Assembly: GCA_000004695.1 (NCBI GenBank) | Contig: CM000153.2 | Location: forward strand, 1,120,001 to 1,184,000 | Reading direction: 5' to 3' | Source: Dictyostelium discoideum | Lineage: Eukaryota | Length of the DNA: 64,000 bases | Part shown: positions 1 through 64,000 of the stretch, in pieces | Numbering within the stretch: the stretch's first letter is position 1 | How the letters are laid out: each line of letters starts with the position of its first letter | Program-made: the position numbers and the translations under genes | The notes under the pieces: model-generated | What the model was told of the DNA's origin: nothing | What the model saw: only the letters and a program-made list of their open reading frames with translations | Databases searched by the model: none

Positions 1-156
1 GAGTAAGAAAATAAAAAAAATAAAAATAAAAAAAATAAAAAAAAAAGTGAAAAAATGAAAAATAAAAAATTAAAAAAATAAAAAAAAAAATAAAAAAAGA
101 ATGACGTGCTTGACTCAACACTATTGAAAAAAGTTGGAAAACCACATAAAATTAAT

Positions 157-188
<32 letters not shown>

Positions 189-332
189 CTTCCCTTTTGA
201 CTCCTCTATGGATTAATTGAATTTTGGGTCCTAGATTTTTTTTTTTCTTTTTTTTTTATTATTATATACTATTTTGGATTTTTATTATATTTTATTTTTT
301 TTTTATGTTTTTTTTTCCATTATTTACTTATT

Positions 333-1659
<1,327 letters not shown>

Positions 1660-1772
1660 TTATTATTATTTATTAATATTATTGTTATTATTAAAAAAAG
1701 AAAAAGAAAAAGAAAATAGAAATTAAAAAAAAAAAAAAAAAAAAAAAAGAAAATAAAAAAATTAAAAATTAA

Positions 1773-1809
<37 letters not shown>

Positions 1810-1918
1810 ATCGTTTTTTCAAAATTCCTATAATTTTTAAATTTTTATTTTTTTTTTTTTTTTTTTTTAAATTACACACACAATTTTCTAGAAAAAGAAA
1901 AATAATAAAATAATAATA

Positions 1919-2338
1919 ATGTCAGATAATCCAAATCCAGTAATTTATGTTGATAATGAAAATTGTAAATCATTTGAAGATAATGAAAATTCATTCAATT
2001 CATCAAGATATTCAATTGAAGAAGATCAAATTGACGAATTCGATGAACAAGAGATATTCGATTTAGTTAGAAGTATAACAGATCCAGAACATCCATTAAC
2101 ATTGGAACAATTAAATGTGGTTAGAATTGAAAATGTTAATATCAATTTGGAAAATAGTTATATTTTACTATATTTCACACCAACAGTTCCACATTGTTCA
2201 ATGGCAAATTTAATTGGTTTATCAATTAAAGAGAAATTAGCAAGATCCTTACCAAAAAGATTTAAAGTTGATGTTATTGTTACTCCTGGTAGTCATTCTT
2301 CTGAATCTTCAGGTAAACTTTTTATTATTATTATTAAT

Positions 2339-2379
<41 letters not shown>

Positions 2380-2534
2380 ACTAATTATAATTTATTTTCT
2401 CTCTCTCTCTCTCTCTCTCCCTCAATATTCTATGTAATAGTAAACAAACAATTAAATGATAAAGAAAGAGTTTCAGCAGCATTAGATACAAGTTCTTCAA
2501 TTTTAACAATTGTAAATGAATGTATAAAGCAAAA

Positions 2535-2538
<4 letters not shown>
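1919..2538 (+). CDS. MIP18/FAM96/CIA2-family (DUF59) Fe-S assembly protein, 2 exons (1919..2312, 2441..2538)
   Basis: [16 protein letters not shown] is the hallmark DUF59/MIP18 motif. The donor is TCAG|GTAAAC (phase 1) and the acceptor is taatag|TA. Exon 2 encodes [33 protein letters not shown] (TC)9 tract lies in the intron. Confidence 0.8.
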
Positions 2539-2572
<34 letters not shown>

Positions 2573-2640
2573 ATAAATAGAAAAATAAAAATAAATTAAT
2601 TGTACATAGTAATTTTAAATAATAATAATAATAATTAAAA

Positions 2641-2720
2641 ACAAAAATTTGGGGGGAAGAGGGGAGAGACAGGGGGAGGTAGGGTCGTCCATCATCGGAC
2701 TTTTTTCCCCCTCCTCTCTA
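2641..2720. other. GC/G-rich inverted-repeat island in an AT-rich intergenic region
   Basis: ggggggaagaggggagagacagggggaggtagggtcgtccatcatcggacttttttccccctcctctctaaag. The G-rich arm and the CCCCCTCCTCTCT arm are partly complementary, and the element lies between two same-strand genes. Confidence 0.4.
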
Positions 2721-2898
2721 AAGTTTCACTGTTTAGAGATTTATTTTTTTTTTATTTTTTATTTTTTTTTTATTTTATTTTTTTTTTTATTTTTTTTTTT
2801 ATTTTTTTTATTTTAAAGTTCAATTTTGTTTTTTTTTTATTTTTTTTATTTTTTATTTTTTTATTCAAGCACATTTAATTTAAACACATTCATATTAA

Positions 2899-2992
2899 AT
2901 GTTAAGAAAAATGGAAACAGTTATTAAAGCACTTGCTGAAAATAAAATCTCTGATGTTATTTCTTTTACACCAAGTAAATATAAAAAATATT

Positions 2993-3023
<31 letters not shown>

Positions 3024-3829
3024 TTTTTAAAATATTCCCAATTTAAAACTATTATTAATATTATTATTATTTTATTAATCCAAAAATAAAAAATAAATAA
3101 ATAAATAAATAAATAAAAAAAGAGAAATTATTAACAGTTAAATACAATGGTAAAGAATTAAATATTAATGATACATTAACACCAACAATTGTCCAAAATA
3201 AACCACATGTATCATGGGATGCCAAAAATGATGAATTATATACTTTAATTTTTGATGACCCAGATGCACCAACCAGATCTGATCCAAAATTCGGTCAATG
3301 GAAACATTGGTTAGTAACCAACATTAAAGGTAATGATATTTCAACTGGTCAAGAATTAGCTGTAAGTACATATTCCTCCCCCCTCCCACCCCTTTCTATA
3401 TTATAAGATTTTAACTAATTAACTAATTAATCAATTAATTAATTAATTTTATTAGAAATACATTGGATCAGGTCCACCACCAAAAACTGGTTTACACAGA
3501 TACATTTTCATCTTATGTAAACAACCAGGTACTGAAAATATTGAATTCAAAGGAGAACATATTTTACCACTTTCGTAATTATTATTATTTTTTTTATTAT
3601 TATTATTATTTTTATTATTATTTATTATTATTATTATATTAATTAATTGGATTTTATAAATTTAAATAGAGCTGAATTAAGAAATAATTGGAATGCTGAA
3701 ACTTTCATTAAAAAATGGAATTTAGAACCAGAAGCTATCAACTTTTATCAAGCTGAATATGATGATTATGTTCCACAACTCTATGCCAAATTAGGTGAAA
3801 CTCAAGATAAACCAGTTGAAATTAAATAA
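2899..3829 (+). CDS. phosphatidylethanolamine-binding protein (PEBP/RKIP family), 4 exons (2899..2974, 3138..3361, 3456..3574, 3670..3829)
   Basis: DPDAPTRSDPKFGQWKHWLV and GSGPPPKTGLHRYIFILCKQ are the PEBP signature motifs. The donors are CCAA|GTAAAT, GCT|GTAAGT and TTTC|GTAATT. The acceptors are aacag, attag and aaatag. Confidence 0.85.
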
Positions 3830-4186
3830 ACAATTATTCAATATTCAACATTAACAAATAAGTAAATAAAGAAATTACCAAAAAATTTCCTTATTTGAAA
3901 ATAATAAATAAATTAATAAATAGATAATAATAAATAATAATTAAAAAAAGTGGGATGCGTATTTTTATTGAATTACTATCATTGTTTATAATAATAAGTT
4001 GTCGGTGTTGGTTGTTTAATTGATTGATTGATTGATTGTGTTGGTTGGTTGGGATTGTTTGATAAATTTAAATTGTTTCTGAAATATTATTTGTGTGTGT
4101 GTGGTGTATGTGTTATTCTATTCTATTCTATTATTATTTTTTTTTTTTTTATTATTTTATTTTATTTTATATTTTTTAAAGAATTT

Positions 4187-5447
<1,261 letters not shown>

Positions 5448-6398
5448 TTATGATGATGATGACGATGATGAGGATATTGTTGATGATGTTGATAATAAAT
5501 TAATCTGCTTTTTTTTGTTGTAGTCAAAAACAATGATTTTGAAATTTTAAAAAAAAAAATAAAAAAAAAAAAAAAAAAAATAAAATTTTTTTAAAAAAAA
5601 AAAAAATAAAAAAAAAATTCAAAAAAAAAAAAAAAAATTGAAAAATAAAAAAACATCCTCTGTCGGCTCATGAACATGAAAAAATAAATAAAAAAAAAAT
5701 GATTAAATAATAATCCATTGCACAAAATTCATTGTTTTAAATTTATATTTGCAAATTAAATTCTCAAATTTTAGTTTTTAATATTTTTAAAAATATAAAC
5801 TTTTAATTTTTTTTTTTTTTTTTAAAATGTTAAATTTTTAAAAATTATTTTATAAACCTTTTATTTTTTAAATTTTTTTTTTTTATTATGTATTTTGTAA
5901 ACCTTTTTTTTTTTTTTTTTTTTTTTATCTTTTAACACAAACCACACACACTTTTGTTTTGTATGTATATATATATTATATATATTTTTTTTTTCTTTTA
6001 CAAATAAAGTTTAGTAGATATAATTACAAATAAAAATAAAAAAATAAAAAAAAAAATAAAAAAAAAAAAAATGAAAAAAAAAAAACCTTTTAGAAATCAA
6101 AGTTCATTAATATTTTGTTGTTTTTAAAAGAAAAAATAAAAAAAAAAAAAAACATTAATAAAAAGGTAAATTTAATGTCACCAACAAATTACCATGTACA
6201 AATGAATCGTAAAATTTTATTTTGATATTTCCCAAAATGTGTCGCAATCTTTTTTTAAAATGATGATATTAAATAAAAAACAATAAAAAAACAATAAAAA
6301 AATAAAAACAAAACAAAACAAAACCAAAAAATCAGTTTTTTTTTTTTTTTATTTTTTTATTTTTTTTATTTTTTAATTTTAAAAAGTAATTTCAAAAA

Positions 6399-6432
<34 letters not shown>

Positions 6433-6532
6433 AAAAAAAAAAAAAATAACAAAATAAAAATAATTAATTATTTCATTTATTTATTTATTAATTAATTAAT
6501 TATAAAAAAAATAGAAAAAAAAAAAAAAAAGA

Positions 6533-7306
6533 ATGGAAGCTAAAACTCAATTTGAATTAATAACAATTAAAAGTGAAGATGGATTTGATGAAAACGAACT
6601 TTCAGTTTTATTAAAAAGTGATAGTGATTTTCATATGAATGGATTCATTTGGGGTCATTTGGCAGCAAAACATGTATATTCTAAATTAAATAGTAAATTG
6701 AAATCATTTGAACCAAAATCCAGATCAGAAATTAATGAAATGATTAAAGCAATTACAGCAGTGACCGAATTCATAGAAGTGCATTACTACCATGAAGAAG
6801 AGATAGCATGGAAGTTTTTAATTGAGCAACAGCAATGTCTATCGGAACCATTATTGACCATTGTCAAACCTCAACATACTCAATGGACTGAGATTAATAA
6901 TGAAATGAAGGATTTGGTGAAATCGTTGACTGAAAACCAAGAAATTAAAGATAAATCATCAAATGGATGGACTGAATCAATTTCAAAAGTGAAAGAAATC
7001 CTTCAAAAATTGACAGCTATGGTTTATAAAAGTTTTTATGATGAAGAAAGAATTATTATACCTGTTGTTTTAAGTTCAATCCCAAAGAGTAAACAAAATA
7101 AATTGGGTGAGAAAATGAATGAAACTATGAAAAATGCACCAACTTCTAAATTTGTTTTAGGTGCAATCTTGGATGTTTGCAAAACTAATAAAGATTTAGA
7201 TGAAAATGTTAAAAAGGCAATTCCATGGGCTGTTAGAAAAGTAATTTTCCCATTAGCTCTTGAAAAGAATTATAATTGGTTCTCAGAATTTGTTGAAATT
7301 AAATAA
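6533..7306 (+). CDS. hypothetical protein with hemerythrin/HHE-like motifs, single exon, 257 aa
   Basis: Clean 257-aa ORF. HYYHEEEIAWKFL and FYDEERIIIPVVL resemble the HxxxEE..LFP cation-binding motifs of hemerythrin-like domains. The assignment is tentative. Confidence 0.5.
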   Translation: MEAKTQFELITIKSEDGFDENELSVLLKSDSDFHMNGFIWGHLAAKHVYSKLNSKLKSFEPKSRSEINEMIKAITAVTEFIEVHYYHEEEIAWKFLIEQQQCLSEPLLTIVKPQHTQWTEINNEMKDLVKSLTENQEIKDKSSNGWTESISKVKEILQKLTAMVYKSFYDEERIIIPVVLSSIPKSKQNKLGEKMNETMKNAPTSKFVLGAILDVCKTNKDLDENVKKAIPWAVRKVIFPLALEKNYNWFSEFVEIK

Positions 7307-7845
7307 ATTTTTTTAAGAAATCTATTTTTATTTTTATTTTTGATTATTATTTTTTTTATTTATTTTAATTGTCTCTTTTTAGTACTATGGAAATGTTATC
7401 ATTTTTATTTTTTATTTTTTTATTTTTTTTTTATTTTTTTTTTTTAAAACTGGTTAAATTGATGTTATTTAAAACAAAATTAATTTTTTTTTCTTGTTTA
7501 GAATAAAAACAAAAAAAAAAATGTTTTGAATTAAAACAAAAAAAAAAAAAAAAATATCTTTTTTCGTGCATTTTCATGAAAAAAAAACAAGATTTTTTAA
7601 TTTTTTTGTTTTAATTCAAAATAAATAAACAGGGTAAATTAAACCAGGAATGAAAATTTTTGATGGGTGGAAAAAATAAAAAAAAAAAAAAAAAAAATGA
7701 ATTGAAAAATTAAACAGTAAAAAAAAAAAAAAAACCAAAAAAAAAAAAAAAAAAAAATTAATATCAACGAAAAATATTATTAAGTTAAAAAAGAAGAAAA
7801 TTAAACAAATTAAAAAAATCGAAAAACCAAATAAATATAATAAAA

Positions 7846-8197
7846 TAATTAATAAAATAAAACAGATTAATTAAAAATAAATAAATATATTAATATTTAA
7901 ATAAATTAATAAATATATAAATAAATAAATAAATAAATAAATAAAATTAATTAAAAAAATTAATAAATAAATAAATTAATAAATAAATAAATAATAAATA
8001 AACAAATAAACAAATAAATAAACAAATAAAATTAATTAAATAAAAATTAATAAAAAATAAATAAATTATAAAAAAAAAAAAAAATAAATAAATAAATAAT
8101 AAATAAACAAATAAACAAATAAATAAACAAATAAAATTAATTTAATAAAAATTAATAAAAAATAAATAAATTATAAAAAAAAAAAAATATATATATA

Positions 8198-8252
<55 letters not shown>

Positions 8253-8254
8253 AA
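7846..8254. repeat. (AAAT)n/(AAATA)n microsatellite block ending directly at an ATG
   Basis: About 400 nt of aaataaataaat units with interruptions. Confidence 0.9.
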
Positions 8255-8694
8255 ATGAAAATATTTAAAAAAGTATTTTTATTTATTTTAATGATAACGA
8301 TATCATTCCTAAATATAGTTAAATCTACAGAAATTGATGAAAATAATAATAATAATAATAATAATAATTCGACATCATCATCAGAAAAAATAATAAAAGG
8401 AAAAGAAGATGAGGAAGAATTAAAAAATGCATTTTCAAGTTCAGTAATACCACCAACTGATCATAATAGTGAATTAAGAAGGAAAAAAGTTATAGCATCA
8501 ACAATTACTTTATTTGCATTTATTATTTTAGTACTTATAGTTAGTATTGTGGTTCGTCATGTTTTAAAAAAAAAGAAAAGAACAAAAAATAATTTTATAT
8601 TTTTAGATGATCAAAGTTTAAATGATTGTAACATAGAATTAAATGTATCATCTGAATACTTTTGTGATGAAAATAAATTATTAACCACCCACGA

Positions 8695-8698
<4 letters not shown>
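8255..8698 (+). CDS. small predicted type I membrane protein (signal peptide, poly-N, one TM, basic tail)
   Basis: [24 protein letters not shown] looks like a signal peptide. [22 protein letters not shown] followed by [11 protein letters not shown] looks like a transmembrane helix with a stop-transfer. No homology assignment. Confidence 0.35.
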
Positions 8699-8736
<38 letters not shown>

Positions 8737-9042
8737 AATTAAAAAAAAAAAGAAATTTCATTTTTTAAACACTCCCTTTTTTTATTTTTTTTATATTTTA
8801 ATTTTTAATTTTTAATCCTTTTTGGTAAAAGGATAAAAATAAAATTTTATTTTTTATTTTTTACTTTTTTATATTTTATATTTTAATAAATTTAAATCAA
8901 ATTTAATTAAATTTAAATAATAACTACCAACACATTATAATTATAAATTAATTAATTATAAAAAATAAAATAAAATAAAATAAAACAAAAAATTTGTAAA
9001 AATAAATTAATAATTCATTTATTTTTTTATATTTTTATATAT

Positions 9043-9090
<48 letters not shown>

Positions 9091-9094
<4 letters not shown>

Positions 9095-9650
9095 ATATTT
9101 GAAATGAATAATAATGAAATGATTAATATGATTAAAATTGATAATAATAGATTTTGAAAGATATTTCTAGCATCAGAGTATTGATGAGTATCATCAGATT
9201 GAGTTAGATATTTGAATACTTTTGATATACCACTTTTACCATGGGTTGTAACATTGATAAATATGATTTCACCATTTTTAATATTATTAAATGTATTATT
9301 TGTTGCTTGAATAAAACATGTAATCATTGTATCATTAATATACTTTGGTTCATTACAATTTAAAATATCACTACCATTACCATTACTATTACTACCAACT
9401 ATTGTTACTTTATCAATTGGATAATAGAAATCATTACCAATAATTGTTAAAATACCTCCTTGTTTTAAATTAACAATACTAGTTTGATTAATTGGTGGTG
9501 ATTTATAGATTATATTAAATGTTGATACTATTTTATTATTATCATTATTACTAAATGATAATGTACAAGTTTTATCATTTGGACGATTTAATTTAATGTT
9601 GCATTCTATTGATGTACTATTATTTAATTTACATTCGTATCGAATAAGTT
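9091..9650 (-). CDS. 3' terminal exon of an IPT/TIG-domain cell-surface protein; upstream exons not resolved
   Basis: The open frame encodes ...CKLNNSTSIECNIKLNRPNDKTCTLSFSNNDNNKIVSTF...LTIIGNDFYYPIDKVTIVGSNSNG...ITCFIQATNNTFNNIKNGEIIFINVTTHGKSG... and ends in the C-terminal TM LLLSILIILIISLLFISNI*. This is the Ig-like/TIG fold topology with N-glycosylation sequons, as in Dictyostelium tgr-type proteins. A stop lies immediately upstream in frame, so an acceptor must sit near 9640-9660. Confidence 0.45.
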
Positions 9651-9845
9651 TGGAATCGATACATTTTTAAAAATTGGTATTAATTAATATTTTTTAAAAT
9701 TTAAATAAAAAAAAATAAAAATTGGTGTAAGTGGGTTTTAAGAACTTTTTTTCTATTTTTAACTTTGAATTGCATAATGATGTTTTAAATAGAAATGATA
9801 ACAATTTTTTTTTTTTTTTTTAATTTTTTTTTTTTTATTTTTTAA

Positions 9846-10278
<433 letters not shown>

Positions 10279-10787
10279 TAAAATAAAATTAATAGGCAAA
10301 ATTATCAATAATCTTTTATTACTATTTATTATTTATTATTTATTAACTTGTAGTTTTAAAATGATTAGATAAATCTTGGACATTGAATTTTTCCAAATTA
10401 AATCTTGTATTTATATAACTTTCAGGAATGATTGGATATAGATGGTTGACTCTTTTGTTTATTATATTGACCATTAAAAGTTGATAATAAATTATTTTGT
10501 TGTGATTGTTGTTGTAGTTGTTGTGCTTGTAATGCTGCTTTCTTTTTTAGTTAAAATTGTAATTGTTTGAACTGGTTGTTTTTGACTTTGATGCTGTTGT
10601 TGTTGTTGTTGTTGTCCTCTAGAGGTGAAGTAGGTGGAGAAATTGGATAAGGTGAATATTGATTATTTACCTGTAAATTATTAGTCTTATTTTTATTATT
10701 TGATTTTGGTGAAACATTTTATTGTTGTTGTTGTTGTTATTGTTGATTATTATTATTTGGTGTTTGAGGTTGTATTTGTTGCACCTG

Positions 10788-10979
10788 TTACCAATTGTTG
10801 GTAGGTGAATTGATTACCACCCATTCAATTTTACCAATTTCTTTTCTAGTACGTGGATAGAAGTAAGTCTCTTTGAAAACTTCACGAATTGCACAAACTG
10901 AATCGGGTTCATCCTTATTGACTTTACCTTTCGGGAAACCTATTGTTACTACCATTTCCCTTAAACGAATGTTGTTCAA
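10788..10979 (-). pseudogene. DCP2-like Nudix-box fragment with an internal deletion, embedded in decayed multi-frame low-complexity ORF pieces (about 10300-11200)
   Basis: GFPKGKVNKDEPDSVCAIREVFKET...YPRTRKEIGKIEWV matches the DCP2 Nudix box (GFPKGK..E..DCAIREV.EETGF) and Box-B (F.P.TR.EI..IEW). About 35 residues between them are missing. Stops and frame changes flank the fragment on both sides. Confidence 0.4.
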
Positions 10980-11709
10980 ATAATGCTTGATGATGGGGAT
11001 GCATATGAGGTGGCATTAACATACCATCTGACTCATGCATTGAATCCGTTTGTATGTGAATGAGGTGGTGCTGGTGCAAACATATTATTTGGTGGTTGCA
11101 TAAAATGATGTGGTGACATTATTTGTTGTGGTAGTGACTGTGGTTGAAATTGTTTCAAAATTAATAATTCAGAAGTAATGTTTATCGTCTTACTATTTTG
11201 GTATTTTTATATAATAATTTCAGTTTTTTTAAGTTTCATTAATTTTTATAATCTTATAAACACTTTTTTTTATATAAAAAGAAATTTAATTCTAAAAATG
11301 GTTATATACGATTAGAAATTAATTATCATAATAATAATAAAAAAAAAAAAAAAAAAAAAAATTATTAATAATTTTGAAAATAATAACAATTACAACAACA
11401 ACAACAAAAATAAAAATAATATAAACCAACCTCTACAATTACATTCATTGGTGATGATCTAATCATTAACAATTTGGGAAAAAAAAAAAAAAATGAATTA
11501 AAAAAAAAAAAAAAAATAAAAATAAAAATAATTGTGTTAATAAAATTATTATATCTTAAAATATGAAAAATAAAATTAAATAAATTAGATATCACCAACA
11601 AGAATTTAAACAAAAAAAAAAAAAAAAAAAAAAAAAAAATTAAAAAAAAAAAAATTTAATTATTATCAATTTAATAATAAATATCTTGAATTTAAAATTA
11701 TTTTATAAT

Positions 11710-11746
<37 letters not shown>

Positions 11747-12284
11747 GAATCAACCCAATTAATTTATTTTGGGTTAAATTTAAAAATAAAAAAAAAGAAT
11801 AATTGTGTATTATTATTTTTGTTTAGTTACTAATATATACTAATTACTTTAAAATATTGGGTGTAAATAATATTATCATAAAATTAAAAATAGAAATAAA
11901 AAAAAATAATTAAAATAAAAAAAAAAATAAAAAAAAATAAAAAAAAATAAAAAAAAAAATAAAAAAAATAAAAAAAAAAATACGTTTTCTATAACTGATA
12001 AACCAAAATCATTTTCAAATAAAATTTTCCAAAAAAAAAAAAAAAAAAAAATTCAAAATAAATTCAGAAAAAAATTAAAAAAAAAAAAAAAAAAAAATTC
12101 TGATAGTGTGCGACCACAGAATTTTATTTTTAATATTATTTTTATTTTTTTTTTTATATATTAATATCTCAAAAATATAAAACCAATAAAAAAAAAAAAA
12201 AAAAAAAAAAAAAATTAAAATTTTTATTTTTTATACAACCAAAACTATATAAATAAATATATATAAATATAATTACAATTTAAA

Positions 12285-13349
12285 ATGTACTCACCAGAAG
12301 ATTTAGAATATAGAGAACAACAACGTTTAAGTAAAGCATTACAAGGTAAATTAGGTGGTGCAAGCTCAAGAAAATCATGGGCACCAGTTGTAACAGGTAA
12401 ACCACAAACACATAGTGCACCAGTTAATAGTTCATTTGCATCAATTTCAATTTCAGATAAGCACCACGAATCACCATCAACAACAACATCATCACCATCA
12501 ACATCATCAGGTGTTGATAATAGTTCAATCTATCCAGGTGCAATCGTTGAGGATAAAGTTAAATCACAAGAAGCACACCGTTTGAAAAAGATGGGTCTTT
12601 CAACTGAAGAAGATGAATCAACCGCTCATATTCCAGCATATACTTCATTAAATTCATCATCCTCATCCACCATCTCAAAGAGTAATAGCAATCAAAGCCT
12701 TGCAAAGGAAACCAGTAGTAACAACCTCTTGCAATATCAATCACCAGTTAGAGTAGCCAGCTCAACATCATCTGAGAATTTAGTCGATAGTGCTTCCATT
12801 ATGAACAACGTTGATTCTCATACCTCTGAAGAGAAAATGAAGCAAGAGGCAAAGAGATTAGAAAGATGGGGTTTAAAGATTAACTCACCAACTGCTACCT
12901 CACCAAGCACTACCTCACCACCAGTCTCTAGTACCACTCCGGTTGCACCAGTGACTCCAACCGAACAATCTGTACCACAATCTCCATTCTCAACTGGTGC
13001 TGCCGTCTCTGTCAATCAAAGTCATAGCAATCTCCCAATCGCTACTACCCAACAATTCCTTGATCGTATCGTTCTCTCTGCTAAATCCGTTAAACAAATC
13101 ATTCAAAAGAAAACCTCTAATCGTGATATTGTCATCTCTATTCTCATGGATTTAGTAAAGGAATCTGCAAACTTTGGTATGACTCTCTCTTCAACTACCC
13201 CAATGTCTTTCGATATCTCTCAAAATGCTGGTAAACTCGCTGGTGCTGTCAATGAATTAGTTAAAGACACTGCTCACGAAAATAATAAAATCTTTGATGA
13301 AATTCAAGTACTCTTAGGTTTATTATATTTAGCTGTTGTTGCTAATTAG
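12285..13349 (+). CDS. Ser/Thr-rich hypothetical protein (354 aa) with codon usage typical of highly expressed genes
   Basis: Single clean ORF. Codon use is strongly biased to C-ending codons (ACC, TCC, ATC, CTC, GTC), which is unusual locally. It contains an internal duplicated motif: KSQEAHRLKKMGL and KQEAKRLERWGL. Confidence 0.6.
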   Translation: MYSPEDLEYREQQRLSKALQGKLGGASSRKSWAPVVTGKPQTHSAPVNSSFASISISDKHHESPSTTTSSPSTSSGVDNSSIYPGAIVEDKVKSQEAHRLKKMGLSTEEDESTAHIPAYTSLNSSSSSTISKSNSNQSLAKETSSNNLLQYQSPVRVASSTSSENLVDSASIMNNVDSHTSEEKMKQEAKRLERWGLKINSPTATSPSTTSPPVSSTTPVAPVTPTEQSVPQSPFSTGAAVSVNQSHSNLPIATTQQFLDRIVLSAKSVKQIIQKKTSNRDIVISILMDLVKESANFGMTLSSTTPMSFDISQNAGKLAGAVNELVKDTAHENNKIFDEIQVLLGLLYLAVVAN

Positions 13350-13892
13350 AGAAAAAAAAAAAAAAAAAAAAAAAAAATAATAAAAATAATAAAAATAAAA
13401 ACCATTAAAAATTTGTAAATTAAATGAAATAAGGTTTTTTTTTTTTTTTCTCTAAAAATAAATATGAAAATAAGTTTATTTTATTTTAATTAATAACTAC
13501 TTTTATAAATTAATTGTACAAATATAAAATAAAAGATTAATTAAAATAATTTATATTGTTTATTTTTTTTTTTTTTTTTTCAATTATTTTTATTTTAAAA
13601 TTAAAAGTTAATTATTAATAATTTATAGATAATATAAAATAAAATAAAATAAAAGAAAATTTATTTAAAGAGAGAAAGTAAAATTTATTAATGAATGGGA
13701 GTTGTCAATTATTATTTTTTTCTTTTTTTTTGGGAAGATATTTTATTTATCCAAAATTATAATGAAAATTTAAATTTGGTAAGATTTAAGGAAAAAAAAA
13801 ATAAAAAAAAAGAAAATTTAATTAATTAATAAATATAACGCTCCTTTACTTTTTAAATTATTAATAATTATTTCTCAAAAAATAACGAATTG

Positions 13893-13924
<32 letters not shown>

Positions 13925-14007
13925 TTTTCTTTTTAGCACATCAAAAAGTTATCGTTTTTTTTTTTTTTATTTTTTTTTATTTGTTTTTATTTTCAATAAA
14001 GAAAGAA

Positions 14008-40699: not shown

Positions 40700-43137
40700 A
40701 TGAATAAAGATAATAGTATTAATAAAAATAATGTAAACAATGATAATAATAATAATATCAATAATAATGTAATTAAAAAATTAAAAGAAGAAGTATCATT
40801 AAAGGTTAGATCATCAGTTGTAATAGTTTCATTGGAACAAGCTATTGAAGAGATAATATTTAATTCAATAGACGCAAGAGCAACAGTAATATCTATTTCA
40901 ATAAATTTATCGAATCTATCATTCGAGGTAAAAGATAATGGATTTGGATTGTCATATGAAAATTTAAAATTTGTTGGAGATCGTAATTGTACTTCAAAGA
41001 TCAACTCACTCTCTGATCTTAAATCATTAAAAACATTTGGATATCGTGGCGAATCATTAGCAAGTTTATCAAATATATCATCATTAGATATAATTTCAAA
41101 TTCATTTGGTTCAACCATTCAAAAATCAATTTCATTTGGCAAAGTTGACCAATTTAAAATTTTAGATAATAATAATAGTAGTAGTTGTGATAATAATAAT
41201 AATAATGTTAATAATAATAATATTAATAATAATAATAATAATTCAATAGCTAATGGCACAATTGTAAAGATTAGAGATTTATTTAAAAATTATCCTGTAA
41301 GAAGACAAGGTTTATATCATCCAAATTTAAAACTAATAATTAAAAAGAGAATTGAAATCATAGCTTTATCATTCCCAAAGATTGTATTCTCAGTTTATGA
41401 TGAAACAAAGAGTTTAACTATACTAAAAACACCAAAAGATACATCATTTCTTTCTTATTTCAAACATTTCTACGGTCAAGAGATGATGAATAAATTAGAA
41501 TACGTAACCTCTGAAAATTATAATAATACCACCAACAATAATAGTAGTTCTTACTATTTATCTGGTTATCTTTCTTCACCTCATAAAAAAGGTCATCCAA
41601 ATAAATCTTTTCAATATATTTGTAAGTTTTTTTTTTTTCTTGAACAATGAAAAAAAAAAAAAAAGAATTAATATTAATAATCAATTAATATATATATAAA
41701 AAGATTTAAATAATAGAATAGTTTTAAATACAAAATTACACAGACATGTTAATCAATTATATCAAAAGTATAGATTATTTAATGCAACCAGAAAAGCAAA
41801 CGCAAATGTATCAAAAATTGCAAAAAAAGAGGTGATTGATAGTAATCCAATATTCATACTATTTTTAAGATGCTCACAATTAGAATATGAACGTTCTTAT
41901 GAACCTTCTTCAAAAACATTTTTAGAATTTAATGATTGGAAGAAACCTTTGGCTGAAATTCAAAATGTTTTAACAAAATTTTTAACAAAACATAGATCTG
42001 ATGATGGTGGAAATTCAAGAGGTAAATCAATAACTACAACAGCACTACCATCATCTCAACCAAATAATTATGATGGAAAATCAACATCAACATCAACAAC
42101 AACAACAACAACAGCAGGTGATATTTCAATATTTGAAGATGATGATTTATCAAATGTTGTTCAAGACACCCAAGAAGATGATGGTGATGGCTTTGATATG
42201 GGATATAGCAGTAGTATCGATGAAGATGAAATAATGAGTTCTCAAAATGTTCGTGGTACAAGTGTTGACCAAGATAATAATATATATGAAAATGAAGATC
42301 ACCAAGGAATGCAAATTGGTTTTGATGATTTAGATAATAACCAAATCGATAGTAGTGAGGATGAGGAACATTTAAAAAGATTAAAAGAAATAGAAGAGGA
42401 AAAACAATACATTAATGATATTTTACCAGACTCTTTCTTTATGAATGATAAAAATGCAACAACAACTACCACAACAACAACAACAACAGGTACACCAACT
42501 AAAACAACAACAACTACAAATAATTCTATATCACCATTTAAAACAATCAAGAACATCTTCACAACAAACATCACCATTCAAATCTATAGTATCACCTTTA
42601 CAAATTTCTCCACCAAAAACAACTCTTTCGCAAAGTCAAATACAGAAATCATCACCTCTTAAACTATCAAATGTAAATAATCAAATAATTGACCAATCAC
42701 CACAATCTTCTTATGATGAATCAATAGAAGTTACACAACAACCATCTACTTTACCATTGTCTCCAATTCCTTCACCTCGTATTCATAGAAATATTCCACA
42801 CAATAAAAAAGATGATACTGCTTCCACATTACAAACAACAGATCCTTACGAGAGTTCGTCAAGGGATGTAACAGATTCTCGATCATCAGCGGATTCAGAT
42901 GCAACCATTTTAGATGATAGCCCACCTCCAAGACCACCAATATTCAATTTCCCACAAACTAAAAATTCAATACCCACAGATGAAAATCACTTTCATTCAA
43001 ACATAGAAGATCAAGAGGAAGAAAGAAGTGAAGATACAACCACAATGACTCCAACATCTAAATTAAACATATCATCCCAAACACCACCTACACTTCCACC
43101 AACTACCATTCCACATATCACAAATAACTCAACCCAA

Positions 43138-43214
<77 letters not shown>

Positions 43215-45945
43215 TAATAATAATGAAAATAAAGATTTGGTTCCATTTGTTAAAGTGGAACAAAATAATGATAAGCAATTAGCAATATATAAAAATGAAT
43301 CAGACGATGATGATGAGGAAGAAGATAATAATAATGATGATAAAGAAAAAAGAAAATACCAATTAAAAGTTTCAACATTTAGAGAAGTAATTGATGTCGA
43401 CCAAATGGATGTAACAACAATTACTACAACAACTACAACTATTAAAAGTGTAAAAACAGTTACTACAAAAACTTTATCACCATTTAGCAAGGCTGCACTG
43501 GCATCAGATGCTTTAAAAAAGAATCAATATAAGGTAAAGACAGAACATCCAATATTAATTAAAGAGGAAGATTATAAAGAATTAGACTCTTTGAAAAATA
43601 CCTCCAATAATGATCAACTAAATGATTCTTCATTATTTAGTAATTCATGTCTTGATATTGTTCCATTTGAAATTAGTGATGATGAAGCAGATGAAGACGA
43701 TGACAATTTAACAGGTTTAAATGGGCAAAAATTATTATTTTTAGAAGATGGTAAACCAACAAATAATGGTAATAGTAATAATACTCTTGCAGCAGCAGCA
43801 ACAACAACAACAACAACAACTACTACTACTACTACTACTTCACCTTTTCAAAGTAGTCCACCATCTTCACCATTATCACAACCAATTAAATCTATAATCT
43901 CTCAACAAACAACACCTCCAAAAAATGTAAGAAAAAATGATATTTTTGATGAAGATGAAAAATCAAACACATTATCATCACCAATTAAAAAGTTAAAGAC
44001 TGAAAATGACATTCAAAATAATATTGCTGACAGTAATGGTAATAAAAACAAAAACACTACAACCGATAATATTGAAATAATAGTTTTGGATGATAGTGAT
44101 GAAGATTTACCTCAAAATGAACAAACAACGTCAAAATATTTTAAATCAAATGAACAATTATCATCAACAGAGTCAACAAAATCAAAACTAAATCAAATTA
44201 TTTGTAAATTAGAAAAAGAATCGTCACAATCACAACAACTAACAATACCAATAACATCAACAACCTCAACCTCGGACTTAGCACCAACCTCAACCTCGAA
44301 CTCAGCATCAACCTCAACACCAACTATCCAAACTATAAAGACAACGTCAAACCCACTTACAATTCCTGAAATATCATTCTTGAGAAAACCAACGGCTAAT
44401 GAAGAAAAGAAATCTTTATTCAGTGATTCTGAATTATCAACCACTGAAAGTGAGGGATCCTATAATGAAGGTTTTATTTTGTCATCATCATCATCATTAT
44501 TAAAGAAAAGAGTTTTATTTAACATGGAAGGCAATCAATACTATTCACCACCTCAAATTCAAAATAACTCCTCCAGTGACCAAGATGAAGAGTATAATGC
44601 TAGTCTAACTTCACCACCACCATCACCAAAACAACAATACCAAAATCACTATGAACAAAATGAAAAAGGAAATCTTTTTATTAAAGAAGAAAAAGAAAAA
44701 GAAAAAGAAAAAGAAAAAGAAAAAGAAAAAGAAAAAGAAAAAGAATTAGAAAAAGAAAAAGAATTAGAAAAAGAATTAGAAAAAGAAAAAGAATTGGAAA
44801 AAGAAAAAGAATTAAAAAAGAAAAATGATGACGAGGTACAACAAGTACAAGAAAAAGAACATGATGACCATTGTTGTCCAACTCATAACATTGGTGATCA
44901 TTTAACACTTAGTGGTATTGGTAATATTAAAGAACATCAAGACGATGAATCTCTTGGAGATGATGATGAAGAAAAAGAATTTATTCATGATTCTGATTAT
45001 AGTAAAATTGAATTGGCGAAAAAATATAATTATACTGATGATAGAATTAGTCCATTCTTTGATAAAAGTATTAAACCTGGTGTTGAAATGAAAGATATCA
45101 ATATTAATGTTAGTGGTTTTATTAAAGAAGTTCTATCTCAAAAATGTACAGAGGTAATACCAAAGGAAATGTTACAAAACTTTAAATTTATCACTCAATG
45201 GGATAACAAGTTTTTAATTTGCGAAGCAGATGGTATTGTATTGATTTTAGATCAACATGCCGTTTCAGAAAGAATCAAATTGGAAATATTAGAAAGAAAG
45301 TATTTTGGTGAGAATAAATTCGACCTTTGTCCAATGCCAGAGAGAACAAGATGGTCATTAACAGAGTATGAATTGGAACTAATGAGAATCTATACAAAAC
45401 CATTGGAACAATGGGGATTCAAATGGACATTCAATAAAACTTCAATAAACATTTCACAAGTACCAATGTTTTGTTTAGTAGGTTTGGGTGTAAACGATCT
45501 CAGAGAATTTCTTTATCAATTAGAAAGTAGTAAAGGAGCAACTTCAAATAGACCTCCTGCTGCTCATAGAATTTTAGCTTCAAAAGCATGTAGAAGTATG
45601 TATCAATTTTAAAAATTAGTAGTATTAGTTTTATTGAATTTTTCAACACATTAATATTAACTTTTTTTTTTTTTTATAAAAACTAAAAAAAATAGCTGCA
45701 ATTAAATTTGGTAATAAACTTTCAAGAGAGATTTGTATAAAACTATTAGAAGATTTAAATGAATGTAATATTCCATTTCAGTGTGCTCAGTGAGTATTTC
45801 TTTTTTTATTTTATTTTGATTTTTATTTATTATCTCATTATAAATTTACTAATTATTATTAATTTTATTTTTTAGTGGAAGACCAAGTATAATCCCTTTA
45901 ATTAATTATGGTAAACTCTTTAGTTCAGTAAAAGGTTTATATTAA
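40700..45945 (+). CDS. mlh3: MutL homolog 3 (MLH3) mismatch-repair/meiotic endonuclease subunit; exons 40700..41633, 41703..~45595 (containing two frame disruptions), 45696..45789, 45876..45945
   Basis: N-terminal GHKL ATPase (LEQAIEEIIFNSIDARAT...VKDNGFGL...TSKI...TFGYRGESLASLS). YLNNRIVLNTKLHRHVNQL and ...YPIFILFLRCSQLEYERSYEPSSKTFLEFNDWKKPL are collinear with human MLH3 [21 protein letters not shown]...TLIEFQNWDTLL but sit in different frames. The C-terminal MutL dimerisation domain is in a third frame, followed by two short exons encoding ...ACR|TAIKFGNKL...NIPFQCAHGRPSIIPL (the MutL CxHGRP motif). Confidence 0.8.
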
Positions 45946-46069
45946 TTTTAAATTTTTTAATAAATAAATGTAAATTTAAAAAGTAAATTTTTTTTTTTTT
46001 TTTTTAATTTTTTAATTTATTTATTTATTTGTTTGGAAATTTGTAATTTCCCTAATTTAAGAGTGTATA

Positions 46070-46305
46070 TTAATAATTTGTTAAAGCAACTTGTTTTTGA
46101 AAAGAAGGATAAAAATTTTTCTTTGGATATTTGAGGGCAGAAGAGGTTGTTGTTGCTACTGCCCCAAAATCACCATTATCATTATTATTATTTTCATTAT
46201 CATTGTTAATATCATTATCATTATTTTCATTATTATTATTATTATTATTATTGTTATTATTATCCTCATCATTATTAATATTATTAATAATATTACTATT
46301 ATTAC

Positions 46306-46375
<70 letters not shown>

Positions 46376-46393
46376 AATATTATTAATATTATT

Positions 46394-46424
<31 letters not shown>

Positions 46425-47758
46425 TTGATATTATTATTATTATTATTTGTGTTTGTATTATTTAGAAAATAATTATTATTATTATTAATATTATTTAATT
46501 CCAATTTTTTAAAAGTTTTTATTGTTTCGTTAAATGTTGAAGAGGTTAGCTTTTGTTGATCCTTTTTTGGATCTTTATTTTCTTTAATTTGTACAGTTTT
46601 ATTGTTATTATTATTATTATAATTATAATTATTAATATCGAAGTTTTTTGGAGGTTGAACTTGTTGAGTTGGATACCAATAGTTTCCATGAGGATTAACA
46701 TTTCCTAATCCCATTACGTTTGTTGAATTATTTTCATAAAATTCTTTCATCATTTCAATATCGGTTAATTTTAATTCATACTCTTTGGCATTTGTATTGG
46801 ATCTACAATATAATTTATCAAATAATACTTTTCTGAACTATAATTTTTAAATAAAAAAAAAAAGAAAATTATTTATTATTAATATAAATATATATTTCAA
46901 ATTATTATTACTATTTATTATTTATTATTTATTATTTACATTAATTTTTGAGAAATAACTGTGTGGTGAAATTGTATAATATAAATCCTCATTTCCTTTG
47001 TCAGAAATATAAATTGGTCTACCATCAGTTGAGAATCTATCAAAACCTAAATAAAAACTAACTTGATCGACATCTACACCATAGTATTTTTTTATTAATT
47101 GATTTTTAGTTGGTCTATAATTATATTTTTCAAAAAAGTCTATTGAATTTTCAATGATTGTTTGTGATGGCTCTTGAATTGTTGTTCCAAATAAAATGGT
47201 GTGGGATATGTTATCTTTAGTTAATTCCATTATTTTATTGAAAGTTTCAAGTAGAATTGGATCATTACCACGTTCTAATAATTTTATATATTCTCCATAG
47301 AATATTACACGAATACCACATTCTTTGTATAATTTTACCAATGTTTCATTTTCAAGTAATGCCTTTAATCCACTTAAATATTTAATAAACTTTGGTAAAT
47401 ATTCTGGCCCACGATCTTCAAGTGTGCAAAACCACATTGGATAAACTATTGTCTTTATACCATGTTTAAACATCATAACCAAATCAAATAATAATTTTGA
47501 AATTGCCGTTTTACAATAATCATCATAATCAATTGTAGTTTTTTCATCTTTTCCAGTAAATTTGCATTTATTATTATGAATTCCATTAGTTTGTAATTTA
47601 GAAATTGTATTTTCAATTAAGTAAGATCTTCTTGTACCATCATATGCATAAACCATAGTATTGCAATTATTTAATCTTGAGTTTATAATTTTACTAATCT
47701 CATTATCTGTTAATTTATTAAATTCTTGAAAATTACTATAATGGGATATTGGTGTCAT
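46070..47758 (-). CDS. divergent cis-prenyltransferase (UPP-synthase)-fold-like protein with long poly-Asn tail, paralog A, 2 exons (46940..47758, 46070..46837)
   Basis: Ordered weak matches to cis-prenyltransferase motifs: MVYAYDGTRRSY (cf. IIMDGNRRWA), IVYPMWFCTLEDRGPEYLP (cf. LYAFSSENWNRP), IRVIFYGEY (cf. VRLRIIGD), FYLGFDRFSTDGRP. Exon 1 ends AAT|GTAAAT; exon 2 begins FRKVLFDKLY... Family assignment is tentative. Confidence 0.5.
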
Positions 47759-48357
47759 GATTTATATATAATTATTTTATAATTATTATTATTTATTATT
47801 TATTATTATTATTTTACTTCCTTGTTGTTAAAAATTGTTAATTTTTTTTTTTTTTTTTATATTTATTATTTTAAATACTTTTTAATTTGAAAATTATTAT
47901 AATTTAAATTATTATTTAAAAAATTTAATATTTATTAAAACAAATGATTTGATCAAGATTTATTGAAAAAAAAAAAAAATTATAAATAAATAAATTTTAA
48001 AACAAAAAATAAAAATAAAACAAAATTTAAAAAAATATAAATAAATTTTAAATAATACACGTGGGTGTAAAATAAAATAAAATAAAAAAATAAAATTTAA
48101 AATGAAATAAAAAAATTTTAAGAAGAATCTATAACAAGAGTATGTAGGAAGTATATTTTAATATTAAAAAATGTGGGAAGGGTGATATACTTGAGAAATT
48201 AAAAATTATGATAATTTAATTATTTAAAATTTATTATAAAAAAATAAAATAAATGTTTTTATAACCTTTGTGATGATAATACTGATAAATCAAAGATATA
48301 ATTAAAGATTGATCTAATCGATTATTATAAAATATATATACGAGGTTTATATTTTTT

Positions 48358-48388
<31 letters not shown>

Positions 48389-48540
48389 TTTTAAAAAAAA
48401 AATAATAAAAATAAAAAGAAAATATGAAATGATTGTATTTGAGTGATGATAAAAAAAAAAATTAAAGTTAACAATTGTTTTAACTAAAAAAAAAAATAAA
48501 AAATAAAAAAAATAAAAATTTTAAAATAGAATAAAAATAG

Positions 48541-48576
<36 letters not shown>

Positions 48577-50093
48577 ATTAAAATTTAGGGAAAAAATTTA
48601 TGGTTTGAAAAAAATTATATGTTTGTTTTTAATTTTTTAAATTTGGATAATAAAAATCAAATAAAATTGAAAATAATATTTTTGGTTTGAACAAATTGTT
48701 ATAGATTATTGCTCTACACAATTAATAAATAATTTACAAAATTATTTATTTAAAACCTTTAAATTTACAAATAACTATATACGAAAAAAAAAAATTAAAT
48801 AAAAAAATAATAAAAAAAAAATGAAATAATTAAAAATTTTAATATTAAAATAAGAGAAAAAAAAAAAGTATTAAGTAATACTCAAAATAGCAACATAAAA
48901 AATAATAAAAATAATAATAATAATAAAAAAAAAAAAAAAAAAAAAAAAATCGTCAAAATAACAAACATACCAATAATTCCAACCACATAAAAAATATTAT
49001 AATTTAACAATACTATAAATATAATTATCCATTCATTATAATTATCATTATTTAAATTTTTAATTATCAACTCTTCAATTCACACAAATTAATAGTATTC
49101 ACCACCCTTTTTGGAATCCTCATTAGATTTTTATTCTATAAATTTTAATGAACAAAAATGAGAGAAGAATTTTATTATTTAAAAAAAAAATAAAATAAAA
49201 TAAAAAAAAATTAAATAAAAAAAAAAATAAAAAAAAAAAAACAATCAACTACAAATTCATCAACGATTTTTTAAAGTATATGTGTGAAAATTAATTTTTA
49301 AAAATCATTTAAGTATAAGAGGGTATAAGTTTAATTATTTATATGAGAGAGTTTATGAATAATCTGTTAAAAGATTTATAAATATTTTTTTTTTTTTTTT
49401 TTTTTTGTTTGTGTTAATAAAGGTGTTGTTTTTACTTGTATTTTTTTTGGGGGGGTAGTTAAGTGGTATTCAGTAATATTTTTTTGGAAAATTAACGGAG
49501 ATAATATGTTGATTTATCGAATACAATCTTTTGAACATTTATGTGTTAAAAGTTAACCCTAAAATGGAATATTTTAAAATGAAAAAATATTAAAAGTAGG
49601 ATAAATTGTGGAAAGTATTTATTTTGATAAATAGTTGTAAGGTTTTATTATACCTTTATCATCATATGTATCATCATTTTCTAATTTGTGGATTTTTAAT
49701 ATTAACAACATATTTTTTTAAAAAGGGTGAAAAAAAAAAATAAAAAATAAAAAATAAAAACAATTTGGCAGTTGTAATTTAATTATTTTACAAATATAAA
49801 ATAACAATAACAAGAAAAAAAAAAGAAAAAAAAAAAGAAAAAAAAAGAAAAAGATACATTAACATCAACATCAACATTAGGAAAAAATACATACATGTAT
49901 AGGTATATATTTAAATACACACACTTATTCAAAATTAGAAATTTTAACCATTTGCGCTCTAATCATATTTTTTTTCATGTTTCCATTTTAAATCATTACT
50001 AATTATTGAAAATCTACATTTAGAATTGAATGGGTATCAAAGGGTTTAAATTATTTTTTGTATTATAATTTTAATTCTTTAAATATAAATAAA

Positions 50094-50129
<36 letters not shown>

Positions 50130-50816
50130 GTGAACAAACTATTACACCATTGAATAATCATATTATTTAAAATTCATTAGTTATGGTGATTGGTAAATTA
50201 TCATAAACAAAACGATTAGTTGTATTCTCGCAATTCTTTCAAATTCCAACATTTCTATTTTAATAATTATTTTCAAATGAATTTTAAGTGGTGTTTTATG
50301 AGAAAAAAATAAATAATATTCTAATGGTAAATAATCATTTTTAAATATATTGGTGGTTAAAAGATTTATTTAATTTTTGTCTTGTGTTGTTTATTATTTG
50401 AATTTGGTTTTTTTTTTTTTTTTATTTTTTTTTTATTTTTTTATAATTATTTGTTTATAATTATTTGTTTTATAAATATTATTTTTTGATTGGGTAAATG
50501 TTTGACTTGTAAAATTAAGTTTGAAAAAAAAATAAAATAAAATAAAATAAAATTATTTTTTATATTTAATGAATGTGTTTATTTGAATTTGAAAAGTCAA
50601 AAAACTAAAAAAAAATAAAAAAAAATTATCTTTTGGAAAGTGTTTCTATTTTTAGAATAAATGCACAGTAATTTTTTAACAGATAAAAAAAAAAAAAAAA
50701 AAAAATCATTTTTTTTTTTTATTCATATTTGTATTTTTTTATTTTTTTATTTTATTTTTTATTTATTTAAAATTATAAAAAATATATTTTATATTATACA
50801 TTAAAAAAATCAATTA

Positions 50817-50843
<27 letters not shown>

Positions 50844-50849
<6 letters not shown>

Positions 50850-50989
50850 AAATTTGTCAAGGTATCTTGGTGATGATGGTGATCCCATTGAAATGTTTTG
50901 TTTAATTGTTAATGTTTGACAATATTGATATTGATTTTCTTCATTTATAAATGAATTATGTTGTTTACATCCCATTAAATTATTATTAC

Positions 50990-51046
<57 letters not shown>

Positions 51047-52176
51047 TACCATTATTATTACTACCATTATTACTATTATTACCATTATTACTATTACTAT
51101 TATTGTTATTATTATTATTTAAATTTGAATTAATATCAAGTTGTTTGAAGAGTTTAAATGCTTCATTTGTTGGTGATGATAAAACTATAGTTTGATTATC
51201 ATCATAATTTGGTTTTTCTATTGATTTTTGAGGTAATTCAACTTGAGGGCTAGGATGCCAATAATTTCCATTTGGGTTTACATTACCAATACCCATTATA
51301 TTATTTGAATTATTTTCATAAAATTTTTTCATCATTTCAATATCATTAACTTTTAATTCATATTCTTTAGCATTTGTTATAGTTCTTTGATAAATATGAT
51401 CATATAAAACTTTTCTAAACTAAAACATTATTTAAGTTAATATTATTAGGGAATTGAATATAATTTAATTAAATTAAAAAAAAAATAAAAAAAAAATAAA
51501 AAAAAAAACATACTCCATTAGTTGATAAGAAAGAATGTGGTGAAACTGTATAATATAAATCTTCTGCACCTTTATCAGATATTAAAATTGGTCTTCCATC
51601 TGTGGAAAATCTATCAAATCCTAAATAAAATGATACATCATCAATTTGGGTATTAACACCATAATAATGTTGAATTAAATCATTTTTAGTTGGTTCTGAG
51701 GAAAAAAAAAAAAAAAAAAAGGGAGAAAGGGGGGAAGGGGTTAGAAGTTGATCGAAAAACAAAATTTTCAAATAAAAAAAATTAAATATTAAAAAATGAA
51801 AAACATACCCCTTCCAAATTTTTTATAAAATGATAATGTATTATTAATTATAGTTTGAGATGGTTCTTCGATATTAGTACCTAATAATAATATTTTATTT
51901 GAATTATTTTTTGTTTTATCCATAATCTCTTCGAATTTTGATAAAAGTTCATTATCATTACCACGTTCTAATAATTTTTTATATTCACCATAAAATATAA
52001 TTCTAACCCCATTCTCTTGAAATAATTTAAAAAAATCATAATTTGGATCTAACAACTTTGATAAACCCCATAAATATTGAATAAACTTTGGCAAATATTC
52101 TGGCCCACGTTTTTCTAATGTACAAAACCACATTGGGTAAACAATATTTTTAATTCCATGCTAAAAAAAAAAAAAA

Positions 52177-52216
<40 letters not shown>

Positions 52217-52651
52217 TAATTAATTATAAATAAATAATAAAATAAAATGGAAATTAAGTAATTAAAAACTTACTTGGAACATCATAATTGATAAATATAA
52301 AAAATTATGAACTGCGGTCTTACTATATTCATTGTAATCAATTTTAATTTCTGTATTTTTATTATTATTAATATTATTATTATTACTATTATTATTATTA
52401 TTTGAAATATTATTTGAATTATTATTTAAATTATTATAATTGGCAGAATTTGAAGTATTGGCAGATGTAGCCAATGGAGAATTACAAACTTTTAAATTTT
52501 TTAAACCTTGAGAAATGAGATAAGATCTTCTAGTACCATCGTAGGCAAAAACCATTGTTGAATTTTCACCTTTTAAAGAGGTATATAATTTTGAAATTTC
52601 ATCATTTGAAAGTTTATAAAAATTTTCTTCTAAAATATTATTATTGGTCAT
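50844..52651 (-). CDS. paralog B of the 46-47 kb gene, 4 exons (52274..52651, 51809..52160, 51514..51695, 50844..51419)
   Basis: Collinear with paralog A: MVFAYDGTRRSYL, HGIKNIVYPMWFCTLEKRGPEYLPKF, VRIIFYGEY, VSFYLGFDRFSTDGRPILISDKGAEDLYYTVSPHSF, FRKVLYDHIYQ..., poly-N/S tail. It has two extra introns that paralog A lacks. Confidence 0.5.
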
Positions 52652-53251
52652 TTTTAAAAAAAGTAAAGTTGGAAAAAAAAAAAAAATAAAAAAATAAAAA
52701 ATATATAAAAAAAATTAATTTTTAAAAACGATTTGTTTAATTTTTGATGTCTTTTGAAATAATCTGATTGTGTTATTGTTAATTTTATTTTTATTATAAA
52801 CAACAAAAAAAAAAAAGTTTTCTTTTATTTTAATTTTTTGTTTTTTTTTTTTTTTGTTTTTTTTTTTTATTTTTTTATTTTGTATATTTTTTATTATTAT
52901 TTTATAATACTATTAAAAAAAAAAAAACTCTAAAAAAAATAAAAAATTTTATATCTTTTTAATAAATGATTTTTGAGTTTTAAATGAATGAAAATAAAAT
53001 GTTAAATAAAAAGAGTTCTGTATAATCCAATTTATACTAAAAGATCTCTGCGAGAGATTGGGAAAAAAAAAAAAATAAAAAAAAAAATAAAAAAAAAAAT
53101 AAAAAATAAAAAATAAAAAATAAAAAATAAAATAATATAAAATAAATTGTTAATATCACAATGCCAATAAAAAAGTGATTTTTGTTAGATTATAAAAATT
53201 AAACTTTACCAATATTAATAGTATGGTGTATATAATTATAATAATTATTAT

Positions 53252-53284
<33 letters not shown>

Positions 53285-54587
53285 CTTTACCCCTTAAAAA
53301 ATAAATCGTGAATTCAACTTGGTACCTGTTTTCAATAAAAAAATTTTCTAGCTATTTACTCCCTTACACCTCATCAAGAAATAAAATTATTGGTTTTTTA
53401 AAGGATAATTATTTTTTTTTAAAAAAAAAAATAAAAAAAAAAAAAAAATCTCAACCTAATATTTTTGACTAATATTATTTTGTGGTTTGACAATTTAAAC
53501 CACACACCAAAATTAAATTTAGACGTAATAACATATGAGCCCTACTTTATTTCATAATTTTATTTTTATCTTTTGGAAGATATTCACAAATTTATTTAAT
53601 TAAAAAAAAATAAAAAAATAAAAAAAACAATTAAAAATATAAACCAATAAAAAAAATGTTTGACCTTAAATGTTTGTGGTGTTAATTCGGATTTTTTTTG
53701 TGATTATCTTTTTTTTTTTTTTTTTTAAAAATTAAAAAAACAAAAAAAAAAAAAAAAATTAAAAAACAATTATAATACACACTGCACAAAATTAAAAAGA
53801 GTTAAACAAAAAAAAAAAACCAACCTAAAGGTAAGAACGAATCTTTATCAATACAACCAAAATATTTCAATAGATCATAAATTTTATTTTAATTTTTTTT
53901 TTAAATATTAAAAAAATGATAATTGTAGAAATTTAATATAATTTTAGAGAGCAACTCGTGAGGTTTACTCAAATTTACAAACTTTAACTTGGAAAAAAAA
54001 TAATAAAAAAAATAATAATAAAAAAAATTGTAATTTAAAATTAAAAGAGTTTAATATAAACGATAATTAATTAATGTGATTGAATTTTTTTTTTTTTACA
54101 AATAAAAAAAATAAAATAAAAAATCAATAATTGTAGTGGTGGCTCATTTTTAATCAGACTTCCTCATTGTTGTGTTTATTTGTGGCTACCACAAAACTAG
54201 ATTTTTTTTTTTTTTTTTGATTTTATTTTAACGATTAAATCGCTTCAAATAAAATTTAAGTAAAATAAAAGGGAAAAAAAAAAAAAATCAATCCTGTCTC
54301 AAAATGATTAAATCACAATCTTTTTTTTTCTTTGATTTAAAATGGACTTTATAAAAATAGCCCACGGTTTGTAGAGAAAAAAAAATAAAAAAAAAATAAA
54401 AAAAATAAAAAAAAATTTTATTATAATAATCAATTTCATCTTTAATATTTATTCATTTTAATTAATTATTGTCATCAATATTATTATTATTATTTTTTTT
54501 TTTTTTTTTTTTTTTTTTATTTTATTTTATTTTATTTTTTATTTTATTTTATTTTATTTTTTTTTTTTTTTTTTATTTTATTTTATT

Positions 54588-54619
<32 letters not shown>

Positions 54620-54976
54620 ATTTTATTTTATTATATTTTTAAAAATATCTATCTACGATTACTATTTTCTGTTATTATTATTTATTATCAATTTTTAAAA
54701 AAAAAAAAAAAAAAAAAAAATTGGAACTCAATTTTTTTTTTTTTTTTCCGAAACCTGGTAAGAAAATAAGACAATTATTATTATTATTATTATTTTTAAA
54801 AGTTTTTTTTTTTTATTTTATTTTTTTTTATACACTATATATTTAGTAATATTACCAAACAAACCATGATTGATTATGATTAAATTATTTGTTTTTTTTT
54901 TTTTTTTTTTTTTTTTGTTTGTTTTCTTTTTTTTTTTTTTCAACAAATTTTAATTATATTAATTATTGAAAACCAC

Positions 54977-55314
54977 TTATTTATCTAAGCCATATTTAGC
55001 TCTGTAAATTGCTTGTCTGTCGCCCATTTGAAGTCTCCATTTTTTCTCATCTGGAGTGATATTTGGGTCACCACCATATTCTAAATATAAATTGTTAAAT
55101 GGTAAATCTCTTTCAGTCTAAAAACGATAATAAGGAATTATTTGAAAAAAGAAAAAAAAAAAAAAAAAAGAAGTAAAAAACCACAATAAGTTGTATTTTG
55201 AATAATGAAAAATGAATAAAAAAAAAAAAGTGTCAGTATATTTATCTATTGTAGCTATATAATAAATATGCTGATATAAAATCGTCATGTGGTAATTGTT
55301 GGTAAAATAAAAAA

Positions 55315-55387
<73 letters not shown>

Positions 55388-55477
55388 TGATTGTTTTATA
55401 AAATGTACACTATTTGATGAAATCGAGATGACAAGAAAATTATTAACACAACATTTTAAATCTATTTGTTGTGGTTA

Positions 55478-55522
<45 letters not shown>

Positions 55523-55729
55523 AAAAGTATCCACATTCCTTTAATGCTGGTTTTTTTTTTTTTTTTTTTTTCCTTGTTTACTTGTTTATCCTTGTTTATA
55601 TTTGTCTTTTTTTTTTGAAAAGGAAAAACAAAACAAAATAAACAAAACAAAAAAACGGTTGGTCCTTGTAAATGATTATTGTTGTGAATGATTGTGTCTT
55701 ATTTGAATATTTCTTTTTTTTGATTTTGA

Positions 55730-55760
<31 letters not shown>

Positions 55761-55930
55761 ACAACTTGTTTATTTGTTGGGTCAGTAAGCAAATAGCATG
55801 CTAAACCAAAACCAGCTAAAATACCAAAGAATTTGAAAAAGAATTTAATGTGAACTGCTGGATCACGTTCTAATTGATGATCTGCGTCTGGTGACATAAA
55901 TTCTGGTTTAACTTCAAACATTTCTTCCAT
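54977..55930 (-). CDS. small single-pass membrane protein, possibly a mitochondrial respiratory-complex accessory subunit, 2 exons (55763..55930, 54977..55117)
   Basis: MEEMFEVKPEFMSPDADHQLERDPAVHIKFFFKFFGILAGFGLACYLLTDPTNKQV | TERDLPFNNLYLEYGGDPNITPDEKKWRLQMGDRQAIYRAKYGLDK*. Donor GTAAGT, acceptor ttttag. Confidence 0.55.
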
Positions 55931-56102
55931 CTATTATCAAAATTTTATTTTTTTATTTTTTATTTTTATTTTTAAAAAAAAAAGTTATTATTATTATTAT
56001 TATCATTAATATTTTAAAATTATTTATTTTATTTTATTTTATTTGTTATTAAACTATTTGAAGAGTTTTTATAAAATCAAAAAAGAAAGAAATAAATATA
56101 TT

Positions 56103-56878
<776 letters not shown>

Positions 56879-56926
56879 TTTGTTTATATCACAATCTTAT
56901 AATGAGTAAATAAATTGAAAAAAATG

Positions 56927-56958
<32 letters not shown>

Positions 56959-57036
56959 TTTCCATTTTTTTTTTTTTTTTTATTTTTTTTTTTATTTTTT
57001 TTTTTTTCCAAATCACACGAAATTCAAAGCCTCGCT

Positions 57037-57076
<40 letters not shown>

Positions 57077-57276
57077 CGTATTTTATTTGTTTTTTTCATT
57101 GACACAACTATTTTTTTGTTTTTTTTTAATTTTTATTTTTTAAAGTAGTACTACAAAAATTTTTTTTTTTTTTTATTAGTTCAGTTTTAAAAAATAATAT
57201 AAATAACAATAATAAAATACAAAATACAAAAAAGAATTCAAAAAACGAAACAATAATAATAATAATATAGCAAAAA

Positions 57277-57982
57277 ATGAATAATATGATAAGAAGTAGT
57301 ATTTCAAATATTATTAAAGGTGCTACATATACACAACGTTTTGCATCTACATCAACAACAACACAAGTTGCATCAGGATCAACCATAATCAATAACAATA
57401 AAAGAGGATTAAAAGACTTTTTTGAACATACATATCCAATTGGAACATATCCATTAGCAGGTCGTTCATGGGCTGCTTCTGATCTTCGTGGTAAATCTTT
57501 CAATGATTTACATGAACTTTGGTTCGAATTATTAAAAGAAAGAAATAAGCTTTTAACTGAAAAAGAAATAACTAAAAATAATCAACTTCAAAATCCACAA
57601 CGTGTTACAAAGGTAAATAATAAATAATAATAAATAATAATAAATATTAAATAATAAATAATAATTATATATTTATATTTGTTTATTTATTATGTGGTGG
57701 TTAAAATATATATTTTAGGTTAGAAAATCAATGGCAGCAATTAAAGTAGTTTTAGGTGAAAGAGATCAATTAAGCAAAAGTTTATATTTATTAGCAAAAG
57801 CAAGTCAAGATGGAAATCACAAAAAAGTTAAAGAATTAAAAGAAAATATTAAAAGATTAAATAAACTTGTTGGTGCTGTTTCTCTTAAACCAGGTTTAAA
57901 AGAACTTGAAAGTTTACAAGATACCATCAAAGTAGATGAAACTTTAGAAAAGAATATAGATTTATTATTAAAACAAAACTAA
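57277..57982 (+). CDS. mitochondrial ribosomal protein L47 (uL29m/MRPL47), 2 exons (57277..57612, 57719..57982)
   Basis: GLKDFFEHTYPIGTYPLAGRSWAASDLRGKSFNDLHELWFELLKERNKLLT is the conserved MRP-L47 core. Donor AAG|GTAAAT, acceptor ttttag|GTTAGAAAATCAATGGCAGCA, so the track's two ORFs join in phase. Confidence 0.85.
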
Positions 57983-58220
57983 AAATAAATCAATTTAATA
58001 TATAAGAAAAAAAAAAAAACAAAGAAAAAAGTAATAATAAAAATAAAAAAATAAAAAAAAAACAAAAAAACAAAAAAAAAAAAAAACAAAAAAGAATAAT
58101 TTATTTAAATTTACAATATGTACAGTTTTTTTATTTGTTGTTGTTGTTGTTGTTGTTGTTGTTTTATATGTTTTAAAGGAAATATTATGAGGAGGAATGA
58201 TAGAAAAAAAAAAAAAAAAA

Positions 58221-59642
<1,422 letters not shown>

Positions 59643-60564
59643 TGCATAAAAATGTTTTATTTATTTTTTTTATTTTTTTTTTATTTTTTTATTATATGTA
59701 TATATATATTAAATATAATATATATATATATATATGTTATATATAAATATTTTTAAAATTATAAACAACCAACATATATTTTTATTTTATAATTATTTGT
59801 TATTTTTATGTTTTTTTATTTATTTTTTTATTTTTTTATTTTAATATTATTATAGTATTTAATTTTGATTAAAAAAGTTGGTAGAAAATAAATAAATAAA
59901 TAAATAAATAGGAAATAAATAAATTAATTAAAGAGAAAATGAGAAAAAAAAAAAAAAAAAAAAATTATTTAAAAATAAAAAAATTTTAAAAAAAAAAAAA
60001 AAAAAAAAACTTAAAAAAAAAACAAAAAAAAAAAAAAAAAAAAATTATTATTAAAAATTTAAAAAAAAAAATTAATAAAGGGTTTTTAATTTCAAATAAT
60101 ATTGGAATCTTAAATTTTTGGATTATATCGAATGTTTTTCAGAGTTTAAATAACTTTTTTTTTTTATTTTTTATTTATTTTTTTTTTTAACAATGATTTA
60201 ATTTTTTTATTTTAAATCAATTTTTATTTTTGGAATTTAATTATTAAACATTATAATAAATCAAAAAAATTAATGAATTTAATCTGGATTAATTGTTTTT
60301 TTTTTTTTTTATTTTAATTTTATTTTTCAAAATATCTTTCATCTATTTTTATTATCACAGCACAAGAAAATATCACATTTTAATAGCATTATCCGAAAGT
60401 TTTTATGAATTATTTTTTTTTAATTTTTTAATTTTTCAACTTTTTAAAAATATTTTTTTCTTTTTTTATTTTTTAATTTTTTTTTTATTTTATTTTTTTT
60501 CATTGTAATAAAATTTTCAAAGCCTTAAAAACAGGTTGATTTTTATGTTTTTAACAGCACAAAA

Positions 60565-61635
60565 ATGACAAATCAATCGAATTGCCAAAATTGTGATTGT
60601 AAAACATTTGACCCCAACCCTTTTAAACCATTATACTGTTCAATATGTCTCCATAATCATAAAGTGAAGAATGCAAATGTTTCAGTGAATGCGACATCAA
60701 CATCAACATCGGCAGCACCACCAAAATCAAGCTCCACTAATAATAAAGGCGCAACAATTAGTGGTTCACCATCAACATCATCATCCTCTTTAAATCAACA
60801 ACAAAAGAGTAAACCATTACCACCAAAAACTCCTTCAAAATCACCATCAAGTCCAAATTTAACTTCTTCTTCTCCTTCTTCTTCTTCAAGTGGTGGGGGT
60901 GGTGGCAGTGGTGGTAGTACAGCAGTAAAAAAGAGACCAGATGCTCAAAACTTTTCAAAACAATCCTCTTCATCCTCATCATCATCATCATCATCATCAT
61001 CATCAAGTCCTTCAGCAACATCACCAAAAACTTCATCAGGTTCATCATCATCATCCAAATCATCAGGATCATCATTTATGAGTAAAATTGGATCATTTAA
61101 AGATGCAGTAACAGATAAAGTAAATACATTAAAAGAGAGTACTTTTTCATCTTCGTCGTCATCATCTAGTGAACCAGAGGTTAAAGGATATGAAATTTCA
61201 GGGCCAACCGATTATAAACATAATACTCATATTGGTATTACAGAGAATGGTGGTATTTCAACTAGAAATATTCCAGAAGAATGGAAACAAACTTTCCAAA
61301 AAGTTGATCAAGCATTAAAACAAAATGGTAAAAGAGGTATTACAAAGAAAGAAGCAACATTCATTTTAAACGCTGTATTAAGTGGTCAAACACCAAGTCC
61401 AAATGTTTCATTAAGAACTACACCAGTTGCAACCTCTGCAAATGCACCTGCTTTACCACCAAAACCAAATGCTAATAATAAACCATTACCATCTGCTCCA
61501 AAAACTATACCATCGGCATCACCATCAATTTCTTCAACTACTACTACCACTACTTCAACCTCATCCTATAATAGTAGTGTAAAATCTACACCATCATCAT
61601 CTGTATCATCATCTGTATCATCATATTCATCTTCT

Positions 61636-61680
<45 letters not shown>

Positions 61681-63282
61681 TATAATAAGAATACAACTTC
61701 ATCATCATATAATAATGGTGAAATTGAAAAATTAAGAGATAAAATTAAACAATTAGAAAATAAATTAGCAAATGAAGAAAAAGAACATAATTTATTATTA
61801 ACTAAATATAAAACATTAGAATCGAAATATACTGGTGGAGAAACCAATCAAAATCAAGCAGTTAATGAAGCAAAAACTGCTAAAACCAAATTGGAACAAT
61901 TAGAACGTGAACATAGTTCATTATTGAATAAGATAAAGGTATTGGAGACTAATAATCAATTGGTTCAAAATGAGAATAAGAATCAAGAGAATGAATTATC
62001 AAATTTAAAGAAATCCATATTAGATTCTAAAAAGAATATGGATGCCGATAAGGGACCATTGATTGAAAAGATTTCAACATTGGAGTCGAAATTAAAGGAT
62101 TCCGAATTTGAAAAGAGATCAATTCAATCAAAGGACCAAGAACTTGAGAAAAAGCTAAAGGAACTAACTAACCAATCCAAAGAATCTGAACAACAATCAT
62201 TTGAATACCAAGTGAAGATTAAAGAATTATCAAGTCAATTGGACTCCCTAAAAGAGGCATTGTCAAATAATAAAGATTTGTCATCAAAGATTCAAGAGAT
62301 TTCAAATCAATTCCAACAAAAAGAAAAGGAGTTGAAAGAAAGCTATGAGAAACAGTACAACCAAAGATTGAATAACCAAAAGCTTGAAATTGATCAACTC
62401 TCTAGCACCCTCTCAAAGGAACAACAGAAATCGAATAAATTTGAAATGGAATTAACCTCTAAGCAAAGGGACTTTGAATCAACTCAAAAACAAAGAGACG
62501 AATTTAAATTGCAATTTAGTAAATCTCAATCTCAATCCGATCAATTACAATCAACAATCGATCAATTGGAGAATCAACTTAAACAAATTAAACTCTCACA
62601 AGCTCAATCTCAAAATATTTTAGATTCTAATAATAAACAACAATCGGATCAATTGAAATCATTATCTGATTCAAATAATAAATTAATTAAAAAGAATGAA
62701 GAATTAGAATCGATCATTGATAAATCAAGAAAGGATTCAATTGATATCAAAGGTAATTATGAACAAAAGATTGTTGAATTAGAATCTAAAATTAAAATCT
62801 CTCAAAATGAATCAAATAATCAACATGATCAAAAATTATTTGATCTTCAAAATAAATTTAAATCTGAAAAAGATGATTTATTATTAAAAATTAAACAATT
62901 ACAAGATCAATTATCAACAACAACAACAACAACAACAAAACATCAATCACATTCTTCTTCTTCTTCAGCTGTTCCTGCTGCTACTACTACCTCTACTTCT
63001 ACTCCATCATCACCACCACCTCCACCACCTGTTGCACCACCACCTCCACCATCTTCATTCAAACAACCTTCATCAGATACTTCTAGAAATAATTTATTGG
63101 AATCAATTCGTCAACCAAAAGAATTGAAAAAAGTTACTGAAGCTGATATGACTCACAATAATCAACAAGAAGATGATGGCTCAATGGTAAATATATTAGT
63201 TAGAGCTCTCATTGATAGAAGACAAAATATGAATGAAGACGATTACGATGATGAAGATGAGGAAGTTGCTTGGGATGATTAA
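60565..63282 (+). CDS. WASP-family-like protein lacking WH1: N-terminal Cys/His cluster, CRIB, about 540-aa coiled coil, poly-Pro, WH2-central-acidic (VCA) tail; single exon, 905 aa
   Basis: CRIB: EISGPTDYKHNTHIGI (ISxPxxFxHxxHVG). Poly-Pro: SSPPPPPPVAPPPPPSS. WH2: RNNLLESIRQPKELKKV. C-region: VNILVRALIDRRQNM. Acidic/Trp tail: EDDYDDEDEEVAWDD. N-terminal: CQNCDCKTFDPNPFKPLYCSICLHNH. Confidence 0.7.
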
Positions 63283-63307
63283 ACCTCTTAAAAAAAAAAT
63301 CAAAGAT

Positions 63308-63342
<35 letters not shown>

Positions 63343-63399
63343 ATTTATTTAATTAATTTATTTATTTATTTATTTATTTACCAATGTACTTGTGTAATA

Positions 63400-63577
63400 T
63401 TAAACAAAAAATTTAAAATAAAATGCTACCATTAAAACTAAAACTGAAATTATAATAATTAAATATGAATTATTAGTTTGTTTTGTTTGTTGCTGTGATG
63501 TTGATTTTGTTAGATTGGATTGAGTATCTTTATTTTCTTTAATTTCATTATTTTCTTTTTTATTTGATAGTTTACTA

Positions 63578-63636
<59 letters not shown>

Positions 63637-64000
63637 TTTTGAAGATTCAATTGAATTGATTTTTGGAGAAGTAATTTGTAATAAATCATTAATTATTTTA
63701 TAACAATCATCAATTGTTCCATTTGAAGATAAATAATCACAAATTGATATTTTATTTGATAACCATTGGATATTCACTCTTCTTGGTAATTCTAAAATTG
63801 GTGATTCTTTTGAAAGTTTTATATTATCTTGATCATTATCATTATTATTATTATTACTTGAAATTTCATTAAATAATAAATCAAATCTTGATTCTACTGA
63901 TTTAATGATATCTTTTTTAATAAATTTAAATGCAGTTTTAATTTGTTCAAGTTGATGAATATAAGCAATACAATGAGTATTGTTATTATTATTAAAATTA
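63400..64000 (-). CDS. 3' part of a tail-anchored Asn-rich protein; CDS continues beyond the window end
   Basis: The open frame runs from the window edge ...IAYIHQLEQIKTAFKFIKKDIIKSVESRFDLLF...NIQWLSNKISICDYL... through poly-N to the C-terminal TM IIIISVLVLMVAFYFKFFV*. Confidence 0.45.

Follow-up and report, generated by a model that had tools for sequence, protein, structure and literature searches.

A Nudix-box fragment on Dictyostelium discoideum chromosome 4 is very probably a decayed, unprocessed dcp2 pseudogene

What is the origin of a short minus-strand open reading frame (ORF 10788-10979) that resembles part of a Nudix hydrolase in a 64,000-nucleotide stretch of D. discoideum DNA (contig CM000153.2, positions 1,120,001 to 1,184,000; hereafter the window), and could it still contribute to a working decapping enzyme? 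Its translation contains GFPKGKVNKDEPDSVCAIREVFKETYFYPRTRKEIGKIEWV and is 100% identical to a portion of the 85-aa protein annotated for DDB_G0283809 in D. discoideum AX4 (XP_638877.1; UniProt (UniRef) Q54QJ4), which is named "Nudix hydrolase domain-containing protein". The ORF matches the Pfam NUDIX profile at positions 32-69 of 134 only (E=1.7e-4, 22 bits for a gathering cut-off of 21.1 bits). Among PDB sequences, its top 14 matches are all Dcp2 chains, and HMMER aligned it with the Schizosaccharomyces pombe Dcp2 chain 5j3t_B (E=5e-11) over residues 124-154 and 179-199, which are contiguous in the query. A tblastn search with a human DCP2 query, taken as a lead only, gave one match in the window, interrupted by a gap of 35 residues; compared with intact Dictyostelium dcp2, the missing Nudix stretch amounts to exactly 105 bp, i.e., 35 codons. 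The Pfam, PDB and parent comparisons thus agree with the observation, made in an initial sequence-only reading of the window, of a Dcp2-type Nudix box directly fused to a later Dcp2 motif with 35 residues absent between them. This Nudix observation is genuine and well above chance level.

A complete Nudix alpha/beta/alpha fold comprises about 130 residues, and the Nudix box of Nudix hydrolases follows the motif GX5EX7REUXEEXGU. The fragment does not encode a complete fold: the N- and C-terminal parts are missing besides the 35 internal residues. Within the Nudix box, the parental REVFEETSF has become REVFKETYF: of the two adjacent glutamates of the catalytic EE pair, the first is now Lys (REVFEET to REVFKET), and a deletion junction stands in place of the xGU end. 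Box A (PF05026), present in the parent, is absent from the fragment and from the entire window, having been removed by junction J4 (table). The C-terminal helix of the Nudix fold, which is positively charged and binds RNA, is named Box B (PMC2248764, PMC5861098). The peptide YPRTRKEIGKIEWV, initially taken for this helix, sits in the stretch aligned to residues 179-199 of S. pombe Dcp2, upstream of Box B; the parental Box B, FYRSFPFFNRLRKWVQLRKL, pairs with residues 219-238 of S. pombe Dcp2 and lies in the 214 bp lost at J6. In addition, three frameshifting junctions and a stop leave no continuous reading frame in the fragment. Judging from its sequence, the fragment is therefore predicted to encode no functional decapping protein and does not belong to the functional Dcp2 family.

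The intact parent was found in related assemblies. The joined non-homopolymer pieces of the region, used as a query, retrieved a 176-aa D. discoideum protein (P0002) in which both upstream peptides are complete and collinear. Its contig (L001; 8,364 bp, GCA_054859355.1) carries the whole dcp2 gene at 2750-5017. This gene has two introns and encodes a Q/P/H-rich N-terminal extension, Box A, the full Nudix domain, a long tract of poly-Q/H and the same C-terminus as the fragment (YPIIPESYINTRFNLEKFNVQDLSNHFKTTS, followed by the stop codon). Its exon-3 product gives a match to Box A and to the full NUDIX profile (49 bits). One extra C at position 3266 of L001 breaks the dcp2 frame into 176-aa and 520-aa products; it is missing in a second locus, L005, and is probably an assembly error. 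L005 was located via P0347, which belongs to the same protein cluster as P0002, and carries at 917-3053 an intact three-exon dcp2 ORF of 638 aa. The 184-aa product P0347 was itself considered as the parent and rejected, as it derives from a second partial copy, the real parent being located 9 kb upstream at the same locus. The parental catalytic domain is identical in L001 and L005 and aligns without any gap to residues 95-238 of S. pombe Dcp2 (E=6.6e-42). An exhaustive HMMER protein search also found the DCP2 of D. purpureum (P0124); word-index searches missed all dictyostelid DCP2, this one included, so that the lack of an AX4 DCP2 among their results carries no weight.

In a bioRxiv study, the Dictyostelium DCP2 orthologue was described as having an unusually long N-terminus before Box A. 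Furthermore, for AX4, a published BLASTP table (PMC5862402, S5 Table C) contains the entries XP_639160.2 ("mRNA-decapping enzyme 2 [D. discoideum AX4]", E=1e-48) as well as XP_644425.1, both distinct from the fragment. AX4 is thus listed with a separate DCP2 besides the intact dcp2 of the related assemblies, and decapping is predicted to be done by an intact dcp2 elsewhere, whose AX4 copy is known from this table and from the other assemblies. With an intact 638-aa dcp2 at another locus in related assemblies, the proposal that the region is a pseudogenised dcp2 paralog encoding no active decapping enzyme is upheld.

Comparison with the parent accounts for the whole region. Nine blocks of L001 dcp2 (2821-5017) occur in order on the minus strand of the window (11153-10343) with 81-98% identity, separated by eight indel junctions, and represent about 41% of the dcp2 coding sequence (table). 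This map was obtained by blastn and by affine-gap alignment with cheap gap extension; MAFFT placed the 5' blocks wrongly. The G+C content of the window is about 20%; it contains long tracts of poly-A/T as well as microsatellites of the AAT/CAA type, and unless they are masked, AAT/CAA repeats dominate the blastn matches between L001 and the window.

Table. Features of the dcp2 remnant and of its surroundings in the window, and of the parental locus L005 (J, junction between blocks)
Sequence	Feature	Position	Strand	Lost or gained	Remarks
Window	Block 1, N-terminal low-complexity extension remnant	11095..11153	-		parent L001 2821-2879, 85% identity (blastn); 5' homology edge
Window	J1			16-18 bp lost	within CAA/CCA repeat
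Window	Blocks 2-4, further N-terminal extension	10968..11096	-		parent L001 2896-2951, 2969-3012, 3058-3086; split by J2 and J3
Window	J2			17 bp lost	frameshift
Window	J3			45 bp lost	in frame; window lineage only
Window	J4	10962..10967	-	~725 bp lost	exon 1 end to first Nudix strands, with both introns, exon 2 and all of Box A; ATT microhomology; frameshift
Window	Block 5, Nudix-box helix remnant GFPKGKVNKDEPDSVCAIREVFKE	10869..10961	-		E->K, D->V, window-specific 5-nt deletion
Window	J5	10865..10873	-	105 bp (35 codons) lost	in frame, within Nudix fold; between imperfect 10-bp direct repeats GAAGAGACTT / GAAGAAACTT of parent
Window	Block 6, conserved strand motif YFYPRTRKEIGKIEWVVIN	10790..10868	-		aligns with S. 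pombe Dcp2 179-199; ends at J6
Window	J6			214 bp lost	includes Box B helix; frameshift
Window	Blocks 7-8, Q/N-rich linker remnant	10612..10789	-		J7 insertion; in-frame stop near 10719-10721; ends at J8
Window	J7			18 bp gained	CAA repeat
Window	J8			279 bp lost	poly-Q/H tract contraction
Window	Block 9, C-terminal region and parental stop codon	10343..10611	-		blastn and alignment to parent
Window	3' flank of parental dcp2	10118..10342	-		includes (ATT)n microsatellite 10133-10265
Window	Low-complexity remnant of convergent TIG gene 3' end	9870..10117	-		matches gene adjoining dcp2 at parental locus
Window	TgrO1-like gene 3' remnant, far end of duplicated segment	8905..9711	-		comparison with L003
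Window	Gene model DDB_G0283809, 85 aa	10422..10955	-		exon 1 10955-10818, exon 2 10541-10422
L005	L001 orthologue including intact dcp2	10-6020			~91% identity
L005	Convergent TIG gene	3112-5688
L005	TgrO1-like gene	6654-9292
L005	Second partial dcp2 copy fused to TIG piece	~9520-11990			5' UTR, N-terminus, both introns, Box A
L005	Further TgrO1-like genes	after second partial dcp2 copy

Three-frame translation retrieves the ORF pieces quoted in the sequence-only reading upstream and downstream of the Nudix box. They are spread over three reading frames because of the junction frameshifts, and they are not unrelated low-complexity debris: by blastn and affine-gap alignment, every piece is a collinear dcp2 remnant. 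The paralog is not rearranged either, since its order is strictly collinear with that of the parent and the differences are deletions. Inside the blocks, there are 5.1% mismatches, six small indels and one CAA-to-TAA stop. A window-specific 5-nt deletion before GTTTCCC removes the Trp of WGFPKGK. In block 9, the last 31 residues are the same as in the parent, and several 1-2-nt indels upstream of them disrupt the frame. Alignment of the 5' boundary places the edge of homology about 72 nt past the parental ATG, the promoter, the ATG and about the first 24 codons being absent; the parental promoter and start codon were therefore never in the copy. A tblastn search with the intact 638-aa parent found no other dcp2 sequence in the 64-kb window. 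Since the missing dcp2 segments occur nowhere in these 64 kb, a spliced rescue of the fragment that would restore a complete Nudix fold is impossible.

The homology also extends beyond the gene. The locus had been delimited to 10300-11200, which is too narrow for its span: dcp2 DNA runs from 11153 to about 10118 and a co-duplicated remnant continues to about 8905. The segment 10312-9870 of the window matches L003 10918-11345 at 83%, and L001 5148-5336 matches 10017-9870. The TgrO1-like remnant is annotated as a 163-aa gene in L002, a syntenic locus of another assembly (see below), and gave no match in a Pfam search. Rfam and tRNA scans of positions 8000-13000 of the window found nothing.

The exhaustive HMMER search revealed two more gene models with the same internal deletion, P0122 (ACTFIT_006621; locus L002) and P0123 (ACTFIR_010240; locus L003), each on a contig of chromosome size. 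Both loci show synteny with the window: Actin and Dus are followed by a gene of about 354 aa and then by the fragment. L002 is 99.3% identical to the window across 20.6 kb and L003 represents a diverged lineage. Base-level alignment indicates that J2, J4, J5, J6, the TAA stop and the E-to-K change are base-identical in the window and L003. Other lesions are private to the window lineage (J3, J1 and J8 in part, and the 5-nt deletion preceding GTTTCCC) or to L003 (including a TGA at the Trp codon of WGFPKGK). Moreover, about 4.5 kb (L003 11345-15855), located between the TIG and TgrO1-like remnants, were lost from AX4.

Evolutionary distances were calculated on 760-790 shared sites, and dN/dS by the Nei-Gojobori method in the parental frame. 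The parents differ from each other by 1.0%, the fragments from each other by 2.8%, and fragments from parents by 4.9-6.9%. These distances put the fragments in one clade, which indicates a single duplication older than the lineage split; the parent-fragment dS of about 0.14 (dN/dS 0.24-0.38) suggests that it is roughly 2-3 times older than this split. Between the two fragments, dS is 0.021 and dN/dS is 1.44 (Nd 18, Sd 3; changes at the three codon positions 8/9/4), compared to a dS of 0.041 and a dN/dS of 0.08 between the parents and to 0.064 and 0.16, respectively, for the neighbouring 354-aa gene. Considering substitutions only, the dcp2 remnant has diverged between lineages by 2.7% versus 2.4% for flanking intergenic DNA (p=0.68), with 16 gap events in the remnant, many of which are not multiples of three, and the changes on terminal branches are consistent with neutrality (p=0.78). 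Therefore, the fragment drifts like non-coding DNA. The BLAST divergence of about 10% between the window and L003 had made the fragment appear oddly conserved, an impression dispelled by the substitution-only intergenic divergence of only 2.4%.

The arrangement of L005 and L003, which lie on the same 5.63-Mb contig, tells how the copy arose. L003 9827-16539 is collinear with L005 991-9367 over dcp2, TIG and a TgrO1-like gene, and this collinearity points to a segmental duplication of DNA of about 8.4 kb and not to retroposition. On this contig, parent and fragment are about 0.67 Mb apart and in the same orientation; of the duplicated segment, only the two ends remain in the window, one from 11153 to about 9870 and the other from 9711 to about 8905. 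The gene upstream of dcp2 in L001 is homologous to that upstream of D. purpureum dcp2, which suggests that dcp2 originally resided at the L001/L005 site and that its site in the window is derived. L001 was also considered as an allele of the window locus; this was rejected since the upstream flanks are unrelated and synteny with D. purpureum puts L001 at the ancestral site.

Taken together, the minus strand of the window from 11153 to about 8905 very probably harbors a decayed unprocessed dcp2 pseudogene that originates from a segmental duplication and is drifting neutrally. Its direct foundations are the map of homologous blocks with its junctions, the lesions common to both lineages, evolution at a neutral rate and the presence of an intact dcp2 in related assemblies. 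An intrachromosomal duplication of about 8.4 kb would have copied a 5'-truncated dcp2, the convergent TIG gene and the TgrO1-like gene, and the duplicate would have been inserted between the 354-aa gene and a 147-aa gene of D. discoideum chromosome 4. The dcp2 part would have arrived without promoter, start codon and about the first 24 codons. Later deletions would then have removed Box A, both introns, the 35 Nudix codons, the Box B helix and most of the poly-Q tract; several of them are flanked by short direct repeats or microhomology, suggesting slippage or microhomology as their cause. The frameshifts, the stop codon and the Glu-to-Lys change in the catalytic EE pair would have been acquired as well. 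As for direction and mechanism, we infer that dcp2 hitch-hiked with a duplication-prone Tgr cluster. The fragment is presumably not expressed.

Other origins have to be weighed against this one. DDB_G0283809 could be a real small coding gene, specifying a truncated Nudix-like protein or a new low-complexity protein that co-opted a dcp2 remnant: it has an AX4 annotation and a UniProt entry, its ORF has an ATG and exceeds the Pfam NUDIX threshold slightly, and products are also predicted in two other assemblies. However, these three annotations (AX4, P0122 and P0123) are mutually incompatible and have no common exon structure. The AX4 ATG is in frame solely via the window-specific 5-nt deletion, L003 has its TGA at the parental Trp codon, the parental promoter is absent, and the Nudix match is limited to profile positions 32-69 of 134 with one catalytic Glu lost. 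The 'intron' of the model (10817-10542, 276 nt), which joins ...KIEWV to KAALQAQQ..., derives from dcp2 coding sequence. Together with the dN/dS of 1.44 and the 16 gap events between lineages, this makes a real gene very unlikely, and we judge the DDB_G0283809 model to be a gene-finder artefact over a pseudogene; a literature search found no paper mentioning it. The suggestion in the sequence-only reading that a new low-complexity gene had captured a Nudix remnant fails likewise, since the low-complexity parts are themselves dcp2 and the region evolves neutrally. A retrocopy of dcp2 mRNA (processed pseudogene) would be in line with the lack of intron sequence in the window copy and with its 5' truncation, which many retrocopies show. 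The absence of introns is nevertheless uninformative because both lie inside the ~725-bp J4, which also takes exon sequence on both sides, and the second partial copy at the parental locus keeps both introns. Furthermore, the homology does not stop with the dcp2 coding sequence but takes in the TIG and TgrO1-like genes, arranged and oriented as at the parental locus; its 3' end has no poly(A), and the (ATT)n microsatellite that closes the 3' flank is also present in the parent. Retroposition is thus hardly credible.

Persistence of the fragment since before the split of the two lineages, and a C-terminal block that is near-parental in the AX4 lineage as expected from ectopic gene conversion, could also suggest that it was kept for a regulatory, non-coding role (for instance, by giving rise to antisense or small RNAs directed at dcp2) or as a gene-conversion partner. 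However, it accumulates substitutions at the same rate as intergenic DNA, decay is independent and ongoing in both lineages, the Rfam and tRNA searches were negative, and persistence at a neutral divergence of 2-3% requires no selection, so that such a retention is extremely improbable. Some details of the substitution pattern bear on this point. On the shared stem branch, 14/29 changes are synonymous versus about 9 expected under dead-on-arrival (one-sided p=0.035, small counts); stem changes reach 6.5% in the N-terminal blocks versus 1.5% in the C-terminal block (p=0.008, small counts); and private changes in the C-terminal block number 11 in L003 versus one in the window, again small counts. 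The synonymous excess on the stem and the C-terminal pattern are compatible either with a brief constraint or with ectopic conversion of the AX4-lineage copy by the parental gene. It is unlikely, if somewhat less so than the readings above, that the duplicate was once briefly coding-constrained, or is still exchanging sequence with the essential dcp2 gene by ectopic conversion or yielding antisense or small RNAs; if this were true, the pseudogene would be a modifier of the sequence or dosage of the decapping enzyme. Finally, we give no credence to an artefact of AX4 assembly or sequencing in which the true dcp2 locus would have been collapsed or rendered chimeric: the long flanking microsatellites and AT-rich repeats are difficult to assemble, but two independent assemblies of chromosome scale, one of which represents a diverged lineage, have identical junctions at the syntenic position, and the flanks in the window are not homologous to those of the parental locus.

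The preferred reading, a decayed copy made by segmental duplication, fits what is known of unprocessed pseudogenes. Like them, the fragment is a partial DNA copy accompanied by neighbours and intergenic DNA, carries disabling lesions, evolves neutrally and has its parent on the same chromosome; it differs from them in nothing essential, being only unusually fragmented and still annotated as protein-coding. With processed pseudogenes, it shares the 5' truncation and the lack of intron sequence, but it differs from them by the homology to neighbouring genes, the absence of a poly(A) tail and the probable loss of the intron region within a larger deletion and not by splicing. Compared to Dcp2/NUDT20 enzymes (PF05026 Box A and PF00293 NUDIX), it has retained the helix of the Nudix box and the strand motif RTRKEIxKIEW, but Box A, the initial Nudix strands, 35 internal residues and Box B are missing, EE is changed to KE and the frame is broken.

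The Dictyostelium Tgr genes (TIG/IPT-domain, TgrO1-like) form a large, fast-evolving family with many duplicates and pseudogenes. The parental dcp2 lies within a TgrO1-like/TIG cluster and pieces of it have been copied twice alongside, while the window retains a Tgr 3' remnant and shows the 4.5-kb presence/absence difference with L003; dcp2 itself is a passenger and not a Tgr gene. This arrangement suggests that instability of the Tgr cluster was the source of the duplication.

The main value of this finding is an annotation correction. DDB_G0283809 should be flagged as a dcp2 pseudogene and should not be counted among the Nudix hydrolases or decapping factors of Dictyostelium, and the models ACTFIT_006621 and ACTFIR_010240 in two newer D. 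discoideum assemblies are equally spurious. Current understanding is not challenged, as this is an ordinary unprocessed pseudogene, a fresh instance of a well-known kind. Nevertheless, it provides a time-stamped case of a housekeeping gene located beside a duplication-prone Tgr cluster and copied as a passenger, and its shared and private deletions, several of them at short repeats, show the stepwise whittling of such a copy in an AT-rich genome.

The assembly GCA_054859385.1, which carries both the locus with the intact, parental-type dcp2 (L005) and the locus syntenic with the window's fragment (L003, ACTFIR), is labelled D. discoideum. Compared with AX4-type sequence, it shows a dS of 0.04-0.06 in genes, 2-3% intergenic substitutions and very numerous indels, with a BLAST identity of only ~90%. 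From these sequence comparisons, the assembly seems to represent a lineage that has clearly diverged from the AX4 type.

Divergence is unevenly distributed along the decayed dcp2 fragment. On the stem common to the window and L003 fragments, it amounts to 1.5% in the C-terminal block (window 10343-10611) compared to 6.5% in the N-terminal blocks. Within the C-terminal block, the AX4-lineage copy has one private change and the L003 copy 11, the former being much nearer to the parent than the latter. This block is possibly an ectopic gene-conversion tract, for which dcp2 would be the donor and the pseudogene the recipient.

The L005 locus also harbors a second partial copy of dcp2 (see table) that retains the 5′ UTR, the N-terminal extension, both introns and Box A (P0347, PF05026), and in which the start codon region is deleted and the remaining sequence is joined to a TIG gene fragment. 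With a divergence from the parents of just 1.6%, this copy must be much younger than the window's fragment. On the 8.4-kb contig L001, which carries parental dcp2, one extra C at position 3266 compared to L005 introduces a frameshift in an otherwise intact gene; because of this frameshift, dcp2 is annotated there as separate products of 176 and 520 aa. The extra C is probably an assembly error. At the protein level, the word-index search retrieved no dictyostelid DCP2, although the searched collection holds a ~85%-identical D. purpureum protein that was recovered by an exhaustive HMMER search; this word index may miss poly-Q/N-rich proteins.

Features of the window and of the L005 locus
Feature	Location	Strand	Remark
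Second partial dcp2 copy	L005 ~9520-11990		9 kb downstream of intact dcp2
Long trinucleotide microsatellite (ATT/ATA) x44	window 10133-10265		also present in the 3′ flank of parental dcp2
Long trinucleotide microsatellite (AAT) x45	window 9883-10017		equivalent to the poly-Asn tail of the adjacent TIG gene
TgrO1-like gene, 3′ remnant	window 8905-9711	-	ends in a transmembrane-like tail ...LLLSILIILIISLLFISNI*

The ACTFIR lineage has a segment of ~4.5 kb (L003 11345-15855) that AX4 and L002, the corresponding ACTFIT locus, both lack; its site lies at window 9870-9711. Two TIG gene models are located in this segment, together with the greater part of an 816-aa TgrO1-like gene. The assembled sequences differ here in the structure of a Tgr-type locus. 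The TgrO1-like 3′ remnant, annotated in L002 as a 163-aa gene, differs from its L003 counterpart by 7.3% substitutions. Since substitutions are three times as frequent here as in intergenic DNA (p<0.001), the high divergence of the remnant suggests either rapid evolution of Tgr genes or replacement by a paralogue.

Follow-up and report, generated by a model that had tools for sequence, protein, structure and literature searches.

Introduction

The closest described counterpart of the gene considered here is mlh3 of Dictyostelium discoideum, DDB_G0283883 (PMC9234386). This gene is a presumed ortholog of MLH3 in humans and of Mlh3 in yeast, the partner of Mlh1 in MutL-gamma. An ordinary functional mlh3 would be expected to encode a MutL-gamma subunit composed of an N-terminal GHKL ATPase, a long disordered linker and a C-terminal endonuclease/dimerisation domain. 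Nucleases of the MutL type carry two metal-binding endonuclease motifs, DQHA(X)2E(X)4E and C(P/N/A)HGRP. Two further points of reference are the mlh3 genes found in genomes closely related to the one analyzed, and the single-base coding indel errors of reference assemblies.

The window analyzed, a stretch of 64,000 nucleotides, is very AT-rich, dictyostelid-type DNA. A previous sequence-only reading recognized in it an MLH3-type MutL homolog whose large middle exon would change frame twice. Here we present evidence that supports the identification but not the number of disruptions: a single extra base interrupts the gene, and its position, its absence from related genomes and its probable origin are discussed below.

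Genomes Used for Comparison

One of the genomes, GCA_054883475.1 (chromosome record CM142510.1; stretches L001 and L004), was reached via the window open reading frames (ORFs) 12285-13349 and 29949-30830, and it represents the same strain background, assembled independently. Over the stretches compared between the window and L001/L004 (9268-16363 and 19910-40885; 28 kb), the two assemblies are distinguished by 4 substitutions and by length differences, with no coding differences among them. The length differences are all located in, or adjoin, long non-coding A/T runs, and the run in the window is always the longer one, by up to 35 nt, which looks like long-read homopolymer compression in GCA_054883475.1. 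In the same assembly, the region corresponding to window positions 33703-35501 (+), L004 13720-15518, is annotated as a single 507-aa gene combining a FYVE zinc finger with an alpha/beta-hydrolase (Abhydrolase_3/COesterase); the domains could be fused in an unusual way, or two gene models could have been merged.

Two other genomes, both labelled D. discoideum, are L002 (GCA_054859385.1, locus-tag prefix ACTFIR) and L003 (GCA_054859355.1, locus-tag prefix ACTFIW). These were reached via a neighbouring ORF, 46925-47758 (-), through its paralog P0169 and then through P0178, by cluster membership, and they appear to be among the wild-isolate genomes sequenced by a combination of Nanopore and Illumina (Holland et al., 2025; PMC12745789, PRJNA1300491). 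Their nucleotide identity with the window is 90-95%, and their synonymous divergence (dS) from it is approximately 0.08. The annotation of mlh3 in L002 (16531-21708, minus strand; 1732 aa) does not end at the stop after the conserved VKGLY but continues into AT-rich repeats, and is probably a case of a 3'-end annotation run-on.

A few observations can be made on the surroundings of mlh3 and on its linker. Two tandem paralogous multi-exon genes, without a Pfam domain, are found at 46070-47758 and 50844-52651 of the window, both on the minus strand, and these are kept across dictyostelids, with matches in D. purpureum, D. firmibasis, Polysphondylium, Tieghemostelium, Acytostelium and Heterostelium. 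A 277-aa ORF of the window is identical to a Logan protein of the same length, P0160. Within the linker, a GAAAAA/GAATTA repeat at 44660-44830, coding for (EK)n/(ELEK)n, exceeds its counterpart in L003 by 78 nt; many such polymorphisms of repeat length, all in frame, are found in this part of the protein. At 44281/44284, a +1/-1 pair of indels, 3 nt apart and net zero in effect, separates the window from L003, possibly representing an alignment artefact or a compensated one-codon micro-shift.

The mlh3 Gene and its Coding Frame

The gene extends, on the forward strand, from the ATG at 40700 to the TAA ending at 45945, and is composed of four exons and three AT-rich introns, a structure based on an exon model, on Pfam domains and on the orthologs P0001, P0002 and P0012. 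Exon 1 (40700-41621), encoding the ATPase domain, ends in phase 1 and is followed by intron 1 (41622-41703; 82 nt, GTAAGT..AG, GC 0.11). Exon 2 (41704-45595), the large exon, is, according to its frames and to the alignments of relatives, continuous coding sequence except for one extra A. It is followed by intron 2 (45596-45695; 100 nt, GTATGT..AG, GC 0.13), exon 3 (45696-45789), intron 3 (45790-45875; 86 nt, GTGAGT..AG, GC 0.10) and exon 4 (45876-45945), which completes the motif FQCAHGRPS and ends in VKGLY followed by the stop codon. The start codon is shared with the gene called in GCA_054883475.1, position 20697 of L004 corresponding to position 40700 of the window.

The domains expected of a MutL homolog are recognizable in the product. 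HATPase_c_3 (PF13589) is detected at residues 44-170, with E = 5e-12, and DNA_mis_repair (PF01119) is detected after it, in the N-terminus spliced from exons 1 and 2, marginally, at 26.3 bits versus a cut-off of 26. The C-terminal dimerisation domain, MutL_C (PF08676), is found with E = 1.4e-14, in what is referred to below as the downstream frame. Both endonuclease metal-binding motifs are present: one, DQHAVSERIKLE (45250-45285, +), fits DQHA(X)2E(X)4E, the downstream frame keeping it intact, and the other, FQCAHGRPS, is encoded across exons 3 and 4. The name MLH3 is borne by one homology match, P0003 from Momordica. The locus is supported as the known mlh3 of D. discoideum, an MLH3-type MutL homolog, the original identification agreeing with the Pfam domains, with the orthologs and with the listing of DDB_G0283883 in PMC9234386.

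The two frame disruptions previously suggested are reduced to one, as the first of them, placed at 41757-41762, arose from a single mis-transcribed base. The string quoted in its support, CAATTATAATC, has no match in the whole window, and the actual letters at 41754-41763 are CAATTATATC. The segment at 41754-41768 (+) reads CAATTATATCAAAAG and encodes Q-L-Y-Q-K in frame; translation from 41703 keeps to one frame through NRIVLNTKLHRHVNQLYQKYRLFNATRKANANVSKIAKKEVIDSNPIFILFLRCSQLEYERSYEPSSKTFLEFNDWKK and meets no stop; and the uninterrupted protein over this segment, HRHVNQLYQKYRLFNATRK, is as in the orthologs, which read HRQINQLYKDFRMFNG in P0001 of Acytostelium, HRQVNQLYQKYRLFNAE in P0002 and HRHINQLYHKFRLFNATRR in P0012. 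The DNA_mis_repair domain crosses both the intron 1 junction and this segment in a single frame, and no indels are present between 41704 and 42080 in the alignments of either L002 or L003 to the window.

Position and Nature of the Disruption

The second disruption does exist in the sequence as given. Exon 2, read in its own frame, hits a TAA at 42660-42662, and the +1 frame, the one carrying MutL_C, is open from 42445 to 45612, so a change of frame is required within 42445-42660, and any deletion of one base in this interval produces a single ORF of 1658 codons. According to a codon-usage model trained on the other long ORFs of the window, the point where the upstream frame most likely (by maximum likelihood) gives way to the downstream one falls at 42537-42546, CCATTTAAAACAATC. 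Two copies of the sequence ATCACCATTYAAA are found at 42530-42542 and 42570-42582 (+), 40 nt apart, and both read S-P-F-K, although it takes the upstream frame to read the first copy so and the downstream frame to read the second. As the copies are in different frames, the shift must fall between them, and this leaves no room for an intron. In the region of this S-P-F-K repeat the relatives read SISPFKQSRTSSQQTSPFKSIV.

The alignments point to an A4 run at 42540-42543 (+) as the site of a +1 insertion, in agreement with codon usage. At this site, both L002 and L003 have CCATTT-AAACAATC, with three A's versus the four in the window. The extra A is the only net coding indel versus L002 and L003 whose length is not a multiple of three, the other coding indels being of 3, 6, 9, 12, 15, 21, and 78 nt, and the remaining indels of lengths not divisible by three are all in introns. 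When the three-intron model is read through on the DNA of L003, a protein of 1652 aa results, the very length of the annotated product, and it reads NNSISPFKQSRTSSQQTSPFKSIVPPLQISPPK, matched by the upstream frame of the window through SISPFK and by its downstream frame from QSRTSS. As both frames of the window are matched by this one protein, the segment proposed as an intron (see below) is coding, and the window carries a one-base insertion in an A3 run. Comparison with other dictyostelid genomes, as advised in the sequence-only reading, thus uncovers AAA and one continuous frame in L002 and L003. Of what that reading had stated about the second break, the change of frame stands and its placement inside a CAA/ACA repeat does not, since the A4 run, according to the alignments and codon usage, lies downstream of the repeat.

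The alternative models of the gene predict products of different lengths: 1658 aa with one base deleted, 1625 aa with an intron spliced out, and 626 aa if the extra A is real and the upstream frame ends at the premature TAA at 42660-42662 (+), with the loss of MutL_C. The mlh3 product of GCA_054883475.1 is listed as 1658 residues, not 1625 or 626. Because this equals the length after deletion of one base, GCA_054883475.1 appears to have AAA at the site, as judged from the listed length and assuming that its annotation includes no one-nucleotide patch.

The sequence downstream of the site bears no signs of decay. No further stops or frameshifts are found over approximately 3.3 kb, and dN/dS in this part is 0.30 for the window versus L003 and 0.36 for the window versus L002, compared to 0.26 for L002 versus L003, both of which are intact. 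While a unitary pseudogene would be marked by multiple lesions and/or by dN/dS near 1, here we find a single lesion and no relaxed constraint downstream. Judging from its sequence, mlh3 in the window is not a pseudogene. Of the options first considered, an indel error or a frameshifted allele or pseudogene, the indel is supported, as the extra A has no counterpart in L002 or L003, and the pseudogene is not, as other lesions are missing and dN/dS is unchanged downstream.

Intron, Frameshifting, Mutation, or Error

An intron removed from exon 2 could also join the two frames. The one put forward earlier, of 90 nt at 42489-42578, would leave the phase unchanged; the segment with these ends, GTACAC..TATAG, in fact spans 42490-42589 (+) and is 100 nt long. 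Six stop-free GT..AG pairs restore the frame, and this segment (CAG/GTACAC...TCTATAG/T, slashes denoting the splice sites) is the only one among them of an ordinary, plausible length; its splicing would result in a protein of 1625 aa. However, when compared with 13 well-supported introns of the window, its composition is that of an exon, with a GC content of 0.29 versus 0.04-0.145, and with 22% T, 26% C and 49% A versus 51, 3, and 39%, respectively. Its donor, GTACAC, is unlike the GTAAGT, GTATGT, GTAAAT and GTGAGT of these introns, and the order-2 Markov log-likelihood ratio of coding versus intron is +28 nats for this segment, versus -9 to -96 nats for the window introns, the latter scored in-sample. 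A spliceosomal intron in this DNA would be recognized by a donor resembling GT[AG]AGT, by a GC content of no more than about 0.15, and by being left out when orthologs are spliced, whereas the segment in question has neither such a donor nor such a composition, and has near-identical counterparts in both L002 and L003, which are translated there within one ORF. The product listed by the same-background assembly also has the 1658 aa expected without splicing. We thus view splicing of this segment as highly improbable, and the intron option as refuted by composition, donor and coding status in relatives. P0012 was at first read as conserving SPFKS[IV]V over the proposed 3' splice site, and this observation was dropped, as BLASTP and MAFFT alignments of the low-complexity linker disagree. 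The chance that the full-length protein is made from the AAAA allele, via programmed +1 ribosomal frameshifting or transcriptional slippage on UUU-AAA-A, seems practically negligible. While AAA-A might let tRNA-Lys re-pair in the +1 frame, the extra A lacks the conservation expected of programmed frameshifting, L002 and L003 being in frame with AAA; the shift site is without an adjacent stop, rare codon, or stimulatory element; and polymerases do not slip efficiently on a run as short as four A's.

We infer that the extra A is erroneous and does not reflect a mutation of the strain that was sequenced. It is most likely a base-calling or assembly error of this particular assembly, and at most a variant private to the sequenced clone and of very recent origin. 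In such a scenario, the locus is an ordinary, functional mlh3, an A3 run in the linker-coding part of exon 2 would have been recorded as A4, the extra A would move the frame by +1, leading to the apparent stop at 42660, and removal of the extra A would give back the 1658-codon ORF over four exons. A real and recent frameshift in the sequenced laboratory strain is unlikely; it would imply a truncated 626-aa Mlh3 without the endonuclease/dimerisation domain, so that a line long propagated asexually would carry a null allele of a gene for meiotic crossovers. The extra A is truly in the given sequence, selection on a meiosis-specific gene may be absent in laboratory strains that are propagated vegetatively, and the lack of further decay, from which a mutation, if real, must be very recent, fits such a mutation as well as it fits an error. 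Weighing against a mutation, however, are the full-length 1658-aa product listed by the same-background assembly, the public D. discoideum Mlh3 protein entry, which is presumably also of 1658 aa, and the prior probability, which by a rough estimate is far lower for a private frameshift hitting a particular gene of 5 kb than for an indel error in a reference. What counts against an error, in turn, is that an A4 run is no classic hotspot for errors of either Sanger sequencing or polished assemblies. No differences in other short runs are found between the window and the same-background assembly over 28 kb, so that this short run would be an unusual site for an error and for a mutation alike. When metagenome contigs were scanned, neither allele (A3 or A4) had a match.

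Implications and Comparison with Known Systems

The gene is a known one and the finding is ordinary, flagging one base to be rechecked. Its main value is in quality control, the one-base length discrepancy being something for annotators to patch or for resequencing to fix. Were the extra A a true mutation, which is unlikely on the present evidence, the reference strain, an axenic laboratory one, would be a natural null for mlh3, and thus for the MutL-gamma endonuclease, with the sister laboratory strain and the wild isolates remaining intact. This would matter for the genetics of macrocysts and meiotic recombination and for work on repeat/microsatellite instability in that strain, and it would bear on crossover formation in the sexual cycle of Dictyostelium, which is Spo11-less.

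With DDB_G0283883 the gene in the window shares the order of the domains (GHKL ATPase, DNA_mis_repair transducer, MutL_C), the DQHA(X)2E(X)4E and CAHGRP motifs and the long low-complexity linker, the sole difference being the extra A at 42540-42543, which interrupts the ORF in the window. The mlh3 genes of the wild isolates (ACTFIW, L003, 1652 aa, and ACTFIR, L002) are collinear with it, at a nucleotide identity of 92-95%, and possess the same three introns, and the surroundings of the site are identical except for the A-run, with AAA instead of AAAA; beyond this, they differ by in-frame repeat lengths, of 3-78 nt, and by a dS of approximately 0.08. As to the single-base coding indel errors of reference assemblies, while the usual error-prone homopolymers are longer and the run here is of just 3-4 nt, the extra A is like these errors in being an isolated one-nucleotide difference in a mononucleotide run, in affecting an ORF otherwise intact and constrained, and in being missing from independent assemblies.

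Follow-up and report, generated by a model that had tools for sequence, protein, structure and literature searches.

Rv3378c of Mycobacterium tuberculosis (PDB 3WQK, 4CMV and 4KT8) is a tuberculosinyl-adenosine transferase, also described as tuberculosinol/isotuberculosinol synthase, and has a cis-prenyltransferase-like fold. It makes 1-tuberculosinyladenosine, an abundant lipid of M. tuberculosis that blocks lysosomal function and neutralizes phagosomes. Tyr51 and Tyr90 are its catalytic tyrosines, as Chan et al. reportedly showed in 2014. The tuberculosis literature treats Rv3378c as an enzyme without relatives beyond mycobacteria, and according to a 2024 paper in PLoS Biology, ortholog searches outside Mycobacteria failed (PMC11476799). 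The kolavelool synthase of Herpetosiphon aurantiacus was reported as a diphosphate hydrolase (PMC8131916). As for Dictyostelium, an I-TASSER model of DDB_G0275279 published in 2021 was structurally closest to PDB entry 3wqm, which is Rv3378c; that study assigned decaprenyl-synthase and peptidoglycan GO terms to the protein and gave no family, evolutionary or mechanistic reading (PMC8280847). This degenerate paralog is the only one mentioned so far, in passing, as 3wqm-like, and we found nothing in the papers searched linking Rv3378c to Dictyostelium homologs or to Chloroflexota.

Here we analyzed a 64-kb stretch of D. discoideum DNA (the window), for which a sequence-only reading had proposed two minus-strand paralogs about 3 kb apart, with two exons in one (A) and four in the other (B). 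The open reading frames and splice sites bear out the pair and its position, as well as the difference in intron number since duplication. Every splice site in both genes follows the canonical GT..AG rule, and both frames close properly (Table 1). The sole intron of A lies at the same aligned codon boundary as the third intron of B, both in phase 0 (...KIN|FRKV in A and ...TNG|FRKV in B). The two proteins share 56% identity over approximately 370 aligned residues (BLASTP E=6e-133), a moderate divergence and not the high divergence first supposed, and the shared core spans about 335-370 aa instead of about 270 aa. Asn-rich tails are present as described, but their lengths are 190 (A) and 127 (B) residues, not 150-250. 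The tail of A holds a short motif common to B (TFNETIKTFKKLEL / TNEAFKLFKQLDI). The Asn/Ser-rich insert of B sits in a surface loop that connects the DGTRR motif with the Tyr-bearing helix, and the equivalent loop has low confidence in the AF2 model of A (pLDDT 55-78).

Table 1. Coordinates of genes A and B and of the spacer in the window.
Feature	Position	Strand	Description	Evidence
Gene A	46070..47758	-	528 aa, 2 exons	ORFs and GT..AG splice sites
Gene A exon 1	47758..46940	-		
Gene A intron	46939..46838	-	102 nt, GT..AG	
Gene A exon 2	46837..46070	-	includes stop codon	
Gene A catalytic core	46643..47758	-	aa 1-338, split by intron	alignments, Foldseek, dN/dS
Gene A C-terminal low-complexity tail	46073..46642	-	aa 339-528, 190 aa, 49% Asn	
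Intergenic spacer B-A	47759..50843		3.1 kb, no gene detected	
Gene B	50844..52651	-	495 aa, 4 exons	
Gene B exons	52651..52274, 52160..51809, 51695..51514, 51419..50844	-		
Gene B introns		-	113, 113 and 94 nt, GT..AG	
Gene B Asn/Ser-rich insert	52352..52489	-	aa 55-100, 46 aa, 52% Asn	
Gene B C-terminal tail	50847..51227	-	aa 369-495, 127 aa, 37% Asn	

The spacer between the genes had been called unusually complex and free of identifiable ORFs. The second part stands, since we found no ORF of at least 63 aa, but the DNA is plain AT-rich intergenic sequence (GC 0.05-0.23). It contains no tRNA and no relic of a third family copy, matches no Rfam family either at the gathering threshold or at E<=1, and lacks the Dictyostelium ncRNA upstream element WCCCAYAA. 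It is 94.5% identical to the same locus in a D. discoideum isolate, and presumably holds the promoter of A and the 3' end of B.

To place the two proteins, we compared them with profile libraries and with the PDB. Neither Pfam nor NCBIfam gave a meaningful match to A or B. As neither library has a model for Rv3378c, this silence reflects a gap in the libraries rather than novelty, and explains why all dictyostelid members are annotated solely as hypothetical proteins. In a phmmer search of the PDB with A, the match to Rv3378c covered residues 77-328 (E=7e-39), with DGTRR aligned as well. End-to-end alignments with Rv3378c gave about 27% identity (26-28%), and a profile built from 112 family sequences matched Rv3378c over its full length (positions 1-298) at 1e-115. 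Instead of the undescribed lineage-specific family that had been suspected, the pair represents clear homologs of a characterized enzyme and of hundreds of bacterial proteins.

A structure prediction of the core led to the same enzyme. The AF2 model of A (pLDDT 90, pTM 0.89) was compared with the PDB using Foldseek, and the best 14 matches were all Rv3378c (E ~1e-22, TM 0.83-0.87). Cis-prenyltransferases of the UPPS type ranked second (E ~1e-8, TM ~0.73, target-normalized ~0.65-0.76); among the 50 matches listed, the human-complex entries were matched by chain A only (ranks 39, 48 and 49). The initial call of a cis-prenyltransferase fold was thus correct, if imprecise, and its DG-RR and other blocks are real conserved motifs in the alignments.

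Taking into account that UPPS, Z,Z-FPP synthase and DHDDS share this fold and that the first motif is of the DGxRR type, we considered whether A and B could be diverged members of the canonical cis-prenyltransferases, which add IPP to an allylic primer, either as polyprenol/dolichol-type or as short-chain Z-prenyl diphosphate synthases. However, at E<=10 neither protein matches PF01255, and among PDB chains the 112-sequence profile picks up neither UPPS nor DHDDS. Identity to UPPS-type structures is only 11-15%. The characterized enzymes closest to A and B, Rv3378c and kolavelool synthase, carry out no IPP condensation (PMC8131916). We regard this explanation as highly improbable.

We then examined the catalytic residues. 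In the alignments, D40, R43, R44, Y81 and Y120 of A correspond to D34, R37, R38, Y51 and Y90 of Rv3378c, and B has the same motifs (D38-G-T-R41-R42, Y109 and Y148). These Rv3378c residues are also kept in the D. discoideum ortholog of B. According to their titles, PDB entries 3wqn and 4kt8 are the Y51F and Y51F/Y90F mutants of Rv3378c. Beyond these motifs, A and B retain almost every position that at least 90% of 93 aligned bacterial sequences have in common. At four positions with little or no variation among the 93 sequences, all or most dictyostelid copies carry replacements (Rv3378c W39->S, E196->V, S232->H and Y259->E), implying that the chemistry could have changed. Compared with the D. 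discoideum isolate, core dN/dS was 0.084 for A and 0.11 for B at dS of approximately 0.12. The two cores are under strong purifying selection. The tail of A has a dN/dS of 0.30, indicating relaxed selection.

These data bear on the suggestion that A and B are pseudo-enzymes of the NgBR/NUS1 type, that is, catalytically dead proteins with the cis-prenyltransferase fold that act as regulatory or scaffold subunits, for instance by dimerizing with another member of the family. Enzymes with this fold do work as dimers, and long disordered Asn-rich tails are odd for a small-molecule enzyme. Pseudo-enzymes also do arise in the dictyostelid family, because the TRR motif, the Tyr51 equivalent and the RG motif are all gone in a sister clade outside the window (DDB_G0275279 and ACTFIR_006953). 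A and B, however, keep the Asp, the Arg-Arg pair, both tyrosines and nearly all of the highly conserved positions, their core dN/dS is about 0.1, and the family profile matched no NgBR/NUS1 chain in the PDB (E<=10). A dead-subunit role for A and B is improbable. Taken together, the alignments and the structure model suggest that A and B belong to the Rv3378c family as functional eukaryotic members, for which we estimate a probability of about 0.7.

The distribution of the family was examined next. An exhaustive phmmer search gave 167 clusters, the top five all dictyostelid, followed by a gap to matches at 1e-36. The other relatives found were dictyostelid or prokaryotic only, mostly from Chloroflexota/Anaerolineae, and for the nearest non-dictyostelid matches both contigs examined look prokaryote-like (n=2). 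We found 293 bacterial species genomes with a relative; the best 80 are nearly all Anaerolineae/Chloroflexota. The tuberculosis literature sees Rv3378c as isolated, but the family has many members in Chloroflexota, where their genes nearly always accompany that of a class II terpene cyclase (Rv3377c type), the supplier of the substrate. This coupling is a trait of the bacterial gene neighborhoods and not of the protein itself. The cyclase gene lies directly downstream in 68 of the 80 loci and nearby in 7 more (75/80), and two proteins (P0149 and P0173) are natural fusions of a family member with a class II cyclase. No class II cyclase was found in the 64-kb window or in five dictyostelid loci of about 21 kb.

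At the position of Asp34, 90 of the 93 bacterial sequences, a sample seeded with Rv3378c, have Asn, while dictyostelids and M. tuberculosis have Asp. We considered a special link between amoebae and M. tuberculosis and rejected it, since Asp occurs in 35 of 129 sampled bacterial sequences and the M. tuberculosis branch is not near the dictyostelid clade, ranking 42nd of 129 by patristic distance.

The dictyostelid sequences formed one clade in 99 of 100 neighbor-joining bootstraps, with an internal order like that of the species tree. Both the D. discoideum isolate and D. purpureum keep the gene order ATG14, MRP-L47, a small gene, B, A and MutL; in T. lacteum there is just one copy, adjoining MRP-L47. 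The locus is collinear with that of the isolate (GCA_054859385.1) at 89-95% nucleotide identity, and B is 96% identical over aligned codons to its syntenic counterpart there, ACTFIR_010248 (P0008). Since the family is prokaryotic elsewhere and its dictyostelid members are labelled only as hypothetical, one could suppose that A and B are relics of a horizontal transfer that are decaying or no longer work, or else that they stem from bacterial DNA contaminating the assembly. This is effectively refuted by the spliceosomal introns, the Dictyostelium-like composition of the genes (13-26% GC, with poly-Asn tracts), the synteny across D. discoideum, D. purpureum and T. lacteum, and the intact reading frames in at least nine named dictyostelid species together with the low core dN/dS.

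The single dictyostelid clade, the introns and the conserved synteny point to one ancient bacterial transfer, with soil bacteria as the probable source of the family. The donor and the direction of transfer are read from the taxon distribution and a midpoint-rooted neighbor-joining tree, by which a Chloroflexota-like bacterium would have passed the gene to the dictyostelid stem lineage. Introns and Asn-rich tails would have been gained afterwards, followed by duplication. B would occupy the ancestral syntenic position, and A would be a tandem duplicate predating the split of D. discoideum and D. purpureum.

By analogy with Rv3378c, the likely activity of A and B is ionization of a prenyl diphosphate and transfer to water or a nucleoside. 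We propose that they are enzymes with a cis-prenyltransferase fold that do not elongate chains but would ionize an allylic terpenyl or prenyl diphosphate and hand the carbon skeleton to a non-isoprenoid nucleophile. The conserved Asp40 (Asp38 in B) would bind Mg2+ and Arg43/44 (Arg41/42 in B) the donor diphosphate, as in Rv3378c, while Tyr81 and Tyr120 (Tyr109 and Tyr148 in B), conserved likewise, may aid departure of the diphosphate and capture of the allylic cation. With water as putative acceptor the product would be a terpene alcohol, and with a purine nucleoside an N-prenyl nucleoside. Because the cyclase is missing from the dictyostelid loci examined, the bacterial substrate logic is not simply transferable; this and the replacements at bacterial-invariant positions suggest that dictyostelids probably use another donor and/or acceptor than bacteria do. 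As donor, a linear prenyl diphosphate (FPP or GGPP, for instance) would be the simplest guess.

What is new is a conserved, selected, intron-bearing branch of the family in the sampled dictyostelids, which represent every major group; this branch is uncoupled from the cyclase and differs at positions invariant in the bacterial sequences. It adds a clean case of gene transfer from bacterium to amoeba, offers Dictyostelium as a tractable model for what else the Rv3378c fold can do, and makes it testable whether amoebae make terpene or prenyl nucleosides. We tentatively advance a broader scenario, rather unlikely as it stands, in which social amoebae, themselves bacteria-eating phagocytes, would make their own prenyl/terpenyl nucleosides, or related lipids of a lysosomotropic or cytokinin-like kind. 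The enzymes for this would have been captured from Chloroflexota, and M. tuberculosis would later have captured the same family to neutralize macrophage phagosomes. In Dictyostelium the family would have expanded, giving active copies (A, B and the 6704 type) and degenerate ones (DDB_G0275279 type) that may pair as heterodimers. If true, these compounds would represent an unrecognized class of eukaryotic terpene-nucleoside metabolism.

Compared with known systems, A and B are alike to canonical cis-prenyltransferases (UPPS, DHDDS/NgBR and Z,Z-FPP synthase; PF01255) in overall fold and in the first DGxRR-type diphosphate/Mg2+ motif, but show no sequence similarity to them by Pfam or family profile. 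DDB_G0275279 of D. discoideum AX4 belongs to the same dictyostelid family and is 54% identical to A; it lies at another locus and is without the TRR, Tyr51 and RG residues. The nearest non-dictyostelid relatives, at 27-36% identity, are the Chloroflexota (Anaerolineae) "diterpene synthase" homologs and H. aurantiacus kolavelool synthase. One subgroup of the Chloroflexota homologs has a C-terminal WYP.PQV..P motif, as the amoeba proteins do, but, unlike in the amoebae, a class II cyclase gene almost always shares an operon with theirs or is fused to it. From Rv3378c the amoeba genes differ in being eukaryotic, with introns and without an adjacent Rv3377c-type class II cyclase, and their proteins differ in the Asn-rich tails of 127-190 aa, the C-terminal W[YH]P.PQV..P extension and the lineage-specific replacements at W39, E196, S232 and Y259. 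What they share with Rv3378c is homology over the full length, the fold, Asp34, Arg37/38, Tyr51, Tyr90 and most of the family-invariant positions.

The region shows the AT richness (GC 0.11-0.26) and the poly-Asn-coding stretches typical of Dictyostelium. We modeled the paralogs A and B by joining minus-strand ORFs at canonical GT..AG sites, and both genes were found to be complete. The tandem minus-strand pair noticed in the sequence-only reading was thus recovered with the same exon numbers, as were the poly-Asn tails: the C-terminal tail of A comprises 190 aa (49% Asn) and that of B 127 aa (37% Asn). B additionally has an Asn-rich loop insert of 46 aa. The two genes had been called highly divergent, with a shared core of about 270 aa, but the proteins are 56% identical over ~370 residues (E=6e-133), a moderate divergence, and the core measured about 335-370 aa. 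The intron of A and the third intron of B lie at the same aligned codon boundary, both in phase 0, which indicates that this intron is older than the duplication. We also observed that tblastn aligns the A ortholog of D. purpureum in a single unbroken segment across the intron position of A, and the B ortholog of that species likewise across the first intron position of B. This means that single introns were lost or gained within the family after D. discoideum and D. purpureum split.

Coordinates of genes A and B, the spacer and associated features (window positions unless a locus is named)
Feature	Position	Strand	Description
Gene A	47758..46940, 46837..46070	-	528 aa, 2 exons, single 102-nt intron
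Gene B	52651..52274, 52160..51809, 51695..51514, 51419..50844	-	495 aa, 4 exons, introns 113, 113, 94 nt
Spacer between B and A	47759..50843		Intergenic
Central spacer segment	48900-49650		GC up to 0.23
MutL-family homolog	40700-45612	+	HATPase_c_3 N-terminal, MutL_C C-terminal
(EKEK/ELEK)n repeat of MutL homolog	~44,700-44,900
MRP-L47 exon	57277-57627	+	Mitochondrial ribosomal protein, downstream of B
PBD/CRIB ORF	60565-63282	+	905 aa, P21-Rho-binding domain, downstream of B
D. purpureum A ortholog	locus L085, 10001-11179
DDB_G0275279	locus L086, 10001-11055		Paralog outside the window

Pfam and NCBIfam scans of A and B returned nothing. Against PDB sequences, A matched Rv3378c of M. tuberculosis with E=7e-39 over residues 77-328, with the DGTRR motif near the N-terminus aligning as well. 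Given this strong match to a characterised protein, the pair is not the undescribed lineage-specific family that had been suggested. Neither Pfam nor NCBIfam includes a model of Rv3378c itself, which explains why its dictyostelid relatives are all named "hypothetical protein". A confident AF2 model built from a 112-sequence alignment (pLDDT 90, pTM 0.89) had Rv3378c as its best 14 PDB matches (E ~1e-22, TM 0.83-0.87), followed by canonical cis-prenyltransferases (E ~1e-8, TM ~0.73, 11-15% identity), namely UPPS, Z,Z-FPP synthase, decaprenyl/dodecaprenyl synthases, lavandulyl-type synthases and human DHDDS. In the PDB, the family profile matched Rv3378c alone, with no UPPS, DHDDS or NgBR chain at E<=10, indicating that the kinship with cis-prenyltransferases is real at the fold level only. 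The proposed fold therefore stands; by sequence, A and B do not belong to the UPPS/DHDDS family. These results indicate that A and B are members of the Rv3378c family.

Rv3378c acts on halimadienyl/tuberculosinyl diphosphate, the product of the class II cyclase Rv3377c: it moves the tuberculosinyl group onto adenosine, which yields 1-tuberculosinyladenosine, and hydrolysis gives tuberculosinol and isotuberculosinol as by-products (PMC9585517; PMC11476799). Kolavelool synthase of Herpetosiphon aurantiacus is the second characterised member, and the two have been described as the sole hydrolase-type enzymes with a cis-prenyltransferase fold (PMC8131916). The PDB includes substrate complexes of the Rv3378c mutants Y51F and Y51F/Y90F. 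A two-tyrosine mechanism was reportedly proposed for Rv3378c by Chan et al. in 2014, and these complexes agree with it.

To compare active sites, we aligned 93 bacterial and 19 dictyostelid sequences in Rv3378c numbering. A and P0008 (ACTFIR_010248, the syntenic B ortholog of a D. discoideum isolate) retain Asp34, Thr36, Arg37, Arg38, Tyr51, His69, Gly70, Arg86, Gly87 and Tyr90, the FYG(D/E)Y, YYG and LY(F/Y)T blocks, and likewise Arg241, Asp246, Arg251 and Trp292. The B gene of the window has the DGTRR, DYNEY and RGPEY motifs, as in P0008. The key residues are D40, R43, R44, Y81 and Y120 in A, and D38, R41, R42, Y109 and Y148 in B. Dictyostelids depart from the bacteria at several sites where the bacterial sequences vary little or not at all (W39 to S, E196 to V, S232 to H, Y259 to E); in addition, D214 is replaced by G, with an Asp standing one residue earlier. 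The replacements at these bacterially conserved positions hint that donor or acceptor specificity may be altered in the dictyostelid copies.

Most likely, A and B would bind an allylic isoprenoid diphosphate via Mg2+/Asp and an Arg pair, two tyrosines would help to ionise this substrate, and the carbon skeleton would be delivered to water or a nucleoside nitrogen. IPP chain elongation by A or B is unlikely. We noticed that the Mg2+-binding Asp34 is replaced by Asn in 90 of the 93 bacterial homologs of the Rv3378c-seeded sample; Asp occupies this position in M. tuberculosis, in dictyostelids and in 35 of the 129 sequences of a broader bacterial sample. The Asp/Asn difference may separate functional subtypes, e.g. 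hydrolase from transferase.

The window is collinear with the D. discoideum isolate assembly GCA_054859385.1 at 89-95% nucleotide identity. Measured against the isolate orthologs (dS ~0.12), the core of A has a dN/dS of 0.084 and that of B 0.11, which means strong purifying selection on both; constraint is relaxed in the A tail (0.30). In a paralog clade outside the window, including DDB_G0275279 and ACTFIR_006953, the TRR and RG motifs and the counterpart of Tyr51 have all been lost, and this clade may plausibly consist of pseudo-enzymes. An NgBR/NUS1-type pseudo-enzyme role had been considered for A and B; since these keep their catalytic residues, they are not pseudo-enzymes, and the DDB_G0275279-type clade is the plausible candidate instead. 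In several isolates this clade (P0016, P0019 and P0014 among its proteins) still has an open reading frame and the fold; its members could be pseudo-enzymes or proteins that dimerise with the active paralogs.

Word-indexed searching with A gave dictyostelid proteins exclusively, the named species being D. purpureum, D. discoideum, D. firmibasis, D. citrinum, D. dimigraforme, Polysphondylium violaceum, Tieghemostelium lacteum, Acytostelium subglobosum and Heterostelium album. When 1.84 billion cluster representatives were searched exhaustively with phmmer, 167 clusters matched, the top five all dictyostelid (Cavenderia fasciculata among them), followed by a gap down to 1e-36 and <=34% identity. 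Two of the nearest non-dictyostelid matches lie on compact, prokaryote-like contigs, one adjoining a squalene-hopene-cyclase-type gene. Seeding with Rv3378c gave 385 proteins, chiefly from Anaerolineae/Chloroflexota MAGs. When one genome per bacterial or archaeal species was scanned, 293 genomes had a relative, and the best 80 of these were nearly all Anaerolineae. At 68 of the best 80 bacterial loci the gene immediately downstream, in the same orientation, encodes a class II terpene cyclase, and 7 more have one nearby; of the 5 others, 3 are cut by a contig end. Both enzymes are also naturally fused, in P0149 (803 aa), whose cyclase half matches SQHop_cyclase Pfam domains, and in P0173 (828 aa). 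Neither the 64-kb window nor five ~21-kb dictyostelid loci contained a class II terpene cyclase. With no such partner nearby, the substrate of A and B is probably linear (FPP or GGPP) or made by an unlinked enzyme.

Midpoint-rooted NJ analysis of 151 sequences placed the dictyostelid proteins in one clade (99/100 bootstraps) with a species-tree-like order, Cavenderia, Heterostelium and Acytostelium being basal, followed by Tieghemostelium and then by the Dictyostelium/Polysphondylium violaceum expansions. M. tuberculosis ranked 42nd of 129 bacterial sequences in patristic distance, showing no special affinity; most of the nearest bacterial sequences have a W[YH]P.PQV..P C-terminal motif, which Rv3378c lacks. 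The gene order ATG14, MRP-L47, small gene, B, A, MutL homolog is common to the window, the isolate and D. purpureum, and the single T. lacteum homolog adjoins MRP-L47. We conclude that B occupies the ancestral position and that A is a tandem duplicate older than the D. discoideum/D. purpureum split. Bacterial contamination is ruled out by introns, composition, synteny and selection together. The most economical account would be that the dictyostelid stem received the gene once, long ago, from a Chloroflexota-like bacterium, a direction suggested by the operon context and by the much larger diversity among bacteria.

As for the neighbors, the MutL-family mismatch-repair homolog is interrupted by very long stretches of low complexity (poly-Asn, poly-Thr and the tabulated repeat), and its ortholog adjoins A in D. 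purpureum and the isolate too. MRP-L47 serves as a synteny anchor back to T. lacteum. A PBD/CRIB ORF is also present.

The spacer had been read as unusually complex and free of ORFs. Searches of it found no ORF of at least 63 aa, tRNA or Rfam family (gathering score or E<=1), and neither an ncRNA upstream element nor a relic family copy, confirming the second point. The spacer is 94.5% identical to its ortholog in the isolate and is ordinary intergenic DNA. Its central segment is 96-97.5% identical to the isolate locus, versus 90-93% in several flanking 250-nt windows, and no ORF, tRNA or Rfam family accounts for this conservation or the GC peak; it may reflect a regulatory element or a mere compositional effect.

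DDB_G0275279 served as an I-TASSER annotation example in a 2021 microPublication, where its model most resembled PDB 3wqm ("a M. tuberculosis hydrolase"), and it received decaprenyl-synthase and peptidoglycan GO terms, with no further conclusion drawn (PMC8280847). Our literature search found no paper joining Rv3378c to Dictyostelium homologs or to Chloroflexota. A 2024 study of the TbAd locus sought orthologs outside mycobacteria and found none (PMC11476799). We found Rv3378c-like genes to be widespread in Anaerolineae/Chloroflexota. A, B and their dictyostelid relatives are the first recognised eukaryotic branch of the family. Their annotation as Rv3378c family is solid and the evolutionary account of the branch is clean; the biologically exciting part is which product A and B make in a phagocytic amoeba. 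Compared with bacterial members, which have a cyclase beside the gene at 75 of the 80 best loci, the dictyostelid copies have none at the examined loci: the branch is uncoupled from the cyclase, altered at conserved positions, and remodelled in eukaryote style, with introns, Asn-rich tails and a paralog expansion that includes degenerate copies.

Follow-up and report, generated by a model that had tools for sequence, protein, structure and literature searches.

The closest described system is the type-II WAWH (“WASP without WH1”), defined by Kollmar, Lbik & Enge 2012 (BMC Res Notes 5:88, PMC3298513) and reported by them from amoebae and Apusozoa: a protein without WH1 and without a basic region, in which two N-terminal CxxC motifs are followed by a Ser-rich region, a GBD, a long coiled coil between GBD and PPR, the PPR itself and a VCA. 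Type-I WAWHs (DdWAWH_B), placed in the same proposed family, have the GBD, PPR, VCA and missing WH1 in common with it, but keep the basic region and lack both the CxxC module at the N-terminus and the long coiled coil (PMC3298513). WASP and N-WASP (including Dictyostelium wasA) likewise possess a CRIB-containing GBD, poly-proline and WH2-C-A elements, and presumably follow the same logic of an autoinhibited protein released by a GTPase. WHAMM and JMY resemble the type-II layout, with a targeting module at the N-terminus followed by a long helical region, PPR and WCA (PMC3298513), but they lack a CRIB/GBD, differ in the N-terminal domain itself (WMD) and are reportedly metazoan-specific. In Dictyostelium, WASP-B and WASP-C, each with a GBD and a WCA, are found at clathrin puncta and have effects on actin, adhesion, phagocytosis and chemotaxis, and the WASP-B GBD binds active Rac1B, RacA, RacB and RacC (reviewed in PMC8305917).

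Within the 64,000-nucleotide stretch of Dictyostelium discoideum DNA analyzed here (hereafter the window), a single uninterrupted open reading frame of 905 codons plus stop (Table 1) encodes DdWAWH_A, a type-II WAWH: the translation is identical at 905/905 residues to the curated DdWAWH_A_fl of the PMC3298513 supplement (2012). All of the defining features given above are shared, with the two CxxC motifs at C7-x2-C10 and C25-x2-C28, both invariant. The first-pass annotation had described an atypical WASP-family protein lacking WH1 and carrying a Cys/His cluster, coiled coil, CRIB and VCA, and profiles reproduce each of these domains; it named a match to an already characterised WASP-related gene of this architecture as grounds for refutation, and DdWAWH_A is such a gene. 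The architecture, family name and sequence have been in print since 2012, and the protein is consequently not new. What the present analysis adds to PMC3298513 is a seven-ligand module in place of two CxxC motifs, the occurrence of this module outside WAWHs, and a wider taxonomy. We consider the best explanation of the locus as a whole, at a probability of roughly 0.85, to be that it is the D. discoideum gene for WAWH_A, most likely wasC, and that its product would act as a Rac-released, autoinhibited, dimeric Arp2/3 activator equipped with a zinc-type targeting module. The identity of the gene, its domains and their conservation are established by the present analysis, and the autoinhibition, dimerisation, zinc binding and targeting are inferred from homology and prediction.

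Table 1. Features of the WAWH_A gene and its product, with the Arp3 exon, in coordinates of the window.
Feature	Residues	Positions	Strand	Basis
WAWH_A gene, single-exon complete ORF		60565..63282	+	ORF list; 905/905 match to DdWAWH_A_fl
Cys/His module, presumed zinc-binding knuckle/ribbon	7–32	60583..60660	+	Invariant ligands; AF2 model
Ser/Thr/Pro-rich low-complexity region, 40% Ser	36–205	60670..61179	+	Composition
Conserved predicted helix, just N-terminal of CRIB	172–191	61078–61137	+	AF2
GTPase-binding domain (GBD), CRIB plus two helices	210–272	61192..61380	+	Pfam PBD; profiles; AF2
CRIB motif EISGPTDYKHNTHIG	210–224	61192–61236	+	Pfam PBD
Pro/Ser/Thr/Asn-rich linker, including 13-Asn run	276–383	61390..61713	+	Composition; disordered in AF2
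Heptad-repeat alpha-helical (coiled-coil) region, ~400 residues	384–786	61714..62922	+	AF2; heptad statistics
Poly-proline PPPPPPVAPPPPP, presumed profilin/SH3 docking site	817–829	63013..63051	+	Sequence reading; conserved in homologues
WH2 (V) motif RNNLLESIRQPKELKKV	841–857	63085..63135	+	Orthologue profile; AF2 helix 839–849
Central (C) amphipathic helix MVNILVRALIDRRQNM	874–889	63184..63231	+	Aligned to N-WASP C region in 6uhc_H
Acidic (A) tail with Trp NEDDYDDEDEEVAWDD	890–905	63232..63279	+	Sequence reading
Arp3 exon		15639–16505	−	Real; 44 kb from the ORF

The CRIB is recognized by Pfam PBD at 30.2 bits (gathering cut-off 21.3, E = 5.6e-7), in agreement with the first reading of the sequence, and EISGPTDYKHNTHIG differs from the classic consensus solely by F to Y and V to I substitutions. 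A PDB profile search with the GBD returned the CRIB structures of PAK, N-WASP and WASP, the matches covering the CRIB part only, and hhalign paired the domain with the GBDs of WH1-bearing WASPs at a probability of 99.5, in an alignment that ends where the CRIB ends. Two AF2 helices beyond this point (residues 238–253 and 261–272) occupy the place that the autoinhibitory (WAID) segment has in WASP and align with it, with a 4-residue gap, in MAFFT; because the hhalign and PDB matches stop at the CRIB, the assignment of these alignable, putatively WAID-like helices rests on the MAFFT alignment and the predicted secondary structure. Upstream, the low-complexity region has pLDDT values below 50 except in the helix that precedes the CRIB, and residues S166, G168, S173, D184 and K185 are conserved in the homologue alignment.

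Several elements of related proteins were sought and not found. No Pfam match to WH1 appears in the ORF protein at E ≤ 1, where the same scan gives WH1 scores of 66–79 bits in the control WASPs P0103 and P0148, which upholds the original call of a protein lacking this domain. Directly before the CRIB the basic region of WASP, N-WASP and Las17 is not present, its place being taken by the Ser-rich and acidic SSSSSSSSEPEVKGY. By Pfam there is no Ser/Thr kinase domain C-terminal to the CRIB, as there is in PAK-type CRIB effectors, and no WHAMM/JMY domain, a CRIB being present instead. The protein is set apart from WASP/N-WASP by its missing WH1 and pre-CRIB basic region, by its single WH2 (N-WASP has two), by the ~400-residue coiled coil between GBD and PPR, and by the N-terminal Cys/His module, while its GBD and VCA are homologous to theirs by profile; it illustrates that several rebuildings of WASP-family regulation have taken place around one GBD plus VCA core. 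Regulation by Cdc42/Rac had been proposed at first pass; Dictyostelium is described as having no clear Cdc42 and as using Rac-family GTPases (Rho-effector review), so the upstream regulator should be a Rac rather than Cdc42.

At the C-terminus, the single sequence scores 18.7 bits with Pfam WH2, under the cut-off of 23.1; a profile built from three orthologous tails nevertheless matches the WH2 repeats of N-WASP (E = 2.4e-16). It also matches the VCA of N-WASP (6uhc_H, residues 423–490; E = 5.7e-10), where the alignment runs from WH2 through C into the beginning of A, and the VCA of WAVE1 (E = 8e-4). The WH2 motif LLESIRQPKELKKV lies inside the segment tabulated, and both this segment and the C helix fit the WH2 and C-domain patterns quoted in PMC3298513. 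Residues L878, A881, L882, I883, D884 and R885 of the C helix (V875-x3-V879-x3-I883-D-R885-R886-x2-M889, AF2 helix 874–887) are invariant in the homologue alignment, as is W903 in those homologues with complete C-termini. The complete poly-Pro/WH2/central/acidic-Trp module that was first annotated is thus present, and the sequence supports assignment of the protein as a putative WASP-family Arp2/3 activator without WH1.

Domain homology suggests how such an activator would operate. The WH2 would deliver an actin monomer, and the C helix and acidic Trp tail would bind and activate Arp2/3; at rest, the C helix would be bound by the CRIB-containing GBD together with the two helices after it, in the manner of autoinhibited WASP, until GTP-bound Rac engaged the CRIB and freed the VCA. 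Knockouts of both Dictyostelium WASP-related genes already exist in the literature, and in the primary papers wasB and wasC null mutants are said to have raised, not lowered, F-actin. For wasC-null cells the increase is reportedly ~1.5-fold (Jeon & Jeon 2020). Such increases sit uneasily with a simple “activator” role. We take DdWAWH_A to be one or other of these two genes, wasB and wasC of Veltman & Insall 2010.

The ~1.5-fold increase counts in favor of a different role, in which the protein would be mainly an attenuator of, or sink for, active Rac and Arp2/3 rather than a net promoter of actin assembly: the CRIB would sequester or confine Rac-GTP and the VCA would compete with SCAR and WASP, such that loss of the protein gives more F-actin and ectopic pseudopods. 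Consistent with this, wasB-null cells have increased, mislocalised RacC activity and extra lateral pseudopods (PMC8305917), the phrase “an attenuating role” stands in the title under which that review cites Chung et al. 2013, and the abstract of PMC6926487 has WASP itself restricting active Rac. Set against these points, no part of the VCA is missing and its conservation extends to the Trp, which is hard to explain without productive engagement of Arp2/3, and attenuation at the level of the cell would equally fit a local activator competing for limiting Arp2/3 or Rac. We therefore regard the sink role as rather unlikely, and proceed with WAWH_A as a probable Rac-released activator.

Between the GBD and the PPR, the first-pass annotation had placed a heptad-rich coiled coil of ~540 residues; its presence is borne out, and its length is corrected to ~400. 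AF2 predicts three helices (residues 384–423, 429–566 and 573–786, pLDDT 75–86) separated by short breaks at residues 424–428 and 567–572. The heptad pattern over the region is strong and close to continuous: hydrophobic occupancy is 0.65 at a and 0.61 at d, compared with 0.11 at the remaining positions, and the register shifts only 5 times in 403 residues. Sliding scores along the sequence lie above a shuffled-composition null; matches to Pfam Filament and Tropomyosin are sub-threshold. The AF2 model is a monomer (pTM 0.23) and carries no information on coiled-coil pairing. Most likely, the heptad region would form a parallel dimer, which would bring one VCA to each of the two CA-binding sites on Arp2/3 and so confer high potency once released. 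A far tighter binding to Arp2/3 is reported for dimerised VCA (Padrick et al. 2008, 2011).

Alternatively, the helical region could consist of one extended helix or act as a spacer, or it could be a microtubule or membrane platform of the WHAMM/JMY kind, with the VCA held far from the N-terminal anchor. The layout does parallel that of WHAMM/JMY as described in PMC3298513, and ~35–39% of a/d positions are polar, with K, E, Q and S abundant; yet the a/d occupancies and the rarity of register shifts are characteristic of genuine coiled coils rather than of charged single alpha-helices, and type-III WAWHs of Entamoeba carry a highly charged E/R/K spacer instead (PMC3298513), which suggests distinct solutions. 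An unpaired spacer or platform is, in our judgment, unlikely, and the parallel dimer is the arrangement we favor.

The most tractable feature of the type-II WAWH is its N-terminal module, a 26-residue unit of the form C-x2-C-x-C-x2-F-x4-F-x4-C-x2-C-x-H-x-H (ligand spacing C-x2-C-x-C-x12-C-x2-C-x-H-x-H). The Cys/His cluster originally noticed at this position is confirmed, with C7, C10, C12, C25, C28, H30 and H32 invariant in all homologues. Across 24 instances the module is gapless and its seven ligand-type residues are unchanged, two aromatic residues being conserved beside the five Cys and two His, and the AF2 model gives a compact fold with a core pLDDT of ~90. The module is also found internally, and as tandem pairs or triplets, in uncharacterized protist proteins that are otherwise unrelated. 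A Pfam scan of the module returned no family above cut-off (the best, zf_Tbcl_2, reaching 19.2 bits against 27), and assignment to zf_Tbcl_2, matched in 2 of the 24 members, was rejected as too weak. Sequence and fold searches of the PDB gave no match, the weak structural neighbors in the fold search being small zinc fingers only; by Pfam and these searches no relative of known function is detectable. Zinc binding is most likely, and with seven conserved ligands the module could accommodate more than one metal. The module would then bind a partner or membrane, taking the targeting role held by WH1 and the basic region in WASP.

An extreme N-terminal, Cys-rich cluster might also be read as a patch for S-palmitoylation, or as a redox-sensitive membrane tether, rather than a structural zinc site, and some other tether could be expected given that the PIP2-binding basic region is missing in type-II WAWHs (PMC3298513). 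Against this, the rigid, gapless spacing, the conservation of two His and two aromatics with the five Cys, the internal and tandem copies in other proteins, and the confidently predicted compact fold with small zinc fingers as its weak neighbors are together typical of a metal-binding domain and not of a lipidation patch. Lipidation or redox tethering thus seems quite improbable, and we continue to treat the module as a probable zinc site.

Homologue searches, one of which used a contiguous alignment of residues 1–290, recovered the full architecture from dictyostelids, Clastostelium, Stenamoeba, Mastigamoeba, Mastigella, Pelomyxa and Diphylleia, the Diphylleia sequence being a transcript. The range of type-II WAWHs is therefore wider than that given in 2012, taking in Archamoebae, Discosea and the CRuMs flagellate Diphylleia, an extension that may be undescribed, and this distribution raises the prospect that the type predates Amoebozoa. 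We offer as a tentative proposal, at somewhat less than even odds for its parts taken jointly, that the Cys/His module is a distinct, unnamed zinc-binding domain serving as a targeting device in place of WH1, and that the type-II WAWH is perhaps older than Amoebozoa.

The Arp3 gene, to whose proximity the first-pass annotation had drawn attention, does lie ~44 kb away, but the intervening DNA holds many unrelated genes (Dus, a translation-type GTPase, a mitochondrial carrier, HMG-CoA lyase, FKBP, pirin, homogentisate dioxygenase, a kinase and a MutL homologue, among others). The proximity accordingly looks coincidental, and a functional linkage between the ORF and Arp3 was rejected. As to nomenclature, location near Arp3 suggests wasC (UniProt Q54QH4) as the likelier name for the ORF, ahead of wasB (Q7KWP7). 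The identifier pairing DDB_G0283801 = Q54QK1 in the literature is an indirect calibration only for the wasB/wasC naming.

That the frame is a chance opening or a mis-joined low-complexity stretch with no functional gene is a reading we reject as having next to no probability, for although Ser, Thr and Asn runs make much of it low-complexity and the exact protein had no match in the protein collection and contig index searched, 905 stop-free codons would arise by chance at ~10^-31 (computed with the ORF's own base composition), several independent domains are conserved in the same order across distant Amoebozoa, the tail profile matches the N-WASP VCA, and an identical curated sequence was printed in 2012 (PMC3298513). 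GC content is 0.30–0.39 in the ORF interior and 0.06–0.20 in the flanks. The WAWH_A frame begins with an ATG in the context AAAAATG and ends with TAA, and its N-terminus aligns with the starts of the orthologues.

The first-pass annotation had flagged an atypical WASP-family protein, and comparison with the known WASP-family genes of the organism now gives it a name: the open reading frame is the published DdWAWH_A_fl, identical at 905 of 905 positions after gap removal (supplementary alignment WAWH.fas, PMC3298513), a match that establishes Dictyostelium discoideum as the organism. Kollmar, Lbik & Enge (2012; PMC3298513) defined the WAWH ("WASP without WH1") family, and their account agrees almost verbatim with the description made from the sequence. 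Through this identity the WAWH_A gene is already known, a characterised WASP-related gene of the same architecture; the residual novelty lies in its unnamed N-terminal module and in a broader phylogenetic distribution.

We think that the gene is wasC (Q54QH4), as inferred from the presence of Arp3 in the window and from accession ranges. We take arpC to lie on chromosome 4 in the DDB_G02837xx–02838xx range, shared with UniProt Q54Q.. accessions (a single calibration point from literature identifiers, DDB_G0283801 = Q54QK1), and the accession of wasB (Q7KWP7) to be of chromosome-2 type. Both WASP-B and WASP-C have an unconventional topology yet carry a GBD and a WCA, both are found at clathrin puncta, and their knockouts have phenotypes in adhesion, phagocytosis and chemotaxis (review PMC8305917).

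The feature is real and, coil length excepted, was correctly read. Its ATG lies in an A-rich context (ACAAAAATGAC), as typical for Dictyostelium, the N-terminus aligns residue for residue with orthologue starts, and a long poly-A/T tract follows the stop codon. GC content is 0.30–0.39 within the frame versus 0.06–0.20 in the flanks, the GC profile showing no AT-rich intron-like dip inside it. The probability of 905 consecutive non-stop codons, computed at the frame's own base composition, is ~10^-31, and this is therefore not a chance frame.

Coordinates of WAWH_A and neighbouring features in the window
Feature	Position	Strand	Description
WAWH_A ORF	60565..63282	+	single uninterrupted frame, 905 codons and TAA stop
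WAWH_A predicted helix upstream of CRIB	61078-61137		aa 172-191
Divergent ORF upstream of WAWH_A	59319-59642	-	Cys-rich motif at start, then coiled coil
Arp3 exon	15639-16505	-	covers aa ~130-416 in bovine Arp3 numbering (E=5e-143)
MutL-type mismatch-repair homologue	40700-41650 and 42445-45612	+	N-terminal HATPase_c_3, C-terminal MutL_C

An AlphaFold2 model, built on a three-sequence alignment, predicts a near-continuous helix (aa 384–423, 429–566 and 573–786, pLDDT 75–86) in a protein that is otherwise predicted to be disordered almost throughout. In a heptad trace across aa 384–786, a positions are 65% hydrophobic and d positions 61% (11% elsewhere) and just five register shifts are needed; coil window scores exceed a null of shuffled composition. 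The helix prediction, trace and scores together therefore define a coiled-coil region of ~400 residues: the long heptad region first proposed is present, its length of ~540 residues is not.

The other assigned domains stand. The P21-Rho-binding (CRIB) domain (aa 210–254) scores 30.2 bits in Pfam against a gathering cut-off of 21.3, and its motif EISGPTDYKHNTHIG departs from the classic I-S-x-P-x2-4-F-x-H-x2-H-V-G solely by F to Y and V to I. The GBD profile matches the CRIB structures of PAK, WASP and N-WASP; profile–profile comparison with GBDs of WH1-bearing WASPs reaches a probability of 99.5 over the CRIB part only. Two post-CRIB helices (aa 238–253 and 261–272) are predicted by AlphaFold2, and a joint MAFFT alignment matches them (…GITKKEATFILNAVL) to the WASP segment (…NPETAQFILSVIG), opening a gap of four residues; helices and alignment are compatible with, though no proof of, a WASP-type autoinhibitory segment. 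Directly before the CRIB the protein is acidic and rich in Ser rather than basic. Just upstream of the CRIB, where WASP has its basic region, lies a conserved predicted helix (SFMSKIGSFKDAVTDKVNTL; AlphaFold2 confidence low; Ser166, Gly168, Ser173, Asp184 and Lys185 invariant).

As a single sequence the WH2 (aa 838–861) stays under the Pfam cut-off (18.7 versus 23.1 bits). A profile built on three C-terminal tails, from WAWH_A and its two first-found homologues, matches the N-WASP WH2 repeats (E=2.4e-16), the Arp2/3-bound N-WASP VCA (6uhc_H, aa 423–490, covering WH2, C and the first part of A; E=5.7e-10) and the WAVE1 VCA (E about 8e-4), which settles the VCA assignment. The central region (V875-x3-V879-x3-I883-D-RR-x2-M889) and the acidic tail (NEDDYDDEDEEVAWDD) both match patterns in Kollmar et al. 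(PMC3298513). A Pfam scan detected no WH1 in WAWH_A at E<=1, and gave 66–79 bits for this domain in genuine WASPs.

Homology supports a protein whose VCA binds G-actin and Arp2/3 and whose CRIB binds GTP-loaded Rac, the latter because Dictyostelium has no clear Cdc42 (Rho-effector review) and the WASP-B GBD binds Rac1B, RacA, RacB and RacC (review PMC8305917). Before Rac binding, the C helix may be held by the GBD helices. The heptad region would probably dimerise the protein, so that Arp2/3 would receive a VCA at each of its two CA sites; dimerisation greatly raises VCA affinity for Arp2/3. The N-terminal Cys/His module would bind zinc and serve in targeting, in place of the WH1 and basic region of WASP. 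A serious rival to such Rac-gated Arp2/3 engagement is that WAWH_A attenuates Rac and Arp2/3 activity at the cell level, as suggested by wasB nulls, in which RacC activity is higher and mislocalised (review PMC8305917).

An exhaustive HMMER search with an aa 1–290 profile returned 353 matches at E<=1e-3, the N-terminal module and a PBD/GBD-type segment occurring together in eight species: Synstelium polycarpum (P0001), Acytostelium subglobosum (partial), Clastostelium recurvatum, Stenamoeba stenopodia (P0008, a 367-aa sequence with module and PBD only), among Archamoebae (P0011, P0019 and P0021) Mastigamoeba balamuthi, Mastigella eilhardi and Pelomyxa schiedti, and the CRuMs flagellate Diphylleia rotans (P0119, 851 aa). 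Complete sequences among them show the full type-II architecture; in Mastigamoeba an additional double zinc ribbon lies between GBD and coiled coil, and the Diphylleia CRIB is degenerate (EISGPINTQHVMRM). The N-terminal module followed by a GBD-type segment exists outside dictyostelids, including in a CRuMs flagellate (a transcriptome record, possibly a contaminant), and this distribution is wider than in the 2012 survey (PMC3298513). The Synstelium sequence diverges straight after …LVRALIDR and lacks an acidic/Trp tail at its C-terminus, probably through a gene-model error (missed intron or frameshift) rather than because the A region has truly been lost. The 26-residue module of the WAWH N-terminus, C-x2-C-x-C…C-x2-C-x-H-x-H, is repeated two or three times in tandem, with Pro/Ala-rich linkers in between, in P0017, P0028, P0098, P0122, P0137 and P0049, uncharacterised proteins from metagenome or SRA assemblies in which no Pfam domains were found.

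The Arp3 gene noted ~44 kb from WAWH_A is borne out by an exon. The interval holds many unrelated genes (dihydrouridine synthase, translation-type GTPase, mitochondrial carrier, HMG-CoA lyase, FKBP-TPR protein, pirin, homogentisate dioxygenase, hydrolase, protein kinase and a MutL homologue), and this gene content gives no sign of functional clustering or linkage of the two. Immediately upstream of WAWH_A, a divergent frame scores 51.3 bits for Pfam ATG14 (cut-off 33.2) and so looks like the first exon of the Atg14/Barkor homologue; ~920 bp separate the two start codons, with GC falling to 6–8% within the intergenic stretch 59650–60550. The MutL-type homologue is spread across at least two ORFs, presumably split by introns.
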